Shown here: positions 1-64,000 of the stretch, piece after piece
Numbering within the stretch: position 1 is the first letter of the stretch
Layout of the letters: each line of letters starts with the position of its first letter
Assembly: GCA_002348265.1 (NCBI GenBank)
Contig: DEAT01000022.1
Span: forward strand, 131,792-195,791
DNA length: 64,000 bases
Origin: Gemmatimonadales bacterium UBA2975
GTDB lineage: Bacteria > Gemmatimonadota > Gemmatimonadetes > Longimicrobiales > Gaopeijiaceae
Direction: 5' to 3'
Notes under the pieces: generated by a model
Databases searched by the model: none
What the model saw: only the letters and a program-made list of their open reading frames with translations
Told to the model about the DNA's origin: nothing
Translations under genes and position numbers: made by a program

Positions 1-80
1 ACGATGTAGATCCAGACGGGATCAAGGAAATTAGGGTAGAGCGGACGGTGGTTGGGGGGAAAACCGTCTACGAAGCCTGA
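1..80 (+). CDS. 3' end of a gene running in from the left edge (amidohydrolase-like C-terminus, tentative)
   Basis: Frame 3 is open from the window edge to TGA at 78-80. It translates to ...DVDPDGIKEIRVERTVVGGKTVYEA*, which resembles the usual C-terminal 'v..T.v.Gk.vy' ending of metal-dependent amidohydrolases. The fragment is very short. Confidence 0.3.
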   Translation, partial: DVDPDGIKEIRVERTVVGGKTVYEA

Positions 81-96
81 CCCAACTGATATCCAA

Positions 97-2559
97 ATGA
101 AGGACAAAGGAAGAACGAGGATGCTTCGAAACTTGATTGCAGATGGAGCCCGTACGTTGATGTTCGCTGTCGTGGCGGCAGAGCTGATCTTGGTCTTACC
201 GGTGGCTGCGCAGGAATCGACTGTGCTCGACCTCCCTGGCCTAGACCAGCCGGTAGAGATTCTTGTCGACCAGTGGGGGATTAGTCACATCTATGCTGAG
301 ACCGAGCATGATTTGTTTTATGCTCAGGGATGGAATGCAGCGAGAGATCGACTCTTTCAACTGGAGCTTTGGAGGAGGCAGGCTACAGGCACAGTGGCTG
401 AGATTCTGGGGGAACGAGAACTTGAGCGAGACATCGGGACCAGACTCTTCAAGTTTCGTCGGGACCTTGAGCAAGAACTCAATCATTATCACGACCGCGG
501 CTCTCTGATAATCAATGCCTATACGGATGGTATCAATGCGTACATAACCCAGACGGAGCAGGACCCGAGCCTTCTCACTATCGAGTTTGAACTACTTGGC
601 ATCAAACCAGGACACTGGACTCCTGACGTTGTGATCTCAAGGCATCAGGGTCTTCTGGGTAACATAGGGGCGGAACTAGCTACCGGGCGGAGAGTTGCCG
701 AGATCGGAGCGGAGGCCGTGAAGCATCTTTCCACTTATGGCCCAGGTGATCCGCTTCTGGAGATGGACCCCACAATAGATGGCGAAGCCCTTTCTGAGGA
801 CATTCTTGGAATCTACAACGCCTTCCGCAGGGGGGTCCGCTTCCAGCCGGAGGACATAGTCGATCAGTCACGGCGAGGTGATGTCGACGCATTCGCTATG
901 CTTGAGGAAGCGGCACTCGACGCGTCGAGTGTTGTGGCCTATGACGTGGAGCAAGATATAGGGTCGAACAACTGGGTCATAGATGGCACTCGCTCAGAAA
1001 GCGGTTTTCCGATGATGGCTAATGACCCACACCGGGCTCAGGGGTCACCCTCTTTGCGTTACTGGGTGCACCTGGTTGGCCCAGGATGGAATGTGATAGG
1101 TGGAGGCGAACCTTCACTTCCAGGCGTATCGATCGGACACAACGAGTACGGCGCCTGGGGGCTGACTGTCTTTTCGACTGATGCAGAGGATCTCTATGTC
1201 TATGAGACGAACCCGGTGAACCCGAATCAATACCGGTACCGGGGAGAGTGGGAAACAATGACCGTCCTTACTGAGGAGATTCCTGTTCGAGGCGAGATGC
1301 CTCATACAGCGACGCTCAAGTATACGCGGCATGGGCCGGTTGTCTTCGAGGACGAGGAGCGCAATCTCGCGTACGCTGTCCGTGCAGGGTGGATGGAGAT
1401 TGGAGGTGCTCCGTATCTAGCATCGCTTCGCATGGATCAGGCGAAGACGTGGGAAGAATTCAGGGAGGCTTGCAACTATTCCAATATCCCTGGTGAAAAC
1501 ATGATATGGGCAGGGCGAGACGGTACGATTGGCTGGCAATCGGTTGGTATCGCCCCTGTCCGTCGCAACTGGAGCGGCCTCGTACCCGTACCCGGCGACG
1601 GCCGGTACGAGTGGGATGGGTACCTACCGATCATTGCAAAGCCACATGTGGTGAATCCCGAAGAGGGGTATTTCGCCACCGCCAATAATGACCTGATTCC
1701 GCGCGACTATGAGCACATGGACGCTGTTGGGTTCTCGTGGTCTGATCCATACAGATGGCTCAGGATTGTCGAAGTGCTCGGGGGCGGAACGCGCCTTTCA
1801 ATAGCAGACAATATCCAACTGCAGACGGATGAGTTGTCACTTCCAGCTCGTCAGCTCGTGCCTATGCTTGAGGAGGTTAGTTCCAGCGGCCGAACTGAAC
1901 AGGCTAGGGAACTTCTGCTCGAGTGGAACTACGTGATGGACAAGAATTCGATTGCGGCGGGCATTTATGCGGCGTGGGAAGGGGAACTTCGCCGCGCTGT
2001 ACGTGACGCTGTCGTTCCTCCCGGCCTAGGTATGAACTTGTCCTTGTCTAAGGTGATCGAGAAGATCATGGTTCCACCGGGAACGTTAGGTGGAGATCCA
2101 ATGCGTGCTCGTGACGAGCTACTTGTTTCAGCGCTCTCAGCTGCGGTGTACGCGCTCGAGGAGAAGCTCGGCTCGGATATGTCTGGCTGGCAGTACGGGC
2201 AGGAGGATTACCACCACGCTTATTTGCGGCACCCTATGGGTGCCGCGGTAAGCTCTGAGACACGCGCAATATTGGAAGAGGGCCCACTGCCGCGCGGTGG
2301 CTATGGCTCTACGGTGAACCAGACTGGCAACGGAGACAACCAGACATCAGGAGCATCTTTCCGGATCATTGTTGACACCGGAGACTGGGACCGAGCCGTT
2401 GGTATGAATACACCGGGCCAGAGTGGGGACACGCGGTCACCGTTCTACGACAACCTCTTTGAATTTTGGGCGAAAGATCAGTTCCACCCTGTCTTTTATT
2501 CCCGGAATCGGATAGAGGAGGTCACCGCCGTTCGGATCGAGCTGCGGCCGAATGGATAA
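97..2559 (+). CDS. Penicillin acylase / S45 Ntn-hydrolase family protein (possible acyl-homoserine-lactone or beta-lactam acylase), secreted
   Basis: The ORF is 52-2559. Its first 29 nt overlap the upstream gene end, so ATG 97 or ATG 121 (AAGGAAG 8-9 nt upstream) is the likelier start. There is a hydrophobic signal-like N-terminus (LMFAVVAAELILVLPVAAQ). The beta-chain nucleophile motif GSNNWVIDG is present (Ser codon 964-966), with family-typical blocks throughout the ~820 aa. Confidence 0.88.
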   Translation: MKDKGRTRMLRNLIADGARTLMFAVVAAELILVLPVAAQESTVLDLPGLDQPVEILVDQWGISHIYAETEHDLFYAQGWNAARDRLFQLELWRRQATGTVAEILGERELERDIGTRLFKFRRDLEQELNHYHDRGSLIINAYTDGINAYITQTEQDPSLLTIEFELLGIKPGHWTPDVVISRHQGLLGNIGAELATGRRVAEIGAEAVKHLSTYGPGDPLLEMDPTIDGEALSEDILGIYNAFRRGVRFQPEDIVDQSRRGDVDAFAMLEEAALDASSVVAYDVEQDIGSNNWVIDGTRSESGFPMMANDPHRAQGSPSLRYWVHLVGPGWNVIGGGEPSLPGVSIGHNEYGAWGLTVFSTDAEDLYVYETNPVNPNQYRYRGEWETMTVLTEEIPVRGEMPHTATLKYTRHGPVVFEDEERNLAYAVRAGWMEIGGAPYLASLRMDQAKTWEEFREACNYSNIPGENMIWAGRDGTIGWQSVGIAPVRRNWSGLVPVPGDGRYEWDGYLPIIAKPHVVNPEEGYFATANNDLIPRDYEHMDAVGFSWSDPYRWLRIVEVLGGGTRLSIADNIQLQTDELSLPARQLVPMLEEVSSSGRTEQARELLLEWNYVMDKNSIAAGIYAAWEGELRRAVRDAVVPPGLGMNLSLSKVIEKIMVPPGTLGGDPMRARDELLVSALSAAVYALEEKLGSDMSGWQYGQEDYHHAYLRHPMGAAVSSETRAILEEGPLPRGGYGSTVNQTGNGDNQTSGASFRIIVDTGDWDRAVGMNTPGQSGDTRSPFYDNLFEFWAKDQFHPVFYSRNRIEEVTAVRIELRPNG

Positions 2560-2714
2560 TGTTTAACCTAAAGGGCATGCGCGCTGCGTTAAGGGGCAAG
2601 CGCTTGATCGACGCATCACTCCCTAGATTGGCGATAGAAGGTACTACGATTGTCCTCTCGATACTGGTCGCTTTTGGAATTGGCGCTGCATGGGAAGAGC
2701 TAATCGAATTGTGA
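2559..2714 (+). CDS. Small (51 aa) single-pass membrane protein candidate, start overlapping the acylase stop (TAATG)
   Basis: ATG 2559-2561 overlaps TAA 2557-2559. The translation is MFNLKGMRAALRGKRLIDASLPRLAIEGTTIVLSILVAFGIGAAWEELIEL, with one hydrophobic helix. No family was recognised. Confidence 0.25.
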   Translation: MFNLKGMRAALRGKRLIDASLPRLAIEGTTIVLSILVAFGIGAAWEELIEL

Positions 2715-2796
2715 TTTCTGCATTCGGAAGCAGACAATCAGTGAGGTCCAGGACCTTTTACGGGAATCCTCGGTTCCTACTCCACGAGCGATCACG

Positions 2797-4089
2797 ATGA
2801 CCAGCCCCGAAAAAGCGATCCGCGACCCGCTTTGGGAGACGGTGCGACTAGACGCGCTGGCAGTGAGTATCATCGATACGGCCGCGTTTCAGCGTCTCCG
2901 CTACATTCGCCAGCTAGGGCTCGCCCATCTCGTCTACCCAGGGGCGACCCACACTCGCTTCGATCACGCCTTGGGTGTCTACCACCTGACCCGCACTGGT
3001 CTGAAACATCTTCGTGAACGCAAGGGTGTTCCGGAGGAAGTATGGGAGGGAGAAGAATTCATCCCGTATGCAGCCCTCCTTCACGATATAGGCCACTATG
3101 CGTACTCCCACGCTCTAGAAGAGTTAGAGCCGGAACACCTGCCGGCTCATCATGAAGAGGTCAGTCAGCGCTTCTTCGCTTCACCATCACTACGTGAAGC
3201 TCTAATGCCTTTGGGCGACGATGCTCCAGAGCGACTAGCCCAATTGATTCGCGGAGATAGCAAAATTCCCTTGCGGGGCTTGGTCAGCGGAAGTCTTGAT
3301 TTGGACAAGATGGAGTATCTACGCCGTGACGCACGTTTTTGTGGTGTTCCCTACGGAGAGGTTGACGTTTCACGTCTCCTTCAGGGCCTCATGCTCTTGC
3401 AGGATCCAGAGACGGGTCTGTACGAGGTGGGCGTGCATGAAAAGGCGATTGCTGCTCTCGAGTCCTTGCTGTTCGCGAAGTACCAGATGTTTCGGAATGT
3501 GTACTGGCACCATGCTGTCCGTGCCGCCACAGGGCTGTATAAAAGAATCGTAGAAGAGGCCGTCCGCGGTTGTCTGATTGACCCTGAAGACTTGATTGGC
3601 CCGACCGATGAGGAGTTGCTGTACGAACTCAGCCGTAGGGGGCTGGATTCTAAAGATGAGCTTGGTGAGCGGATAGCTAAGCGCTGGATACCCGCACTGC
3701 GTCACCGCAAGCTTCCCAAGCGCGCACTTGAATTGACAGCCGCTGATCTTTCGGGGCGTGAGGTGGAAAGTTGGGCGATCGGTGATTCGCCACGAAAACG
3801 GGTCATTGAGGATGAGCTTGCTGAGGAACTCGGGCTCGAGTCGGGTGAAGTGATAATAGATTTCCCAGTCAAGCAGTCGATGTTCCAACTCGACCTCCTC
3901 GTTCAGCGAAGTAATGGCAATGTTCAACGTCTTGGCCTAGAAGGGGTAGAAGGTGTCCTAGACCTGCCTAGGGTCGCGAGCGAGCTCTACACCACAGCCC
4001 GGGTGCTCCGGGTCTTCACACTGGAGCGCCGAGAAATCTTGGCGGATAAAGTCCTCGAGCGTATCACTAGGCCGGTTGCAGCTGTTTAG
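2797..4089 (+). CDS. HD-domain phosphohydrolase (dNTP triphosphohydrolase / SAMHD1-like family)
   Basis: The motifs RFDHALGVYHL and LLHDIGHYAYSH form an HD metal site, and DLDKMEYLRRD is typical of dGTPase-like HD proteins. Confidence 0.85.
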   Translation: MTSPEKAIRDPLWETVRLDALAVSIIDTAAFQRLRYIRQLGLAHLVYPGATHTRFDHALGVYHLTRTGLKHLRERKGVPEEVWEGEEFIPYAALLHDIGHYAYSHALEELEPEHLPAHHEEVSQRFFASPSLREALMPLGDDAPERLAQLIRGDSKIPLRGLVSGSLDLDKMEYLRRDARFCGVPYGEVDVSRLLQGLMLLQDPETGLYEVGVHEKAIAALESLLFAKYQMFRNVYWHHAVRAATGLYKRIVEEAVRGCLIDPEDLIGPTDEELLYELSRRGLDSKDELGERIAKRWIPALRHRKLPKRALELTAADLSGREVESWAIGDSPRKRVIEDELAEELGLESGEVIIDFPVKQSMFQLDLLVQRSNGNVQRLGLEGVEGVLDLPRVASELYTTARVLRVFTLERREILADKVLERITRPVAAV

Positions 4090-4488
4090 GGTAAGTGGAG
4101 TCTTTACCAGTCGGCCGCTAGGCCAACAAGCAAACTTTAGCGCCCACCTCAGCTACACACCCTAGCGAGAAGGCCTCTCCACCTAGTTGCGCAACGAGCT
4201 CGCTGGGGCTTGCGTTTTACTTAAGCGCGGAACCGCAGGTTGAGGACGGTTTAGAAAATATGTGGTAACAAGGTCGTCAAAATAGTATTGCCCAACCCCG
4301 ATCAAACGAACGACGTGACCCAGGGCTCCAATTCTTCGGCCACTTGACAAAACCAATCAGTGTGACCGAAAATATACGGCTTAGGAGTTTACGGTTTGCC
4401 CTGAAAGACGGCAGTGCAGGTCATGGAGGAAACCCGGCGTCTGACCGATGACCGGAGTGCCTTGGACTCGAAGGAGAACGAATACACG

Positions 4489-5394
4489 ATGGCTGCGGCT
4501 ACGACGACGAAGCGTCGCAAGCGCCGAGGGAAAGGAAATCTCCTTTCCGGATTCGACGCCAGTGTAGAGGAACAAAGCGCTCTAGATCAGTACCTGCGTG
4601 ACGTCAGCCGGCATGAGCTTATCACTCCGGAACGTGAAAAGGAGCTCGGTGCACTAGCCCAGAAAGGTGATCAGGATGCCATTCAGGAGCTTGCTCGGGC
4701 AAACCTGCGTTTCGTAATCAGTGTCGCAAAGAAGTACCAAAATCGCGGCGTGTCGCTTACAGATCTCATCCAAGAAGGAAACGTGGGTCTTGTTACGGCT
4801 GCCCGAAAGTTTGATCCGGAGCAGGGCGTGAAATTCATCAGCTATGCCGTTTGGTGGATTCGACAGGCGATTCTTGCCTCTTTGGCGAACCACGGCCGGG
4901 CCGTTCGCGTTCCTCTGAATAGGGCGAGCGATCTAGCGCGAATTTTCCGAGAGAAAGAACGGCTAAAACAGGAAAAAGGCCGAGAGCCGACCACTGACGA
5001 ATTGGCTGAGGCTACTCATCTGACTCCAGAATTAGTGGAGTCTCTTCAGACGTTGAATTCCGCAGAAATAAGGCTAGACGCCCCTATCGGGGACTCGGAG
5101 GATTCTCAACTCGTTGAGCGATTTATAACGGAAGAGGCTGCAGAACCGGAGGTCGAGGTTGAGAGTCGGCTTTTAACGGAAACCATCACGGAGGCTCTTG
5201 AGACTCTTGAGCCACGAGATGCGAAAGTTCTTCGCCTATACTTTGGGCTCGAAGGCGAGCGAGAACATACACTGGAGGAAATCGGAAACATGCTTGGCGT
5301 GACGCGTGAACGAATCCGCCAGCTTCGCGATCGTGCCTTGCGTCGTCTGCGGGAAGGTGGGAAAGGCGGTGCACTGGAGTCCTTCGCCGCGTGA
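4489..5394 (+). CDS. rpoD: Primary-type sigma-70 family RNA polymerase sigma factor, short form without region 1.1
   Basis: Region 2 is LIQEGNVGLVTAARKFDPEQGVKFISYAVWWIRQAI and region 4 is TLEEIGNMLGVTRERIRQLRDRALRRLR. ATG 4489 is preceded by GAAGGAGAA about 10 nt upstream; the ORF track starts at GTG 4414. The product is ~301 aa. Confidence 0.85.
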   Translation: MAAATTTKRRKRRGKGNLLSGFDASVEEQSALDQYLRDVSRHELITPEREKELGALAQKGDQDAIQELARANLRFVISVAKKYQNRGVSLTDLIQEGNVGLVTAARKFDPEQGVKFISYAVWWIRQAILASLANHGRAVRVPLNRASDLARIFREKERLKQEKGREPTTDELAEATHLTPELVESLQTLNSAEIRLDAPIGDSEDSQLVERFITEEAAEPEVEVESRLLTETITEALETLEPRDAKVLRLYFGLEGEREHTLEEIGNMLGVTRERIRQLRDRALRRLREGGKGGALESFAA

Positions 5395-5447
5395 GACTCC
5401 GGGCCTGGTATTCGGGCCCATGGTCGAGCAGCCCCTGTCGGTACTTT

Positions 5448-5470
5448 GAGCCCCGGTAGGGGCTCTTTGG
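5448..5470 (+). terminator. Candidate intrinsic terminator after rpoD
   Basis: The hairpin is GAGCCCC-ggta-GGGGCTC (7-bp stem), followed by TTTGGTT, 54 nt after the rpoD stop. It lies in the 5' extension of the rsgA ORF, upstream of the more likely rsgA start. Confidence 0.4.
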
Positions 5471-5481
5471 TTCATGAACTC

Positions 5482-6393
5482 ATGACTACTTCGGGTACGT
5501 TCCTCGGTGTTGTGCATGAGACGGGTGGGGGCATCTACGCAGTGGTCCTAGAGACCGGGGAACGCGTAGATGCATACCTCCGCGGACGCTTAAAGAAGCA
5601 AGATCGCACTGGTCGTGCCGTAGTGATTGGGGACATCGTGGAAGTCCTGGTGGACGGCAATGAAGTGACAATTGAATCAGTTGAAAAACGGCAGACTGAA
5701 CTAGTACGGAGCGGAAGGAGTCGGGAGCCTAAAATCCTGGCGGCTAATCTGGATAGAGTCTTCGTGGTGATAGCGCTCCGTGAGCCTAGGGGCTCTACTC
5801 AGCTGATTGATCGGATGCTGACCTTAGTCCACGCCAGCGGAATGCGGCCTTTGCTAATCTTCAACAAAGCCGATTTGGAGGGCACAGAGGATCTCCAAGA
5901 GACTTGGCTGACTCTCTATAGAAAGATTGGTTACAAGGTATTTGTGACTAGTGTGCCTTCCGGAAAAGGTGTCGTTGAACTGCGCCGTGAACTGTGCGCT
6001 GGAACGTCTGCATTTATCGGACCCTCTGGTGTTGGAAAGTCATCTTTACTCAATGTTGTCGATCCGGGGCTTCAGCTTCGAATAGGTCGGTTGTCTCAAA
6101 AGACTGGGACAGGACGCCATACCACCGTGGGTGCTCGACTGATCACGCTGGAGTGTGGGGGATTAGTTGCAGACACGCCGGGTTTTGGTGACGTGGGCCT
6201 TTGGTCTGTGGACGCCGAGACGGTGGGCTCACACTTTCCAGAATTTGCTGAGAGCGCAGTGAATTGCCGATTTAGAGGCTGTACGCACTTACATGAGCCC
6301 GGATGCGCAGTCCTTGAAGAAGTTGGTAAGGGAGAGATTGCACGGTCTCGACATGAGAGCTATCGCTTTCTACGGGTCAAAGCAGAAGAGTAA
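5482..6393 (+). CDS. rsgA: Ribosome small-subunit-dependent GTPase A
   Basis: The GTPase is circularly permuted: G4 NKADL precedes G1 GPSGVGKSSLLN and G3 DTPGF. The C-terminal zinc motif CRFRGCTHLHEPGC is present. The start at ATG 5482 was chosen downstream of the terminator-like hairpin. Confidence 0.9.
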   Translation: MTTSGTFLGVVHETGGGIYAVVLETGERVDAYLRGRLKKQDRTGRAVVIGDIVEVLVDGNEVTIESVEKRQTELVRSGRSREPKILAANLDRVFVVIALREPRGSTQLIDRMLTLVHASGMRPLLIFNKADLEGTEDLQETWLTLYRKIGYKVFVTSVPSGKGVVELRRELCAGTSAFIGPSGVGKSSLLNVVDPGLQLRIGRLSQKTGTGRHTTVGARLITLECGGLVADTPGFGDVGLWSVDAETVGSHFPEFAESAVNCRFRGCTHLHEPGCAVLEEVGKGEIARSRHESYRFLRVKAEE

Positions 6394-6438
6394 TGAGTTC
6401 GTGTCTGCTGATTGGTCGAGGAAGCTTCTAGCTTTCAA

Positions 6439-7407
6439 TCAAGATTCGGCACAGTCGTCTTGGAAACTGCGGACCCATCTGTCACCCTGACGAGACAGTA
6501 CAGCGAACGACCGGTTTTGATTTCCGAACACGTCCAGCAGTATCTCGTCCAACCCGTCACCATTCCAGTCTAGGTGGTCGAAATATCGCGGCGCGGCTTT
6601 TCCATCTTCCGAGCTGTCTCGGTGCCATGTGTAATGCTCCACGTATCCCGAGTCATTCTCATGCCCCATGACGAAAAGGGAATAGGAACCTTGCCCGGGG
6701 TTTCCGACCTCTAGGTTGTCGCCGACCATGAATGTGGCTGCTATCGACTGTCCTGGAGTATTGCGGAGTTGGAAAGACTGTATGTGTTCTCTTGCATTTA
6801 GCGTTCCTAACTCGGGCCAGGGTGCTCCGTGCCTTGAAATTGCGTCCCCGGCGATGGCGAGGGTTGCTACGCGTTGATCATAAGTGTGAGAGAGCTCTCG
6901 GTATGCTTCATAGGGTTGATTGACTTCAGCCACCGGAAGTGCCAGCAGTCGTTCGGCATTCGCTGCTGTTGCAACGAGCTCCACTATACCACTGATAGCA
7001 ATGCGCGCACCACAGAACCCGATCGCTGGACTGACCGACTGAGCGGTCATCCGACCCACACGCACCCCTTCCGAGAAGACGGCCCATTCTGAACCAGGGG
7101 CTATTAGTTTCGCTATTTGCTCTTCATCGTCGGAAATTTGCGTTTTGGGCAAGGGCCGGAGTGTATCCGAATGCACTTCACCAACAACTATGAATCGACC
7201 TGTATCTCCTTGTCGGATACCGGCTAGTAGGAGTGCTTTATTAGTGCCGAGGTCTCCTCCGGGTTCAATAGGCGCCAGTCCGACTGTGGTCTGCTTAATC
7301 GCTGATTCAGGAGGTTGAAGTGCCATGTCAAAGCCCCCAAACTCTACGTTGTCGCAGCCAGTGACCGCAGTTAAGATCACCGCCATTACTAGTAAGTGCT
7401 TTCGCAT
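6439..7407 (-). CDS. Hypothetical lipoprotein with C-terminal FG-GAP/VCBS-like Asp-rich segment
   Basis: The N-terminus MRKHLLVMAVILTAVTGCDN has a lipobox. The C-terminal DHLDWNGDGLDEILLDVFG resembles a calcium-binding FG-GAP repeat. Confidence 0.55.
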   Translation of the reverse strand: MRKHLLVMAVILTAVTGCDNVEFGGFDMALQPPESAIKQTTVGLAPIEPGGDLGTNKALLLAGIRQGDTGRFIVVGEVHSDTLRPLPKTQISDDEEQIAKLIAPGSEWAVFSEGVRVGRMTAQSVSPAIGFCGARIAISGIVELVATAANAERLLALPVAEVNQPYEAYRELSHTYDQRVATLAIAGDAISRHGAPWPELGTLNAREHIQSFQLRNTPGQSIAATFMVGDNLEVGNPGQGSYSLFVMGHENDSGYVEHYTWHRDSSEDGKAAPRYFDHLDWNGDGLDEILLDVFGNQNRSFAVLSRQGDRWVRSFQDDCAES

Positions 7408-7469
7408 CGATCTTTTGGCACTGCCCCTGATCTTGGACTCCTGACTCGGTTACGAAGGCACAAGCTAGT

Positions 7470-7985
7470 TTGGACCCCTCGGTGAGCAAGCTTCTAATGG
7501 ACCAGCATGTCGACGGAAAAGCTTCACTGCGAGAGGTGATGAGTTCTTATCCGACGGGCGTGACGGTCGTGGCAGCAAGTGAAAGAGCCGATGCCCCCTT
7601 TGGCTTAACTGTAAATTCTTTCACATCGCTCTCGCTCAACCCCCCCCTAATCTTGGTGTGTATTGGGCAAACATCGACATTGCATGACCGGCTAATCGCC
7701 TCAGACAATTTTTCGGTGAACATCTTAGCGGGAAATCAGGGCGCCGTAGCAGATCGTTTCGCTTCGGAGCCTTCTAGAGAGCGTTTCGAAGGAGCGGCTT
7801 GGCAGGTCGGGACACTTGGTGTTCCGCTAATAGATGGAGCGACGGCTTGGCTAGAATGTTCACGTTATGAGCTTCTGAAGGGAGGTGACCATACCATTCT
7901 GATTGGTCGCGTTGAGCATTCGGCTGTTACGGGGCGAGATGCATTGGTATACCACAGGGGTAGCTTGAGCCCATCGAGAGGATGA
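7470..7985 (+). CDS. Flavin reductase family protein (FMN-binding split barrel)
   Basis: YPTGVTVVAA, FTSLSLNPPLILVCI and GDHTILIGRV are typical Flavin_Reduct blocks. The start is uncertain (TTG 7470 or ATG 7497). Confidence 0.8.
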   Translation: MDPSVSKLLMDQHVDGKASLREVMSSYPTGVTVVAASERADAPFGLTVNSFTSLSLNPPLILVCIGQTSTLHDRLIASDNFSVNILAGNQGAVADRFASEPSRERFEGAAWQVGTLGVPLIDGATAWLECSRYELLKGGDHTILIGRVEHSAVTGRDALVYHRGSLSPSRG

Positions 7986-8132
7986 ACTTTCGCCTCCGAA
8001 GGATGAAGTGGATGGTTCTCTTGTTGGTGAATCCCCAGGCCAAAATGTCGACAGTATTGGACGTGACATTCCCTGTCCTATGCGTCTTGCTCTGGAGGCG
8101 CGATCCAGTATGCGGAACAAGATCCTAAGCTC

Positions 8133-10643
8133 GTGATAATCGCTCACCTTTCGGATCTCCATCTCGGATTTCGGGCTTACGGGCGCGTGGTCCGAGGAGC
8201 GGATATGCGTGAGCGTGATGTGGCGGCGGCATTCGAAAGAGCCGTTCAAGAACTAATCAGACTAAGGCCGAACGTGGTGGTGGTGGCAGGGGACGTCTTT
8301 GACCGCCCTGATCCGCCAGCTAGTGCTGTAGTGGCACTTGCTCGAGGTCTAGAATCAATGAGTACTGGCCTGCCTGGTACAAGAGTACTGATGGTGGCGG
8401 GTCCTAGAGATACGCCACGTAGATCTGGAGATCCGGGAGCACTCGCAGTGTTAGACACCCTTTCCAATGTAGATGCTGTAACGGCACGTACCCAACGGAT
8501 CGAGATCGATCGGCTGGGTTTGAACGCTTGCTTGGTACCTTACCGCGCACTAGTGCGCAGCGCTCCTCCTGTGCCTGGTCCAGACCCTCGTATGCGCTGG
8601 AATCTCTTGGTGATGCACGCAGAGGCCGATCGTGGCGAGGCTGCAGGGATCATGATTGATCCTGAGGAATGGGACTACGTTGCGTTGGGTGGAGAGCACC
8701 AGCGAAGGGAGTTGTCGCAGCGAGTGAGGTATCCGGGTTCACTCGAGCGCGTGGCGCTAGATCCTTGGGAAGAGGCAGGCGATGAGAAAGGTTTCTTGAC
8801 GGCAAATCTCGAAACTGGTCAGGTTTCCTTCCACACTATCCCTGTTCGCCCTGTAGTCGCGCTTGCCCCGGTGAAGGTTGGGCCACCAGGAGATCCGGAT
8901 CGTGTAAGAAGAAGAGTAAGAGAAGTGCTCGGTGAGGTGCCGGGTGGTATCACGGACAAGATCGTTAGGCTTCGCTTGCAGGGCGCGCGGCCTAACGATT
9001 TGCTCGCGCTTCAGGGTGAGCCCCTGCGTGCGCTGAGAGGCGAAGCGCTCCACTTGGCCGTCGAAGCTGAAAAGGATATCCACGTTCCAGCGGAAGCCTG
9101 GCTTCCGGTCGATTATGCAGCTCAGGTGCGGAACACTGTCCTAACCGAGCTCGAGCATGACGGTAAGCGCAACCTGGAGACCGAACGTGTGATTACAGAA
9201 ATTCTGCAAGGGATCTCTTCCGTATCACGGGATAGGCCAATCGGTGCCGTTCAAGCTCTAGATGGGGTGGTTTCCGGTTTTGGTAGAGTGAGTACGTCGA
9301 TTCCGATCGGGTTAACAGCGATCCTCGGAGGAGGAGGGCGTGCGCGCAGAGCGGTTGCTGATCTATTCAGGGATGCGGGAAATACCGGCCCAGAAACGGC
9401 TCTTTCGAGATGGTGGAATGGAACCGATGGGGAGACTCTGGACGGCTCCCTTAGAAGGGCGATTGATGCCGTTGCGGAAAGCCGTGGTGCGAGCCTTGTT
9501 GATGACGCTCTGGAATCGTTAGGTGCGACAATTCAACCAGAGATGGCTGCGTCTTCAACCCAGAACCGGTTGAGGAGAACGGAAGGTATTAATCCGGACC
9601 AGGTTAGAGAAGAGTTTAATATGGCACAGCGAGAGTTGCTTGCTAGAAGAGCTGACGTCACAGAGGTAGAGGGAGACTTGGAAGCTGCAACCATGGACTG
9701 GCTGCGAGAGCGTCAAGATGCGGAAACCACTCTCTTCGCATATCGAGACAGGGCTCGAGAGTTGAGACGTCGCATCCGCGGCATGGAAGCCAGAGGTCCG
9801 GAGGCACCGTGCCCGACTTGTGGCAGGATTCTGGACAGCCACTACGAAGAGGTGCTCACAGGGCTGATGGAAGAATGGGAATCGGTTGTTCAGGATGGGA
9901 CTTGGTGGAGGAGCAGGTGGGGGCAGCTAGAGATGAAGCCACAGCATCTCCAGGATCTAGAGAGAACGGCACTGAGGCTACACTCTGCAGTGGAGACCGG
10001 ATCCGAGCGCTTAGAGGTCCTTCGCGTAAGGATTAAGGAACTTGATGGGGTTCAGGCCGCACCTCTACATGAGCTTGATGATACAAAGGGGGCAGTAGCG
10101 GCTGCGCTCATTAGGGTACGGGTTGCTCGGATTGCTCGTTCGAAACACCTGCTTCTAGATAGAGCTTCTCGCTTCGTATCAAGAGTGTCCGGTGGGCGTG
10201 TATTGGCACTTACGTTCGAAGACGGAGTCGTCCGTCTTCAAGGAAGCGATGGTGCGCTTACCCCGCTCTCAGAAGAAGACTTGGCGGTCGGCCGCATCGC
10301 GATCAGGCTAGCAGTGGCCTCTCTGGTTGCGGCTCAGGGGCTGTGTGTCGCCAGCTTGCCAATCGAACATCCTTTTGATTCTCTAGACACCGAGGCTCGC
10401 ATTCGCGCCCTTGTTCTCACTAAACAGTTGCTAAATGAAGTTCCCCGGATCGTTCTGTTCAGTCGAGGAGATGCTGTCGATGCTCGTCCAGAGCTTTTTG
10501 ACTACGTGTTGGAGGTACGTGACGACGAGGCGGTAACAGGGCCGGTCCTTCGCTCGGCCTCATCAGGTCCGGGTAGGATCAAGATTCGTTCCGGGTCTTC
10601 AGATACTCTAAAAAGGGCCGGCTTTGTGCCCACTGATAGGTGA
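8133..10643 (+). CDS. Fused SbcD/Mre11-like metallophosphoesterase and SbcC/Rad50-like zinc-hook coiled-coil protein, catalytic motifs degenerate
   Basis: The N-terminus has MIIAHLSDLHLG (motif I) and AGDVFDRP (motif II), but GPRD stands in place of GNHD and ALGGEHQ in place of GHxH. The middle segment GLTAILGGGGRARR (9309-9350) sits in the position of Walker A GxxGxGKS/T. The zinc hook CPTC is at 9810-9821, flanked by heptad-like, Glu/Arg-rich sequence. Near the C-terminus, LSEEDLAVGRIAIRLA stands in place of LSGGE, LPIEHPFDSLD (10356-10388) in place of hhhhDE..LD, and IVLFSR in place of the H-loop. Confidence 0.7.
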   Translation: MIIAHLSDLHLGFRAYGRVVRGADMRERDVAAAFERAVQELIRLRPNVVVVAGDVFDRPDPPASAVVALARGLESMSTGLPGTRVLMVAGPRDTPRRSGDPGALAVLDTLSNVDAVTARTQRIEIDRLGLNACLVPYRALVRSAPPVPGPDPRMRWNLLVMHAEADRGEAAGIMIDPEEWDYVALGGEHQRRELSQRVRYPGSLERVALDPWEEAGDEKGFLTANLETGQVSFHTIPVRPVVALAPVKVGPPGDPDRVRRRVREVLGEVPGGITDKIVRLRLQGARPNDLLALQGEPLRALRGEALHLAVEAEKDIHVPAEAWLPVDYAAQVRNTVLTELEHDGKRNLETERVITEILQGISSVSRDRPIGAVQALDGVVSGFGRVSTSIPIGLTAILGGGGRARRAVADLFRDAGNTGPETALSRWWNGTDGETLDGSLRRAIDAVAESRGASLVDDALESLGATIQPEMAASSTQNRLRRTEGINPDQVREEFNMAQRELLARRADVTEVEGDLEAATMDWLRERQDAETTLFAYRDRARELRRRIRGMEARGPEAPCPTCGRILDSHYEEVLTGLMEEWESVVQDGTWWRSRWGQLEMKPQHLQDLERTALRLHSAVETGSERLEVLRVRIKELDGVQAAPLHELDDTKGAVAAALIRVRVARIARSKHLLLDRASRFVSRVSGGRVLALTFEDGVVRLQGSDGALTPLSEEDLAVGRIAIRLAVASLVAAQGLCVASLPIEHPFDSLDTEARIRALVLTKQLLNEVPRIVLFSRGDAVDARPELFDYVLEVRDDEAVTGPVLRSASSGPGRIKIRSGSSDTLKRAGFVPTDR

Positions 10644-10704
10644 TCGTCTCAGGGTAGTCGGCCGAGTAATTTCCAATAGGTCTATGCCTGCGACTTCCCG
10701 CGCG

Positions 10705-11085
10705 TCAGTTTCCTAGAGCCGCGGTTGCGACGATCTCAAGTACATAGGGATCCCTGAAGCTCTTAACCGGCACGATCGCCCTGGCGGGCTTATGAGGACC
10801 CATGACTTCGGCATAGACTTCGTTTACTGCGCTCCAGTGCTCTATGCCTGATACGTATATCATCATTCGTACCACAGACTTTAAGCTGGACCCCGCCTCC
10901 TTGAGTACAACTTCGATGTTGGTGAGAGCCTGGCGTGCCTGCTCAGCAGCGTCGCCGGGGTGTGCATCTGGGTTCTTCGGGTCTGTACCCAGCATGCCCG
11001 ATACGTAAACGACGCCGCCGTACACCACCGCCTGACTGTAGTGTCCGGCGGGCTGTGTCCCTTCTTTTGTATGGATGAATTTCAT
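10705..11085 (-). CDS. ridA: RidA/YjgF/L-PSP family enamine/imine deaminase
   Basis: GHYSQAVVYGGVVYVSGMLG, NIEVVLKEAG and ARAIVPV are classic RidA blocks. The start was trimmed to ATG 11085 because the longer ORF would overlap the upstream gene. Confidence 0.85.
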   Translation of the reverse strand: MKFIHTKEGTQPAGHYSQAVVYGGVVYVSGMLGTDPKNPDAHPGDAAEQARQALTNIEVVLKEAGSSLKSVVRMMIYVSGIEHWSAVNEVYAEVMGPHKPARAIVPVKSFRDPYVLEIVATAALGN

Positions 11086-11107
11086 CGGATCTCTGTTCAG
11101 TTGGAGT

Positions 11108-12292
11108 TTAGATTTGTAACCGAGCAGCTTCCTTTCTTGGCTTTCCTTGCTCGCGCCAAGCAAATCGATAAAGCCATCGGTTGTCCCGCTTTTCCAATGC
11201 GTCCCCAACGATTCTACCAATCATCGGTGTGAACTTAAAGCCGTGGCCACTCCCGCCAGCAGCAACTAAAAGACCTGATCTTTCAGGGTCTTCACCGATC
11301 CACAGATCACCATCGAAGGTGTCGCAGTAAAGGCATACCCTGGTTCCGACTACAGGGGCGTCTGCGAGTTTGGGTAGTGAGTTCCGCAGGAAAGATCGGG
11401 CGTTGTCTAGGTGTGTTTTGGATACCTCCCCTCGCGAGTCGGGATCGACAACGTGTCCATTTCCATGGTGACCAAGCTTGAGGCGGCCGTCTTGTAGAGC
11501 AGGAAAACCGTACCATCCAGAGCCAGATGTGTCCGCTGCAAACGGGGGAAAGATTGGGCTCTGCCACTGGGATGGATTCTCTACCTCGTAATGTATGATT
11601 GGTTGAGCGACCGGCTTGAGAGTATCCTCTAGCCAAGGGAGAAGAATTGGTGTCCACGCGCCTGCTGCCACCACCACTCGATCTGCTGTTAGCGTATTCA
11701 TTGACCCATCCTGCTCTTGATAGCTGACACCGGACACCTGAGAGCCCTTGTTAAGGACTTCGTTGAGTGTCCCTTTGACAAAGTGCACCCCCTCGGCCCG
11801 CCCCAATTCCAGCAGGCGCGATACGACCGCGCCACTTTCTGCCCAGCCTCCTCGGGGACTTAGATAACCTTGGGGATAAAGGCTGGCGTTCCACGCCGGC
11901 CATTTGGCGGCGAGTTGTGCGGCATTAAATCGCTCGGGTGTATACCCTCGCTCCCGAAGAACACGTTCGCTTTCGAATTCAAAGCTCCCAGGTTCAAATG
12001 GATTGGCAGCAAGCACTAGAAAGCGTTCGGGGTGATACAAGCGCTTAGGCCACTCCTCGTTCCACTGCTCCCATGTGTTCAGAGAATAATCTGCGAGCTC
12101 GTGGTAAAAAATATCCGATCCATAATCCATGCGGATCATCTTGCTTATGTCGGTTGATGAGGCGCTTGGATGGGGACCGATTGTTCGGTCGAGTATAGTT
12201 ACCTGGTGCCCTCTCTGAGCGAGCTCGAGCGCCGAGACTGCTCCGAATGCTCCTGCTCCTACCACGAGTACGTCTAAACACTCTCTTTGCAT
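11108..12292 (-). CDS. FAD-dependent oxidoreductase (DAO / sarcosine-oxidase-like family)
   Basis: The N-terminal dinucleotide fold is VLVVGAGAFGAVSALELAQRGHQVTILDR. The C-terminal GGSGHGFKFTPMIG is typical of the DAO family. Confidence 0.85.
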   Translation of the reverse strand: MQRECLDVLVVGAGAFGAVSALELAQRGHQVTILDRTIGPHPSASSTDISKMIRMDYGSDIFYHELADYSLNTWEQWNEEWPKRLYHPERFLVLAANPFEPGSFEFESERVLRERGYTPERFNAAQLAAKWPAWNASLYPQGYLSPRGGWAESGAVVSRLLELGRAEGVHFVKGTLNEVLNKGSQVSGVSYQEQDGSMNTLTADRVVVAAGAWTPILLPWLEDTLKPVAQPIIHYEVENPSQWQSPIFPPFAADTSGSGWYGFPALQDGRLKLGHHGNGHVVDPDSRGEVSKTHLDNARSFLRNSLPKLADAPVVGTRVCLYCDTFDGDLWIGEDPERSGLLVAAGGSGHGFKFTPMIGRIVGDALEKRDNRWLYRFAWREQGKPRKEAARLQI

Positions 12293-12353
12293 CTGTGTCC
12301 TTGGGGATTCATGTTTTTACAATTGAGAGCACTCTGCACTCAATACAATCTCT

Positions 12354-13328
12354 ATGCAAATGCGAATCCTATCCGAAGCCGATGTGCGTCAGGCAGTAGA
12401 TATGCCGGCAGCGATTGACGCGATGCGTGATGCTTTCTCGGTACTGTCGTCTGGTCAGGCGACTGTGCCGATAAGGCTTGGGCTTGAAACAGAGTTCGGT
12501 ATTTCGCTCTTTATGCCTGCGCACATGAAACCGTCAGGACAGGCAGGCGCTAAGGTTGTATCAGTGAATCCCGGTAATGTGACTAAAGGGTTGCCAGTGA
12601 TCCACGCAGTCGTTCTGATCATGGACCCGGTAACGGGAACGCCGTTAGCTCTAATGGACGGGACTTGGCTTACAGCTCTTAGGACTGGAGCAATCGGTGG
12701 ACTGGCAGCTCAAGTCCTGTCGCGCAAGGATTCATCTGTGGTGGCACTCTTCGGTGCCGGTGTTCAGGCGCGGACTCAGTTAGAGGCTGTCCGGTGCGTT
12801 CGTGATATTCAAGAAGTACGGGTGGTTTCACTAAGCGGGACCAGTGCGCAGCAACTCGCTTCAGAACTCGAAGGTGTTACTGCGCTTGGGTTGAGCGATC
12901 CTAGTATAGCGATCGCCGGTGCCGATATAGTGATTGCAGCCACAAGCAGCACCACTCCAGTCTTCAAGGGCTGCCAAATCGACCCAGGCACTCACGTGAC
13001 CGGAGTCGGATCTTTTACCATCGACATGCGTGAGGTAGACGCAGAACTCATAACACGAGCCCGGGTGGTTGTTGACCAACGGGATGCTATCCTGGATGAG
13101 GCTGGGGATATCGTTGGACCAATCCGAGACGGTGTAGTGGATGAGTCCATCATGCATGCTGAGATTGGCGAGATCCTGCTTGGAGAGAAGGAAGGTCGAC
13201 GAGACAGCGAACAAATCACGTTCTTCAAATCGGTTGGCAATGCAGTCCAAGACCTAGCTGTGGCCTCTCTAGTGCTGGAGGTCGCAGAACGGGAAGACTT
13301 GGGGGTCGTAGTAGATTTAGGGGGATGA
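12354..13328 (+). CDS. Ornithine cyclodeaminase / mu-crystallin family protein (possible ketimine/imino-acid reductase)
   Basis: LTALRTGAIGGLAA and the Rossmann segment VALFGAGVQARTQL are present, and the 324-aa length is typical. Confidence 0.85.
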   Translation: MQMRILSEADVRQAVDMPAAIDAMRDAFSVLSSGQATVPIRLGLETEFGISLFMPAHMKPSGQAGAKVVSVNPGNVTKGLPVIHAVVLIMDPVTGTPLALMDGTWLTALRTGAIGGLAAQVLSRKDSSVVALFGAGVQARTQLEAVRCVRDIQEVRVVSLSGTSAQQLASELEGVTALGLSDPSIAIAGADIVIAATSSTTPVFKGCQIDPGTHVTGVGSFTIDMREVDAELITRARVVVDQRDAILDEAGDIVGPIRDGVVDESIMHAEIGEILLGEKEGRRDSEQITFFKSVGNAVQDLAVASLVLEVAEREDLGVVVDLGG

Positions 13329-13342
13329 CCCTTCTAGGGAGA

Positions 13343-15703
13343 CTACAGGCCAGTCTGTTCTGGAGTGCCTAGGGTCTGCCACTGCTGTGATAGAACCTCG
13401 TACCGTTCTCGAGCCTCAGTGTCCCCATACTGAACGGCTGCTTCTAGTAGAGAGAGGTACACCCATGAGTAATAGTTTGGGATCCCAATCGTGGCGATAT
13501 CCGGCCAGTGATCCCACTGGGGAATATCACCGCGATGGATGAATACCTGGTCGGCTAGTAGCGCTGTCCGCTCTTGGTCAACGAATTCACCTGTCACTGG
13601 GACGTAGGGTGATCCGGTCAGTGCTGTGAACCGGGGGTTATCTGCCGGTGGACCATTACTCAACCGGAAAGCCAGGCCTTGGCGTACGAGGTAGGGTTGG
13701 ACGCCAAGAGAGGCCGCCGCATTTCCGCTGGACGCGAAGTAGATAGGTCTGTCGTCTATGGATTCGACGAGAAGCGTTAGAGCAAAACGTTGCCATGGCT
13801 GTAGGAGCATGCCGCTTGGTAGGCGGGCTTCAATATTGCCGATCTGGATCGCTACGCCTTGGTCCAAGCGTGTAAAGGCCATCGAGGCCTCTTCTATCTG
13901 CTCGTCTGTGAGGGGGAGAATACTCCTCGTAGGTGGAGAGATCGATTGGATTATAATCGGCGTCTGGTTTCCTGCTTTCCCTGGTTCAGTGACGTATGCT
14001 GCCTGTGTGTTACTTGGGTCGTACGGCCTCTGGCACTGGATCACGCTCCAGTCCGACGCCGGGTCGATGTCGTGGCAAGGCTCCGTGAGCCTCTTGAGTT
14101 GCTTTGTGTACCATTCTGTGTTGAGATATGACGTTACGATGACCGTGACGTCTCTTCGGATACCTTCTACCTCCTGTAGGTACCAGAGCGGGAAGGTGTC
14201 GTTGTCACCGTTGGTGAATAGGACCGAATATGGTTCGACGCTCATGAGTAGATTGTAGGCCCAGTCCCGAGCAGCGTAGTCATATGTTCTGGTCGCCCAG
14301 CTCCAGTTGAGGCCTAGGGGTATTAGAGCGAGCAGGAGAATCGGACTCGCCTTTTTTAGCCCCAATCCTGCTTCGTCGGCCGTTTCCTTCCACAAACTGG
14401 CTATACCCATTCCGGCCCAAAGTCCCCACACGGAAAAGCTTACTACAAAGAAGTAGTCGCGCTCCCGAACTTCATGCAGCGAGCGGTCCGCAACGGGAGC
14501 AAGGAGTGAATACCCGTACTTGAAGTTGAGGTAGTAGATCAGTGCGACCGAAAGAGTTGCAAACAGCGTGGCGATGTATATGAAACCGGCTTTGTCTCGC
14601 CGATAATGTTCCACAGCACCCCAGATTCCAAGTCCAGTGAAGAGCATTGTGAATGGAAGACGGATGCGAGCAAAAACTCCCTGTTCACCCTCTAATGACC
14701 TTGCCCATTGCCAGTCGAAGTACTGAAGGTAGTTCAAGAACTGATCAGTCAGGGGTGCCTGCCGGGGCACCAGGGATGGCTTGTCATACTGGGTTCTGTT
14801 CAGTGCTTCAGAGAGTGCCTCGCACCCAGCTTTTCCGTAGCTGACCACGGCGGTGATGGCTGATCCTATATCAGGACAGGTTGGAGCCCCTTCGTTGATA
14901 ACTGGACCGAGTCCTGCCCGTATTGGCAGGAAGAGGTGGATCGACAGCCCGAGGATGGCAGCCGCCAGTCCTCCGACATACAAACGCCAGTTCAATAGGG
15001 TGCGAGGGTGCACCCAAAGGACAAAGAGTATGATGGCGGGGGCAGCCAGGAATGCCATTAGGTGGTTCCCAACACTAAGGGCGAGCACGAACACCATGAG
15101 AATCAGAAGATTATCGTCTTCTTTACCTCGCCCGAGGTTTTCTTGCCAGCGGACGATGAGCCATGACAGTAAGGCAATCGTGAGAAGCGATACTGTGTAT
15201 ACTTTCTCGTTGACGTTCGACTGATTCCAGACAGTGAAGGCAGTCGCGCTCACCAATACCGCAGCAGTCGCGCCTATGAGCCGGAAGCTCCGTTTCTCGG
15301 AGAAATGCCTCAGGACATGGTGCACGACGAGGAACCAGAATGCGTGGGCCGCTGCACTCATGAAGGAACTGAAGAGGTTTATCTTCACTGCCGCGGTCAA
15401 CCCGAGCGGGCTAAGGAGTATCGACCACGCACGTGCCAGTACTACAAAGAGTGGGTTCCCCGGTGGATGGGGTATACCCATAATTTCCCCAGTGGCGATG
15501 TACTCACTGGTATCCCAGAAGGCTGTCGTCGGTGCTAAAGTCGCCGCGTAGAGGACAAATACTGCCAAGCCTGCGGCAAGAGCCACTATGTATGGCGGCT
15601 CTGAGTCCGCTGCCCCCGTGACCTTCAATGACGATGAGCCATTCGCGAGTGCTTCGGTTCCCTTAGAACGGGTCCTGGAGAGTTTGCTGACGTCTGGGCT
15701 CAT
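13343..15703 (-). CDS. DUF2723 / TMEM260-like polytopic membrane glycosyltransferase-family protein
   Basis: The N-terminal conserved block is TAFWDTSEYIATGEIMGIPHPPGNPLFV. There are more than 10 predicted TM helices followed by a large soluble C-terminal domain. Confidence 0.78.
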   Translation of the reverse strand: MSPDVSKLSRTRSKGTEALANGSSSLKVTGAADSEPPYIVALAAGLAVFVLYAATLAPTTAFWDTSEYIATGEIMGIPHPPGNPLFVVLARAWSILLSPLGLTAAVKINLFSSFMSAAAHAFWFLVVHHVLRHFSEKRSFRLIGATAAVLVSATAFTVWNQSNVNEKVYTVSLLTIALLSWLIVRWQENLGRGKEDDNLLILMVFVLALSVGNHLMAFLAAPAIILFVLWVHPRTLLNWRLYVGGLAAAILGLSIHLFLPIRAGLGPVINEGAPTCPDIGSAITAVVSYGKAGCEALSEALNRTQYDKPSLVPRQAPLTDQFLNYLQYFDWQWARSLEGEQGVFARIRLPFTMLFTGLGIWGAVEHYRRDKAGFIYIATLFATLSVALIYYLNFKYGYSLLAPVADRSLHEVRERDYFFVVSFSVWGLWAGMGIASLWKETADEAGLGLKKASPILLLALIPLGLNWSWATRTYDYAARDWAYNLLMSVEPYSVLFTNGDNDTFPLWYLQEVEGIRRDVTVIVTSYLNTEWYTKQLKRLTEPCHDIDPASDWSVIQCQRPYDPSNTQAAYVTEPGKAGNQTPIIIQSISPPTRSILPLTDEQIEEASMAFTRLDQGVAIQIGNIEARLPSGMLLQPWQRFALTLLVESIDDRPIYFASSGNAAASLGVQPYLVRQGLAFRLSNGPPADNPRFTALTGSPYVPVTGEFVDQERTALLADQVFIHRGDIPQWDHWPDIATIGIPNYYSWVYLSLLEAAVQYGDTEARERYEVLSQQWQTLGTPEQTGL

Positions 15704-15771
15704 GCTAGATCATATGCGTTTGGATGCTGCGCCTTTAGGCGAAAACCCAAAAGATAGAAAGTGGTGGGTCT

Positions 15772-17787
15772 TTAGTCTGTTGTCAGGTGGAGCGTGCCCC
15801 ACTCGTCGACGTTCATCGTCCAATCAGGGGGCACCCAGACTGTTCCACTGTATTCTTTCACCACAAGTGGCCCATGCAGAATGTCTTTTGGACCTAACTC
15901 GCTTCGCCACAGGCTCATCGCCTCGTGTTTTATTCCACCGTAGACGAGCGACACAGGTTTCATCTGGGCTGCGTTACCCACGGTCGGTAACCGCGCAGCT
16001 CTCAGGTCAAGAGGTGGAGCAGATGCGATGATTCGCAGGGTTACGGCCTCCACCGCAGTTTGTTCTCGTCGATAGCCATAACGCTCGTGGTGTGCTTTAT
16101 GGAACTCTTCGACCCAGTCTTGGACTGGGACGCTGAGCTCAAAACTCTGCCCTTGATAGCGCGCGTCGACCCATTTTTCCACACTTATTAAATTCGAGTT
16201 AACGCCTCCTTCTGCCATCGACTTACGTGCACGCTCTTCCAAGTTACTTAGGGCAGCGGAAAGTCGGTTTTCTAGGTCGAGTGTTTCAGTGTTCAGGAGC
16301 ACTGTTCGCGATACCTCTTGGGTGACCGGTGAGGCCAGCATTCCATACGCAGAAAGCAACCCGGGATCAGGTGGCACGAGTGCCCGACGCGAACCGAGGC
16401 GCTTCGTAAGCTCGGCAACGTGAAGTCCTCCTGCTCCACCGAAGGCCACTACTGCGAAGTCTACTGGATCATATCCACGCTCTACAGAAATGACTCGCAA
16501 TGCCCTTTCCATCGCCGTGTCTGCGACTGAGAGGATCCCTTCGGCAGCTTGGTCCAAGGTCATATCGAGAGCTTGAGCAATCTCTCTGAGAGGCGCCTCG
16601 ATTGCATTTTGATCGAGTAGCCGGGTTCCACCAAGGAAAGCATCCGCCGGAAGTCGTCCTAGCCAGACGTGCGCATCGGTGACCGTTACCTCCTTGCCCC
16701 CTAGTCCGTAACAGATAGGTCCGGGTTGGGCGCCCGCGCTGCGTGGACCGACCCGTAAGGCTCCCCCAGGGTCGACACGTGCTATCGATCCCCCACCCGC
16801 TCCGACTGTGTGGATATCAATCACAGGAATAGCTGCCGGCTGTCCGCCGATCGAAAACTCACGTGTTCGAAGCGGTCGCCCTGGGCAGAGCGATACGTCA
16901 GTCGACGTACCTCCCATATCGAAAGATAAGATTGAATCGAATCCGGCCCGACTCCCCCATGTAAGAGCACCGACGACCCCTCCAGCTGGACCCGACAACA
17001 CCGTATGAACGGGTTCGCGCTGAGCCCGCTCGATTGTGAGTGCTCCTCCGTTTGAGCCCATGATCGAAAGTCTTTCCGCACCAGCCTCCCGTGCTAGTCG
17101 ACCTAGATAACGATCCATTATTGGAGCCACGTAAGCGTTCAATACCGTCGTTGAAGTTCTTTCGTATTCTCGGAATTCTGGCACGATCTCACTGGAGACC
17201 GAAATGGGGATCGCGTAGTCACCGAGCCCTTCAGCGATTGCTTTTGAGACGTTTTGTTCGTGGGCCGGGTTCGCATAAGAGTGTAAAAGACAGATAGCAA
17301 CGGATTCCGCTCCTCGCTCAAGAATTTCATCTGCGAGACTAGCTAAGTGTTCTTCGTTGAGTGGTTCGAGTTCCTCTCCGAGCGGGCCTATACGACCGGG
17401 TACACCAATCCGATCATCCCGAGCTACTAAGGGTGGAGGACGATGACCAACCAATGCGTAGAGTTGCGGTCTGTCCTGGCGTCCAATCTCGATGACGTCC
17501 TCGAAGCCTTCGTTCGTCACTAGAGCTACACGTGCGCCGCGTCTTTCGAGTAGGGCATTTGTTGCCACGGTAGAGCCATGAAGGAGTGCAAAGTCATCGC
17601 GGCCCTCAAGGATCTGCTTGATGCCGTTGAGAACTGCCTGTGAGGGGTCATTTGGCGTGGAGGGCACCTTCAAGGTCTGGATCTCATCACCGATGAGTAA
17701 AACTAGGTCGGTGAATGTTCCCCCCGTATCAATGGCGAGGAGCGGTAGTGGCCTCTCTCTCTGGGTCAGGGCGCCAGGGGTACTCAT
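15772..17787 (-). CDS. Hydantoinase/oxoprolinase family protein (HyuA-type, ATP-dependent)
   Basis: The N-terminal motif is LAIDTGGTFTDLVLL. FDMGGTSTDVS and the internal glycine-rich GAGGGS are typical of Hydantoinase_A. Confidence 0.85.
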   Translation of the reverse strand: MSTPGALTQRERPLPLLAIDTGGTFTDLVLLIGDEIQTLKVPSTPNDPSQAVLNGIKQILEGRDDFALLHGSTVATNALLERRGARVALVTNEGFEDVIEIGRQDRPQLYALVGHRPPPLVARDDRIGVPGRIGPLGEELEPLNEEHLASLADEILERGAESVAICLLHSYANPAHEQNVSKAIAEGLGDYAIPISVSSEIVPEFREYERTSTTVLNAYVAPIMDRYLGRLAREAGAERLSIMGSNGGALTIERAQREPVHTVLSGPAGGVVGALTWGSRAGFDSILSFDMGGTSTDVSLCPGRPLRTREFSIGGQPAAIPVIDIHTVGAGGGSIARVDPGGALRVGPRSAGAQPGPICYGLGGKEVTVTDAHVWLGRLPADAFLGGTRLLDQNAIEAPLREIAQALDMTLDQAAEGILSVADTAMERALRVISVERGYDPVDFAVVAFGGAGGLHVAELTKRLGSRRALVPPDPGLLSAYGMLASPVTQEVSRTVLLNTETLDLENRLSAALSNLEERARKSMAEGGVNSNLISVEKWVDARYQGQSFELSVPVQDWVEEFHKAHHERYGYRREQTAVEAVTLRIIASAPPLDLRAARLPTVGNAAQMKPVSLVYGGIKHEAMSLWRSELGPKDILHGPLVVKEYSGTVWVPPDWTMNVDEWGTLHLTTD

Positions 17788-17889
17788 CCGCTTTCTCTGT
17801 TCATAGTCGACATGTAGATGAATTGGCTACCACGTTAGTGCCCAATGTATCACTGACCTGAAGTGGGTGGGTACGAGGTGCACTTGGGC

Positions 17890-19269
17890 TTACGAGCTGT
17901 TCTCGACCTTGACTAGCTTGTGATACAGCCGTGCCAGAGCACCGATTCCTTTTTCATAATTGTCTATCGGGAACCACTCGTTTGGCGCGTGTAGGTTGCA
18001 TCCTGGGAGAGAAAATCCTACTAGGAGTGCGTTCGCATCCAACTTTTCTTCGAATTCGATCACTATCGGAATTGAACCTCCGCCACCCATGGGAACCGGC
18101 TTGGTCCCAAACGCTTCCTCCAGTGCTTCTGAAGCTGCTTCGAAGGCCGGACCTTCAACGCTGGTTCGCCATGGTCTCCCTCCGTGGAGATCCAAAACGT
18201 CTACCCGAACACCGGGCAGGTCTAGGCTGGAGATGTGAGCTTTGAGTAGCTGATAGATCCGATCGGGATTCTGGTCCGGAACGAGGCGGAAGCTGACTTT
18301 GGCCATGGCGTGATTAGGGAGCACTGTCTTCGCACCCTCACCAGTGTAGCCCGAGAGAAATCCACATACATCACAGGTAGGACGAATCCATAGGCGCTCC
18401 AGAGTTTCGTACCCGTCTTCTCCTGTCAGCTGATCTAGGTCGAGTGCTTTGGAAAATTCGTCATCTGAGTGGGGTAAACTTGCTATTTCCTCTAGGGTTT
18501 CAGTATCCCATGCGAGCACGTTGTCGTAGAAACCTTCGATCGCTACAGATCCGTCATCTCGATGCAGAGACGCGATGATCCGCGCCAGCATGTTGGCCGG
18601 GTTAGCTACGGCGCCACCGAATTCTCCAGAGTGCAGGTCGCTATTGGCTCCGTGCACGTGGATTTCGAAATATGCTAAGCCACGGAGAGAAAACCCGATC
18701 GAGGGAATCCCTTCAGCGTACATTCCTGTGTCAGAGATTAGCACGACGTCACACGCAAGTTTATCTGCATGTTCTAGTACGAATGGCACAAGGTTCGGCG
18801 AACCCACTTCTTCCTCTCCTTCCGCGATCAAGACGACGTTGACGGGCAATTCTGTTCCTGTGGCGTGGTATGCCTCCAAGGCCTTCACATGCATGTAAAG
18901 CTGACCTTTGTCGTCTGCTGAGCCGCGGCCGTATATCCGCCCATCGCGCTCGCTCGGCTCAAATGGTGGAGAATGCCAGAGCTCCAGAGGGTCTGGTGGT
19001 TGGACATCGTAATGACCGTATATCAGAACCGTTGGGGCGTTCGGATCACCCGTTTGTTTTTCAGCCAAAACGATAGGGTGGCCGGGGGTTTCAAAGACGG
19101 TTGATTTTAGTCCGGCTACAGTCAGTTGCGATGAGAGCCACTCCGCGGCAGCGCGGGTGTCTTGGTCGTACTGAGGGTCGGCACTGACTGAAGGAATGCG
19201 CAGGAAATCGTGAAGCTCAGCACGAAAGCGCCCGAGGTTAGTATCAATGAATCGCTGTACGCCCGACAT
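17890..19269 (-). CDS. M20 family dipeptidase
   Basis: GHYDVQP, YGRGSADDKGQL and EGEEEVGS are metal-binding blocks of peptidase M20/DapE/ArgE. Confidence 0.85.
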   Translation of the reverse strand: MSGVQRFIDTNLGRFRAELHDFLRIPSVSADPQYDQDTRAAAEWLSSQLTVAGLKSTVFETPGHPIVLAEKQTGDPNAPTVLIYGHYDVQPPDPLELWHSPPFEPSERDGRIYGRGSADDKGQLYMHVKALEAYHATGTELPVNVVLIAEGEEEVGSPNLVPFVLEHADKLACDVVLISDTGMYAEGIPSIGFSLRGLAYFEIHVHGANSDLHSGEFGGAVANPANMLARIIASLHRDDGSVAIEGFYDNVLAWDTETLEEIASLPHSDDEFSKALDLDQLTGEDGYETLERLWIRPTCDVCGFLSGYTGEGAKTVLPNHAMAKVSFRLVPDQNPDRIYQLLKAHISSLDLPGVRVDVLDLHGGRPWRTSVEGPAFEAASEALEEAFGTKPVPMGGGGSIPIVIEFEEKLDANALLVGFSLPGCNLHAPNEWFPIDNYEKGIGALARLYHKLVKVENSS

Positions 19270-19300
19270 AGGGGGTGTCCTTCTGCCGGACCCTGGAGCT

Positions 19301-19579
19301 CTAAATGAGCGTGCGCAGGCCCCAGCGATAGATGAAGGTCATGAGGACCGAAAAAGCTACAGCGCCCGCCGTGCCGCCAATACTGAGTGCGAGCGGATCG
19401 AATAGATGAAAAATCCCAACTCCGAGCATACCACCGATCACAGCTGCGAATGCACCAATGAGCATGATGACCTGAGCATGTCCAGGTTGTTCTTCCGGTC
19501 GACTTATGGCGGCGCGCATCAGGAGCCCGATTGCGGCGCCCATGACGATCCAGATGGCGATGCCTATCCAGTTCTGCAT
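19301..19579 (-). CDS. GlsB/YeaQ/YmgE family stress-response membrane protein
   Basis: The 92-aa, Gly-rich, three-helix pattern (WIGIAIWIVMGAAIGLL..., GAFAAVIGGMLG) is typical of the transglycosylase-associated family. Confidence 0.8.
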   Translation of the reverse strand: MQNWIGIAIWIVMGAAIGLLMRAAISRPEEQPGHAQVIMLIGAFAAVIGGMLGVGIFHLFDPLALSIGGTAGAVAFSVLMTFIYRWGLRTLI

Positions 19580-19783
19580 ATGATGACTTGGAGGGTTTAT
19601 GTCAGTCGTTCCGGGGAAATCTCCAAAAAAAGGTATCGGAACCGTGAGGCTGGAACCACCCCAAGAAGGATGGGCGCCCTGAGCTTACTGATTTCTTGCT
19701 ACGCTTGGGATCGAGCGACTTTCGCTAACGTCTGGAACGATTTTTTGATGGTCAGTACTTGTTGGTGTTGAGTGCAATCGGTG

Positions 19784-20437
19784 TTAGGTCTCATCCATTC
19801 TTCGTTTCAGCTCGTCTAGAGATGAATCGACATCTAGAGGTTGTTTTGACGAAAGCTCGTTCAATCCTACGTGAAGGATCTCCTCACTCGACATCTCCTC
19901 GGTCGGGTTGTTGGTCTGATCATCTGTCATGTTCTGGGTCATGCGATTCATGTCGTCGAAGAGTTCCTCAACGTCCGTGATTGATTCATAGGCGGCTGTC
20001 CTCTCGGAGGTGGCGGATAGCGTCTCGATTTTCAGCTGTGCCTCTTTGAAGCGGCTGTGCATCTCGTCGATAGTCTGAGAGCGGAATTCGAGCTCCTCTT
20101 GCAGAGCTCCTGCTTTCTTAAGCAAGATGGTTCGCTGGTGTTTTGCCTTGGACACCCAATCCCCTGCCAGACCAGCTGTTTCCTCGTCGCTGATGGTTCG
20201 CGCCAGTTCTTGGCGTCTTTGTGCCGTCACGATGTTTTCGTCCAGGTCAGCGACTTCCGCCTTTGTCTTTAGGAGTTGGTCGTGCAGCCCAGAGATCTGA
20301 ACTTTCTCATTGATGATCTCCTTCTTCATTTCGATCAAGAGCGTGTTGGCGGTTTCAGAGGCTTGATCCCTGCCCAACTCTTTGTTGAAGTTGTCCAAAG
20401 CTTCTCGGAAGGCTTGGCGCAGTTCGTCGAACATCAA
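19784..20437 (-). CDS. Coiled-coil protein, weakly PspA/IM30-like, acidic C-terminal tail
   Basis: The 217-aa protein is strongly heptad-like and rich in Glu/Lys/Gln, with no TM segment. It lies between the ECF sigma gene and the YeaQ-family gene. The family assignment is tentative. Confidence 0.5.
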   Translation of the reverse strand: MMFDELRQAFREALDNFNKELGRDQASETANTLLIEMKKEIINEKVQISGLHDQLLKTKAEVADLDENIVTAQRRQELARTISDEETAGLAGDWVSKAKHQRTILLKKAGALQEELEFRSQTIDEMHSRFKEAQLKIETLSATSERTAAYESITDVEELFDDMNRMTQNMTDDQTNNPTEEMSSEEILHVGLNELSSKQPLDVDSSLDELKRRMDET

Positions 20438-20534
20438 AAGGCTCCCTTCGGCACTCGCATGCGGACATCGAAGTCAGTCTGTTTATTCCGTTAACGCGGG
20501 TGCAACGGTTTCCTAGAAAGGTGGCCTTGAGTCG

Positions 20535-21161
20535 TCAGTTGAGGAAAGGTTCGATGCGCTGAGCGAAGGAGTTTCGTGCGCGATGTAGACGGCTCTTTAC
20601 CGTACCGAGGTTTACTCCAGTGATGTCCGAAATCTCTTCATAGCTTTTACCCTCTAGCTCTCTCAGGCGGAATACCAGCTGGTGATGCTCTGGGAGCGTC
20701 TGAACCGTATCCTCGACAAGACGACGAAGGTAGCGCTTTCTGTAAAGGTCGTCGGGCTTTGTAGAGTAGTCTTCAAACTGAAGTGGTCGGTGGTCGTCGT
20801 CCCAGTTGTTCGTGAGCCGCTGAAAGAGCACTAGAGGGCTTCTTGAACGATTTCTCAGCTCATTCTTGGAGAGGTTCCCAGCTATGGTGTATACCCAAGT
20901 TGAGAACTTCTTTGATGTATCGAAGCGATGTAAATGCCTGGTCACGCGGATGAATGCTTCCTGGACCAGGTCCTGTGCTCGATCCGAGTCGCCGGTTTTG
21001 CGTGTTATGAAGTGAATGAGACGATCACGATACCTGTCGTAGAGCCGGTGGAATGCTCCTGGACGTCCCTGAAGGTGGGCAGACACAAGCTCTTCGTCCG
21101 TTAGCTCGCCGAGGGAGCGATCGGGGAGATCGTGACTCACGACGACAGTCTGGGTGTTCAT
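20535..21161 (-). CDS. ECF-type (group 4) sigma-70 family sigma factor
   Basis: Region 2 is DLVQEAFIRVTRHLHRFD...FSTWVYTIAGN and region 4 is SYEEISDITGVNLGTVKSRLHRAR. There is an N-terminal extension of ~35 aa. Confidence 0.85.
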   Translation of the reverse strand: MNTQTVVVSHDLPDRSLGELTDEELVSAHLQGRPGAFHRLYDRYRDRLIHFITRKTGDSDRAQDLVQEAFIRVTRHLHRFDTSKKFSTWVYTIAGNLSKNELRNRSRSPLVLFQRLTNNWDDDHRPLQFEDYSTKPDDLYRKRYLRRLVEDTVQTLPEHHQLVFRLRELEGKSYEEISDITGVNLGTVKSRLHRARNSFAQRIEPFLN

Positions 21162-21225
21162 CTTATGTTATATGAAAAAGTTTAAAAAAGGCGAACAGAA
21201 GTTTTACTTGACCAGTAAGATATTA

Positions 21226-21239
21226 GGAACATCTGTTCC
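21226..21239. promoter_or_regulatory. Perfect inverted repeat GGAACA-TC-TGTTCC upstream of the ECF sigma gene
   Basis: Read directly from the sequence. It lies ~65-78 nt upstream of the sigma start (21161, minus strand) and ~27 nt downstream of the E1-alpha stop. On the minus strand it reads GGAACAGATGTTCC and shares an 11-mer with 47071-47081. Confidence 0.3.
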
Positions 21240-21265
21240 CTCAAGGGCTTATCTTAAATTCTTCG

Positions 21266-22384
21266 TCATACGGGACGATTTTCGAGGCCTATAAGGGTGC
21301 TCCCCTCAGAAATCCCCTCGTATAAAGCCTTTTCTGGTGACGGTAATCGGTCGCGTGAGGCTAGGGCTAGGTTAGCTGCCTCATCCATTTCTATGGTGAC
21401 TTCATCCTCAACCTGTGCTAAGCCTGAGGGGTTGATACCTTCTCTGACCAGCCAAGCTTCGAAAAGACCGATCGGGTCGCGTTGTCCCCAGTGCGCGAAC
21501 AACTCCGGCTCAAAGGCTTCACGTGCCTCACGCTCGTCGTGTGTTGCGTGGCCTCCCATACGAAAGGTGTCGGCAACGATCGCGGTAGGCCCCATACCTT
21601 TTCGGCATTGGGCGGCGGCTAAGCGTGTTGCTGCATAGACATCCAGTACATTGTTGCCGTCGCAACTCCATGACTCGATTCCGTACATATGAGGCCATGC
21701 ATGCAGATCTCCAATCCCGTGTGCGTCTGCCCGGGTCCCGAGAGCGACCTGATTGTTTTGGATAACGAAAATGACGGGTAGGTTTTGGACAGCGGCCAAA
21801 TTCAAGCCCTCGTGGCAAGCTGCACATTTTGTCGCGCCGTCACCGATCCACGTCATGGCGACGCGATCCTCACCACGGTTTTTGAATGACAGCGCAACTC
21901 CTGTCATGATGGTGGCACTTGTCCCCATGTGACTGATGGGTTGGATGATCCCAGCTCCCATGTCGCCGATGTGAAGATCGCGACCTCCGCTCGGAGAGTC
22001 CGCAGTGGCGAGGTATCCGCGGAACATGTCAGCCAGTGGCATGCCCATCATGTGCAGGGCGCCAGCGTTTCGTATCATGGGTGACACGATGTCGTGCCGG
22101 GGGTTAAGCGCTCGAACGCTCCCTACAGTTACAGCCTCTTCTCCTGTGCCGAGCCACGCCTTAGAGATCACTCCTGTCCGAACCCATCTCTTCAAGCCGA
22201 TATCGTGGATCCTTGTGAGCAGCAGATCTCTGTAGAGTGAGAGAAAATCCTCCTCCGTCAGTCCTTTGATGACTGCTTCTCGCTTAGCGTCTAATGAGAG
22301 TGTGTGATTAAACTCATCTATGAGCTTAGGATCCGGAGTCCAAGCAAGGTATTCTGGCGGATCGAATGCGGTGTAACGTTTCAT
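21266..22384 (-). CDS. Thiamine-diphosphate-dependent 2-oxoacid dehydrogenase E1 component, alpha subunit
   Basis: The TPP-binding motif is IGDGATKCAACHEGLNLAAVQNLPVIFVIQNN. The 372-aa length is typical for E1-alpha. Confidence 0.85.
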   Translation of the reverse strand: MKRYTAFDPPEYLAWTPDPKLIDEFNHTLSLDAKREAVIKGLTEEDFLSLYRDLLLTRIHDIGLKRWVRTGVISKAWLGTGEEAVTVGSVRALNPRHDIVSPMIRNAGALHMMGMPLADMFRGYLATADSPSGGRDLHIGDMGAGIIQPISHMGTSATIMTGVALSFKNRGEDRVAMTWIGDGATKCAACHEGLNLAAVQNLPVIFVIQNNQVALGTRADAHGIGDLHAWPHMYGIESWSCDGNNVLDVYAATRLAAAQCRKGMGPTAIVADTFRMGGHATHDEREAREAFEPELFAHWGQRDPIGLFEAWLVREGINPSGLAQVEDEVTIEMDEAANLALASRDRLPSPEKALYEGISEGSTLIGLENRPV

Positions 22385-22656
22385 ACTGTGAACCTAACCT
22401 CCACGGCTAGTAATAGAGAGTCGCAAATTAAGGGGTGCTCACGTTCCATGATGACGGGTTAGTTGGTTATACGCATGATGTCCGGACTGACAGCTTTGAC
22501 TACGTTGAAATAGCTTTAAGCGATTCCTCGGATTCTTCTTCTCTGATGTCGTATCTGGACGGGCGCTATGGCTCGCCCACTTCTTTCCTAAGGTTTCGTT
22601 GCTTCGATTAGCGAGCATCTCAACATTGGCTATTACGTCACCCTTGATCGTGAGCT

Positions 22657-23298
22657 TTGGTGAACGACTCTGAATTCATTCACGCCTCAGTGCCTGGCCT
22701 TCGTCGCGTTAAAGCCGTTGTAGCACTGCGGTTGTTGGAGGTTATGAGGGATATGGACCTGCCGATTGAGCTCCTAGGAGCTGAAAATCCCTCGCTAACA
22801 ATTCCTAGGCGATTCGGGCTCAGTGAGGTTGTTGAGCGACAGATCCGCAAGTATCGGGCCGATATTGGAAACCGCACCCGTATTTCGGACGAAGAGGTTC
22901 AAGGATTGCTCAGGTTTGTAGTCCGTAGGCCGGATGGGGCGCAGGTATTCTACACCGTGGGGAGATTGTTAGGACGTGTTCAGAAGGGACCGTGGATGAT
23001 AGGACATCTGCCTAAAGGAATTCAATACAGAGTTGTTCGATATCGTGTCCGTAGGTTACTCGTGCGTCTGTTCGGTCGGACTATTGTGGGGTTCGCTCAG
23101 GGACATTTTGTCATTGAGGGCCGGTCTTCGCTTTTAGTGCAGGCCGATCCGGGAGGGGACGCCTGCCGGCTTTTGAGCGGGCTGTCTGAAGAAGTAATAT
23201 CTCGCACGTTGGGTAGTCCTATCTCCGTGGACCACACGTTGTGTCAAGGACGTGGTGACGATCGTTGCAGATGGCAGATCGAGTCCAAAGTCTGCTGA
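22657..23298 (+). CDS. Hypothetical protein with C-terminal V4R-like Cys motif
   Basis: The C-terminus ...DHTLCQGRGDDRCRWQIE resembles the C-x-G-x3-C-x-F/W ending of V4R (4-vinyl reductase) small-molecule-binding domains. The start codon is uncertain (TTG 22657). Confidence 0.45.
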   Translation: MVNDSEFIHASVPGLRRVKAVVALRLLEVMRDMDLPIELLGAENPSLTIPRRFGLSEVVERQIRKYRADIGNRTRISDEEVQGLLRFVVRRPDGAQVFYTVGRLLGRVQKGPWMIGHLPKGIQYRVVRYRVRRLLVRLFGRTIVGFAQGHFVIEGRSSLLVQADPGGDACRLLSGLSEEVISRTLGSPISVDHTLCQGRGDDRCRWQIESKVC

Positions 23299-23358
23299 AC
23301 TTTAATAGGGAAAGAGAGTACGGGAATCCAAGTGGCACTTAGTTCAGTTAGGACGACT

Positions 23359-23820
23359 TCAATCCATGAGCACTCGGTGCACCCGGAAGATACAAAGGTC
23401 CTGCACCACCGTTCGATCTTCGGCCCGCGCAGCTTCTACTGCCGGGACAGAGCGAATTCCAGTCTGAAGCCAGATAGCTGGTTTTTGAGGATGGCGAACG
23501 GCTTTTTCTATTAACGAACCGGCTTCGGCATCTGGTCGAAAAATCAACACGAGATCTATTGGTTCCGTTACGCTTTCTAGGTGTGGAAAGCTCACTCTTC
23601 CTAGTAGTCTTTCAGCATTAGGGTTGACCGGGATCACATCGTATCCTTTCGCTGCAAGGTAGGACGGTACTCTGCGAGCCGGTTTTTCTAGATTTCGGGA
23701 TAGCCCAACAACAGCGATATGGTGCACCTCTCCCATGAGCCGGACCAAGCACTCGGGCGAGGGGTTCTTGTCGTCGGACGAGTTGTCCAAGAGATGCTGA
23801 AGTTCTGCCAAGCGGTTCAC
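23359..23820 (-). CDS. CoA-binding domain protein (YccU/YneT-like)
   Basis: HIAVVGLSRNLEKPARRVPSYLAAKGYDVIPVNP is the canonical CoA_binding_2 N-terminal block. Confidence 0.8.
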   Translation of the reverse strand: MNRLAELQHLLDNSSDDKNPSPECLVRLMGEVHHIAVVGLSRNLEKPARRVPSYLAAKGYDVIPVNPNAERLLGRVSFPHLESVTEPIDLVLIFRPDAEAGSLIEKAVRHPQKPAIWLQTGIRSVPAVEAARAEDRTVVQDLCIFRVHRVLMD

Positions 23821-23987
23821 AATTAGCGAGCTTACGCACGGGCATCGTGACTCGCAACATTCGAGCTATTGAATTGGGTGTTGGAGTTTCGACATCATGA
23901 GCTCTAAGCAGTGGGGCTCGTGCGTCATATAGGCGTGTTCGCCCTATGGAAAGGCCATTGTGACACGGGCTGGTGTGCTTGAAGTGG

Positions 23988-24425
23988 TCACGCGTACCCG
24001 TAGATCTGGTAAAGCAGCAGGTATACGAGCAGGCCGGTTGCAGAGACGTAAGTCCAGACCGGAAAGACGAAGCGCGCGAGGCGCTTGTGCTCCTCAAATC
24101 GTGCGTGCTTGACGAGCCATAGCAACCGCAGAATGAACGGGAGCATGAGTATGGCAAGCGTTATATGACTGAACAAAATCGACAGATAAACCAGACGAGC
24201 TAGACCTTCGCCTGCGAATTGGTGGGTCCCTGTTAACAGCACTCGGGCTATGTAGAACACTAGGAATAGCGCTGATGCACCGACGGCGGTGAGCATGGCT
24301 TGCTTGTGTTTATCGATAACCTTCCGACGAACGAAGACGAATCCAGTTATTAGGGCGCCAGCGCTCATCGCGTTCAGGCTGGCATTGATTAGGGCAAGAA
24401 GATCTCCAACCTCGGTTACATTCAT
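23988..24425 (-). CDS. DUF420 family membrane protein
   Basis: The protein is 145 aa with four TM helices, and contains HKQAMLTAV and HKRLARFVFPVWTYVSATG. Its start overlaps the ctaA stop by 4 nt. DUF420 is commonly linked to heme-copper oxidase biogenesis genes. Confidence 0.72.
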   Translation of the reverse strand: MNVTEVGDLLALINASLNAMSAGALITGFVFVRRKVIDKHKQAMLTAVGASALFLVFYIARVLLTGTHQFAGEGLARLVYLSILFSHITLAILMLPFILRLLWLVKHARFEEHKRLARFVFPVWTYVSATGLLVYLLLYQIYGYA

Positions 24426-25363
24426 CTTGTGTGCGATGGGCCTAATGTCTTGACGTTAGCGTTCGAGCGGGTCCCCACTGTGGCGATACCCACGAGTATG
24501 CTGAGTAGGGCGGCGGCCACTAGAGTGTGAAGCGATACCGGCGGAATAGCCAAGATGGTCAGTACCGACGCAACCCCCAGCAGAAGCTGGATCACCAGGA
24601 GTCCGACAGCGACCCTCACTAATCGTTGCACGTTATTGGGGATTTCGGATCTAGTCTTGGTCCATGCGTACAAATAGATGACAGTTCCACTCGTCACTAC
24701 TGCCATGGTCCGGTGCAGGAAGTGCGATGTGATTTGGATGTTAACTAGCGGGGGGACAATCTGACCGAGACAGAGCGGAATATCCGGACACGACATTCCG
24801 CCATCGGTGTGGCGGACCAGTGCACCGATGACTGACTGCACAAAGACCACCACGGCTGCGATTGTCGCGTATACCGTCAGCTTGGTGCCGTCCGATCGGC
24901 TTAGACCTTTAATAGCGGGTGGCGATTTTGAGTTCGTCGATCCGTGTGTCGCGACTGCTAGGACGGTTGCAAGAGAGAGAAAGATAAATGCGAGGCTGAG
25001 GTGGGTCGTGGAGATTAGGTCCGGTAGCCTGTATATGACAGTCAGCCCTCCGAAAAGCGACTGTATGAGTAGTAACCCTAAGCCCACAAGAGACATGCGG
25101 AATATCCAGGGCCGATCGGATGTTTCTTTTCTAGCTAGCCACGTGGCTAGAATGAACATTAAGACGAGGCCGCCGGCTACCAATCTGTGGAGGTGTTCCC
25201 AGAAGACACCACCGGTCATTTCCGGCATCATGGTACCAAAGCATGTTGGCCAATCCGGGCACGCCAGGCTGGATTCTGTCGCGTGGACAATGCTGCCGAG
25301 GAAGAGCAGTCCTAGTGTCCATACTACTGTGACCTTGTAGGCCCTTGGGTGGAGCACAGTCAT
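24422..25363 (-). CDS. ctaA: Heme A synthase (COX15/CtaA family)
   Basis: The protein is polytopic, with paired Cys (CPDWPTC, CPDIPLC) and His motifs (WEHLHRL, SHFLHRT) characteristic of CtaA. Confidence 0.85.
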   Translation of the reverse strand: MTVLHPRAYKVTVVWTLGLLFLGSIVHATESSLACPDWPTCFGTMMPEMTGGVFWEHLHRLVAGGLVLMFILATWLARKETSDRPWIFRMSLVGLGLLLIQSLFGGLTVIYRLPDLISTTHLSLAFIFLSLATVLAVATHGSTNSKSPPAIKGLSRSDGTKLTVYATIAAVVVFVQSVIGALVRHTDGGMSCPDIPLCLGQIVPPLVNIQITSHFLHRTMAVVTSGTVIYLYAWTKTRSEIPNNVQRLVRVAVGLLVIQLLLGVASVLTILAIPPVSLHTLVAAALLSILVGIATVGTRSNANVKTLGPSHTR

Positions 25364-27288
25364 GTTGTCTCGGCCGGCTCCGATTCATAGGTGTCTTTTG
25401 CTTCGCTCGATTCCGCAAGAGTACCCAGCTCTCGATATGTCGCTAGAGAAATAACCCCTTGTTCGAGCCAACTGAGGTCTCCGGCGAGGCAGCTTTGAGC
25501 AACTCCATAAGTTGCTAGGTCGTCGTTCCGGAAGACTGAGCGGAATGTGGCCGAGATCCGACGACGAGACTGCCTGCAGAAGACATCTGCGAGAGCTTCA
25601 GCTCCAAAATCGCCTTCGTGTCGCTGCTGTATGGTTTTCGCGTATATCACACTAGCTGTCATAACGAGTAATTCGGACCCAATGTCTACAACTCGGCCCA
25701 AAACAGCCTGACGCTTCTCCAGTCCTGGTCCGAAACGCAACATCGTGTGGAAGGTCTTACGGGCTAGGCGACGCGAGGTTCGTTCGACGTAGCGGAGGTG
25801 TTTTGCTAGTGAACCGAACTCGTGATAGCGAGGCCATGCACTCCATCCAAGGAATCGTGTTGGATACCACCAAGCGTAGAAGAGTCCAGCCTTAACCAGC
25901 GCGACTAGCTTGGCTGTGAAAGGGGCGCTTGGGTTTACTAGGTCTCCTGCGACCGAAAAGTGTCTATCCACCGCCTCTCGAGCGATAAACAGGCGCATGA
26001 TCTCGGATGAGCCTTCAAAGATCGTGTTGATACGCATGTCACGAAGCCAGCGTTCTACCGGATACGAAACCTCACCTCGGGCCTTGAGAGATCCATGCGT
26101 CTCGTAACCACGTCCACCTCGCACTTGCAGAGCGTCATTGACTAGGTCCCACCCAGTTTCTGTACCCCACAACTTTGCAACTGCCGCCTCAAGCCGGATG
26201 TCGAAGTCTCCTGAGTCTGACATCGCTCCGATGATTTCGACCAGCGCTTCGAGTGCAAAGGTGTCCGCTGCCATTTTGCCGATCATCTGGGCGACAGCGT
26301 CGTGCTGCCCGACCGGAAGGCCCCACTGCACTCGGCTACCCGCCCAGTCCCGAACCATCTCAAGGCTATTCTTTCCGGCTGAGGCGCAAAAGGCTGGGAG
26401 CGCTAGACGCCCGGTATTGAGAGTTATCAGTGCGAGCTTTAGGCCTTTGCCTTCACCCCAGAGGAGGTTTTCGCACGGAACCTTAACGTTCGTGAATCGG
26501 AGGGCTCCGTTCGATAGGGCACGCAATCCCATAAACGAGCACTCGTCGAGCGTTTCTACCCCGTCCCATTCGGTTTCTACGATAAATGCAGTAATTGGCT
26601 TGCGTGTTGAGCCCTCTGGAGCGGGTGTCCTCGCCATGACGACGATGATTTCGGCGCGTGGGCCGTTCGTTGTCCAAAGTTTCTCGCCGTTGAGGATCCA
26701 GTGTGAGCCATCGTCTGCGAGTTGCGCTGTAGTCGAGAGGTTGGCTGGATCCGATCCCACGTCGTGCTCGGTTAGGGCGAAGGCTGACAGAGCTCCACCG
26801 GCAAGCTTCGGTAGATATCTATTTTTCTGCTCCTCGGTCCCGAATTTGAGCAGTGGACCGGGGACTCCTATGCTTTGATGTGCCGAGAGGAAGGCACCAG
26901 TTGCTGCACACCGGGACGAGACGATAGTGAGCGCTCGATTGTATGAGACCTGTGAGAGTTCTAGGCCTCCATATTTCCTAGGGATTTTGATTCCAAAGGC
27001 GCCCAATGCGGCGAGGCCGTCTAGAACGTCCTGAGGAACCCAACCTTCCTTGTCGTGCGTATCTCCGTCGACATGCTTACGAACGAACTCTTCGAGTTCC
27101 TTGAGGAACACTCCCGCACGCTTTTGTTCTTCCGGGTCTGGAGTTGGGGTTGGGTAAATCAGGCTGAGATTGAGTTTCCCCTCGAACAAGGCTTTCGCAA
27201 AGCTGTTTTTTTCCCACTCTTGCTCACGCGCCTGTTCGGCGACGGCACGAGATTCGAGTTCGCTTGCGAGTTTGCTTTCTTCGGCCAT
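25360..27288 (-). CDS. Long-form acyl-CoA dehydrogenase family protein
   Basis: The ACAD middle and C-terminal blocks are present (LTEHDVGSDP, GGRGYE, RINTIFEGSSEIMRLFIARE), plus a ~200-aa C-terminal extension. Confidence 0.85.
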   Translation of the reverse strand: MAEESKLASELESRAVAEQAREQEWEKNSFAKALFEGKLNLSLIYPTPTPDPEEQKRAGVFLKELEEFVRKHVDGDTHDKEGWVPQDVLDGLAALGAFGIKIPRKYGGLELSQVSYNRALTIVSSRCAATGAFLSAHQSIGVPGPLLKFGTEEQKNRYLPKLAGGALSAFALTEHDVGSDPANLSTTAQLADDGSHWILNGEKLWTTNGPRAEIIVVMARTPAPEGSTRKPITAFIVETEWDGVETLDECSFMGLRALSNGALRFTNVKVPCENLLWGEGKGLKLALITLNTGRLALPAFCASAGKNSLEMVRDWAGSRVQWGLPVGQHDAVAQMIGKMAADTFALEALVEIIGAMSDSGDFDIRLEAAVAKLWGTETGWDLVNDALQVRGGRGYETHGSLKARGEVSYPVERWLRDMRINTIFEGSSEIMRLFIAREAVDRHFSVAGDLVNPSAPFTAKLVALVKAGLFYAWWYPTRFLGWSAWPRYHEFGSLAKHLRYVERTSRRLARKTFHTMLRFGPGLEKRQAVLGRVVDIGSELLVMTASVIYAKTIQQRHEGDFGAEALADVFCRQSRRRISATFRSVFRNDDLATYGVAQSCLAGDLSWLEQGVISLATYRELGTLAESSEAKDTYESEPAETT

Positions 27289-27405
27289 GACAATGTTCCG
27301 GCTGAGCTTGCGTTAAGGGCACAGGCTAGAGGAGCAACTGTTTGATGCTTAGAGGGCTTGAGAGACCTTGGAACCGTACTACCCCTGTCAGATGAGGTGG
27401 TGCCT

Positions 27406-28590
27406 TCAGCCCTCCAAAAACTCCATGATTTCTTCGTGGCGTGATGCTGCATCAGCCTCACCGATCTCCATAAGGGTACTTACGTAATCCTCTTGGAATA
27501 GGATGAGACTCAGGATGTCCGGTGAATCGGTTTCTCTTGTCCCCAAGCCCCGAGTGAGAAAGCGAATAGACCTAGGGAGCTTGATCTCGAATTGCGAGGC
27601 AAGCCTTCCGAGATCAACTGAGGGGCGGAGCACGAGTAGTTTGATCGGCTCTAGGCCATGACGCTGGCTCTCGGGGAGTGCTTCAACGAGACGATTTAGG
27701 CGTTCTAGGCGAAGCGCGTCGTGGTCCAGAAGATCCAGAAAGACCGCATTCAATAGGATGCCGGCCACCTGTGCAGGAGGAGGGTACCCACGGATGCTCG
27801 TATTATTGACTTCCTGCCTGCTCCGGTCGTAGCGATTTGAGATAGCTATTATTTTGCGAGCGCCTAGGTGGAGAACTGGCGCGAGCGGCGCGGTCAAGCG
27901 AATTCCCCCGTCTCCGTACCAATCGCCATCCAGTTGGATTGCCGGGAATAACAGAGGGAGTGCGGCAGATGCCATGATGTGGTTCACTGTGATGTTGGCT
28001 CTACGTGTCTCACGTTGTGGGCGTTCCCATGTCTCAATCTCACGACCCTGCAGCCATGTAACGGAAGACCCGGTCGAGTAGCTTGTTGTGGTAACGGCGA
28101 AGGCTTCGAGCCCACGGTGGTCGAGGTTGTACTGAACTCCGGTCAATTCGCGGTCCACGGCATGAAGCGCTTCGGACAGGTATGCGTCGAGTGGTGATGT
28201 GTCGACTAGGCTGCGGACGTTCAAGAGATCACTTCGGACGCCGCCACCGCCCAGTCTGCCGAGCCATCGGATACTGTTAAGCAATAGGGAGCGGGTGTCT
28301 ACACGAAAGACTTCGTCAACAGTGAGATCTCTCCAGAGGATTGAGAGCTCGTCGACAGCTTGAGCAAAGGTCCCGTGGTGGGAGGCCAGCACGGCTGCGT
28401 TGATCGCACCTGCCGAGACCCCGTGGATGAAGGGGATCTGGAGGTCTGGAGAATGCTTCGCGACATGACGCAGAAAGCCTACTTGGTAAGCTGCTCTGGC
28501 ACCGCCACCACCCATCACTAGCCCTAAGTCTCTGCGGGTATGCCTAGAGTGTGCCTCAGTCGTTCCCTTGCGAGAATCTAGGTTCTTCAT
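27406..28590 (-). CDS. Patatin-like phospholipase family protein
   Basis: The oxyanion motif is GGGGARAAYQVG, the nucleophile elbow is GVSAGAINA, and the catalytic Asp motif is GDGGIR. Confidence 0.85.
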   Translation of the reverse strand: MKNLDSRKGTTEAHSRHTRRDLGLVMGGGGARAAYQVGFLRHVAKHSPDLQIPFIHGVSAGAINAAVLASHHGTFAQAVDELSILWRDLTVDEVFRVDTRSLLLNSIRWLGRLGGGGVRSDLLNVRSLVDTSPLDAYLSEALHAVDRELTGVQYNLDHRGLEAFAVTTTSYSTGSSVTWLQGREIETWERPQRETRRANITVNHIMASAALPLLFPAIQLDGDWYGDGGIRLTAPLAPVLHLGARKIIAISNRYDRSRQEVNNTSIRGYPPPAQVAGILLNAVFLDLLDHDALRLERLNRLVEALPESQRHGLEPIKLLVLRPSVDLGRLASQFEIKLPRSIRFLTRGLGTRETDSPDILSLILFQEDYVSTLMEIGEADAASRHEEIMEFLEG

Positions 28591-28605
28591 CGGGTGTCCG
28601 TAGGA

Positions 28606-28998
28606 TCAGCCGATGATGGGGCGACCTATCGCCATGATACCAGCCGCTAGACATGCCAGCACAACAAGAGTCCCTATGAGGTGCGGAGTGAAGCTTTGGG
28701 CTTCAGGGGGGCGCCGCTTCATTACCCCGTGCACCACATGGGCTGTCACCACAGCAAGGACCATCATCATGATGTGTCCGGTGAGCTGAGGATAGAAATT
28801 GTCAGTGAAGATCACCACCAATAGCCCTAACAGGGCGGTTAGATCGACGACCCCAGTGAAGATCCCAGAGAGTATGCGCATACTTTTCCCATACTGACTC
28901 TTGGTTGCTAGCCCGTAAGCGGCATACGCAATAACAATGACGCCTGTTAACAGGACTAGATATCGGAAGCCGGAATGAGCGTGTAGAAGCATGGTCAA
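28606..28998 (-). CDS. Hypothetical four-helix membrane protein
   Basis: The 130-aa protein is entirely hydrophobic helices. It begins 15 nt downstream of the patatin gene on the same strand. No family was recognised. Confidence 0.5.
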   Translation of the reverse strand: MTMLLHAHSGFRYLVLLTGVIVIAYAAYGLATKSQYGKSMRILSGIFTGVVDLTALLGLLVVIFTDNFYPQLTGHIMMMVLAVVTAHVVHGVMKRRPPEAQSFTPHLIGTLVVLACLAAGIMAIGRPIIG

Positions 28999-29057
28999 TT
29001 GGTTAGTTGGGGAAATACTTAATCGCTTAGGTTGTGCGCTAATATTTTTGAGAACAT

Positions 29058-29720
29058 CTACCCTGAAATTTCAAGATTGATGCTGGTGAGACCGGGACCG
29101 ATCTCGACGGAGCGCGGTGCCTGGAAACCGCTTGCGGCGGTCCAAAGTTGCAGTGTGTATGTGCCTACGGGCACCGAGTCGAGAGCGAAGCTCCCGTCAG
29201 TCTGGGCGAAGACCGAGTGCGTTGCCTCGGATACGAAGATGAAAGCCGTCATGCCGGGATGCATGTCACAGATTACGTCGTAACCGCCCGCAGCCAAGAG
29301 TTGAACCACTAGTTGTTCGCCCGGATTGGCATCCGCATCGATAACGTCGATTGTATCACCGAACGCACGAAGACGCACATTATGGGAAAGATCGGACTCA
29401 CTGTTCGTGAAGGTGATAGGATCACCTTTGTCTGCTAGCAGATACCTAGGCGAAAAGGTTAGACCGAATTGGTCAATAGTGAATAGCGACGCTGTTTTTT
29501 CGATCTCCGGCGAGGCTCCTGCTGGAGAAAGCATGATCACGCTGGGTACACCACCTGATGCAGCCGGACTCTGACCGTGCACCCCTTGCATAGGCAGTGT
29601 CTCGATGGCATCCCCAGAGGTAGGGGCCCCTGAGGGTGGCATTTCGAAATCGCAGGCGGTTAGCATGACAAATATGCTTGGGACGATCAGCGTGCGTTGG
29701 AGGCGTTGCTGAGGTCTCAT
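29058..29720 (-). CDS. Lipoprotein with type-1 copper (cupredoxin/plastocyanin-like) domain and C-terminal CarboxypepD_reg-like beta-sandwich
   Basis: The lipobox is VMLTAC. The copper ligand pattern is SHNV ... CDMHPGM (His, then Cys-x2-His-x2-Met). The C-terminal DGSFALDSVPVGTYTLQLW is typical of the carboxypeptidase-regulatory fold. Confidence 0.68.
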   Translation of the reverse strand: MRPQQRLQRTLIVPSIFVMLTACDFEMPPSGAPTSGDAIETLPMQGVHGQSPAASGGVPSVIMLSPAGASPEIEKTASLFTIDQFGLTFSPRYLLADKGDPITFTNSESDLSHNVRLRAFGDTIDVIDADANPGEQLVVQLLAAGGYDVICDMHPGMTAFIFVSEATHSVFAQTDGSFALDSVPVGTYTLQLWTAASGFQAPRSVEIGPGLTSINLEISG

Positions 29721-29729
29721 GGTGTCTCT

Positions 29730-32700
29730 TTATCTTGGGTCTTCTCGCAGCTCACCAATCGCTTGGCTGAGTAACTCCTGTGCGTCTAGGAGCTGCTTTC
29801 GCTGAGTCTGAGTTGGAGGATAGAGGCTGCCCGGACGGACTCCGCCACCATTTAGTGCTCCGTATACCTGCTGTGCGAGGCGACGTGCCGTGCGCAGCAT
29901 CTCGCCAGGGGTACGGGGTGAGCCTGTTGGGTTACGAAAGCCGGAGTCACCTCTTGTCGAGTTTAAGTCGAAGTCTCTCATCGTCCGAGAGATCCGAGTC
30001 GTGAGAGCGATTGCATCGAGCATGAAGCGCTCCCGGTCCTCGTACATTTGTTGCGTCAGCATTGGCATCTCGGGATCACCACGGACTTCGACAACGTTTT
30101 TTGCATTTTGGTCGCCTGCCTGAATAGAGACTGTATACGTCCCTGGTGATACCCAGGGACCCCATGCCTCGATTGAGCGGGCTAGAACAGGACTGTTGTG
30201 CCTACTCCATTGGCCTGCGACATCAGGCCCGCCATGCCTGAGATCCCAGTGTACCCGGTGAGTGCCAGCGCTGCCCGGGACGGTCAGTTCTCGCACCAGG
30301 GTTCCGTCCGCTGCTTGGACCCTCATTGTCGCCCCATTTGTCGCGTTTATAAGTCTGTAGGTTACCTCAACTCCATCGACTGGGTTTGTCCCAGCGTATT
30401 TGTCTTGCCCTCTGTAAGACGTGTCCTTTTTCCAGAGCTTGATCGTCCCATTGGGGATCGAGAAGACTGTCACTGGATTGGTAGCGTCACTCCACTCAGC
30501 TATAGCGCGCGTATCGTCTAGGATCCACACACCTTGACCGTGTGACCCAATCACAAGGTCTTTCTCGCGAGGGTGGATCACCATGTCGTCGTAGTTCGTT
30601 GTTGGCAGGTTGGGCACTCGAGCCCAATTCTCTCCTGCGTCCGTGCTGACCAGGACGTGGTGTTCGGTGCCTACGAAGAGGGTACTGGGGTTGTCTGGGT
30701 GCTCCACGAGCACATTGACGGAACCCATCTCGGGCAGGTTCGCGTGCAGCGGTTCCCACGATGAACCGAAGTCATGTGTCCTGTACACGTACGGGCGGAA
30801 GTCACCGTCACGGTGTGCGTCAAAGGTAGCGTATGCGGTCCCTGCACTAGTGAATGACGCTACGATCCGACTGACGTACGTGCCGTCGGCAAGCCCCGGC
30901 ACGTTACTCGATACCTCGGCCCAAGTGGTACCACCGTTGCGACTCACTTGCAGGTTGCCGTCATCAAAGCCAACCCAGAGCACGTCAATATCGAGCGGTG
31001 ATTCGTCGAGTGTGACTGCCTCTCCGAAGGAACTGGTTCCGTCGTTTCGTGAGATCGTTATGTCTGCACCTAGAACATCCATGATCTGAAGAGTGTCCCG
31101 GTCTACTTGTCGACTCATGTCCTCGCTTGTTGACCAAGAGCCTCCTCGGTCTTCTGAAACGAAGAGGCTGTTGCCGGCGACGTAGAGCCGATCCGAGTCA
31201 TGCTGAGAAAGCATCATCGGTGATGTCCAGTCGAAACGGTATCTTTGGCCAACAGGAGGCTCCGGTGAGATGTCTAGCATGTCGCCAGTTTGTGTGTCGT
31301 ACCGGAAGTAGTTCCCGCCGTTTGAGCTACCGTAGCTGTAGCGGGCATCGTTTGGGTCGGCCTGCCAAAACATGCCGTCACCGAATCCGTTCTGCATCCA
31401 GTCGTCGTTGAGGATACCTGCCCATCGACGCGTTTCTGAGGGGCCGAAAAAGGAGTGGTTGTCCTGGAGTCCCCCATAGACCCAGTAAGGGTCACGCATG
31501 TCCACACCGATCGCATAGAATTGCGAGATTGGAAAATTATTGAGCTTTCGGAAGTTGATTCCGCGATCGTAGCTCTCATGAAGCCCCGCGTCGCCTGCGA
31601 GGAAGAGGTGCTCTGGATCGGAAGGGTTGATCCATAGTGAGTGGTGATCAGCGTGGATTCCTACGTCGTAGGTCGGGGCCAGAGCGATTTGGCTAAACGT
31701 TTCACCGCCGTCGTCACTGAAGTACGATCGGGTCGCGAGTGTGTACACGCGCTTGTCATCGTTCGGGTCGATGAAGATGTGCGAGTAGTACATCGGCCGA
31801 ATATTCTGCTGATTGACCCGTTTCCACGATAGACCTGCGTCTTCGGACCGGTAGACTCCTGATTGATTGTCTTCGGCTTCGACGATAGCCATGACGACGT
31901 CAGGGTTCGATTCAGCAACAGCAACTCCTATCCGTCCTAGGTCACCCTCGGGAAGCCCTGAGCCGAGGCGTGTCCAGTTTTGACCGCCGTCTGTCGATTT
32001 CCATATGCCACTGCCTGGGCCGCCTCCGTTGAAGCCCCAGGCGCGCCGGAGCCTTTGGTAGGTCGCGGCGTAAATGGTGTTGGGATTCCGCGGGTCCATA
32101 GCCATATCGATCACACCAGAGAACTGATCTACGAAGAGAACCTTCTCCCAGTTTTGGCCACCGTCGGTGCTCTTGAAGACCCCACGATGTTCTGATCCTG
32201 CCCAAAGATTCCCTACTGCGCCTAAGTACACGATGTCGGGATTTGTAGGGTGAATCACGATTCGACCGGTGTGCCTGGTTTGCTCCAGCCCGAGGTGTAT
32301 CCAGGTGTCACCTCCATCATTGGAGCGGTATATACCGTTCCCGTATGAGGACGACTGCCGGTTTTGTTGTTCGCCAGTCCCAGCGTAAATGATCTCAGGA
32401 TCCGATCGTGAGATGGCTATGTCCCCAAAGGTACTGACAGGTTTGTCGGCAAATACGTTTACCCATGTCTGCCCTCGGTTGGTGGACTTCCATAGCCCTC
32501 CGGAAGCCGTACCGACGAAGACGGTAGAGGGATCGGTAGGGAGCGCCTCTACGTCGTGGATCCGACCTCCGGTGACCGCTGGTCCTATCGATCGCGGATA
32601 CATGGATGACATCACTTCTGTTGTAATTGCAGCTTGGCCGCTCAAGGATGCAGCAGTTAACGGCGACAGGAACGTCCACGAAAAGAAGAAGATGGTGCTA

Positions 32701-32756
32701 GCGTGTCGTCGGTACTTATTTCTTTTAGGTGCGGGTATAGCTGACTTTTTCGTCAC
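29730..32756 (-). CDS. Secreted VPS10/sortilin-like BNR (Asp-box) repeat protein
   Basis: There are multiple Asp-box repeats (WKSTNRGQTW, YRSNDGGDTW, FKSTDGGQNW, WKSTDGGQNW, YRSEDAGLSW, SDDGGETF, VSEDRGGSW, VSRNGGTTW, RTHDFGSSW, VSTDAGENW) and a signal-like N-terminus. Confidence 0.8.
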   Translation of the reverse strand: MTKKSAIPAPKRNKYRRHASTIFFFSWTFLSPLTAASLSGQAAITTEVMSSMYPRSIGPAVTGGRIHDVEALPTDPSTVFVGTASGGLWKSTNRGQTWVNVFADKPVSTFGDIAISRSDPEIIYAGTGEQQNRQSSSYGNGIYRSNDGGDTWIHLGLEQTRHTGRIVIHPTNPDIVYLGAVGNLWAGSEHRGVFKSTDGGQNWEKVLFVDQFSGVIDMAMDPRNPNTIYAATYQRLRRAWGFNGGGPGSGIWKSTDGGQNWTRLGSGLPEGDLGRIGVAVAESNPDVVMAIVEAEDNQSGVYRSEDAGLSWKRVNQQNIRPMYYSHIFIDPNDDKRVYTLATRSYFSDDGGETFSQIALAPTYDVGIHADHHSLWINPSDPEHLFLAGDAGLHESYDRGINFRKLNNFPISQFYAIGVDMRDPYWVYGGLQDNHSFFGPSETRRWAGILNDDWMQNGFGDGMFWQADPNDARYSYGSSNGGNYFRYDTQTGDMLDISPEPPVGQRYRFDWTSPMMLSQHDSDRLYVAGNSLFVSEDRGGSWSTSEDMSRQVDRDTLQIMDVLGADITISRNDGTSSFGEAVTLDESPLDIDVLWVGFDDGNLQVSRNGGTTWAEVSSNVPGLADGTYVSRIVASFTSAGTAYATFDAHRDGDFRPYVYRTHDFGSSWEPLHANLPEMGSVNVLVEHPDNPSTLFVGTEHHVLVSTDAGENWARVPNLPTTNYDDMVIHPREKDLVIGSHGQGVWILDDTRAIAEWSDATNPVTVFSIPNGTIKLWKKDTSYRGQDKYAGTNPVDGVEVTYRLINATNGATMRVQAADGTLVRELTVPGSAGTHRVHWDLRHGGPDVAGQWSRHNSPVLARSIEAWGPWVSPGTYTVSIQAGDQNAKNVVEVRGDPEMPMLTQQMYEDRERFMLDAIALTTRISRTMRDFDLNSTRGDSGFRNPTGSPRTPGEMLRTARRLAQQVYGALNGGGVRPGSLYPPTQTQRKQLLDAQELLSQAIGELREDPR

Positions 32757-32796
32757 GGGACTGCCTCTTATCCTTTAAAACATTTTGGTTTACGGT

Positions 32797-33552
32797 CTAG
32801 CTTGCCTCTAAGGCTTCGCGGACGACCTCGATAACACCCTGGTCCATGTCTTTGGCCCCAATCATCCAATGCAGATAGTCCGGTGCTTCGGCTGCAACCT
32901 CCTGAAGAGGACGGCCTCGGTATTTTCCTCTCCTGAAGACACGCCCTTCTTCCTCAGGGCTGAACCAGCGTTCTAGCTCAGTGCTTGCACAGTATGAGTG
33001 CAAACCATCGATGCTACGAGGGAGATGCGAATAGCGCTCTATTTGTGCCCCTAGCACCGCTGCCGAGGTCCTAATGTCACCCAATGCCTCATGCGCGTCC
33101 TCGTGCTCACGGCCTAGATAAAAACGAGCTGCGGCTGAGAGATCTCTTGGTTCTTCCTTGTGAAAGATGTTCATCATGTCGACGACACGGCGTCCCTCCA
33201 TTGAGAAGGTCACGCCACAGCGCTTGAATTCCTCGATAAGCATTGGTATGTCGAAATTGCGAACATTGAACCCAGCTAAATCGCAGCCAGACAGGGTTTC
33301 TTCAAGAGAACGGGCTACTCGACAGAACTCAACTTCGTTCTCTACGTCTTGATCTGTGATTTTGTGGACAGCTGTTGCCGCTGCAGGAATCGGGATTCCT
33401 GGGTTGAACCTCCGCTCGCGCTCTATAACATCTCCCCGCGGCGTCCACTTTATGAACGCGATCTCAACGATACGGTCTTTCTTCACGTCGACGCCTGTGG
33501 TCTCGAGGTCGAAGAAGACCAGGGGCCGATCTAGCTGCAGGGGAAGTTTCAT
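32797..33552 (-). CDS. DEDDh 3'-5' exonuclease (DnaQ/ExoX-like) with ExoX-like C-terminal domain
   Basis: Exo I is VFFDLETTG, Exo II is LAGFNVRNFDIPML, and Exo III is HEALGDIRTSA. The C-terminal FRRGKYRGRPLQEVAAEAPDYLHWM matches the DUF3820/ExoX-C type tail. Confidence 0.85.
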   Translation of the reverse strand: MKLPLQLDRPLVFFDLETTGVDVKKDRIVEIAFIKWTPRGDVIERERRFNPGIPIPAAATAVHKITDQDVENEVEFCRVARSLEETLSGCDLAGFNVRNFDIPMLIEEFKRCGVTFSMEGRRVVDMMNIFHKEEPRDLSAAARFYLGREHEDAHEALGDIRTSAAVLGAQIERYSHLPRSIDGLHSYCASTELERWFSPEEEGRVFRRGKYRGRPLQEVAAEAPDYLHWMIGAKDMDQGVIEVVREALEAS

Positions 33553-33697
33553 GTGTCGTCGAAGGTAGCTGGCGCTAGCCGATTGAACTACTGAAACGCT
33601 AGCTTCGAACGTTCGTGAAGCGTTCCTGCGAATCGCGCGTTCCCGGGTTTTGGTGTCTTTCGTTTTTCTAGAGATCGTCAGCTACGGCCGAGCCTCC

Positions 33698-36628
33698 CTA
33701 TGCTGTTGTCTGGGCTTCTTCGCCGAGCGCTTCAATTATGACCGCGTTCTGTGATTCAGCGTGGCTCGATGTTTTTCCTTCAGCTGGGCTGGCGCGTTCG
33801 GGACGGGCTGCGTACGAGAGCGGCACTTTGCGGGGCACTATGGCTCTTAGCCGTGGCCCGATGAAGGTGAGTGCCCCCATGTTTCGGGGTTCTTCCTGAG
33901 CCCAGACGACCTCGGTTACGTTGGGGTATAGTTCGAGTAGGGATGCAATCGCCGGAGCTGGGAATGGGTATAGCAACTCGACCCGGCCAATCGCTACGTG
34001 ATTAGATTTCTTGCGAAGAGGGTGGCCCTGGATGTCGTAGTATACCTTGCCCGTGCAGAGCACGAGCCTGGTAACGGCAGCTGTATCTTCCACGTCTGGA
34101 TCGGCGATCACAAGTCTGAAGCCACCTTTGGTCAATTCGGAAACCTCAGAGGTTGCCATCGGGTGGCGCAGCAGGCTTTTCGGAGTCATCACGATCATGG
34201 GGCGCTCCGGACGTCGCAGTGCCTGGCGCCGAAGCATGTGAAAATACTGTGCGGGCGTAGTGGGGTAAGTGACCCGCATATTGCGTTCCGCACACAGCTG
34301 GAGAAATCGCTCAAGTCGGGCGCTTGAGTGTTCTGGCCCTTGGCCTTCAGCCCCGTGAGGAAGCAGGAGCGAGAGGCGAGAGTACTGACCCCATTTGGTC
34401 AGCCCGGATGAGATGAACTGGTCGATCATCACTTGGGCGACATTCACGAAATCACCGAACTGGGCTTCCCAGAGCACCACGTCAGTATCAGCTGCTACGG
34501 AGTAGCCGTATTCGAAGCCAATGACTGCCGTTTCAGTCAGGGGTGAGTTGTACGTTTCAAACCGAGCTTCCGACAGATTGTCGAGCGGTACGAACTCCTG
34601 ACCGGTTTCCGCGTCGTGCAGCACCACGTGGCGGTGACTGAATGTCCCCCGCTCTGCATCTTGGCCAGTTAGCCGAACGGGGATCCCTTCCCTGAGCAGG
34701 CTACCGAAGGCGAGCGCTTCCGCGTGACCCCAATCCAAAGATAGGTCAATCGAGAAGGTTTCTTTGCGCTTTCCTAGCTGGCGCCAGAGTTTTGGGTGAG
34801 GTGTGAAGCCTTCCGGGAGATCTACAGTCGCAGCATTGACTTCTTCAAGGACCTTAAGCGCCACTCCCGTTGTTTCAGGGACGACTGGGATTTCTCGTTC
34901 TGCATCAGGTGTGTCGTCCTCTGCTGGATCGAAGTCACGCACATTATCCTGTACATCGCGTAGATTCTGTGTGATCTCTTTTTGTATCGCTTGAATGTCG
35001 TCGGAAGTGATCACACCATCTGCGATCAGTCGTTCAGAATAGATTTGACTGACTGTCGGGTGTGCGCTGATGGATCTGTACTTCACTGGCTGAGTGTAGG
35101 CAGGTTCGTCCCCTTCATTGTGTCCGTGGCGTCGATAACCAACGAGGTCGATTACAAAGTCCTCGTGAAACTCGCGACGGTAAGCCATACCAAGCCTTAC
35201 TGCGGCGAGACAAGCCTCGGGGTCGTCCGCGTTAACGTGAATTATTGGGATGCCATAGCCCTTTGCCAGATCGCTCGAATAGAGCGTGGAGCGTCCCTCC
35301 ATCGGATCGGTTGTAAAGCCAATCTGGTTGTTCACGATGATGTGGACTGTTCCGCCCACTCTATATCCCTTAAGTCGAGCCATGTTAAGGGTTTCAGCAA
35401 CAACACCTTCTGCTGCGAATGCTGCGTCGCCATGCATCAACACGGGAACAACCGAGTCGTAGTCGACAGTCGACGCGCCCGCCACCTGGTCGGACTGCTT
35501 AGCTCTGGTCATACCAATAACAACAGGGTTTACGAACTCTAAGTGACTCGGGTTTGGGGCAAGCGTGACCCGCACTTTTCCGCCGCCATCCACATCTCTA
35601 GTACCACGAGCGCCGTGATGGTATTTCACATCACCCGTTCCTGCGACGTCTAGCTGTCCGCCCTTGAATGATGGGCCCTCAAACTCAGCGAGGAGTTCCC
35701 CATATGAGACACCCACCGTATGGGTCAGGACATTGAGGCGGCCCCTGTGAGCCATGCCGAGGACTACTTCCGCACCACCACCTCTCGCAGTTTCTTCAAT
35801 GACCAGGTCGAGCATAGGGACTAGGGTGTCATTGCCCTCAAGGCTAAATCGCTTCTGACCCAGATATGTCTTGTGAAGAAATTGCTCAAGGCCCTCCGCT
35901 TCGCAAATTCTACGGAGAAGGTTCTTCCTCTGTGCTGCACTTTGTTTGGGCAAGTGATTTCCAGCTTCGACCTGTCTCCATAGCCAGTCGACTTTTACAT
36001 GATCATCAAGGTGTTCGAACTCATAGCCGATCGATCCGGCATAGATGTCACCCAGATCGTTGAGAGCATCTGCGACGGATCGATCTCCGTTTTCATCGGG
36101 TAGGATTAATGAAGCGGGTAGCTTACCGAGTTCCTCAGCCGACGTCCCAAAGAATGCTGGAGAAAGCTGCGGATGTCCCGGAGGTTCAGACCCGAGAGGA
36201 TCGATAATTGCTAAACGATGTCCGTGGTCGCGAAATGCTTGCACAAGTGCGGTGGCCCGAGAGACAGCAGGTAAGAGCCCAACGAGCGCTCGTGCGTTTT
36301 CATCTAGGCTCTCTGCTGCCGGCCCCGACGGGGTTGCGGAGGCAGAAGGCGTACTTTGGGCCTTAGAAGGCGCAGAAGCGGGCTCTGCCTCTAGGCCTTT
36401 TGCTACCTCCGTGTGCGCATTTGAGTTTGTGAGTTGTTCTGGAGCTAGAAGACCTGTTGGGATAGCGACGTCGCCGTCTCTCTCAAATAGTTGACGCCAT
36501 TCTTTGGGCACAGCGTCTGGATTTCGAGCGTACTGCTCGAAAATCGCCTGAGCGTAGGCGGCGTTTTGGCTATCGAAAAGGGTGTCGTCCTGCACGTTTT
36601 GCCGGGCCCTGATTGATGAGGAACGCAT
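33698..36628 (-). CDS. sucA: 2-oxoglutarate dehydrogenase E1 component
   Basis: The N-terminal block is NAAYAQAIFEQYARNPDAVPKEWRQLF. GMAHRGRLNVL and HGDAAFAAEGVVAETLNM are also present, and the ~976-aa length fits. Confidence 0.9.
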   Translation of the reverse strand: MRSSSIRARQNVQDDTLFDSQNAAYAQAIFEQYARNPDAVPKEWRQLFERDGDVAIPTGLLAPEQLTNSNAHTEVAKGLEAEPASAPSKAQSTPSASATPSGPAAESLDENARALVGLLPAVSRATALVQAFRDHGHRLAIIDPLGSEPPGHPQLSPAFFGTSAEELGKLPASLILPDENGDRSVADALNDLGDIYAGSIGYEFEHLDDHVKVDWLWRQVEAGNHLPKQSAAQRKNLLRRICEAEGLEQFLHKTYLGQKRFSLEGNDTLVPMLDLVIEETARGGGAEVVLGMAHRGRLNVLTHTVGVSYGELLAEFEGPSFKGGQLDVAGTGDVKYHHGARGTRDVDGGGKVRVTLAPNPSHLEFVNPVVIGMTRAKQSDQVAGASTVDYDSVVPVLMHGDAAFAAEGVVAETLNMARLKGYRVGGTVHIIVNNQIGFTTDPMEGRSTLYSSDLAKGYGIPIIHVNADDPEACLAAVRLGMAYRREFHEDFVIDLVGYRRHGHNEGDEPAYTQPVKYRSISAHPTVSQIYSERLIADGVITSDDIQAIQKEITQNLRDVQDNVRDFDPAEDDTPDAEREIPVVPETTGVALKVLEEVNAATVDLPEGFTPHPKLWRQLGKRKETFSIDLSLDWGHAEALAFGSLLREGIPVRLTGQDAERGTFSHRHVVLHDAETGQEFVPLDNLSEARFETYNSPLTETAVIGFEYGYSVAADTDVVLWEAQFGDFVNVAQVMIDQFISSGLTKWGQYSRLSLLLPHGAEGQGPEHSSARLERFLQLCAERNMRVTYPTTPAQYFHMLRRQALRRPERPMIVMTPKSLLRHPMATSEVSELTKGGFRLVIADPDVEDTAAVTRLVLCTGKVYYDIQGHPLRKKSNHVAIGRVELLYPFPAPAIASLLELYPNVTEVVWAQEEPRNMGALTFIGPRLRAIVPRKVPLSYAARPERASPAEGKTSSHAESQNAVIIEALGEEAQTTA

Positions 36629-36687
36629 TCGTCATCGGCGACAGATAAGCTACCGTATTTCCCTTATAGTATGGAGACGGTTCGATC

Positions 36688-37503
36688 TTGTCTCTACGCT
36701 CGCTCAATATACACCCCCATTTTACGCGCATGGATTGTGTCCGAATTGTCACCGAGTTTACTGAATCAGAAATCTCTGCGCTTGTGCACCCAGAGTGGTT
36801 TGAGGCGTTTCCATGGCTTTTGCAAGGCACGACTACGCGAGGCTCAGCCGGTGCCCCGCCATTTGACTTCGGTCTTTTCGGAGAGACTAGCAGACCGCGA
36901 GAAGCACGGGAACGATGGAGTACGCTCCAACAGAGGCTCGGTGCTCGAGGAGTTGTGTATTCGCAACAGGTTCACGGGGCGGATGTTTGCGAGTACGAAG
37001 AGCACTCAAGTGGAATCAGTGGACTAGAGCTTGTAGATCCTTGTGATGGGCATGTCACTTCTACACCGGGACTTCTTCTTGCCGTCACTGCAGCCGATTG
37101 TGTGCCGGTTTTCGTGATCGATCCGGAGCGAAGGGCTGTAGCAGTTCTGCACGCCGGATGGCGCGGTGCGGCTGCGGGTGTGATCGAGTCTGGTGTAAAG
37201 AAAATGGCTTCGGCTTTTGCGAGCCGGGCAGAGGATCTCAGGCTACATATGGGTCCTGCGATTTGCGGTACGTGCTACGAGGTTGGTCCTGAGGTGTTTG
37301 CAGCGCTGCGGGAACCAGTCCCGGATCGTCCTGCACCCATCGATCTCCGACATGTGCTGGCAGAGCATGCGGTGCGGTTGGGGGTGAGTAGAGCCGCAGT
37401 CACTATCTCAGCACACTGCACAATATGCACAGAGTCAGGCTTGTTTTCGCATCGAAAAGGGCACAGGGAGCGCCAAGTTGGATACATCGGAGTTCTGGAC
37501 TGA
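36688..37503 (+). CDS. pgeF: Peptidoglycan editing factor PgeF / YfiH (DUF152 laccase-domain) family
   Basis: QVHGADV, VTAADCVPVFVID, LHAGWRGAAAGV, CGTCYEVG and LFSHRKGH are all present. Confidence 0.8.
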   Translation: MSLRSLNIHPHFTRMDCVRIVTEFTESEISALVHPEWFEAFPWLLQGTTTRGSAGAPPFDFGLFGETSRPREARERWSTLQQRLGARGVVYSQQVHGADVCEYEEHSSGISGLELVDPCDGHVTSTPGLLLAVTAADCVPVFVIDPERRAVAVLHAGWRGAAAGVIESGVKKMASAFASRAEDLRLHMGPAICGTCYEVGPEVFAALREPVPDRPAPIDLRHVLAEHAVRLGVSRAAVTISAHCTICTESGLFSHRKGHRERQVGYIGVLD

Positions 37504-37532
37504 TCGGGGGTTCACAGAGGGTGGGTCTTTGC

Positions 37533-37715
37533 ATGCGATGTGTGCACCATCGTGTCACGGGTAACCGACGAGGGTCGCAGTTTTATCTTTGCAGCCTCGC
37601 CATGACTGATCCACGTCTACGAAAGTATCCGAGCTTGCCCGTCCTTCGTTGCGAGGGCTTCGAGTTAGATGAACAATCCAATGATAAAGGGAGAGAAAAC
37701 GAATCTCATGAATGA
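37533..37715 (+). CDS. Small (60 aa) Cys/His-containing conserved-looking hypothetical protein
   Basis: The translation is MRCVHHRVTGNRRGSQFYLCSLAMTDPRLRKYPSLPVLRCEGFE..., with Cys3, His5/6, Cys20 and Cys40. Its stop (37713-37715) overlaps the downstream ATG 37708 region. From memory it resembles an uncharacterised 'YP..PV..C.G' small-protein family. Confidence 0.45.
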   Translation: MRCVHHRVTGNRRGSQFYLCSLAMTDPRLRKYPSLPVLRCEGFELDEQSNDKGRENESHE

Positions 37716-38175
37716 AACATCTCTATACGTAACACGGGCTACCGTCGAAAAAATCGACGGGCTGCACCGTCGAGGAGTGCTGGAGGATGGGACCACGCTC
37801 GAGTTTGGAGTGCACGGCCCCATCAAGGCACACTACGGACTGGAGTCCCAGCCCAATCTGCCGCTGCCGGTCGATTATTTGGTGGCCGCAGCTGCTGGCT
37901 GACTACTCGGAACATTAAATGGCGCACTGGAGGTGCGCGGGATACCAGTTTCGGACGGCGACATCAGTTGCACGGTGGAAGGGATGAACGAAGTCGTGGA
38001 TAGGATCATCCTCCTAACAAAGATCCACGTCCACTATACGCTCCGGCTGCCGCCAGAGGCTTCGGAGGACAGAGTGTCTCGGGCGTTGGAGACTCATGTG
38101 AGCAAGTGTCCGACGGCTCAGTCGATCAAGGACTCAGTGGAGATCTCCTGGTCAGTGGAGTTTGTCGGAGGTTAG
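37708..38175 (+). CDS. OsmC/Ohr-family peroxiredoxin-like protein with in-frame UGA (candidate selenocysteine, codon 65)
   Basis: Track ORFs 37669-37902 and 37933-38175 are in the same frame, separated only by TGA 37900-37902. The read-through gives ...PVDYLVAAAAG-U-LLGTLNGALEVRGIP...THVSKCPTAQSI.... This matches the OsmC pattern (LL.AALA.C....L ... CPV), with the UGA at the first catalytic Cys and the second Cys retained (38107-38109). AAGGGAG lies ~12 nt upstream of ATG 37708. Confidence 0.7.
37922..37938 (+). promoter_or_regulatory. Candidate bacterial SECIS hairpin
   Basis: The hairpin is GCGCAC-uggag-GUGCGC, a perfect 6-bp GC-rich stem with a G-containing 5-nt loop. The stem starts 19 nt and the loop 25 nt after the UGA, within the usual window for bacterial SECIS elements. 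Confidence 0.5.
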
Positions 38176-38284
38176 TTCTCAGTGAGACTAGGAGCCATTC
38201 GTTTAGTAGGAGGGTAGTTATCACATGGTGATGAGGTGAAACCGAAAGCGCGCCGTATTGGCCAAGGCCCCCTTTTCCTAGGGT

Positions 38285-39775
38285 TTAGGCGTGGCCGGCT
38301 TGAGGTCCTTTCAGAACTGCGTTTCGCACCTGGTCAATGATTAGGTCGACTTCTTCTGAGGTTATTTGAAAGTGAGGTGTAAATCGCAACGAGTTTTCGC
38401 CTCCGTGGACGACTCCTATGCCCTTCGTTCGCATGAATTCTTCGAGACTGTCCGTTCCGTATGCCTTAAAGCGAGGGTCTAGCTCACAGGAAAAGAGCAG
38501 TCCAGTACCTTCAACGTTGGTTATTGCACCTTCGAGTTCCACTGAAAGCGCCTTGAGCTTCTCGACGAACTCTTCACCACGCTCGACGATATTCTTTCTA
38601 ATCTCTGGTGTTACCATATCCAGGACAGCTGTGCCGATGTCCATGGCCCTAGGGTTGGCGGTCATTGTGTTCCCGTAGATGCCTTTTCGGTATAGCTCGG
38701 AAGCACCGGGTGTCATCGCAAGGATCGATAGGGGATACTGACCGGCATTTAGGGCCTTGGAGTAGGTCTCCATGTCCGGTGCCTCGAGGTTTTGAAATCC
38801 GGGGTAGTCGATGACTGATAGGTAGCCCGTTGAGCGCAGGCCTGCTTGGATGGAGTCGACCAGGAGCACCGACCCATGTTCTTTAGTCAGCTCTCTAGCG
38901 GCTATATAGAACTCGGGGGTGATCGCTACACCCGGATTTCCCTCCCCCATAACAGGTTCTATAAAGAGCGCCTCAATGAAGTAACCCTCTGCATCTGCTT
39001 TGGCGAAGTGGGTTTCGAGATCTCCGATGTCGTTCGGCTCGACGGTTAACAGTTCTTCTGTCCGGAATGACGCTAGGTATTTGCCATAAGAGCCACGACA
39101 GGAGTCGGAGAACATTGCGGGTCTCCCCGTGCGTCCATGGAATCCTCCGGAGAGTGACATCTTCTTTACTGACTTCCCAGCGTGTCGCCCGCCTTCGTCC
39201 GTCAGGATCTTCGCGTTGACGTCTGCAATCCGTGTAGCAACTGAAACCGACTCTGAGCCGGAATTCATTGCGACGAAGTGAGAGAATGGGCACCCTCCGT
39301 CATGGGTCTGGCCGATTTCTCGGGCGAGCGCTTTAGAGAGTTTGAGCTGGGCGAAGCTAGGCGTCATAACGTTTGCCATCACCTGTGGCTTCGTCATCGC
39401 AGCAATGATTGGTTCGGGAACGTGCCCGAAGCCAAGCATGCCATAGCCGCCATTGTCATGAAGAACAGCGCCCTTTGTAGTGATTATCCACGGCCCTCGC
39501 GCTGCCATCGAAACGTATGGATTCACCGTGTCATCTGCGTAGAAGTTTACTAGGTGTTTCTCAATAGCTTCTACCTGCTCCATTTCACCGAGCTTCATAA
39601 GCTCAGGGAATTCACGGCTGAGCACTCCAAATTCTTTTGTCGCCGCGTTGACTGCTTCAACTAGATCTGGATCGCGCGAGACAAATTGACACACGGTGTC
39701 GTTGTCTAGGCCTGTTGTCCGAGCCTCGCCGGACTGCTCACGAATGGTTTTGAGCTGATCAAGGACACCGGCCAC
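38285..39775 (-). CDS. Class-III pyridoxal-phosphate-dependent aminotransferase
   Basis: NSGSESV, LLVDSIQAGLRSTG and the PLP-lysine context YSKALNAGQYPLS are present. The 496-aa protein has an N-terminal extension, and its substrate cannot be determined from the sequence. Confidence 0.82.
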   Translation of the reverse strand: MAGVLDQLKTIREQSGEARTTGLDNDTVCQFVSRDPDLVEAVNAATKEFGVLSREFPELMKLGEMEQVEAIEKHLVNFYADDTVNPYVSMAARGPWIITTKGAVLHDNGGYGMLGFGHVPEPIIAAMTKPQVMANVMTPSFAQLKLSKALAREIGQTHDGGCPFSHFVAMNSGSESVSVATRIADVNAKILTDEGGRHAGKSVKKMSLSGGFHGRTGRPAMFSDSCRGSYGKYLASFRTEELLTVEPNDIGDLETHFAKADAEGYFIEALFIEPVMGEGNPGVAITPEFYIAARELTKEHGSVLLVDSIQAGLRSTGYLSVIDYPGFQNLEAPDMETYSKALNAGQYPLSILAMTPGASELYRKGIYGNTMTANPRAMDIGTAVLDMVTPEIRKNIVERGEEFVEKLKALSVELEGAITNVEGTGLLFSCELDPRFKAYGTDSLEEFMRTKGIGVVHGGENSLRFTPHFQITSEEVDLIIDQVRNAVLKGPQAGHA

Positions 39776-39892
39776 AGAGCACCTCTCAAGGATCAGGGTT
39801 GGTTAGAATTAGGGAAGAAATTTTGCAGCAAACTAGGTTACTTGGGGAGAGGGCACAGGCCCAGCTCTAATGTCGGCATACACAATTCAAGT

Positions 39893-40978
39893 CTAGCAGT
39901 GCCATCGGTCGTGCTCGGGTGATTGTTCTTGTCGGGCAACTTGCTTCAACCTGCCGGGGTCACCTACAGATTCAGATCTGGAGAGCTCGGTATGGTAGGG
40001 CGATATCGATTCCGATGCATTCACCTCCCGTCTTCTAGAGGTAGTTCCTGCATATTCGACGTCCTCTAAAAAGCTTGAGAGAATCGAAAAGGATTCACCC
40101 GGCGCTTCCTCTGGCGGGATATGACCGCACTGCTGGATTGTGACGAGCCTGGCATCCGGCAGCTCTTCAGCGAGGCGTTCGCCGACCCAATAGGGTACGA
40201 CTTTTTCGTTGGCTCCCCACATGAGAAGAGTAGGGACGTCGATTTCTGAAATTCTGTCAGAAATGTGCCTAGTTCCGCTGACGAGAATGCTGCGGCCTGT
40301 GGCGAGAGCAGCGTCCACTCCGGGTCTTGTTCTGAGGGGAAGAGCATAAGCGTCGACCATTTCTGAGGTGATCACACCTGGATCATGGACTATTGAGTGC
40401 AAAATCCAGCGGACGAGACGCTGTGGGCCGAGGGTGTGTACTAAGAAGCGACTCAGTCGGACATTACGTGATAGCGGAATAAAGGGTGATAATCGTTGGC
40501 TGTATGCCAGAGAAGAAACTAGCACAAGGCAATCCAGGCGCTTTTCCGCGCGCCTGCAGAGCTCTTTCGAGACGAGTAGGGCGATTCCACCCCCTAGGGA
40601 GTGTCCTACCAGCGTGACACGCCCAAGTCCGAGCTGATCAACCAGCTGCACTAGAGTCTTGGCCTGATCTGTGAGCTCATAAGAATCCGAAGAGGGCTTG
40701 GGTGCGGCACCGAAGCCCTTGTAATCCACGCACAAAACTCGGCCACGCTTTGCTAGTTTGGGTGCCCAGTGTCGCCAAGTGAACGAAGATGCGCCGAAGC
40801 CGTGTAGCATCAAGAAGGTGGCCCCTGAGGGTGACCCCATCTCGATCTCAGTGACATGCAACGGAAGGTCGATGTCGAGTGGACGTCCGTCGATGAAGGG
40901 GGAGGTGCTCACGATTCTATCCTTAGCTGGGTTCTCTCTGCAGTGGCCTGGCTTTATGCGGGCGTCGGAATGAGACAC
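39893..40978 (-). CDS. Alpha/beta hydrolase fold protein
   Basis: The oxyanion motif is LMLHGFGAS, the nucleophile elbow is GHSLGG, and the C-terminal catalytic His is in CGHIPPEE. Confidence 0.8.
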   Translation of the reverse strand: MSHSDARIKPGHCRENPAKDRIVSTSPFIDGRPLDIDLPLHVTEIEMGSPSGATFLMLHGFGASSFTWRHWAPKLAKRGRVLCVDYKGFGAAPKPSSDSYELTDQAKTLVQLVDQLGLGRVTLVGHSLGGGIALLVSKELCRRAEKRLDCLVLVSSLAYSQRLSPFIPLSRNVRLSRFLVHTLGPQRLVRWILHSIVHDPGVITSEMVDAYALPLRTRPGVDAALATGRSILVSGTRHISDRISEIDVPTLLMWGANEKVVPYWVGERLAEELPDARLVTIQQCGHIPPEEAPGESFSILSSFLEDVEYAGTTSRRREVNASESISPYHTELSRSESVGDPGRLKQVARQEQSPEHDRWHC

Positions 40979-41258
40979 TCAGTATAGACCAATCCTCTTC
41001 ATGTCGTGGCGAATTCATTTCCTATTCGCTGCTCAACGGGCTCGAGATCAGGATGCTCAGGCCTGCGCATGAAGCGTTGTCCGATTTCGTTTTGGAGGCT
41101 CAATCTCTGCCAGTTTTGAGAAAATTCACGGAGGCCGCTCCTGATCGACCGTGGATCGGTTATGTTTCTGGCCAAATAATTCGCCAGTAATTTTCAGTTA
41201 CCGTCTCCAGTACCCTCTGTCGCGCGCGCCGCGTTTTTCCGGCCGCGAGAAGAACTAC

Positions 41259-44200
41259 ATGAGCGACATTACGGCGGCGGCTCCTAGCCGACTCCGCGAG
41301 ATAGCACCGACAATCAATGCGGTTCGTAGTTATCTAAAGTCCAGTCCCGATGGAGCATCGGAACTCCTACTCGACTTTGCCGAGCTTTTTCTCTCTCGAG
41401 CCCCGGATGAGCTCCTGGTGCATCGGAGCACAAAAGACCTCGCGTCGATGACCCGTGGAGCGTTCCGTTTCTTGGAACAGTCCCGACCGGATCAAGTTGA
41501 CGTGGCCGTAGCCAATGCCGACGAAGACGAAGAGGAGTGGGAAGCTCCCGTTACGGTGATTCGCACAAATGTTAGCGAGCGACCGTTCATTATAGACTCG
41601 ATCCGGGAATACCTAGCTCTTAAAAGCTTGGCGGTCGAGCGCATGGTATATCCGATGCTTGATGTAGACCGCGACGATAACGGTCGGGTAACGGCAATGC
41701 GCTTTCCGACGGACACTGGCAGCACTGAGTCGGTAGTGCACTGTGAGGTCGAACGTATCGGAGACTCAGATAGGCTAGACGAGCTGCGCTTGGATCTGAG
41801 TGCTAGTCTCCGAGACGTGGTCAAGGCCACGGACGACTTCTTGCCGATGCTGAGCGCTCTCGACCGGGTAGTGACAGCCGTTGGTGAGAATGCGGCTAAT
41901 CTTGGTGAGCGGGCTCATGAGTTCGAAGAAATCAAAGACTTCCTGCTTTGGCTCAAGCACGGCGGGTTCGTTTTCCTCGGCTATAGAGGTTATGACCTTC
42001 TAAGCGATCAGGTCGCTGGCGAACAGTTGATAGTTGTGGAGCCTGGCTCTGGCTTGGGCCTGCTTCGGAATGAGGGGGATTCGCGTTTCGCGGAGCCGAT
42101 ACCAGTCTCCGGATTGGCACCTGGAATGAGAGAGCGGGCGTTAGGCGGGCCTGTTCTCATCGTCAATAAGACTAACGCTGAATCGACCGTGCACCGTCGT
42201 GCACGGATGGATTACGTGGGGATTAAGAAACTGGACAGTGAGGGAATAGTAGTCGGAGAGCATCGATTCATTGGTCTGTTCACGTCCAAAGTTTATTCTG
42301 AGCCGGCTGCCAATATCCCGCTTTTGAGAGATAAGTTGAGTCGGATTCTTGATGCGGAGGGTGTGCGAGAGGGCTCTCATGACTACAAAGAGATAATCAC
42401 GATCTTTGATAGTCTGCCGAAGGAAGAACTCTTCCTTTCTTCGCCGGAAGAACTACGAGATGACGTCCGGGCCGTTTTGACAGCCTACAGCGGTAGGGGT
42501 GTGAGGGTGGTACTGCGCAGAGATCCTCATAACCGGGGGCTCTCTGTGATGGTGATATTGCCCCGTGATCGCTTTTCAGGAAGCGTGCGAAAGCAGATCG
42601 AAGAAGCATTGGTCGAGGAATATCACTGTGAGGTGTTGAACTACCACTTGGCGATAGGCGGCGGAGACCAAGCACGACTCCACTTTTATCTCGATGCCAA
42701 AGAAGACCGCGTGGCCGGAGTCCGCTCAGAGGATCTCGAACAAACAGTAGCTGCAATCATTCGCACATGGGCCGACAGAGTGAGTGAAGGCCTAGAGAAG
42801 GTTGTCTCAGGTGAAGAGGCTAGAGATCTAGCCCTGCTATACGAAGAGGCAATGAGCCGCGAATACCAGGCAGCTTTGGACCCCGCGATAGCTGTTGCTG
42901 ATATCTGCGAGCTCGAACGTATGGCGCGCGAAGAGGAGGTGGTGTCTGTCGGGTTCACTAATCGAGAAGAAAATGAAGCGGTGGCTGGGGTAGTAGGTGC
43001 TACCGAACTGAAGCTTTTCCTGCGTGGCGAGCGTCTCGTGCTGTCAGATTTTATGCCGATATTGGAGAACGCAGGTCTGCGCGTGGTGGCGATGAAGCCT
43101 TACGAGGTCGGGACCAACGGCGCTCCGAATGCGACTATATACGTCTTTGCCGTCCAAGATCAGGAAGGGAATGCGCTAGAAGTCGAGAGCTGCGGCAAGC
43201 TGCTTTCGGAAACACTACTTGCGGCGAGAGCTGGTGAAACAGTTTCAGACCCTCTTAACGCTCTTGTCGTTAGTGCTGGGTTGCACTGGCGAGAAGTAGA
43301 TGCTCTTAGGGGTTTGGCTGGGCACGTTTTTCAATCAGGGGCCGTTCCAAGTCGGCTGGCTCTCTCGCACGCTCTGGTCCAGTACCCGGGCATAGCGCGT
43401 CGTCTCTTTGCGATGTTCCGAACGAAGTTCGACCCGGGAATGGAGGCGTCTCTCGACGAGCGCTTAGCAGCGTTGGTCGTGATGCGTAACACCTTCCATG
43501 GCTTACTTCGTAGTGTGACCCTCCTCGATGATGACCGTGCGCTGCGCCGCCTTGAGGAAACGATCTCGAGGACAGTTCGGACTAACTACTACAGGGTGGG
43601 GGGAAGGACTCCGACAGTACGTTCTGGTGGAGTCCCTTATACCTCATACAAGGTACTAGTCGGAGACGTTCAGTACTCACGACCGACCGATCTATTATTC
43701 GAAGTGTGGGTCCACTCTGCTCGCATGGAAGGAGTTCACCTTCGCGGCTCTTTCGTGGCCAGAGGTGGCGTTAGGTGGAGTGATCGTCCGGATGACTTTC
43801 GTACCGAGATTCTTGGTCTAGCTAACACTCAGATGATCAAGAATGCTGTGATCGTGCCAGGTGGGTCTAAGGGTGGCTTTGTCATGAGATCCACTCCGTT
43901 GGATACCGAAGATCGCTGGGAGGAAGGGCGCCAGCAATATCAGACTCTGATTCGTGGTTTGCTCGACCTCACGGACAACATCGTTGAAGGTAGTGATGTC
44001 GCCCCTAATGAAGTGATAGCCTACGATCCTTCGGACCCATACTTAGTTGTGGCTGCTGACAAGGGAACCGCGACGTTCTCGGATCTAGCCAATACGGTCT
44101 CTGAGGATTACGGATTTTGGCTGGATGATGCTTTCGCTTCGGGTGGTTCAAATGGATACGACCACAAGGAAGTCGGAATAACAGCTCGAGGAGGTTGGGA

Positions 44201-46190
44201 GTGTGTGAGACGGCACTTCAAGGAAAAGGGCAAGGATATTCAGACTGAGCCCTTTACCGCTGTCGGGATAGGAGACATGAGTGGGGACGTGTTTGGCAAT
44301 GGCATGCTTTTATCGGAGCAGATCAAGCTAGTTGCTGCCTTCGACCATAGGCACGTTTTCATTGACCCGGACCCGGATCCTGTTACGGCGTATGCCGAGC
44401 GTAAGCGGTTGTTTGACCTTGGGCGGTCGAGCTGGGAGGACTATGACCAAGAGTTGCTTAGCGAGGGTGGAATGGTTGTTCCTCGCGGTGCGAAAGAAGT
44501 TGATCTGACACCTCAGGCCAAGCGTGCTTTAGGAGTGGATGAGGATGAGGCCCCTCCAGTCGATGGAGAGGCGCTGATACGAGCGGTTCTTGGTGCACCG
44601 GTAGAGTTGCTTTGGAACGGGGGGATCGGGACGTACGTGAAGTCTGCCTCCGAGGCACACGCTGATGCCGGTGACCCCGCGAACGATGCGGTCCGGCTTA
44701 ACGCAGAGCAGCTACGTTGCGACGTTATTGGAGAGGGTGGGAATCTTGGTCTTACCCAGCGTGCGAGAATCGAGTATGCGCGTCTTGGTGGCCGAATTAA
44801 CACGGATGCTCTCGATAATTCGGGTGGCGTCGATATGTCGGATCACGAGGTCAACCTTAAAATCCTCCTGATGCCCGCGGTGAAATCCGGGTCTCTGGAG
44901 CAGGAAAAGCGCAATGACTTACTGGAGGAGCTCACCGAAGAAGTTGCAGAGCTGGTGCTGGCAAACAACCGGTCACAGAGTCTTGGCATATCTTTAGATG
45001 AACGGCGATCTAAAGAATCCATTGACGAGTTTCGGGATCTCATGCTTTCTCTGGAGAAAGTTGGTGAGCTAGATCGAGCGGCCGAAGAGCTCCCATCCAC
45101 CGATGTTATCATTGAGAGAAGGGATCGGGGGCAGGGGATGGCACGTCCCGAACTGTGTGTTCTTTTTGCGTATGCGAAACTTTCGCTGAAAGCGCAGTTG
45201 CTTTCGAGCAGTCTCCCGGATGATCCGGTCACGGAGGGTTATCTCTTAGGGTACTTCCCTCCGAAGGCAATCAAGGTGGCTGGTAAGGATAACCTTTTTC
45301 AGCATCGGCTGCGTCGGGAGATAGTAACTGCCGAACTGACCAACGACTTAGTTGATCTTATGGGATCAGCATTCGTTTCTCGCATGGTTCGGGATACTGG
45401 CTGTTCATCCGAAGACGTGGTTCGGTCTTGGCTCGTGGCGTCTCGACTTGCGGGTCACCGAGCTCTCATGGAGCAAATGGAGCAGCAGGCGAGTTCTGTA
45501 AATGCCCGTGTCTCATATCGATGGCTTCTCGGCCTGGCCAGAGTATTAGAGCGGACTACGCGGTGGATGCTTCAGAATATCGACCGGGACCAGTCTGCGG
45601 GGGATATCGTCAAGCAAAATCTCTCCGGTTTGAGGTCACTTCGAGACGCCTTTGGTGACGTTGTTCGCGGAGAAGAAGGGACTCTCTTTGAGGCTCGTGT
45701 TAATGAGATTCAGGAACTCGGCGCAGAAGCGGCGTTCTCGCGGCGGCTCATCGCCCTACGGTTCCTTGATCAGCACTTGGAGATCCTCGGCATAGCCCGA
45801 GAGGCCGGTACTGATCCGATCTCTACGGGGCATGCGTTTTATCAGGCGTCTGAGTCCTTCGAGATTCCATGGCTGCGCCGTCGGAGCTTTGCATCGGCTG
45901 GAGATGATCCGTGGGAGTTGAGAGCGGCTCAGGTGCTTTCTGATGACTTGGCTAAAGCGCATAGGCGTATTGTGACAGGGATGCTGGCTTGTCATCAGGG
46001 GGCGGGTGGTGAGGGCACTGACTATGTGGGATTTGTGCGATCTTCGGATCTCAGTCGGTTTCGGGATATCGTGGAAGAATTAAAGGCGGAAGAGAGTGTT
46101 GGACTAGCAGCACTATCGGTAGCGGCGCGTGAATTAGCAGCCGTGGCGGATGGCATGTTTGAGAAGCCGGGACTGAGTGATCTCAGATGA
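41259..46190 (+). CDS. gdhB: Large (about 1640 aa) NAD-specific glutamate dehydrogenase (Bac_GDH family)
   Basis: The catalytic block is VIVPGGSKGGFV and the dinucleotide-binding block is GIGDMSGDVFGNGMLLS; DGGNLG-type EGGNLGLTQ is also present. The length and overall architecture fit the 180-kDa class. The start was moved to ATG 41259 (MSDITAAAP...). Confidence 0.9.
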   Translation: MSDITAAAPSRLREIAPTINAVRSYLKSSPDGASELLLDFAELFLSRAPDELLVHRSTKDLASMTRGAFRFLEQSRPDQVDVAVANADEDEEEWEAPVTVIRTNVSERPFIIDSIREYLALKSLAVERMVYPMLDVDRDDNGRVTAMRFPTDTGSTESVVHCEVERIGDSDRLDELRLDLSASLRDVVKATDDFLPMLSALDRVVTAVGENAANLGERAHEFEEIKDFLLWLKHGGFVFLGYRGYDLLSDQVAGEQLIVVEPGSGLGLLRNEGDSRFAEPIPVSGLAPGMRERALGGPVLIVNKTNAESTVHRRARMDYVGIKKLDSEGIVVGEHRFIGLFTSKVYSEPAANIPLLRDKLSRILDAEGVREGSHDYKEIITIFDSLPKEELFLSSPEELRDDVRAVLTAYSGRGVRVVLRRDPHNRGLSVMVILPRDRFSGSVRKQIEEALVEEYHCEVLNYHLAIGGGDQARLHFYLDAKEDRVAGVRSEDLEQTVAAIIRTWADRVSEGLEKVVSGEEARDLALLYEEAMSREYQAALDPAIAVADICELERMAREEEVVSVGFTNREENEAVAGVVGATELKLFLRGERLVLSDFMPILENAGLRVVAMKPYEVGTNGAPNATIYVFAVQDQEGNALEVESCGKLLSETLLAARAGETVSDPLNALVVSAGLHWREVDALRGLAGHVFQSGAVPSRLALSHALVQYPGIARRLFAMFRTKFDPGMEASLDERLAALVVMRNTFHGLLRSVTLLDDDRALRRLEETISRTVRTNYYRVGGRTPTVRSGGVPYTSYKVLVGDVQYSRPTDLLFEVWVHSARMEGVHLRGSFVARGGVRWSDRPDDFRTEILGLANTQMIKNAVIVPGGSKGGFVMRSTPLDTEDRWEEGRQQYQTLIRGLLDLTDNIVEGSDVAPNEVIAYDPSDPYLVVAADKGTATFSDLANTVSEDYGFWLDDAFASGGSNGYDHKEVGITARGGWECVRRHFKEKGKDIQTEPFTAVGIGDMSGDVFGNGMLLSEQIKLVAAFDHRHVFIDPDPDPVTAYAERKRLFDLGRSSWEDYDQELLSEGGMVVPRGAKEVDLTPQAKRALGVDEDEAPPVDGEALIRAVLGAPVELLWNGGIGTYVKSASEAHADAGDPANDAVRLNAEQLRCDVIGEGGNLGLTQRARIEYARLGGRINTDALDNSGGVDMSDHEVNLKILLMPAVKSGSLEQEKRNDLLEELTEEVAELVLANNRSQSLGISLDERRSKESIDEFRDLMLSLEKVGELDRAAEELPSTDVIIERRDRGQGMARPELCVLFAYAKLSLKAQLLSSSLPDDPVTEGYLLGYFPPKAIKVAGKDNLFQHRLRREIVTAELTNDLVDLMGSAFVSRMVRDTGCSSEDVVRSWLVASRLAGHRALMEQMEQQASSVNARVSYRWLLGLARVLERTTRWMLQNIDRDQSAGDIVKQNLSGLRSLRDAFGDVVRGEEGTLFEARVNEIQELGAEAAFSRRLIALRFLDQHLEILGIAREAGTDPISTGHAFYQASESFEIPWLRRRSFASAGDDPWELRAAQVLSDDLAKAHRRIVTGMLACHQGAGGEGTDYVGFVRSSDLSRFRDIVEELKAEESVGLAALSVAARELAAVADGMFEKPGLSDLR

Positions 46191-47020
46191 GAGTGGTGAT
46201 GGCGGGGTTTCCTTATGCGGTTTGCGTTCGCATCACGATGCTCCAGATCGCGTTAATGTCCCTGGTTGTGCAGAGAGCGGATGCTCAGGTTGAGATATCG
46301 CCGAATGCTTCTCAGCCACTGGCGTACCTAGAGGGACAGATAGTGGATAGCGTCTCGGGTGATCCTATCCCTGGTGTTCTAGTGCGGACGGATAGTGGGC
46401 ACGAAGCGTTTACTGACCCGTTGGGTCGCTTCGAGCTCACAGGATTGCCAGAGGGGAAAAGGCTTTTGGCCTTGATGACAGAAGACTGTAGGATCACATG
46501 GGGACAGGTGACGGTCGTGGAGAGGTTCCCTAGGGACGTTCTCTTCCGGCTTCCACCGGCGTTTGGAGCAAGGGCGCAAGAAGAACAGAGGGAGGCCGAA
46601 GATCGCCAGCGCACGACAGGTCGGCGGCTGGAAGCACACCATATCCAAGACATAGAGGCTCGCGATGTGATGGAGCTTGTCCGCAGGTTGGCGCCTAATA
46701 TGGTGAGTCCCATGACCGGCGCGGTTGGCGCTACATCTAGCTTCCGGCCCGCACGTGGACGCTCAACGTCGGTCCCAGACCCACCAGTGCTACTTATAGA
46801 TGGTGTTAGGACGCCAGGTGCCGAAGGAATGCTTTCTCAGATGCGCCCGAGTGAAGTTGAGGTCATAGAGGTTCAGCCGGGTGCGGCTGCTGGATGGGAG
46901 TATGGGTCTTCGGGTGCGAGCGGAGTGATCAAGATTACCCTGAAAAAGGGGCTGGCCTCGGGCGCTCTAGACCGTCCACTCTCCTCTCCTTGCCTAGTCC
47001 CGGGGTTTCCACGGCATTAG
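46187..47020 (+). CDS. Stand-alone CarboxypepD_reg plus TonB-receptor plug-like protein (no beta-barrel)
   Basis: GQIVDSVSGDPIPGVLVRTDSG...GRFELTGLPEG is a CarboxypepD_reg segment. VMELVRRLAPNM ... VLLIDGVRT ... SEVEVIEVQPGAAAGWEYGSSGASGVIKITLKKG is a plug-like segment. The ATG overlaps the gdh stop (ATGA, 46187-46190); later in-frame starts are possible. Confidence 0.62.
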   Translation: MRVVMAGFPYAVCVRITMLQIALMSLVVQRADAQVEISPNASQPLAYLEGQIVDSVSGDPIPGVLVRTDSGHEAFTDPLGRFELTGLPEGKRLLALMTEDCRITWGQVTVVERFPRDVLFRLPPAFGARAQEEQREAEDRQRTTGRRLEAHHIQDIEARDVMELVRRLAPNMVSPMTGAVGATSSFRPARGRSTSVPDPPVLLIDGVRTPGAEGMLSQMRPSEVEVIEVQPGAAAGWEYGSSGASGVIKITLKKGLASGALDRPLSSPCLVPGFPRH

Positions 47021-47047
47021 GGGAGCGCTCCTGATCGCTGCGCGCGA

Positions 47048-47081
47048 GGAACATATGTTTGTTTCTTGGAGGAACAGATGT
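47048..47081 (+). promoter_or_regulatory. Two direct copies of AGGAACA-kATGT motif upstream of susC-like gene
   Basis: GGAACATATGTT (47048-47059, containing the 10-bp palindrome AACATATGTT) and GGAACAGATGT (47071-47081) start 23 bp apart. The second copy is identical over 11 nt to the minus-strand reading of 21229-21239. Confidence 0.3.
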
Positions 47082-47104
47082 GCCCCTCAGGGTTGTTTTT
47101 TCTC

Positions 47105-47133
47105 TTGACTTCATGCCTTTAGAGCCGTAAAAC
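47105..47133 (+). promoter_or_regulatory. Sigma-70-like promoter candidate for the susC/susD-like operon
   Basis: TTGACT (47105-47110), a 17-nt spacer, then TAAAAC (47128-47133), ~65 nt upstream of ATG 47198. AGGAGG lies 5 nt before the ATG. The promoter consensus of this lineage is unknown. Confidence 0.3.
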
Positions 47134-47197
47134 TCCCTACTTGGGATGATGTTGGGAGGAGTGGGTTCTAGCACATAGGGTCTATGTAGGAGGTCTC

Positions 47198-50100
47198 ATG
47201 GCTCTACGGACGTTCGGAATGAACACCGCGAAGGCGGCTCGCAATTTTGCGATTGCTATAGCCTTCATGGTGTTTGGCGCAGTCGGAGTAACTGCGCAGA
47301 ACACCGGTACGGTTACCGGCCTAGTCCGCGATGCGACGACTTTGGCACCCCTGGCGGGTGCTCAGGTTTCGGTCGAAGGAACGGGTGTAGGTGGCCTGGT
47401 CAACAATGTTGGCCGATTCCTGCTGTTAAATGTTCCAGCAGGGACACAGACGGTGAACGTCACTATGATCGGCTATGGTGCCGCATCGGCGACGGTCAGC
47501 GTTACGGCAGGTGGTACTGCCACTTTGGATTTCGAGATGAGAGAGCAGGCTCTTTCTCTTGAGGGTGTGGTCGTGACCGGTACTGCCGGACAGGCTCGCC
47601 GTCGTGAGGTGGGTAACTCTATCGAGTCCGTTGGAGCCGCTGACATTGCGGTTGCAGCGATTACAGACGTCTCGAACGTTCTTCAGGGCCGCGCGGCCGG
47701 TGTTTCGATTTCCGGTACGGATGGGCAGGTTGGCGCCGGTTCAGAGATCCGGATTCGCGGTAACAGCTCGATTTCTCAGAGCAACCGTCCGCTGATCTAC
47801 GTCGATGGTGTCCGGATGGAGAACGATGCTCTTATGTCGGCGGATGAAGGTGCCGCTGGTACGATGGCTATCGACGGCATTAACCCGAACGACATCGATC
47901 GTATTGAGATCGTCAAGGGCCCTGCTGCTACGACCCTTTATGGAACGGAAGCCGCAGGTGGCGTTATCCAGATCTTCACGAAGCGTGGTTCTGCGGGTGC
48001 ACCTGCGTGGACGGTGACTGTTGATCAGGGTATGCAGCGCATGGGTCACCAAGGCCCGCAGACGGCTGCAGATGTGAAGGCGATGTCTAACTACTTCACG
48101 AGGAATAACCCAGACGTCTATCCGACCGGCGACTACAACGTCGACTATCTCCTTCCTGAAGGGGATATCGGTAACAGCAACGGTCTTCGTTTGAACGACT
48201 GTGCGTCTGGAGATCCGATGTCTCAGTATCCCACGATTGACGGCTATGGTGCTGAGCCTGGCTGTCCCGAGAGCGGTTCTTGGTTCCGTGACGCTTCAAT
48301 GCAGCGTTACAACCTGAGCGTCCGCGGCGGTGGTGAGACAGCGACGTACTTTGTCTCTGGCCGTTGGGCAGACGAGCAGGGTGTCGTGGATCCGCAGGGT
48401 CAGCAGAGCTACAACCTGCGCACTAACGTGCAGTTCCAGCCGATGGATGGACTGGACGTCAGCCTAAACAACATGTACACGAAGAGGAACATTACTTGGA
48501 TCCCGAACGGTAACAACGCCTCGGGTCTGTTCCTTAACGTGTTGCGTGGTGAGCGCGGATACACCCCGGGCAACGACGATTCATTAGTGATGTTCAATGA
48601 CATCGCCACCAACCAGTCGCAGTGGGTTACCTCTGCGTCGATCGGTTGGACCCCGACCGCGAACTTCTCGCACCGTCTCAACTTTGGGATGGACTACACA
48701 TACGTCGACTTCGTCGACTTCAAGCCCTACGACAACTACGAGAACCCTCTGGGTGACCGAGAGAACGACCAGTACAACGACCGTAACATGACCTTCGATT
48801 ACAACGGGTCGTGGCGGACGGACATTATGGACGGGATCTCATCCTCCTTTTCATGGGGTGGTCAGGTCTATGAGGAGTTCAGCTGGCGTCTAAACGGCTT
48901 TGACTCTGATTTTGCTGGTCCTGGTGACCAGCTACTCGGTGACGGTACGGATCAGGACGTCAACGAGAGTCGCCTCACGGTCCGCTCGGGTGGGTTCTTC
49001 CTCCAGGAGCAGATCGGCTTCGGCGACCGTCTATTCTTAACTGGTGGTATTCGCTGGGACGGCTTCTCCACGTTCGGTTCGGGCTTCGGCCTTGCCGCGT
49101 ATCCGAAGATCGCCGGTGCGTATACCATTTCGGATGAATCCTTCTTCCCTGAAGGTCTCTTCGACGCTCTTAAGCTGCGTGCAGCTTGGGGTAAGTCCGG
49201 TCGCGCGCCAGGTGCGTTCGATGCTGTGAAGATCTACGAAGCCACGCAGGCTGATGAGGTCGTTCCGGCACTCATTATCGGTAACCTCGGTAATGCGGAC
49301 CTCGGCCCGGAAGTCTCAACAGAACTCGAGATGGGTTTCGAGGCTTCTATGCTAGATGGTCGGATGTCGATTGACTTTACGAAATACGACCAGACGACGA
49401 GAGACGCTCTTATCGGTGTGCAGGAGGCTCCCTCCTTCGGCACGGAAGAGGCCACACTGCGCAACCTCGGTGAGACGACTAACAAGGGATACGAAGCAAT
49501 CCTGAACGTGTCCCCGGTACGGTCGGATTTCCTAGACTGGAACGTGAACTTCTCATACTCGTCGAACGAGTCTGAGATCACGGACCTTGGTCCTCTCCAA
49601 AATGCTGGCGGAAACCTGCAGCTAGGTTTCCCGATTGGCGTGGAGTACGATCCAGTTGTTATGAATCCGACTGCTGTTGGGCAGGCTGAAGACACAGAAC
49701 TGGCCGTTCTGGGCGTCGTATTCCCGCAGGAGATCATTGCGCTAGGTACTCGCATGACGTTTAGCCAAGCGCTAACACTGGACGTGCTGTTTGAGAGCCA
49801 GCTTGGTCACTCGCGGACAATCGGTATCGGTTGGGCCACTGCTCGTCGCGAGACGTGGCCTCACTGCTTCGGTATTCAGAATGAGTTCAACGCCAACGGC
49901 AGAACGAACCTGACGCCGAACCAAGTAGTGACATGCGTGCCTGGTAAGATTGACTGGGGTGCATGGACACAGGATGCTGACTTCATCAAGCTCCGCTCGG
50001 CTTCGCTGTCTTACCGTCTTCCGGATGATCTCATTCCGGGAACGCGCAGCGTGAGCCTCTCACTGCAGGGTAAGAATCTCTGGCAGACGACAGACTACCA

Positions 50101-50215
50101 GGGCCTAGATCCCGAGGCGACAGACCGTGGTCTGGATCGCGGCGAGTACGCGTTCGAGTACTACAACATGGCGCCGCCGAGGATCGTAATCCTCAACATG
50201 CAGGTGAACTTCTAA
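47198..50215 (+). CDS. SusC/RagA family TonB-linked outer-membrane transporter
   Basis: The protein has a signal peptide, a CarboxypepD_reg segment (GTVTGLVRDATTLAPLAGAQVSVEG), a plug (IRIRGNSSISQSNRPLIYVDGV, IEIVKGPAATTLYGTEAAGGVIQIFTK), a long barrel and a C-terminal aromatic residue (..MQVNF). Confidence 0.9.
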   Translation: MALRTFGMNTAKAARNFAIAIAFMVFGAVGVTAQNTGTVTGLVRDATTLAPLAGAQVSVEGTGVGGLVNNVGRFLLLNVPAGTQTVNVTMIGYGAASATVSVTAGGTATLDFEMREQALSLEGVVVTGTAGQARRREVGNSIESVGAADIAVAAITDVSNVLQGRAAGVSISGTDGQVGAGSEIRIRGNSSISQSNRPLIYVDGVRMENDALMSADEGAAGTMAIDGINPNDIDRIEIVKGPAATTLYGTEAAGGVIQIFTKRGSAGAPAWTVTVDQGMQRMGHQGPQTAADVKAMSNYFTRNNPDVYPTGDYNVDYLLPEGDIGNSNGLRLNDCASGDPMSQYPTIDGYGAEPGCPESGSWFRDASMQRYNLSVRGGGETATYFVSGRWADEQGVVDPQGQQSYNLRTNVQFQPMDGLDVSLNNMYTKRNITWIPNGNNASGLFLNVLRGERGYTPGNDDSLVMFNDIATNQSQWVTSASIGWTPTANFSHRLNFGMDYTYVDFVDFKPYDNYENPLGDRENDQYNDRNMTFDYNGSWRTDIMDGISSSFSWGGQVYEEFSWRLNGFDSDFAGPGDQLLGDGTDQDVNESRLTVRSGGFFLQEQIGFGDRLFLTGGIRWDGFSTFGSGFGLAAYPKIAGAYTISDESFFPEGLFDALKLRAAWGKSGRAPGAFDAVKIYEATQADEVVPALIIGNLGNADLGPEVSTELEMGFEASMLDGRMSIDFTKYDQTTRDALIGVQEAPSFGTEEATLRNLGETTNKGYEAILNVSPVRSDFLDWNVNFSYSSNESEITDLGPLQNAGGNLQLGFPIGVEYDPVVMNPTAVGQAEDTELAVLGVVFPQEIIALGTRMTFSQALTLDVLFESQLGHSRTIGIGWATARRETWPHCFGIQNEFNANGRTNLTPNQVVTCVPGKIDWGAWTQDADFIKLRSASLSYRLPDDLIPGTRSVSLSLQGKNLWQTTDYQGLDPEATDRGLDRGEYAFEYYNMAPPRIVILNMQVNF

Positions 50216-51636
50216 TGCGTAACTGGACGAGAAGGGCCGGACTTCCGGCAGTGGCCGCTTTTGCGGTCGTCCTCTCCGGGTGTGACCTTGAAGTTCTCAA
50301 CCCGGGAGCTATCCAAGACGCTGACGTGGTGACTCCTGAACTCATGCCGGTGCTCGTTGCGGGCGCCTCGGCTGAGTACAACGATGTGCAGGACAACTAC
50401 GCGTTCGATATTGCGCGCTTGAGCGACGAACTTGCCGGTACGGGATCGTATGGCTCAACGCAGGATTTCCGGACGGGTTTCTACACCGACCAGGACGCCG
50501 AAGGCGACTGGGAGCAGATGCATGAGGCTGCTTGGGCCGCAGGTCAGGCGTGGACTCGCCTGCAAGAGGTCCTGGGGGGCTCTGAGAGTTCTTCAGTCCT
50601 CGGTGCACGTCTATTCGTGTACCAAGGACATGCCTACATGCGACTCGGTGAAGCATACTGCAAGGTAGCTTTTGACATTGGTCCGTCTGAGCCTCGGGCG
50701 AACGCTTTTGCCAGGGCGAAAGCTTCGTTCGATCAGGCTTATACGATCGCTAGTGCTGCCGGTTCAGGTGCTGATAAGTGGCGTCTTGCAGCAAAATTAG
50801 GTCAGGCCCAGGCCGAGTTCGGCATGGCCGTTGAGGGTACCGGCTCGTGGGCGACTGCTTCGGCTGCAGCCGCGGCAGCGATCGCTGAGCCAGGCATGAC
50901 GATCGACTTTTCAGACGATGCGATCTATGCCCAAGGTGCTAACGCGAACCTCTTCTGGATCGAAACGTGGAATCGCGCCGAGGTCGGCGTGTACCGCACT
51001 CTAGCTCAGGCTATGTATGAGAATGAGGCGGATCCACGCACGAAGTTCACGAAGTGTGGTGAGTGGAACGACCTAGCGTCTGCTTACCCGGACAACATTC
51101 CGGGTGGAGTGACGAAGACAGGAAACTGCGATGGTGACGGTTCCGGTGCCCACCAGGGCGCGGACGGCGACCATGCGCATTATCGTCAGGATATCTATGA
51201 CGATCGTGGGTCCGATATCCCGAGAGCTTCGGCGATCGAGATGTACATGATCATGGCTGAGGCTGCCCTTCAGGGTACGCCGGATTACGCCACGTTCATC
51301 GGACACATTAACACTGTTCGTGCTCACCACGGTCTGGCTGCTATCGCGGCGCCGACTGCGATGGGTAACTTCCTGCAGTGGCCGTATACCGCTGATGACG
51401 TGACGGACGCGAACGCCTCTACGGCTAACGCGATTCTTGACCGTGAGAGGTATGCGAACCTCTGGATGCAGGGTAAGCGCCTGTATGACCTCGAGCGTTG
51501 GAACCACCCGTTCCTAACGACCGACGGTTGGATTACTGGTAGTACCTCCGTTGCGGATCGGGTGTCTTGTTTCCCGATGCCTCGTAACGAGTGTCAGCTG
51601 AACCCGAACATGGCAGGTGATCCGGCTTGCGGTTGA
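50215..51636 (+). CDS. SusD/RagB family nutrient-binding outer-membrane lipoprotein
   Basis: The lipobox is VVLSGCD. The gene immediately follows susC-like with a TAATG overlap. The protein is TPR-like and helical, with composition and length typical of SusD. Confidence 0.82.
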   Translation: MRNWTRRAGLPAVAAFAVVLSGCDLEVLNPGAIQDADVVTPELMPVLVAGASAEYNDVQDNYAFDIARLSDELAGTGSYGSTQDFRTGFYTDQDAEGDWEQMHEAAWAAGQAWTRLQEVLGGSESSSVLGARLFVYQGHAYMRLGEAYCKVAFDIGPSEPRANAFARAKASFDQAYTIASAAGSGADKWRLAAKLGQAQAEFGMAVEGTGSWATASAAAAAAIAEPGMTIDFSDDAIYAQGANANLFWIETWNRAEVGVYRTLAQAMYENEADPRTKFTKCGEWNDLASAYPDNIPGGVTKTGNCDGDGSGAHQGADGDHAHYRQDIYDDRGSDIPRASAIEMYMIMAEAALQGTPDYATFIGHINTVRAHHGLAAIAAPTAMGNFLQWPYTADDVTDANASTANAILDRERYANLWMQGKRLYDLERWNHPFLTTDGWITGSTSVADRVSCFPMPRNECQLNPNMAGDPACG

Positions 51637-51672
51637 CGTGACCGGGTAGCATTTGCAGGGGCAGTAACGACG

Positions 51673-51700
51673 GCCCCCACCGGCAGTTGCCGGTGGGGGC
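51673..51700 (+). terminator. Strong hairpin after susD-like gene (terminator candidate)
   Basis: GCCCCCACCGGCA-gt-TGCCGGTGGGGGC is a 13-nt perfect inverted repeat, 37 nt after the stop codon. The downstream tract is only weakly T-rich. Confidence 0.5.
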
Positions 51701-51759
51701 TCGTCAATTCTAGGTCGTTCGTATCTCTGTTTAACGAAACCCCTAAGGAGGGGACTTGT

Positions 51760-52617
51760 ATGAGCGACGACGTAGCCTTCGAAGGCCAGATAACGTTATC
51801 TGGTGAGCCAGGCACTAAACTGAGTCTATTATCTGCGGTACGTCGCCTCGTGGTATTCCTGATAGGGGTCTGCATAGCTATTGGGATCTCATTGGAGTCC
51901 TTGGCTGGTCAGACGCTGCGAGGGAGAATCCTTGACAGTGAAACGCGGGATCCGGTTAGGCTTGCCTATGTTGGGTTATTGACTGAGGGAGAAAGCATGG
52001 CGGTTGCTACTCTGGCGGATACCGCGGGCTTTTTTGAGATAACGGCTCCCGACCCGGGCCCGTACTTCGTTTATATCTCACGATCCGGGTACGAAACGAT
52101 TATGGATGGTGTCTTCGAACTTGGATACAAGGCTGAGCTGGACGTGCGGATTGGTATGAAGCCACTTCCCATCGAACTGGATGAGGTGCTTGTCGAGATA
52201 GAGCGTGGGACAGCCGACTTCCTCGAGCGAAACGGGTTTTACGAAAGAGCGATCACAGGTCGCGGCGTTCTCATGCTAAGGGAAGATATAGAGCGGTTTG
52301 CGATCAATAGGGTGAGCGACGTGATGAGACGCATCCCACTGTTAGATATCGATGACTCTCGTCCGCTTGCTGGGCCAGAGTCCTTCCGGAATCCGGAGAT
52401 CAGAGTTGTACGCAACGGACAATATTGCTCTCCGACCTTGTACATTGACCGGAACTTAGTGAACTCGGGAAGTCTCGGGTCAGTGAGACCTGACGATTAC
52501 GTCTCGGTGGTGGAGATCGACGCTATCGAGGTTTATGCTCGTTCGAGTGAGGTTCCCGTCGGTTTCGATGAGATCAATAATTGCGGGGTGATCCTAATCT
52601 GGACCCGGACTCGCTGA
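51760..52617 (+). CDS. Second stand-alone CarboxypepD_reg plus plug-like protein (no beta-barrel)
   Basis: AAGGAGG lies upstream of the ATG. LRGRILDSETRDPVRLAYVGLL...GFFEITAPDPGPYFVYISRSGYE is a CarboxypepD_reg segment. VSDVMRRIPLLDI ... PTLYIDRNLV ... EIDAIEVYARSSEVPVGF...CGVILIWTR is a plug-like segment. Confidence 0.62.
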   Translation: MSDDVAFEGQITLSGEPGTKLSLLSAVRRLVVFLIGVCIAIGISLESLAGQTLRGRILDSETRDPVRLAYVGLLTEGESMAVATLADTAGFFEITAPDPGPYFVYISRSGYETIMDGVFELGYKAELDVRIGMKPLPIELDEVLVEIERGTADFLERNGFYERAITGRGVLMLREDIERFAINRVSDVMRRIPLLDIDDSRPLAGPESFRNPEIRVVRNGQYCSPTLYIDRNLVNSGSLGSVRPDDYVSVVEIDAIEVYARSSEVPVGFDEINNCGVILIWTRTR

Positions 52618-52627
52618 TCAGGAGTTT

Positions 52628-53044
52628 TTAATGACTGCCCCCGCCGCGGTACTCATCGGCTCGACCTGTTACCCACACTGCCACGGATGCAACAGTTCCA
52701 ACGATGATCCCACCTATGATTGCAGACGTCGAACCTGCGTCTAGTTTGCGCACCAACAGCCCCCTCAGCTCTGTGATCGGAATGAGTCTGGTCTCTGTCG
52801 TTATGTCGTTACCTGACCCGTTTATCCCGACTAGGGAGAGTGAAGACGGCGTCCAACTCGCTTCGAGCACGTCGTCATATTCGATCACCTTCTCTTCGGT
52901 ACCGTCGGAAATCACGACGCCACGAAGACTGAGGGCTTCACGTTCCGGCTGAGTGCGAGGCACAGGCATCGTCGTTACGGTGAAACAACCCGCAAGTAGG
53001 GGAAGTGAAAAAAGCAGAACGGACAGGCGGCCGGGTTTGTTCAT
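52628..53044 (-). CDS. Hypothetical small lipoprotein
   Basis: MNKPGRLSVLLFSLPLLAGC contains a lipobox, and there is a C-terminal hydrophobic helix. The start was trimmed to the Met preceding the signal peptide. Confidence 0.5.
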   Translation of the reverse strand: MNKPGRLSVLLFSLPLLAGCFTVTTMPVPRTQPEREALSLRGVVISDGTEEKVIEYDDVLEASWTPSSLSLVGINGSGNDITTETRLIPITELRGLLVRKLDAGSTSAIIGGIIVGTVASVAVWVTGRADEYRGGGSH

Positions 53045-53256
53045 ACGCGGAGCAGGGTGCTTGGAAAGACGTCCGGAAACAGCGCGCAAAACTGCTACGG
53101 CGCGGGAGCGAACGCAATTCTTCTTTTTATTTCTTCAGGTAAGTTGAGGTCTTCTGTGCGGATGGAACAGCCGTGTTTCGGCTTCTCGGTGACGGCTGAG
53201 ACCTTGCTGCAGATGATCTAGTTGGTTGCTTTGTTTAGGCTCTCTTTAGAGCCCTA

Positions 53257-54081
53257 TCAGCGGCCCCCCATGAGTTCCCTTATTTGGTTCAATGCGGCGT
53301 CTACTTTGAACTGGATTCCCATGACTCCGCGCTCGACCGATGCTCTTGTAGGATCTCCAGAAACACCGCTGTCGGGGAATCCGCCACCCGGAGCGAGCTT
53401 ATCGGTCCGGATGTGTCGCGGATCCACTGCAAGGAGTTGCGAGGTGTCTGAGATCCCAGCGTGGCCGCCAATCGTTTCCGGAGTCTCCCCCTGCTCTTCT
53501 AGCCAGGATCGAAAGCCGTTGTTGCTGTAATAGTCTCCAACAAAGTGAACACGGACTGGTTCTGCTGCCCACTCCTCATTGAGCATCTGGGCGACCTGCT
53601 CCATCCCTCTTTGGTTTCCACCGCTGTCGCCGATCATGACTATGTCATTGAAGCCGTGCACGGCGAGGCTTCGTGCTGCGTACTCAAGAAGTTTGATGTA
53701 AAACTCTTCGGGGAAGGTGATGGTCCCTGCCTTTGACAGGTGTCCCCTCGTGGGGTTGTTCACATCTCCCTCTGGCACGTAGGTCACCACCGGCGCTATG
53801 AGGGCGTTTCCCAGCTCCCGCGCGATCATCGCCGAAGCATAGTTCACGATGAACTTGTGCTTTCCGAGCACCATATGCGGTCCATTTTGTTCTGTTCCAG
53901 CCGTTGGGATAATGATTGTGGTTGTCCCTTGATCAATAGCGTCACGTACTTCGGTCCAGGTCAGCTCCTCCAGGAAGACTGACGGAAGGTCCAAGCCCTG
54001 TGACAAAACCGAGGATGTTCCAAGGAGTGTCAGGAAAATCAACGCGACAGAAGTGCGAATTAACAGAGTGGGACGGCGCAT
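53257..54081 (-). CDS. Creatininase (creatinine amidohydrolase) family protein with N-terminal signal peptide
   Basis: The metal-binding block is IIIPTAGTEQNGPHMVLGKH, plus HGFNDIVMIGDSGGN and GGHAGISDTS. The N-terminus MRRPTLLIRTSVALIFLTLLGTSSVLSQ looks like a Sec signal. Confidence 0.8.
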   Translation of the reverse strand: MRRPTLLIRTSVALIFLTLLGTSSVLSQGLDLPSVFLEELTWTEVRDAIDQGTTTIIIPTAGTEQNGPHMVLGKHKFIVNYASAMIARELGNALIAPVVTYVPEGDVNNPTRGHLSKAGTITFPEEFYIKLLEYAARSLAVHGFNDIVMIGDSGGNQRGMEQVAQMLNEEWAAEPVRVHFVGDYYSNNGFRSWLEEQGETPETIGGHAGISDTSQLLAVDPRHIRTDKLAPGGGFPDSGVSGDPTRASVERGVMGIQFKVDAALNQIRELMGGR

Positions 54082-54359
54082 GGTGAAGTCCGGTGTGTGA
54101 GTGCGTGAGGCGTGAACTTGCAGTCGGATAAGAGCAATCAGACTAGGTGTGCGGATCGCAGGCTGGCAAGCACTTCAAATAAGTCGTGGGAAAATGCTTC
54201 CGAGGATTTTTCCGCCGCATCGCGGGAAGCCCGACCTTGTTTGGGACCAATCAGACTAAGTGGGAGAAGCACTCTTTGGTGCCGAACATCAGCTTTCAGG
54301 GCATGCGGACTGGCAAGCCGGCACATGCCCAGAGCAGCGGCCGTTGATCGATGCTCTTC

Positions 54360-56294
54360 CTATCGCTTTCGGTTCTCGTATAGCTGGAGGCCGCCAGCAC
54401 CCAGACCAAGCAAGACGTCGTCATCTCCGTCTCCGTCTAGGTCTGCGAAGGCAGGAGCGGCAAAGGTTATCTCCTCGACATCTAGCTTCGTTTCCTCAAC
54501 GAAGTACGGTGATGCTCGCGAACCTTCGTTTCTGAAGAAAACCACACCTTCGCTTTCTGATCCGACGTACATGTCCAGGTCACCGTCACCGTCTTCATCA
54601 CGAAGAACTGGCAGACTCCGCCGTCCGATGTCGAAGTCTCCGTACTCATCGCTTACTAGGGTGAACTCTGCACTCTGCGGGGTACCAGTGTTCTCGTAGA
54701 AATTGATCGTGCCTGAGCTTTCTCCCACGAACAGGTCTAGGTCACCATCGTTATCAATGTCGCCCAGGGTGGGGGTGGCGTTACGCCCGCGCGAGAGTAC
54801 GATCGATGTCGAGTCGACGAAGTTCAACATCAATGAACCGTCGGTGGCGTCGTTTCGATAGATGCGGAGTTGATCAGACCAAGTGCCGACGATGGCATCT
54901 AGATCACCATCCGCATCCAGGTCTCCAAAGGCGGGTAGTAGGTGGTACCCCCCTCCCACATCTAGCTCACCATCGTAACGGAATCTCGGGGTGGTCGCGG
55001 AACCCTCGTTCACCAGCCTGTAAAGCTTGCCGTTCTGAGTATCGTCCTGCTCAATCTTATTGCCCACTAGAAGGTCAATGTCACCGTCCGTGTCGATGTC
55101 GATCGCTATCGGGATAGTCTCAGAGCCGAAATCGATCGTGGACAAGAATCGCGATGTCCGTTGTTCAAATAAGCCTGGACGTGACTGCTCTACATAGTGG
55201 AAATTGTCTGCAGTAGTGGTGTTTGGGTTATATGCCCCACCGAGCACGCCCATAATCAGATCTTGGTCGCCGTCGCCGTCTACGTCACCGAGTGTAGGGG
55301 CGTTATAGCCGCTGGTACGCAGGGGATCTTGTGTGGGGAAGGGAAGCGGTTCTCCACGCAGGTTTGGGCGCGTGCGCGATCCCGTGTTCTCAAGGAAAAG
55401 AATCCCTGGCTCGAAATAATCTCCCCAGAAAAGGTCTTGGTCACCGTCGTTGTCGACGTCCCCGAGGGCCATCGTGTTGGCTCCGTGAAGGCTTCCTATC
55501 TGGGCAACGATCTCAATACCCTCAAATCGATCGTTCACCAGTTCGAACAGCGGGACCCCGTTCGCGTCAGTACCGGTTTCTTCATACCGGGTCACTGTGC
55601 CCTCAAGTCGACCGATGAGCAGATCCATACGCCCGTCTCCATCGATGTCGGTTGCGTTGGGGATGTTTTGTCGGTCGGAGAAGATCGCCCTGCCCTCAGT
55701 GTCCCGAATTGTATCTGCCGCTTGCACGAAGTGTGGAGCTTTGCGAGTGCCGTCATTTCGATAGTACCGCACATAGCTGAAGGGCTGCTCAGCCAAAAGA
55801 TCGTGATCGCCGTCACGGTCGAGGTCGACGAATCGGTACCATTCACCTACCTCAAGGTCCTGGTAATGGTCACTGCGCCATTGGAATGGGTTCTCTGCTT
55901 CTGGCACATGCTCGAAAAACATGACTTTGCCTGAAGCTTCCTGAACGAACAAATCCTGGTCCCCGTCGCCGTCAATATCGATCAGCTGCGGGCGTGGGAT
56001 GTTGAACCCGCCCAAGAAGGGTTGGTCTATTGGTTGACCTGCGGCGTCGGTTACGGAGATACCGGTAATGTGGCGATGGTATCCCTCGCCTTCCGGAATT
56101 GACCCAAAGTTCGAAGGTCCGCTTGCTGTCCGTACTTGTACTCTTCCTTCTAGCAGTGAAGGACCTGAAGTAACGGCTGTACACGCCGAGACTGCCGCTG
56201 ATATGGCTAAGACAAGAATGGCGTGTATTGGGCCACTTCTTACTGCTCGGCGTTTGGTTGTATCCGAACCCTGTCCCTCTAGTATGGGAATCAC
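54360..56294 (-). CDS. Secreted FG-GAP/VCBS repeat protein (CRTAC1/ASPIC-like)
   Basis: There are about ten D-x-D-x-DG-x2-D calcium-loop repeats (DIDGDGDQDLFV, DLDRDGDHDLL, DIDGDGRMDLL, DVDNDGDQDLF, DVDGDGDQDLIM, DIDTDGDIDLLVG, DLDADGDLDAIVG, DIDNDGDLDLFVG, DEDGDGDLDMYVG, DLDGDGDDDVLLG). Confidence 0.8.
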   Translation of the reverse strand: MIPILEGQGSDTTKRRAVRSGPIHAILVLAISAAVSACTAVTSGPSLLEGRVQVRTASGPSNFGSIPEGEGYHRHITGISVTDAAGQPIDQPFLGGFNIPRPQLIDIDGDGDQDLFVQEASGKVMFFEHVPEAENPFQWRSDHYQDLEVGEWYRFVDLDRDGDHDLLAEQPFSYVRYYRNDGTRKAPHFVQAADTIRDTEGRAIFSDRQNIPNATDIDGDGRMDLLIGRLEGTVTRYEETGTDANGVPLFELVNDRFEGIEIVAQIGSLHGANTMALGDVDNDGDQDLFWGDYFEPGILFLENTGSRTRPNLRGEPLPFPTQDPLRTSGYNAPTLGDVDGDGDQDLIMGVLGGAYNPNTTTADNFHYVEQSRPGLFEQRTSRFLSTIDFGSETIPIAIDIDTDGDIDLLVGNKIEQDDTQNGKLYRLVNEGSATTPRFRYDGELDVGGGYHLLPAFGDLDADGDLDAIVGTWSDQLRIYRNDATDGSLMLNFVDSTSIVLSRGRNATPTLGDIDNDGDLDLFVGESSGTINFYENTGTPQSAEFTLVSDEYGDFDIGRRSLPVLRDEDGDGDLDMYVGSESEGVVFFRNEGSRASPYFVEETKLDVEEITFAAPAFADLDGDGDDDVLLGLGAGGLQLYENRKR

Positions 56295-56299
56295 CTCAC

Positions 56300-57379
56300 T
56301 CAGTGTCCGACCAATAGGGACGGGGCAGACATCCCAGCCGCATATCGACCGACTTCGATGACGGCGACGACCTCGTGAGTCCTCGCGTCGATCGCCACAA
56401 CTGTTCCGGGTCGTCCATCTCCCCCGTCAGCTGGCCGGTATGTTCCTGCGACATTGCGCCCGGATATATATATCGTAGACCCATCCGAAGAGACTGCTGA
56501 GCCGTGAGGTTCTGCAAGGGCTGGATGGGTGATCACATTCGAAATGGTCCAGCTCCTAGTATCCACAACCGTTACCGTGTTTTTAGCTTGGTTAGGGATC
56601 CAGACGAAATGTCCATTAGGGGTGAAGCTTGGATGCCAAGGTTGGCCGCCGACTTCGATCGAGTTCACGACTTCGGGGACCTCTCCATTGAGGTCAAAGA
56701 TTAGCAGGTCCCCTGTCATTTGGCCGCCACCGACCATCCAGTTTCCGTCTGGAGAAACAGCGAACTGGACCAGCATGTGATTCATACCGTCCAAGCCCAA
56801 CAAATCGACGTCTTCGTCACCTAGAGAAGCGTACGCTACTGAATTTTGGCCTAGACTTGCAGAGAAGAAGCGATTTCCGCGGGTGTCTACCGTGAGGGCA
56901 TGTGGCCTCGGGAAGAAGACGTCGACTTCTTGTAGTTCCATCGACGGGCGGTGGATGACCCCTATCCGTTGAGGTGGATTCACAGCTGCCATGGAGCGCC
57001 CTACATAAAGGAGATCAGACTCTGGGTCGAGGCTCAGCATACCTGGTGTCTCGAATGCAGTCTCACCGACTAATTGGTTGTCCCTGTCGAACTTCAGGAT
57101 TTTGCCGGCCGCGATCAGGGATACGTACCAATGAGAACCGTCAGGCTCAACTGCCGTGTGGTGTGCCTTCGCAGTTTCCGAGTACCCGAACTCCTTAAGG
57201 TCTACCGTTTCTACGAGCTGGTTCGTGCTCATATCGATAACGGCTACGGTGACCTCTTCTTGACTGGCCACATACAGGAGTTCCTGTCCCTGAACTCCGG
57301 TGACTTGGACTAGTGCCCAAGCCGCCGCAATCAGAGAGACGCGTCGGTACGGTCTTGCCCACTGAATAAACTTCGACAT
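56300..57379 (-). CDS. Secreted YVTN/YncE-like beta-propeller repeat protein
   Basis: There is a signal peptide. Repeats of the form LLYVASQEEVTVAVIDMSTNQLVETVDL recur about seven times across 359 aa. Confidence 0.7.
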   Translation of the reverse strand: MSKFIQWARPYRRVSLIAAAWALVQVTGVQGQELLYVASQEEVTVAVIDMSTNQLVETVDLKEFGYSETAKAHHTAVEPDGSHWYVSLIAAGKILKFDRDNQLVGETAFETPGMLSLDPESDLLYVGRSMAAVNPPQRIGVIHRPSMELQEVDVFFPRPHALTVDTRGNRFFSASLGQNSVAYASLGDEDVDLLGLDGMNHMLVQFAVSPDGNWMVGGGQMTGDLLIFDLNGEVPEVVNSIEVGGQPWHPSFTPNGHFVWIPNQAKNTVTVVDTRSWTISNVITHPALAEPHGSAVSSDGSTIYISGRNVAGTYRPADGGDGRPGTVVAIDARTHEVVAVIEVGRYAAGMSAPSLLVGH

Positions 57380-57390
57380 GGATTCCTCCG

Positions 57391-59760
57391 TTACTGCGAT
57401 ATGGTCCTCGGACGGTAGCGAACGATAAAGAGCCCTTCGGAACCGCTAGTCACTGCAACAACACCGCTTTGAAAGTATGGATAGTTCGACCAGGAGCCGT
57501 CCATCTGGGCGTCGTCACCGCCGTACGGGACGGTGTCAAATGATCCGACCGGCACCGGGTTCTCAGGATCTGAGATGTCGAGGACACGTAGGCCACTCTT
57601 GTAGTTTGACTGGTACATCGTATTGCCGACGATGTAGAGGTTGTGGTCTGTAGCTTTGGTGTCAGCCATATACTCTCGCGCAAGAATCGGGTCATCTAGA
57701 TCCTCTAGATCCCAGATCAGCGTTCGGGTCGTCGCGACATTACCACCCGTCTCGTCGAGTTCGTCACCCATGTAGAAGTAACGTTGATCTGACGAGAGCC
57801 AGCCCTGATGCGAGTACGCGACATTGGGGTAAGTTGCCATCGCGATAGCAACCGGAGCGTCCTTGTCCGTAACGTCCGCGATCGAGAGTGCGGTCTCGTT
57901 GGCCCCTAAGCAGATTTCACGACCGGCGTAGTCTTCATCGGGTCCATTATAGACGACGCACTGTGCATCGTGAGAATAGCCGGTGCGATCACGACCCGTG
58001 GTCATGTCTTGGAAGCAGCCAGCGAATGTTGGATTCAACGGATCTTGGATGTTGATCATGTGCAGCCCTCCGCCGCACGTTTCACCACCGCCGCTACTTC
58101 CTACCGAGTAAGCGAATCCGGTCTCTTCGTTGATCACGATGTTGTGAGCACTGTGGATCCGGTCGTAATTCGCGTCTTCCGAAAAGGTGACTGGATCTGA
58201 TCCGTCGAGACCACGGAGGCGGGTTAGATCGAAAATCTGCATGCCGTGCTGACCCGCATTGTCCGCGACGACGAACATGTGATCCTGGTATACCTTCATG
58301 TCTCGCCAAACGGTCACGTTTGACCCTTCGGTCATCGGCAGTCGACCCAAGTACGCTGGGTTTCCGGGGTTCGTCACATCGACGAAGGCAGTCTGGTTCG
58401 TCATACCTACAAGAACTATTTCGCGTCCCGTTTCCGGGTCCGTCCAACCCCAGACGTCGTTGGCGTTGATTCCGCGCTGAGCGTCCATCTCTCCAAGCGG
58501 AATAAAGGAGAGCAAATCAACCTGTTCACAGTCGAACATGTCAGCACTTCCATCTTCAGAGCAACGGACCTCGTCCCCCATGATTGCGTCGATACCGAGC
58601 ATTACACCGGCGAGGCGCCCGGCTGGAGTCCAACCATCCTCGGTCCAGTTTACCACGTAGGCCGCGCCCGTTCCGTTATCACCCCGAGGTGCTGATCCGA
58701 CCGCGAATCCGTCCCCTACAGCGATCTCTGCAGCAAAAAGTTCTTCGGCGTCTACACCGTTCCCAGTCTGTGTTACGCTGGTCCATTCGCCGACGTTGTC
58801 ATCATATGTGTAGGTGAAGACACGACCCTGTCCGAAGCCAGCAGTTGCGGCTCCGATAAGTGCGGTCTCACCGTCGAAGGTGACGCTCCCACCAAAACCC
58901 GTTTGCGCTGCTGCCTCGAAAGGGATCAGCATTGTGCCGAGTTCCCATGCACCTTCTTCGAAAGTGTATGCGATAACGGAACCGATACCGACAATGTTTC
59001 CGGGTGATCCTATCAATGCGACGTCGCCATTTATGGCGATGTCGGCACCGAAGCCTGCTTGGGCGTTAACAAGAGGTGCCTGAAGAGCGCCCCCCTCAAC
59101 CCATGTGTCCGTACCAGCGTCATATCGGAATTGGTAAACTGCTCCTTGGCCATCATCCACAGATGGAGCGGAAACCATGAGGTGCTCGCCGGAGAGTGCG
59201 AGCTTAGCACCGAACCTAGATTCAGGCATTAGCTCTGTGGGGGCGAGCTTAGAATGCTGCACCCAATCATCACCTTCACGCCTAAAGGTGTATACTGCGC
59301 CACGGGCGCTGTTCTGTCCGATTGTCCCTACCGCAATCCAGTCGCCATCGATATCTAGTCCGCTCCCCAGGCTATCTGCGGGCGTCCGGTCATCTGTCAC
59401 TAGCCTCCCCACTTCGCTCCACGTCCCACCGTCGCTTTCGAACATGTAGACTGCCCCTGTGCCGCTGTCTGCCCGTGTGGCTGACACGAGCAGTAGGTCG
59501 TCTTGGGTCGCTAGACTGATCCCGAAACGGTTGGCTGCGTAAGCTTCTGAAGGTTCTAGCATCTGACTCTGCACCCAATCGCCGCCTTCATCGCGATCAA
59601 AGACATAGACTACACCAGAGCGCATCTCGTATACGGGCTCACCGATGATGATCTGCTCATTGTTGACTACCATCGCGTTTCCGAACGACTGAGCACTCGA
59701 AGGTGCTGCCCATCCAATCGCTATAAGTGCCATAGCGAAGACCATACACGTCCGCTTCAT
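57391..59760 (-). CDS. Secreted two-domain propeller protein: N-terminal 7x FG-GAP-like repeats, C-terminal LVIVD / choice-of-anchor-B domain
   Basis: The N-terminal ~50-aa repeats have the pattern FG.s.a..gd.l.vGap....GavY.F....g.W. The C-terminal DVWGWTDPETGREIVLVGM...WRDMKVYQDHMFVVADNAGQHGMQIFDL is typical of choice-of-anchor B. Confidence 0.7.
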   Translation of the reverse strand: MKRTCMVFAMALIAIGWAAPSSAQSFGNAMVVNNEQIIIGEPVYEMRSGVVYVFDRDEGGDWVQSQMLEPSEAYAANRFGISLATQDDLLLVSATRADSGTGAVYMFESDGGTWSEVGRLVTDDRTPADSLGSGLDIDGDWIAVGTIGQNSARGAVYTFRREGDDWVQHSKLAPTELMPESRFGAKLALSGEHLMVSAPSVDDGQGAVYQFRYDAGTDTWVEGGALQAPLVNAQAGFGADIAINGDVALIGSPGNIVGIGSVIAYTFEEGAWELGTMLIPFEAAAQTGFGGSVTFDGETALIGAATAGFGQGRVFTYTYDDNVGEWTSVTQTGNGVDAEELFAAEIAVGDGFAVGSAPRGDNGTGAAYVVNWTEDGWTPAGRLAGVMLGIDAIMGDEVRCSEDGSADMFDCEQVDLLSFIPLGEMDAQRGINANDVWGWTDPETGREIVLVGMTNQTAFVDVTNPGNPAYLGRLPMTEGSNVTVWRDMKVYQDHMFVVADNAGQHGMQIFDLTRLRGLDGSDPVTFSEDANYDRIHSAHNIVINEETGFAYSVGSSGGGETCGGGLHMINIQDPLNPTFAGCFQDMTTGRDRTGYSHDAQCVVYNGPDEDYAGREICLGANETALSIADVTDKDAPVAIAMATYPNVAYSHQGWLSSDQRYFYMGDELDETGGNVATTRTLIWDLEDLDDPILAREYMADTKATDHNLYIVGNTMYQSNYKSGLRVLDISDPENPVPVGSFDTVPYGGDDAQMDGSWSNYPYFQSGVVAVTSGSEGLFIVRYRPRTISQ

Positions 59761-60012
59761 ACCAACCTCTTGTTTCGGGGACGGGCATCGAAATTTGATT
59801 GACGCCCGTAGAATTCAACTGTTGATCCGGCCCGGAAGCATGCCCAGTCTGACCGTTCCGGACAAGTCACTTTGGTGTTTGAAGTTTTTCGCAAACAGAA
59901 GGTCCGGCCGTGCGTCTGGTTTCTGATCGCTGTGCGGTGGCTTGCCGCGAGCGCGACAGGGGTACAACCTCGTCTATGTCGAAGTGACTTACATGAGCAG
60001 AGAACGGAGACC

Positions 60013-61089
60013 ATGACCATAATCATCAGAGCCCATGTCCTACCCTCACTTCTCATGGGGTTTGTAGCTTTGTGGTCGGCATGTGTGCTCGAAGCGCAAG
60101 AGCCTGTGGAATGGGAAGAAGGCTTTGTTTTTCACACTTTCTCTATTGCAGGCGTAGATCCAGTGACAGGGGAGTCTGGTGTGGCGGTGACAACGCGCAA
60201 CGCGTGCGTTGGGAACGGAGTTCCATGGGTCCGAGTTGGTGTCGGAGCTGTCGCGACACAGGCGTCTACCCGAACAGCGTACGGTAAAGAACTACTAGAT
60301 ATGCTAGAGGGGGGGGTATCACCGCAGGATGCTCTCGACTCAGCGATCGGATCTGATGAAGGGCGCGAAAACCGCCAAATAGGGGTTGTCTCTATCGATG
60401 GGCGGGCTGCTCAGTTTACCGGTAGCGGTCCAGGAGGCTGGGCGGGTCACAGATCGGGTCAAAACTATGCCGCTCAGGGCAACGTCCTAGTCGGGCCGGA
60501 AGTAGTGCACGCGGTCGCCGAGACGTTCGAATCCAGTGAAGGGTCTGGGCGCCACCTCGCGGACCGTCTGGTTGAGGCGCTGGAGGCAGGTCAGGCCGTA
60601 GGTGGAGACCGACGGGCTGGGCGTCTACAGTCGGCCTCAGTCATGGTGGTGGACCCGCGTCAGGGCATGGCACGTCGAGAGGACGGACAAACCGTACATA
60701 TCAATGTCTGCCAACATTTGACTCCCGTGGCTGAGGTGCGACGAATCTATGACACTGTTTCTGGTACTCTAGGGTTTAGAGAACTATACATGCCGACCGG
60801 CAATGACGTATGGCAGGTGAAGCTGCTTATGAACGCCCTCGGTTATTTTCGGCCCGATGACAAGGGAGTCGACCGGACTGCCCAGGCAATGGTCTATGAT
60901 GGAGAGATAGCCAGGGCCGTTGATGCGTTTCGCGATGATCAGGGGCTTTCCAATCCCAGTTCTGGCGGTACCCCATCAGGTTTCGTGGACGCCGAGGTGG
61001 CAGCTCTAATGTGGAAGCTGGTAGAGGAGACTGGGCGCGCGCACGATGTTAGAAAGACCATCCGAGATGCGACTAGAATTAGGAGATGA
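60013..61089 (+). CDS. Secreted DUF1028 (Ntn-hydrolase-fold) protein fused to a peptidoglycan-binding (PG_binding_1) domain
   Basis: A signal-like MTIIIRAHVLPSLLMGFVALWSACVLEAQ is followed by the DUF1028 core TFSIAGVDPVTGESGVAVTTRNACVGNGVPWVRVGVGAVATQA. The C-terminal VWQVKLLMNALGYF...GEIARAVDAFRDDQGL...VDAEVAALM is PG_binding_1-like. Confidence 0.75.
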   Translation: MTIIIRAHVLPSLLMGFVALWSACVLEAQEPVEWEEGFVFHTFSIAGVDPVTGESGVAVTTRNACVGNGVPWVRVGVGAVATQASTRTAYGKELLDMLEGGVSPQDALDSAIGSDEGRENRQIGVVSIDGRAAQFTGSGPGGWAGHRSGQNYAAQGNVLVGPEVVHAVAETFESSEGSGRHLADRLVEALEAGQAVGGDRRAGRLQSASVMVVDPRQGMARREDGQTVHINVCQHLTPVAEVRRIYDTVSGTLGFRELYMPTGNDVWQVKLLMNALGYFRPDDKGVDRTAQAMVYDGEIARAVDAFRDDQGLSNPSSGGTPSGFVDAEVAALMWKLVEETGRAHDVRKTIRDATRIRR

Positions 61090-61302
61090 GGGTTGTGGGG
61101 TGCCTCCAATCGCTTGAGAGTACGGTGCTATGGAAGCATTCTGGGAATGCGGTTATTTCGGGCGAACGTATTTGCTAGTGGACCGCCGGGACAGCCGAAT
61201 CTAGGTTAGTCGCCCTTTTCGGGTCGAATTCCCGTTATTTTTCGGATCGCTTTGCTTCCGACCATGTGTCCCCTTGTTCAGGGTGCGTGACATTAGGGAT
61301 CA

Positions 61303-62961
61303 ATGAAAGGACCATCAAAAGTCAGCTCGCGAGTGAGTTTGCCCGCAATCCAAGGAAAGACCTCACCGATCGGCATCTTGTCGTCGGCAGGAGAGGACTC
61401 GTCCGCACCTGCTTATGCGGGGCCGGCCGGTATCCCTGTGCGAGCTCCTGTCGGGCTAATGGCGGGATCTTCGGGAGTTCGTGCGGTCACGATGGCACGC
61501 GATGGTTCTCTAGGGTCACGATCAGGGCCTGATGAGGCACTAATTGGGGTGCTACCTCCAATTTATCCTGAGTGGCTAGGGGATCGCAGTTTTAACAGTG
61601 CACACGGTTGTCGTTTCCCTTATGTCGTAGGTGAGATGGCGCGAGGCATTGCCTCGGTCGACATGGTCATAGCTGGAGCTAAGGCCGGGTTCATGGCCTT
61701 CTTTGGAAGTGCCGGACTGCCAATTCCCGAGATTGATGATGCGGTCCAAAACATTCAGGCGTCTTTAGGCGATGGAGTTCGGAACTGGGGCGCAAATCTG
61801 ATCCATAGCCCTCAGGAATCTCACATGGAGATGGATTTCGCGGAGTTAATGCTAACGAGGGGAGTCTCCAATATTTCGGCGTCTGCCTTCATGCGGTTGC
61901 AACCCGCGATAGTGTATCTTTCGGCTAAGGGGCTGAAGCGCGCAGCTGACGGGTCGATTCTGAGGCGTACCCACATCTTTGCGAAGATCTCGCGAGTGGA
62001 GGTTGCTCGCCCTTTTCTTTCTCCTGCGCCTGAAAACATGCTCGCGGCATTGGTAGAGGATGGTAAGCTCACTCCAGATGAGGCGGCGCTGGCTCGTTCT
62101 GTCCCTGTGGCTGAAGATGTTACGGTGGAAGCTGACTCGGGTGGACATACCGACAATCGGCCACTTCCCGTTCTCTTGCCGATGATACTGGACCTCGCAC
62201 GGTCGTTATCAGCAGAGCATGGGTACACTCGCGCCGTCCGTGTTGGTGTCGGGGGTGGTCTTGGTACTCCTTCTGCTATCGCTGCGGCATTTGGTATGGG
62301 GGCTGCATATGTCGTGACCGGTTCAGTAAACCAAGCAGCGGTGGAGTCAGCTCTCTCCGATGATGGCAGAAGGATGCTTGCGGAGGCCTCAATGACCGAC
62401 GTGGCGATGGCTCCGGCAGCGGACATGTTTGAGATGGGTGTCGAGGTCCAGGTGCTAAAGAGGGGCACGATGTTTGCCCAGCGTGGAAAAGAGCTCTACC
62501 GGATCTTCCGTACTTATGACTCAATCGAATCAATCCCTGACGAAGAGCGGGTATCCATGGAGCAGCGGATACTCGGTAGGTCGGTTGCAGAGATATGGCA
62601 TGACACGGTGTCATTCTTTAAACGCCGTGACCCTCGTGAGATTGAGCGTGCTGCTCAGGATCCAAAACACAAGATGGCGCTTGTCTTCCGATGGTATCTT
62701 TTTATGGGTGCCCAGTGGGCCCGTTCTGGGGAGGAGGACCGACGTGGCGATTACCAGATTTGGTGCGGACCCGCCATGGGTGCCTTCAACGAGTGGACCC
62801 GGGGGAGCTTTCTTGAGCCCGTAGACGGACGGACGACCGTTCAAATAGGCTTGAATCTTATGGAGGGTGCTGCATGGCTTACGCGTGCTCACCAGCTTCG
62901 CCTTGCCGGTGTTCCACTTGGACCGGCCGATAACACATTCTCTCCGCGTCAGCTTCGCTGA
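61303..62961 (+). CDS. pfaD: PfaD-family enoyl reductase of PUFA/polyketide-type lipid synthases (NMO/2-nitropropane-dioxygenase fold)
   Basis: LGDRSFNSAHGCRFPYVVGEMARGIASVDMVIAGAKAGFMAFFGSAGL, EADSGGHTDNRPL and GGGLGTPSAIAAAFGMGAAYVVTGSVNQ are hallmark PfaD blocks. The exact start is uncertain. Confidence 0.85.
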   Translation: MKGPSKVSSRVSLPAIQGKTSPIGILSSAGEDSSAPAYAGPAGIPVRAPVGLMAGSSGVRAVTMARDGSLGSRSGPDEALIGVLPPIYPEWLGDRSFNSAHGCRFPYVVGEMARGIASVDMVIAGAKAGFMAFFGSAGLPIPEIDDAVQNIQASLGDGVRNWGANLIHSPQESHMEMDFAELMLTRGVSNISASAFMRLQPAIVYLSAKGLKRAADGSILRRTHIFAKISRVEVARPFLSPAPENMLAALVEDGKLTPDEAALARSVPVAEDVTVEADSGGHTDNRPLPVLLPMILDLARSLSAEHGYTRAVRVGVGGGLGTPSAIAAAFGMGAAYVVTGSVNQAAVESALSDDGRRMLAEASMTDVAMAPAADMFEMGVEVQVLKRGTMFAQRGKELYRIFRTYDSIESIPDEERVSMEQRILGRSVAEIWHDTVSFFKRRDPREIERAAQDPKHKMALVFRWYLFMGAQWARSGEEDRRGDYQIWCGPAMGAFNEWTRGSFLEPVDGRTTVQIGLNLMEGAAWLTRAHQLRLAGVPLGPADNTFSPRQLR

Positions 62962-62990
62962 GCCTAGACCACTATTTTCTGAGAACTTAG

Positions 62991-64000
62991 ATGTCCACCT
63001 CACCTCCAATCGCGATCGTAGGCATGAGCTCCCTTTTTGCAGGGAGTCATGACTTGCTTGGCTTCTGGCGTGATATCGTATCAGCGACGGACCGTCTTAC
63101 GGACGTTCCACCGCATGCTTGGCTGATCGAGGATTACTACGACCCGGATCCAAGCGCGCCTGACATGACGTATGCTAAGCGTGGTGGTTATCTCGATCCT
63201 GTTGCGTTTGATCCGATGGAATTCGGCATGCCGCCAACGACGATTCCTGCAACGGACACGGCACAACTTCTCGCATTGATTGCGGCGAAACGAGTCCTGC
63301 AAGACGCAGGAAAGTATTCGGATGAGGCGGACCTAAGCCGGACAAGTGTGATTCTCGGTGTCGCATCTGCTACGGAACTCGTAGTTGAGATGGGTTCACG
63401 GCTTCATCACCCGCTATGGCGAAATGCCCTGCGCAAGGCAGGACTTCCTGAGAGTAGAGTTCAGGAGATCGTTCAGTTGATCAAGGATCATTACCAGCCT
63501 TGGCAGGAGAGTACTTTCCCAGGATTACTGGGGAATGTGGTAGCTGGTCGAATCGCCAATCGTCTGAACCTTGGTGGCTCAAATTTTGTGACGGATGCAG
63601 CCTGTGCGAGTTCGATTTCAGCCCTGCAGGCTGGTCTCCATGAGCTTTATCTCGGTGACAGTGACATGGTTATCGCCGGGGGCGTGGATGCTCTCAATGA
63701 CATCCTCATGTACATGTGTTTCTCCAAGACGCCGGCTTTCTCGCCCACAGGCGATTGTCGGCCTTTCTCAGAAGACGCGGACGGCACCCTGATCGGAGAG
63801 GGTGTCGGAATGCTTGCCTTGCGTCGACTAGAAGATGCCGAGCGCGATGGCGACGAGATTTATGCGGTGATCCGTGGGCTTGGCGCGTCTTCGGATGGTA
63901 TGGGATCAAGCGTGTACGCACCACGACCCGAAGGGCAGGCTAACGCTCTGCGCAGGGCCTACGACAAAGCAGACTATAGTCCGGCCACGGTAGAGCTCGT
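62991..64000 (+). CDS. pfaA: 5' part of a PfaA-like multidomain PUFA/polyketide synthase (ketosynthase domain), truncated by window end
   Basis: The frame is open from ATG 62991 to the window end and is not in the ORF track. It translates to MSTSPPIAIVGMSSLFAGS...WRDIV, with the KS active-site motif TDAACASSISAL, then GDCRPFSEDADGTLIGEGVGMLALRRLEDAERDGDEIYAVIRG. Confidence 0.85.
   Translation, partial: MSTSPPIAIVGMSSLFAGSHDLLGFWRDIVSATDRLTDVPPHAWLIEDYYDPDPSAPDMTYAKRGGYLDPVAFDPMEFGMPPTTIPATDTAQLLALIAAKRVLQDAGKYSDEADLSRTSVILGVASATELVVEMGSRLHHPLWRNALRKAGLPESRVQEIVQLIKDHYQPWQESTFPGLLGNVVAGRIANRLNLGGSNFVTDAACASSISALQAGLHELYLGDSDMVIAGGVDALNDILMYMCFSKTPAFSPTGDCRPFSEDADGTLIGEGVGMLALRRLEDAERDGDEIYAVIRGLGASSDGMGSSVYAPRPEGQANALRRAYDKADYSPATVEL

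Follow-up and report, generated by a model that had tools for sequence, protein, structure and literature searches.

A probable selenocysteine codon in an OsmC-fold gene of Gemmatimonadota, accompanied by a conserved SECIS-type hairpin

Results and Discussion

The UGA at codon 65 (positions 37900-37902) is, in our view, very probably decoded as selenocysteine (Sec) within one intact gene that would encode an OsmC-fold thiol/selenol peroxidase of 155 residues. The gene lies in the window, by which we mean the whole 64-kb stretch of DNA analysed here. Decisive support for the UGA and its downstream hairpin not being a chance combination came from comparison with relatives: the TGA was present in 161 of 163 related loci and 151 of the 153 distinct Sec forms had an unbroken stem. 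By analogy with known bacterial selenoproteins, selenium is likely to be incorporated at this codon. The features discussed below are as follows.

37687-37695, plus strand: Shine-Dalgarno-like AAGGGAGAG, 12 nt 5′ of the likely start codon; the role is suggested by its sequence
37708-38175, plus strand: putative selenoprotein gene, complete, 155 codons (ATG at 37708, Sec-UGA as codon 65, TAG at 38173-38175), with a product of predicted OsmC fold
37768-37773, plus strand: Arg21-Arg22 (motif HRR), with a conservation of 97% or more over 155 distinct genes; may correspond to the OsmC/Ohr catalytic Arg
37873-37875, plus strand: Asp56 (motif PLPVDY), likewise with a conservation of 97% or more; may correspond to the OsmC/Ohr catalytic Glu before the Cys helix
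37900-37902, plus strand: UGA codon 65, probably read as Sec, aligned with the first (peroxidatic) Cys
37903-37921, plus strand: spacer of 19 nt that separates the UGA from the stem (the loop is 25 nt away from the UGA), in which synonymous sites vary freely
37922-37938, plus strand: SECIS-type hairpin, with the stem at 37922-37927/37933-37938 (GCGCAC/GUGCGC) and the loop at 37928-37932 (UGGAG)
38107-38109, plus strand: Cys134 (TGT; motif H-x-x-K-C-P), the putative second (resolving) Cys, invariant in the alignments and aligned to the second Cys of 1ukk

One reading frame with an OsmC-type product

An earlier, sequence-only reading had joined two short open reading frames (ORFs), 37669-37902 and 37933-38175, into one gene. 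Translation confirmed that they have a common frame and that the TGA at 37900-37902 is their sole separator. Read-through gives the 155-aa product from the ATG to the TAG, with an expected mass of about 16.5 kDa and with ...PVDYLVAAAAG[UGA]LLGTLNGAL around the UGA, just as had been described. The Met encoded at 37708 aligns with the first residue of the homologues. Among the 155 distinct genes, the entropy at codon positions 1, 2 and 3 was 0.65, 0.47 and 1.31 bits upstream of the TGA, and 0.80, 0.62 and 1.35 bits downstream of it. As the third position has about twice the entropy of the other two on either side of the TGA, both halves are coding and under purifying selection. TGA is also the commonest normal stop in the window, where it terminates 17 of the 33 long open frames. 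Therefore, the genetic code has not been reassigned.

Standard gene calling breaks the gene into two ORFs, which was also anticipated in the earlier reading, and public databases contain only the halves. The homologues in databases were mostly half-proteins that end or begin exactly at the Sec column. One caller assigned W to the UGA, and the same caller also read through a second TGA.

The proposed membership in the OsmC family was supported by a profile search with PF02566, which covered residues 52-148 with a score of 55.1 bits (cut-off 27.5; E = 1.1e-14). The fold was assessed on an AF2 model of P0001, a Cys homologue that is 58% identical to the window protein (pLDDT 86.8, pTM 0.83). When this model was compared with the PDB using Foldseek, the best 50 matches were all OsmC, Ohr or YhfA proteins, with a probability of 1.00, and the window protein is accordingly predicted to have the OsmC fold. 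In the model, the Cys134 position is at a kink between helices 117-130 and 132-137. A catalytic Arg and a catalytic Glu beside the peroxidatic residue are found in OsmC and Ohr, but not in YhfA (PMC8945050); Arg21-Arg22 and Asp56 may be their counterparts.

The window protein was not recognised by the models of the named subfamilies. Its scores were 14.7 bits with TIGR03562 (OsmC proper; cut-off 85.8) and 23.8 bits with TIGR03563 (SACOL1771 peroxiredoxin; cut-off 166). With TIGR03561 (Ohr; cut-off 88.9) it had no reported score, and P0001 reached 14 bits. It also falls outside the curated OsmC selenoprotein family NF041052: at a cut-off of 95 bits, the window protein scored 35.1, the Cys homologue 32.7 and the Sargasso Sea prototype, AACY01145085, 157.4.

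Conservation of the UGA codon

The 163 related loci are nearly all from Gemmatimonadota/Longimicrobiales metagenome-assembled genomes (MAGs) or metagenome contigs, and their protein identity goes down to about 55%. The gene is also found on complete chromosomes of Longimicrobiales, e.g. OZ244037.1, OZ242201.1 and OX638356.1. All but two of them have TGA at the Sec column; the two exceptions (P0001/L081 and L084) have TGC. In the wider subfamily, Cys occupies this column in 56 of 71 full-length representatives. In alignments with the solved OsmC/YhfA structures 1ukk, 1ml8 and 1vla, the UGA matches their first conserved Cys, and in P0001 it matches Cys63, so the claim that it stands in the catalytic-Cys column was upheld. 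The second Cys is kept as well, 69 residues past the UGA, and residue 134 aligns with the second Cys of these proteins. The Sec65 and Cys134 columns are both at least 97% conserved. A split in the orthologues that lacked a conserved hairpin had been named beforehand as a sign of a pseudogene. The opposite was observed: the split is accompanied by a conserved hairpin.

The hairpin downstream of the UGA

A perfect stem with the loop TGGAG does begin 19 nt past the TGA. In the published model of bacterial SECIS elements (bSECIS), the loop has 3-9 nt with a G within its first two positions, the stem has 4-16 bp, the distance from UGA to loop is 16-37 nt, and the minimum free energy is -7.5 kcal/mol or lower (PMC13188914). 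The hairpin fits this model in every respect, with a 5-nt loop of the form N1-G-G-N-N2, a 6-bp stem, a spacing of 25 nt and -11.3 kcal/mol, and the geometry recognised in the sequence-only reading thus stands. U37928 and G37932 of the loop could form a U.G pair. It is the 21-nt hairpin that is unusually stable (z = -3.96; 0 of 200 shuffles as stable); the 71-nt region that the earlier reading had proposed to fold was not significantly stable by itself (z = -1.49). A longer SECIS was considered and rejected, since the lower stem of the 71-nt fold is not conserved and RNAalifold, applied to the relatives, predicted the same hairpin with 6-7 bp only. An Rfam search of the window gave no family match.

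The hairpin is maintained specifically in the UGA forms. All six pairs are intact in 151 of the 153 distinct Sec forms, compared with 2 of 10 Cys forms of the same peptide (P = 1.9e-10), and a UGG loop start is seen in 149 of the former but only 2 of the latter. In L083, L085, L090 and L091 the loop reads UCGCC. Standard pairs fill 99.6% of the hairpin pair cells (2.5-67% in slid controls). Two of the pairs show compensatory changes: A-U has become G-C in 11 sequences, and in one locus (L120) C-G has become U-A together with a change of A-U to G-C. Synonymous sites have an entropy of 0-0.3 bits within the hairpin versus 1-1.9 bits elsewhere. Among the 153 Sec forms, 136 use the rare Ala codon GCA, which makes the A-U pair at codon +8 after the UGA, and 149 use CTG, which supplies the first G of the loop at codon +9. 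The hairpin supports a SECIS by its fit to the model and its conservation, but the stem taken by itself carries less weight than the earlier reading had assumed, because some Cys forms also build it from the GC-rich codons of the peptide G-A-L-E-(A/V)-R (the full stem in L163 and L167). By analogy with known elements, the hairpin may bind SelB.

Selenocysteine machinery and neighbouring genes

No tRNA-Sec was found in the 64-kb window by ARAGORN or Rfam, which detected no tRNA or RNA family there. Using the E. coli SelA, SelB and SelD sequences as tblastn bait, we found nothing below E = 0.5 for selA, selB or selD in the window and the 80 syntenic loci L001-L080 (1.43 Mb). A per-bin COG table credits two MAGs of Gemmatimonadetes, bin94 and bin43, with SelA = 1, SelB = 1 and SelD = 1 apiece (Slaby et al. 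2017, Table S4). The first of them, bin94, is MPNE01 (our locus L050), a carrier of the Sec OsmC gene. We found no survey statement on the Sec trait in Gemmatimonadota in the literature, and the selenoproteome reviews consulted are silent on the phylum.

Among 75 ORF pairs with an in-frame TGA listed in the window, no second selenoprotein gene was seen in the flanks. The three large pairs (4405-6393, 50074-52617 and 27406-29070) were just adjoining genes in one frame. Over all of the loci, the other conserved clusters with an in-frame TGA were Arg/Pro/Ser-rich off-frame artefacts, and the OsmC cluster alone was real. An upstream gene of the Cu-oxidase_4/PgeF type recurs in 34 loci, and no other neighbour does. 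No conserved redox partner gene was found nearby: sucA, an aminotransferase and a hydrolase are not recurrent among the loci, and the convergent aminotransferase adjoins the Sec OsmC gene in only 11 of them.

Alternative explanations

Gene callers give two ORFs and the databases hold only halves, as if the gene were a pseudogene of two dead fragments or the TGA a sequencing or assembly error for TGC or TGT. Nevertheless, of 163 loci that were assembled independently, 161 share this TGA, although they come from different species and samples and their protein identity can be as low as about 55%; on either side of the TGA, third positions vary in excess of the others, as is typical of translated genes; and the hairpin has been kept through compensatory changes. 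Decay or error is effectively refuted by these observations, and we give it practically no credence. The fragments might instead be the products of a truly split gene, with residues 1-64 and 66-155 made separately, by a restart just after the TGA, and assembling afterwards. In many relatives an ATG does follow the TGA directly (TGAATG), which resembles stop-start coupling. This ATG is accounted for by the protein sequence, because Met is also present there in uninterrupted Cys forms (C-M-L). Besides, CTA, CTG or CTC follows the TGA in the window and in roughly half of the loci, and the first start is then a GTG within the stem. A split would also interrupt the catalytic helix halfway along its length, with the catalytic residue lost. 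A split gene is thus extremely improbable.

Two further explanations accept one gene but give the hairpin or the UGA another meaning. The hairpin could have no role in recoding, being either a by-product of encoding G-A-L-E-V-R with GC-rich codons or a terminator, on the minus strand, of the convergent aminotransferase. That L163 and L167, both Cys forms, make the same stem is in its favour, and a pattern scan labelled the hairpin as terminator-like on the minus strand. A mere by-product is difficult to reconcile with the contrast between Sec and Cys forms, in the six pairs (151/153 against 2/10) as well as in the UGG loop start (149/153 against 2/10), or with a rare GCA codon that is nearly fixed at the position of the A-U pair. 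As to a terminator, the minus strand has no conserved T-rich tail (the sequence there is GTTGAG in most loci), and only 11 loci have the aminotransferase next to the gene. We therefore consider a hairpin without a recoding role very unlikely. A slight chance is left to decoding without selenium, in which the UGA is read by, e.g., a near-cognate Trp or Cys tRNA and the hairpin merely stimulates read-through or pausing. The available sequence of the window's genome includes no Sec machinery, and W was assigned to the UGA by one gene caller. Against this, the residue replaced by the UGA is a redox-active Cys, the classic Sec/Cys pair; the hairpin fits the SelB-type bSECIS model, including the G-G of the loop; SelA, SelB and SelD are listed for a MAG with the gene (bin94); and the "W" came from a caller that read through another TGA too. 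Decoding of the UGA as Sec is the reading that we prefer.

Possible mechanism and implications

Following the established bacterial mechanism, a ribosome that reaches the UGA would meet SelB-GTP-Sec-tRNA(Sec) bound to the hairpin at 37922-37938 through its U-G-G-A-G loop, and Sec would be inserted at codon 65 in place of termination. The chemistry may then follow that of OsmC/Ohr. Sec65, on the long helix of the folded homodimer, would attack the hydroperoxide; the resulting selenenic acid would be resolved by Cys134 to give a selenenylsulfide, and this would be re-reduced by a dithiol donor, e.g. a lipoylated protein. Both the peroxidase activity and the nature of the reductant are proposed here by analogy with the OsmC/Ohr mechanism.

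We tentatively suggest, as a possibility that we hold with well under even confidence, that this is the characteristic selenoprotein of Gemmatimonadota. It would represent a clade of the OsmC subfamily, in more than 300 species-level genomes, with Sec essentially fixed (about 99% UGA) and unrecognised by the curated model. Its SECIS was perhaps exapted from the hairpin tendency of G-A-L-E-(A/V)-R in GC-rich codons. If so, the hairpin predisposition would explain why Sec is seen as well in L173, which represents another, divergent branch within the subfamily and has a different downstream sequence. Nearly all of the SECIS is built from synonymous positions within a conserved peptide motif, and the Cys forms already make part of the structure. 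The joint origin of a Sec codon and its SECIS thereby becomes a concrete and testable question.

There are also consequences for annotation. In hundreds of Gemmatimonadota/Longimicrobiales genomes, and on many contigs from metagenomes, the gene is recorded as a pair of fragments labelled "hypothetical" or "OsmC-like", or else with a Trp that is spurious. A clade-specific profile would mend this annotation and flag the Sec-decoding trait in Gemmatimonadota. In addition, a compact natural system of 155 residues with a 17-nt SECIS and rare Cys sisters is well suited to comparing Sec with Cys in OsmC-type peroxide reduction.

Comparison with known systems

The two-Cys OsmC, Ohr and YhfA thiol peroxidases of known structure include E. 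coli OsmC (1qwi/1nye), T. thermophilus OsmC (1ukk), Ohr (1n2f/6eb4) and YhfA (1ml8). The window protein resembles them in its predicted fold and in the positions of both redox residues, and like them it is likely to be a homodimeric hydroperoxide reductase that forms an intramolecular (seleno)disulfide. Unlike them, the window clade has a putative Sec in place of the peroxidatic Cys, as well as its own motifs HRR, GVHGPIK and PLPVDY. The Cys sisters of the same subfamily (e.g. P0001, P0037 and P0040) are 29-58% identical over the full length and share motifs with the window protein. They have the motif (T/P)LDY..A..GC(L/M).GT..GALE(A/V)R, with the same G-A-L-E-(A/V)-R after the catalytic residue. 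They differ in having TGC for TGA, and among the Cys forms the stem and the G-G of the loop have each been kept in just 2 of 10.

OsmC-type selenoproteins themselves are not new. As stated in the sequence-only reading, Sec-containing OsmC-like proteins have been reported from marine metagenomes, in 2005 from the Sargasso Sea (Zhang, Fomenko & Gladyshev; PMC1088965) and in the GOS survey, where the known family had 5 Sec and 161 Cys homologues (PMC2398784). The Sargasso/GOS proteins and the window protein have in common the PF02566 fold, Sec for the first Cys on the catalytic helix, a retained second Cys and a bacterial SECIS hairpin just 3′ of the UGA. The two residues that follow Sec are identical too (U-L-L), and BLASTP aligned the Sec columns. 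Nevertheless, the Sargasso prototype and the window protein are only 30% identical, over 37 residues. The redox motif is U-L-L-G-T (UxxxT) in the window protein and U-L-L-T (UxxT) in the Sargasso/GOS proteins, and the hairpins are GCGCAC-UGGAG-GUGCGC and GAAGCG-GUA-CGCUUC (Sargasso), respectively. The hosts are GC-rich Gemmatimonadota on one side, whereas the other family comes from AT-rich marine reads. The ratio of Sec to Cys is 161:2 in the window clade, i.e. nearly fixed, against 5:161 in the known GOS family. Judged from its sequences, the Gemmatimonadota clade thus appears to be a different branch of the OsmC-type selenoproteins, outside the curated NF041052 model.

A single OsmC-family gene with an in-frame UGA

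The feature at 37708-38175 is one gene. Its UGA falls at the column of the catalytic Cys, and its SECIS-type hairpin is conserved specifically where the UGA is present. As the sequence-only reading had it, two short ORFs (37669-37902 and 37933-38175) lie in a common frame whose sole break is TGA 37900-37902, and an inverted repeat (GCGCAC 37922-37927 and GTGCGC 37933-37938, loop TGGAG) begins 19 nt past this TGA. The features are as follows.

37708-38175, + strand: read-through OsmC-family ORF, ATG 37708 to TAG 38173-38175, 155 residues (translation)
12 nt upstream of ATG 37708, + strand: AAGGGAGAG stretch (sequence inspection)
38107-38109, + strand: second Cys codon TGT, Cys134 (sequence)

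Translation from ATG 37708, which matches the Met where aligned homologues begin, gives MNETSLYVTR...PVDYLVAAAAG-U-LLGTLNGALEVRG...HVSKCPTAQ...FVGG. A 7-bp inverted repeat (TCGACGG/CCGTCGA, 37754-37773) lies within the K-I-D-G-L-H-R-R codons with A6 ahead of it, and a pattern scan marked this repeat as a terminator-like element of the minus strand.

Read with Cys at residue 65, the protein matched Pfam OsmC (PF02566; E=1.1e-14; 55 bits, cut-off 27.5); it scored under the cut-offs of the curated OsmC, Ohr and SACOL1771 subfamily models. The proposal that the UGA replaces the first conserved Cys agreed with a weak but consistent alignment to T. thermophilus OsmC (1ukk), where the first Cys is aligned to residue 65 and the second to Cys134. 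The same pairing was seen with 1ml8 (YhfA) and 1vla; the sequence alignments to these solved structures had E=0.04-0.3. As a stand-in we modeled P0001, a full-length Cys homologue 58% identical to the window protein. The model was confident (pLDDT 86.8, pTM 0.83), placing Cys63 within a long helix (residues 53-74) and Cys131 where helices 117-130 and 132-137 meet in a kink, and its top 50 Foldseek matches in the PDB were all OsmC, Ohr or YhfA-type. Arg21-Arg22 and Asp56, at least 97% conserved among the distinct genes of the clade, may be counterparts of the catalytic Arg and Glu.

Conservation of the UGA

Standard callers were expected to split such a gene, and the database entries are indeed nearly all halves. 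Among 5.8 billion proteins there were 32 matches; the N-terminal halves stop at ...VAA(A/T)(A/G)(G/A) and the C-terminal halves begin (M)LGTLNGALEVRG. Only P0001 was full-length with Cys at the column, and two matches had 'W'. In the DNA of one of these two (locus L082) the 'W' codon is TGA, and the gene caller had also read through a second TGA. This JGI call (L082:89-613, protein P0002) put Trp at both in-frame TGAs, as under genetic code 4/25, so that its 174-aa 'W' protein is spurious; the first TGA corresponds to the Sec codon, and the second is probably the true stop. In the window, TGA ends 17 of the 33 long open frames, so UGA is not reassigned in this genome.

With one genome scanned per GTDB species, relatives turned up in 325 genomes. 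The best 80 of these were almost all Gemmatimonadota/Longimicrobiales MAGs, and all 80 had a stop codon at the catalytic column; the relative in Gemmatimonadales UBA7835 (L001) was 96% identical to the window protein. A metagenome scan, with N-terminal motifs as bait and ranking by similarity to the Cys form, added 80 loci (79 TGA, one TGC). Combined, 161 of 163 loci had TGA and two had TGC, representing 153-155 distinct sequences with identity down to about 55%. Averaged for 155 distinct genes, the entropy of codon positions 1/2/3 was 0.65/0.47/1.31 bits ahead of the TGA and 0.80/0.62/1.35 bits after it. The third-position excess on both sides indicates that both halves are translated in the read-through frame. 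Together with the conserved TGA, this excludes a pseudogene or a sequencing error, and we consider it very probable that the window gene is a real, intact selenoprotein gene.

A few 'Deltaproteobacteria' MAGs hold this gene, otherwise seen in Gemmatimonadota. In the sponge MAG JAPPNF01 (RHO3_bin_65), locally identical copies lie on two contigs (L041 and L042) at ~520x coverage. The copy in UBA4427 (L006) is identical over the compared segment to that of a Gemmatimonadetes locus (L007), which suggests mis-binning or mislabelling.

A more distant member, ~39% identical (L173:198-245, JGI Ga0679480_0351094), has TGA at the same column (...LDHIIAAVAG*MTGTLAGALAARKIP...HEKGCPASQ) and a different downstream part. 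Thus, Sec seems to be used in another branch of the subfamily as well, and that branch may have a SECIS of its own; the alternative hairpin there, of 7 bp (CGCUAGC/GCUAGCG), folds without significance against shuffles.

The hairpin as a probable SECIS element

The bacterial SECIS (bSECIS) model (PMC13188914) calls for 3-9 nt in the apical loop and 4-16 bp in the upper stem, with G among the first two loop nucleotides (typically N1-G-[G|U]-N-N2, N1 and N2 pairing). It further sets the UGA-to-loop distance at 16-37 nt and the minimum free energy at no more than -7.5 kcal/mol. In the window, the hairpin combines a 6-bp stem with a loop U-G-G-A-G that fits the pattern exactly (U.G able to close); the spacing is 25 nt (37903-37927) and the energy -11.3 kcal/mol (z=-3.96; 0 of 200 shuffles as stable). 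Folding the 71-nt region around the UGA, as had been proposed, was without significance by itself (z=-1.49), and the lower stem that it adds is not conserved.

Among 136 distinct 69-nt segments, standard pairs filled 99.6% of the pair cells, against 2.5-67% when the 3' partners were slid. Two pairs showed changes on both sides, with A-U to G-C in 11 sequences; in L120, a related locus, C-G to U-A accompanied A-U to G-C, turning the peptide A-L-E-V into V-L-E-A. RNAalifold independently predicted the identical hairpin and no other structure. Synonymous entropy was 0-0.3 bits at codons +7 to +13 (GGC GCA CTG GAG GTG CGC GGG) and 1-1.9 bits at the remaining Gly/Ala/Leu/Val/Arg codons of the gene, and GCA, an otherwise rare Ala codon, is almost fixed exactly at the A-U pair site.

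The stem might instead follow from the encoded peptide. An exhaustive search of P0001 against 1.84 billion representatives found Cys at both columns in 56 of 71 full-length representatives of the wider subfamily, which is an ordinary two-Cys OsmC-like group with the Sec clade as one branch; in that search, the Sec clade appeared as fragments beginning at query residue 64 or ending at 62. The peptide G-A-L-E-(A/V)-R is common to many Cys forms and in GC-rich codons can yield the stem, which makes the stem by itself less telling than the sequence-only reading assumed. What stood is that it is strictly kept only with UGA: the Cys forms use many kinds of synonymous codons at these positions, and only two of the ten with DNA, L163 and L167, form all six pairs.

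Hairpin features in Sec forms (TGA) and Cys forms (TGC)
Feature; Sec forms; Cys forms; Fisher test
Stem 6/6 pairs; 151/153; 2/10; p=1.9e-10
Loop start U-G-G; 149/153; 2/10; p=2e-9
Local energy (kcal/mol); median -11.3; range -0.4 to -14.2

The strongest evidence for the hairpin working as a SECIS is this constraint specific to Sec forms, above all on the loop G, which in the model is the hallmark of SelB recognition. Three Cys forms (L163, L167 and L084) also fold into a stable GC hairpin at this position (-10.6 to -14.2 kcal/mol), and it is possible that the hairpin from G-A-L-E-(A/V)-R was a pre-adaptation for gaining a SECIS. The TGA forms nearest the Cys forms (L083, L085, L090 and L091; TGA at ~3023, 885, 3190 and 3190) encode G-A-L-A-V-R and have the loop UCGCC, without G in its first two positions; L083 keeps 5/6 stem pairs and L091 4/6. 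These four may rely on a different structure or may be decaying.

Sec machinery, neighborhood and proposed mechanism

No tRNA, SelA, SelB, SelD or second selenoprotein gene was found in the window or the 1.43 Mb of syntenic loci. Three pairs of long open frames in the window, each joined by a single in-frame TGA, were rejected as adjoining genes sharing a frame: a sigma-70 factor and an RsgA-like GTPase (4405-6393), a membrane protein and a patatin-like protein (27406-29070), and a SusD-like protein and a downstream gene (50074-52617). Indirect support for Sec decoding comes from a relative that bears the gene with TGA and hairpin (L050, contig MPNE01000002.1, 'Gemmatimonadetes bacterium bin94'). 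For this bin (MPNE00000000), Table S4 of Slaby et al. 2017 lists one each of COG1921 SelA, COG3276 SelB and COG0709 SelD, with equal counts in bin43, the other Gemmatimonadetes bin (PMC5649159).

No conserved redox partner gene was found near the gene among related loci. The only recurrent neighbor (34 loci) is the Cu-oxidase_4 (PgeF/YfiH-type) gene directly upstream (36688-37503, +). A 2-oxoglutarate dehydrogenase E1 gene lies ~1 kb upstream (33698-36628, -) and near the gene in only five loci; it is notable because lipoylated proteins, the reducing dithiol donors of OsmC/Ohr (PMC8945050), recharge these enzymes. By the established bacterial pathway, SelB-GTP-Sec-tRNA(Sec) would bind the hairpin loop and deliver Sec at codon 65. 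Following OsmC/Ohr chemistry (PMC8945050), Sec65 would reduce a hydroperoxide, Cys134 would resolve the selenenic acid to a selenenylsulfide, and a dithiol donor would re-reduce it.

The case allows annotations to be repaired across a phylum, gives evidence for widespread Sec decoding in Gemmatimonadota, and cleanly illustrates a SECIS that lies within the coding sequence of a conserved peptide motif and was perhaps exapted from it.

Comparison with known OsmC-like selenoproteins

Sec-containing OsmC-like proteins have been reported from marine metagenomes, as the sequence-only reading stated. The Sargasso Sea survey reported three sequences with the motif UxxT (PMC1088965) and the GOS survey five (PMC2398784), and such proteins are included in 2022 and 2026 reviews. 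NCBIfam NF041052 ('OsmC-related (seleno)protein') models the known ones with a cut-off of 95 bits; the Sargasso prototype (AACY01145085) scored 157, the window protein 35 and the Cys sister 33. Public records, including NCBI-sourced ones, carry the window-type gene as fragments, and the GOS supplement holds only Sargasso-type sequences. The latter are AT-rich, with GIGF-U-LLTQLKRYA and a hairpin (GAAGCG-GUA-CGCUUC) unlike that of the window, and share just 30% identity over 37 residues with the window protein, yet the Sec columns align. Thus, by score and sequence the window gene falls outside the curated family, although it would work like a known OsmC-like selenoprotein.
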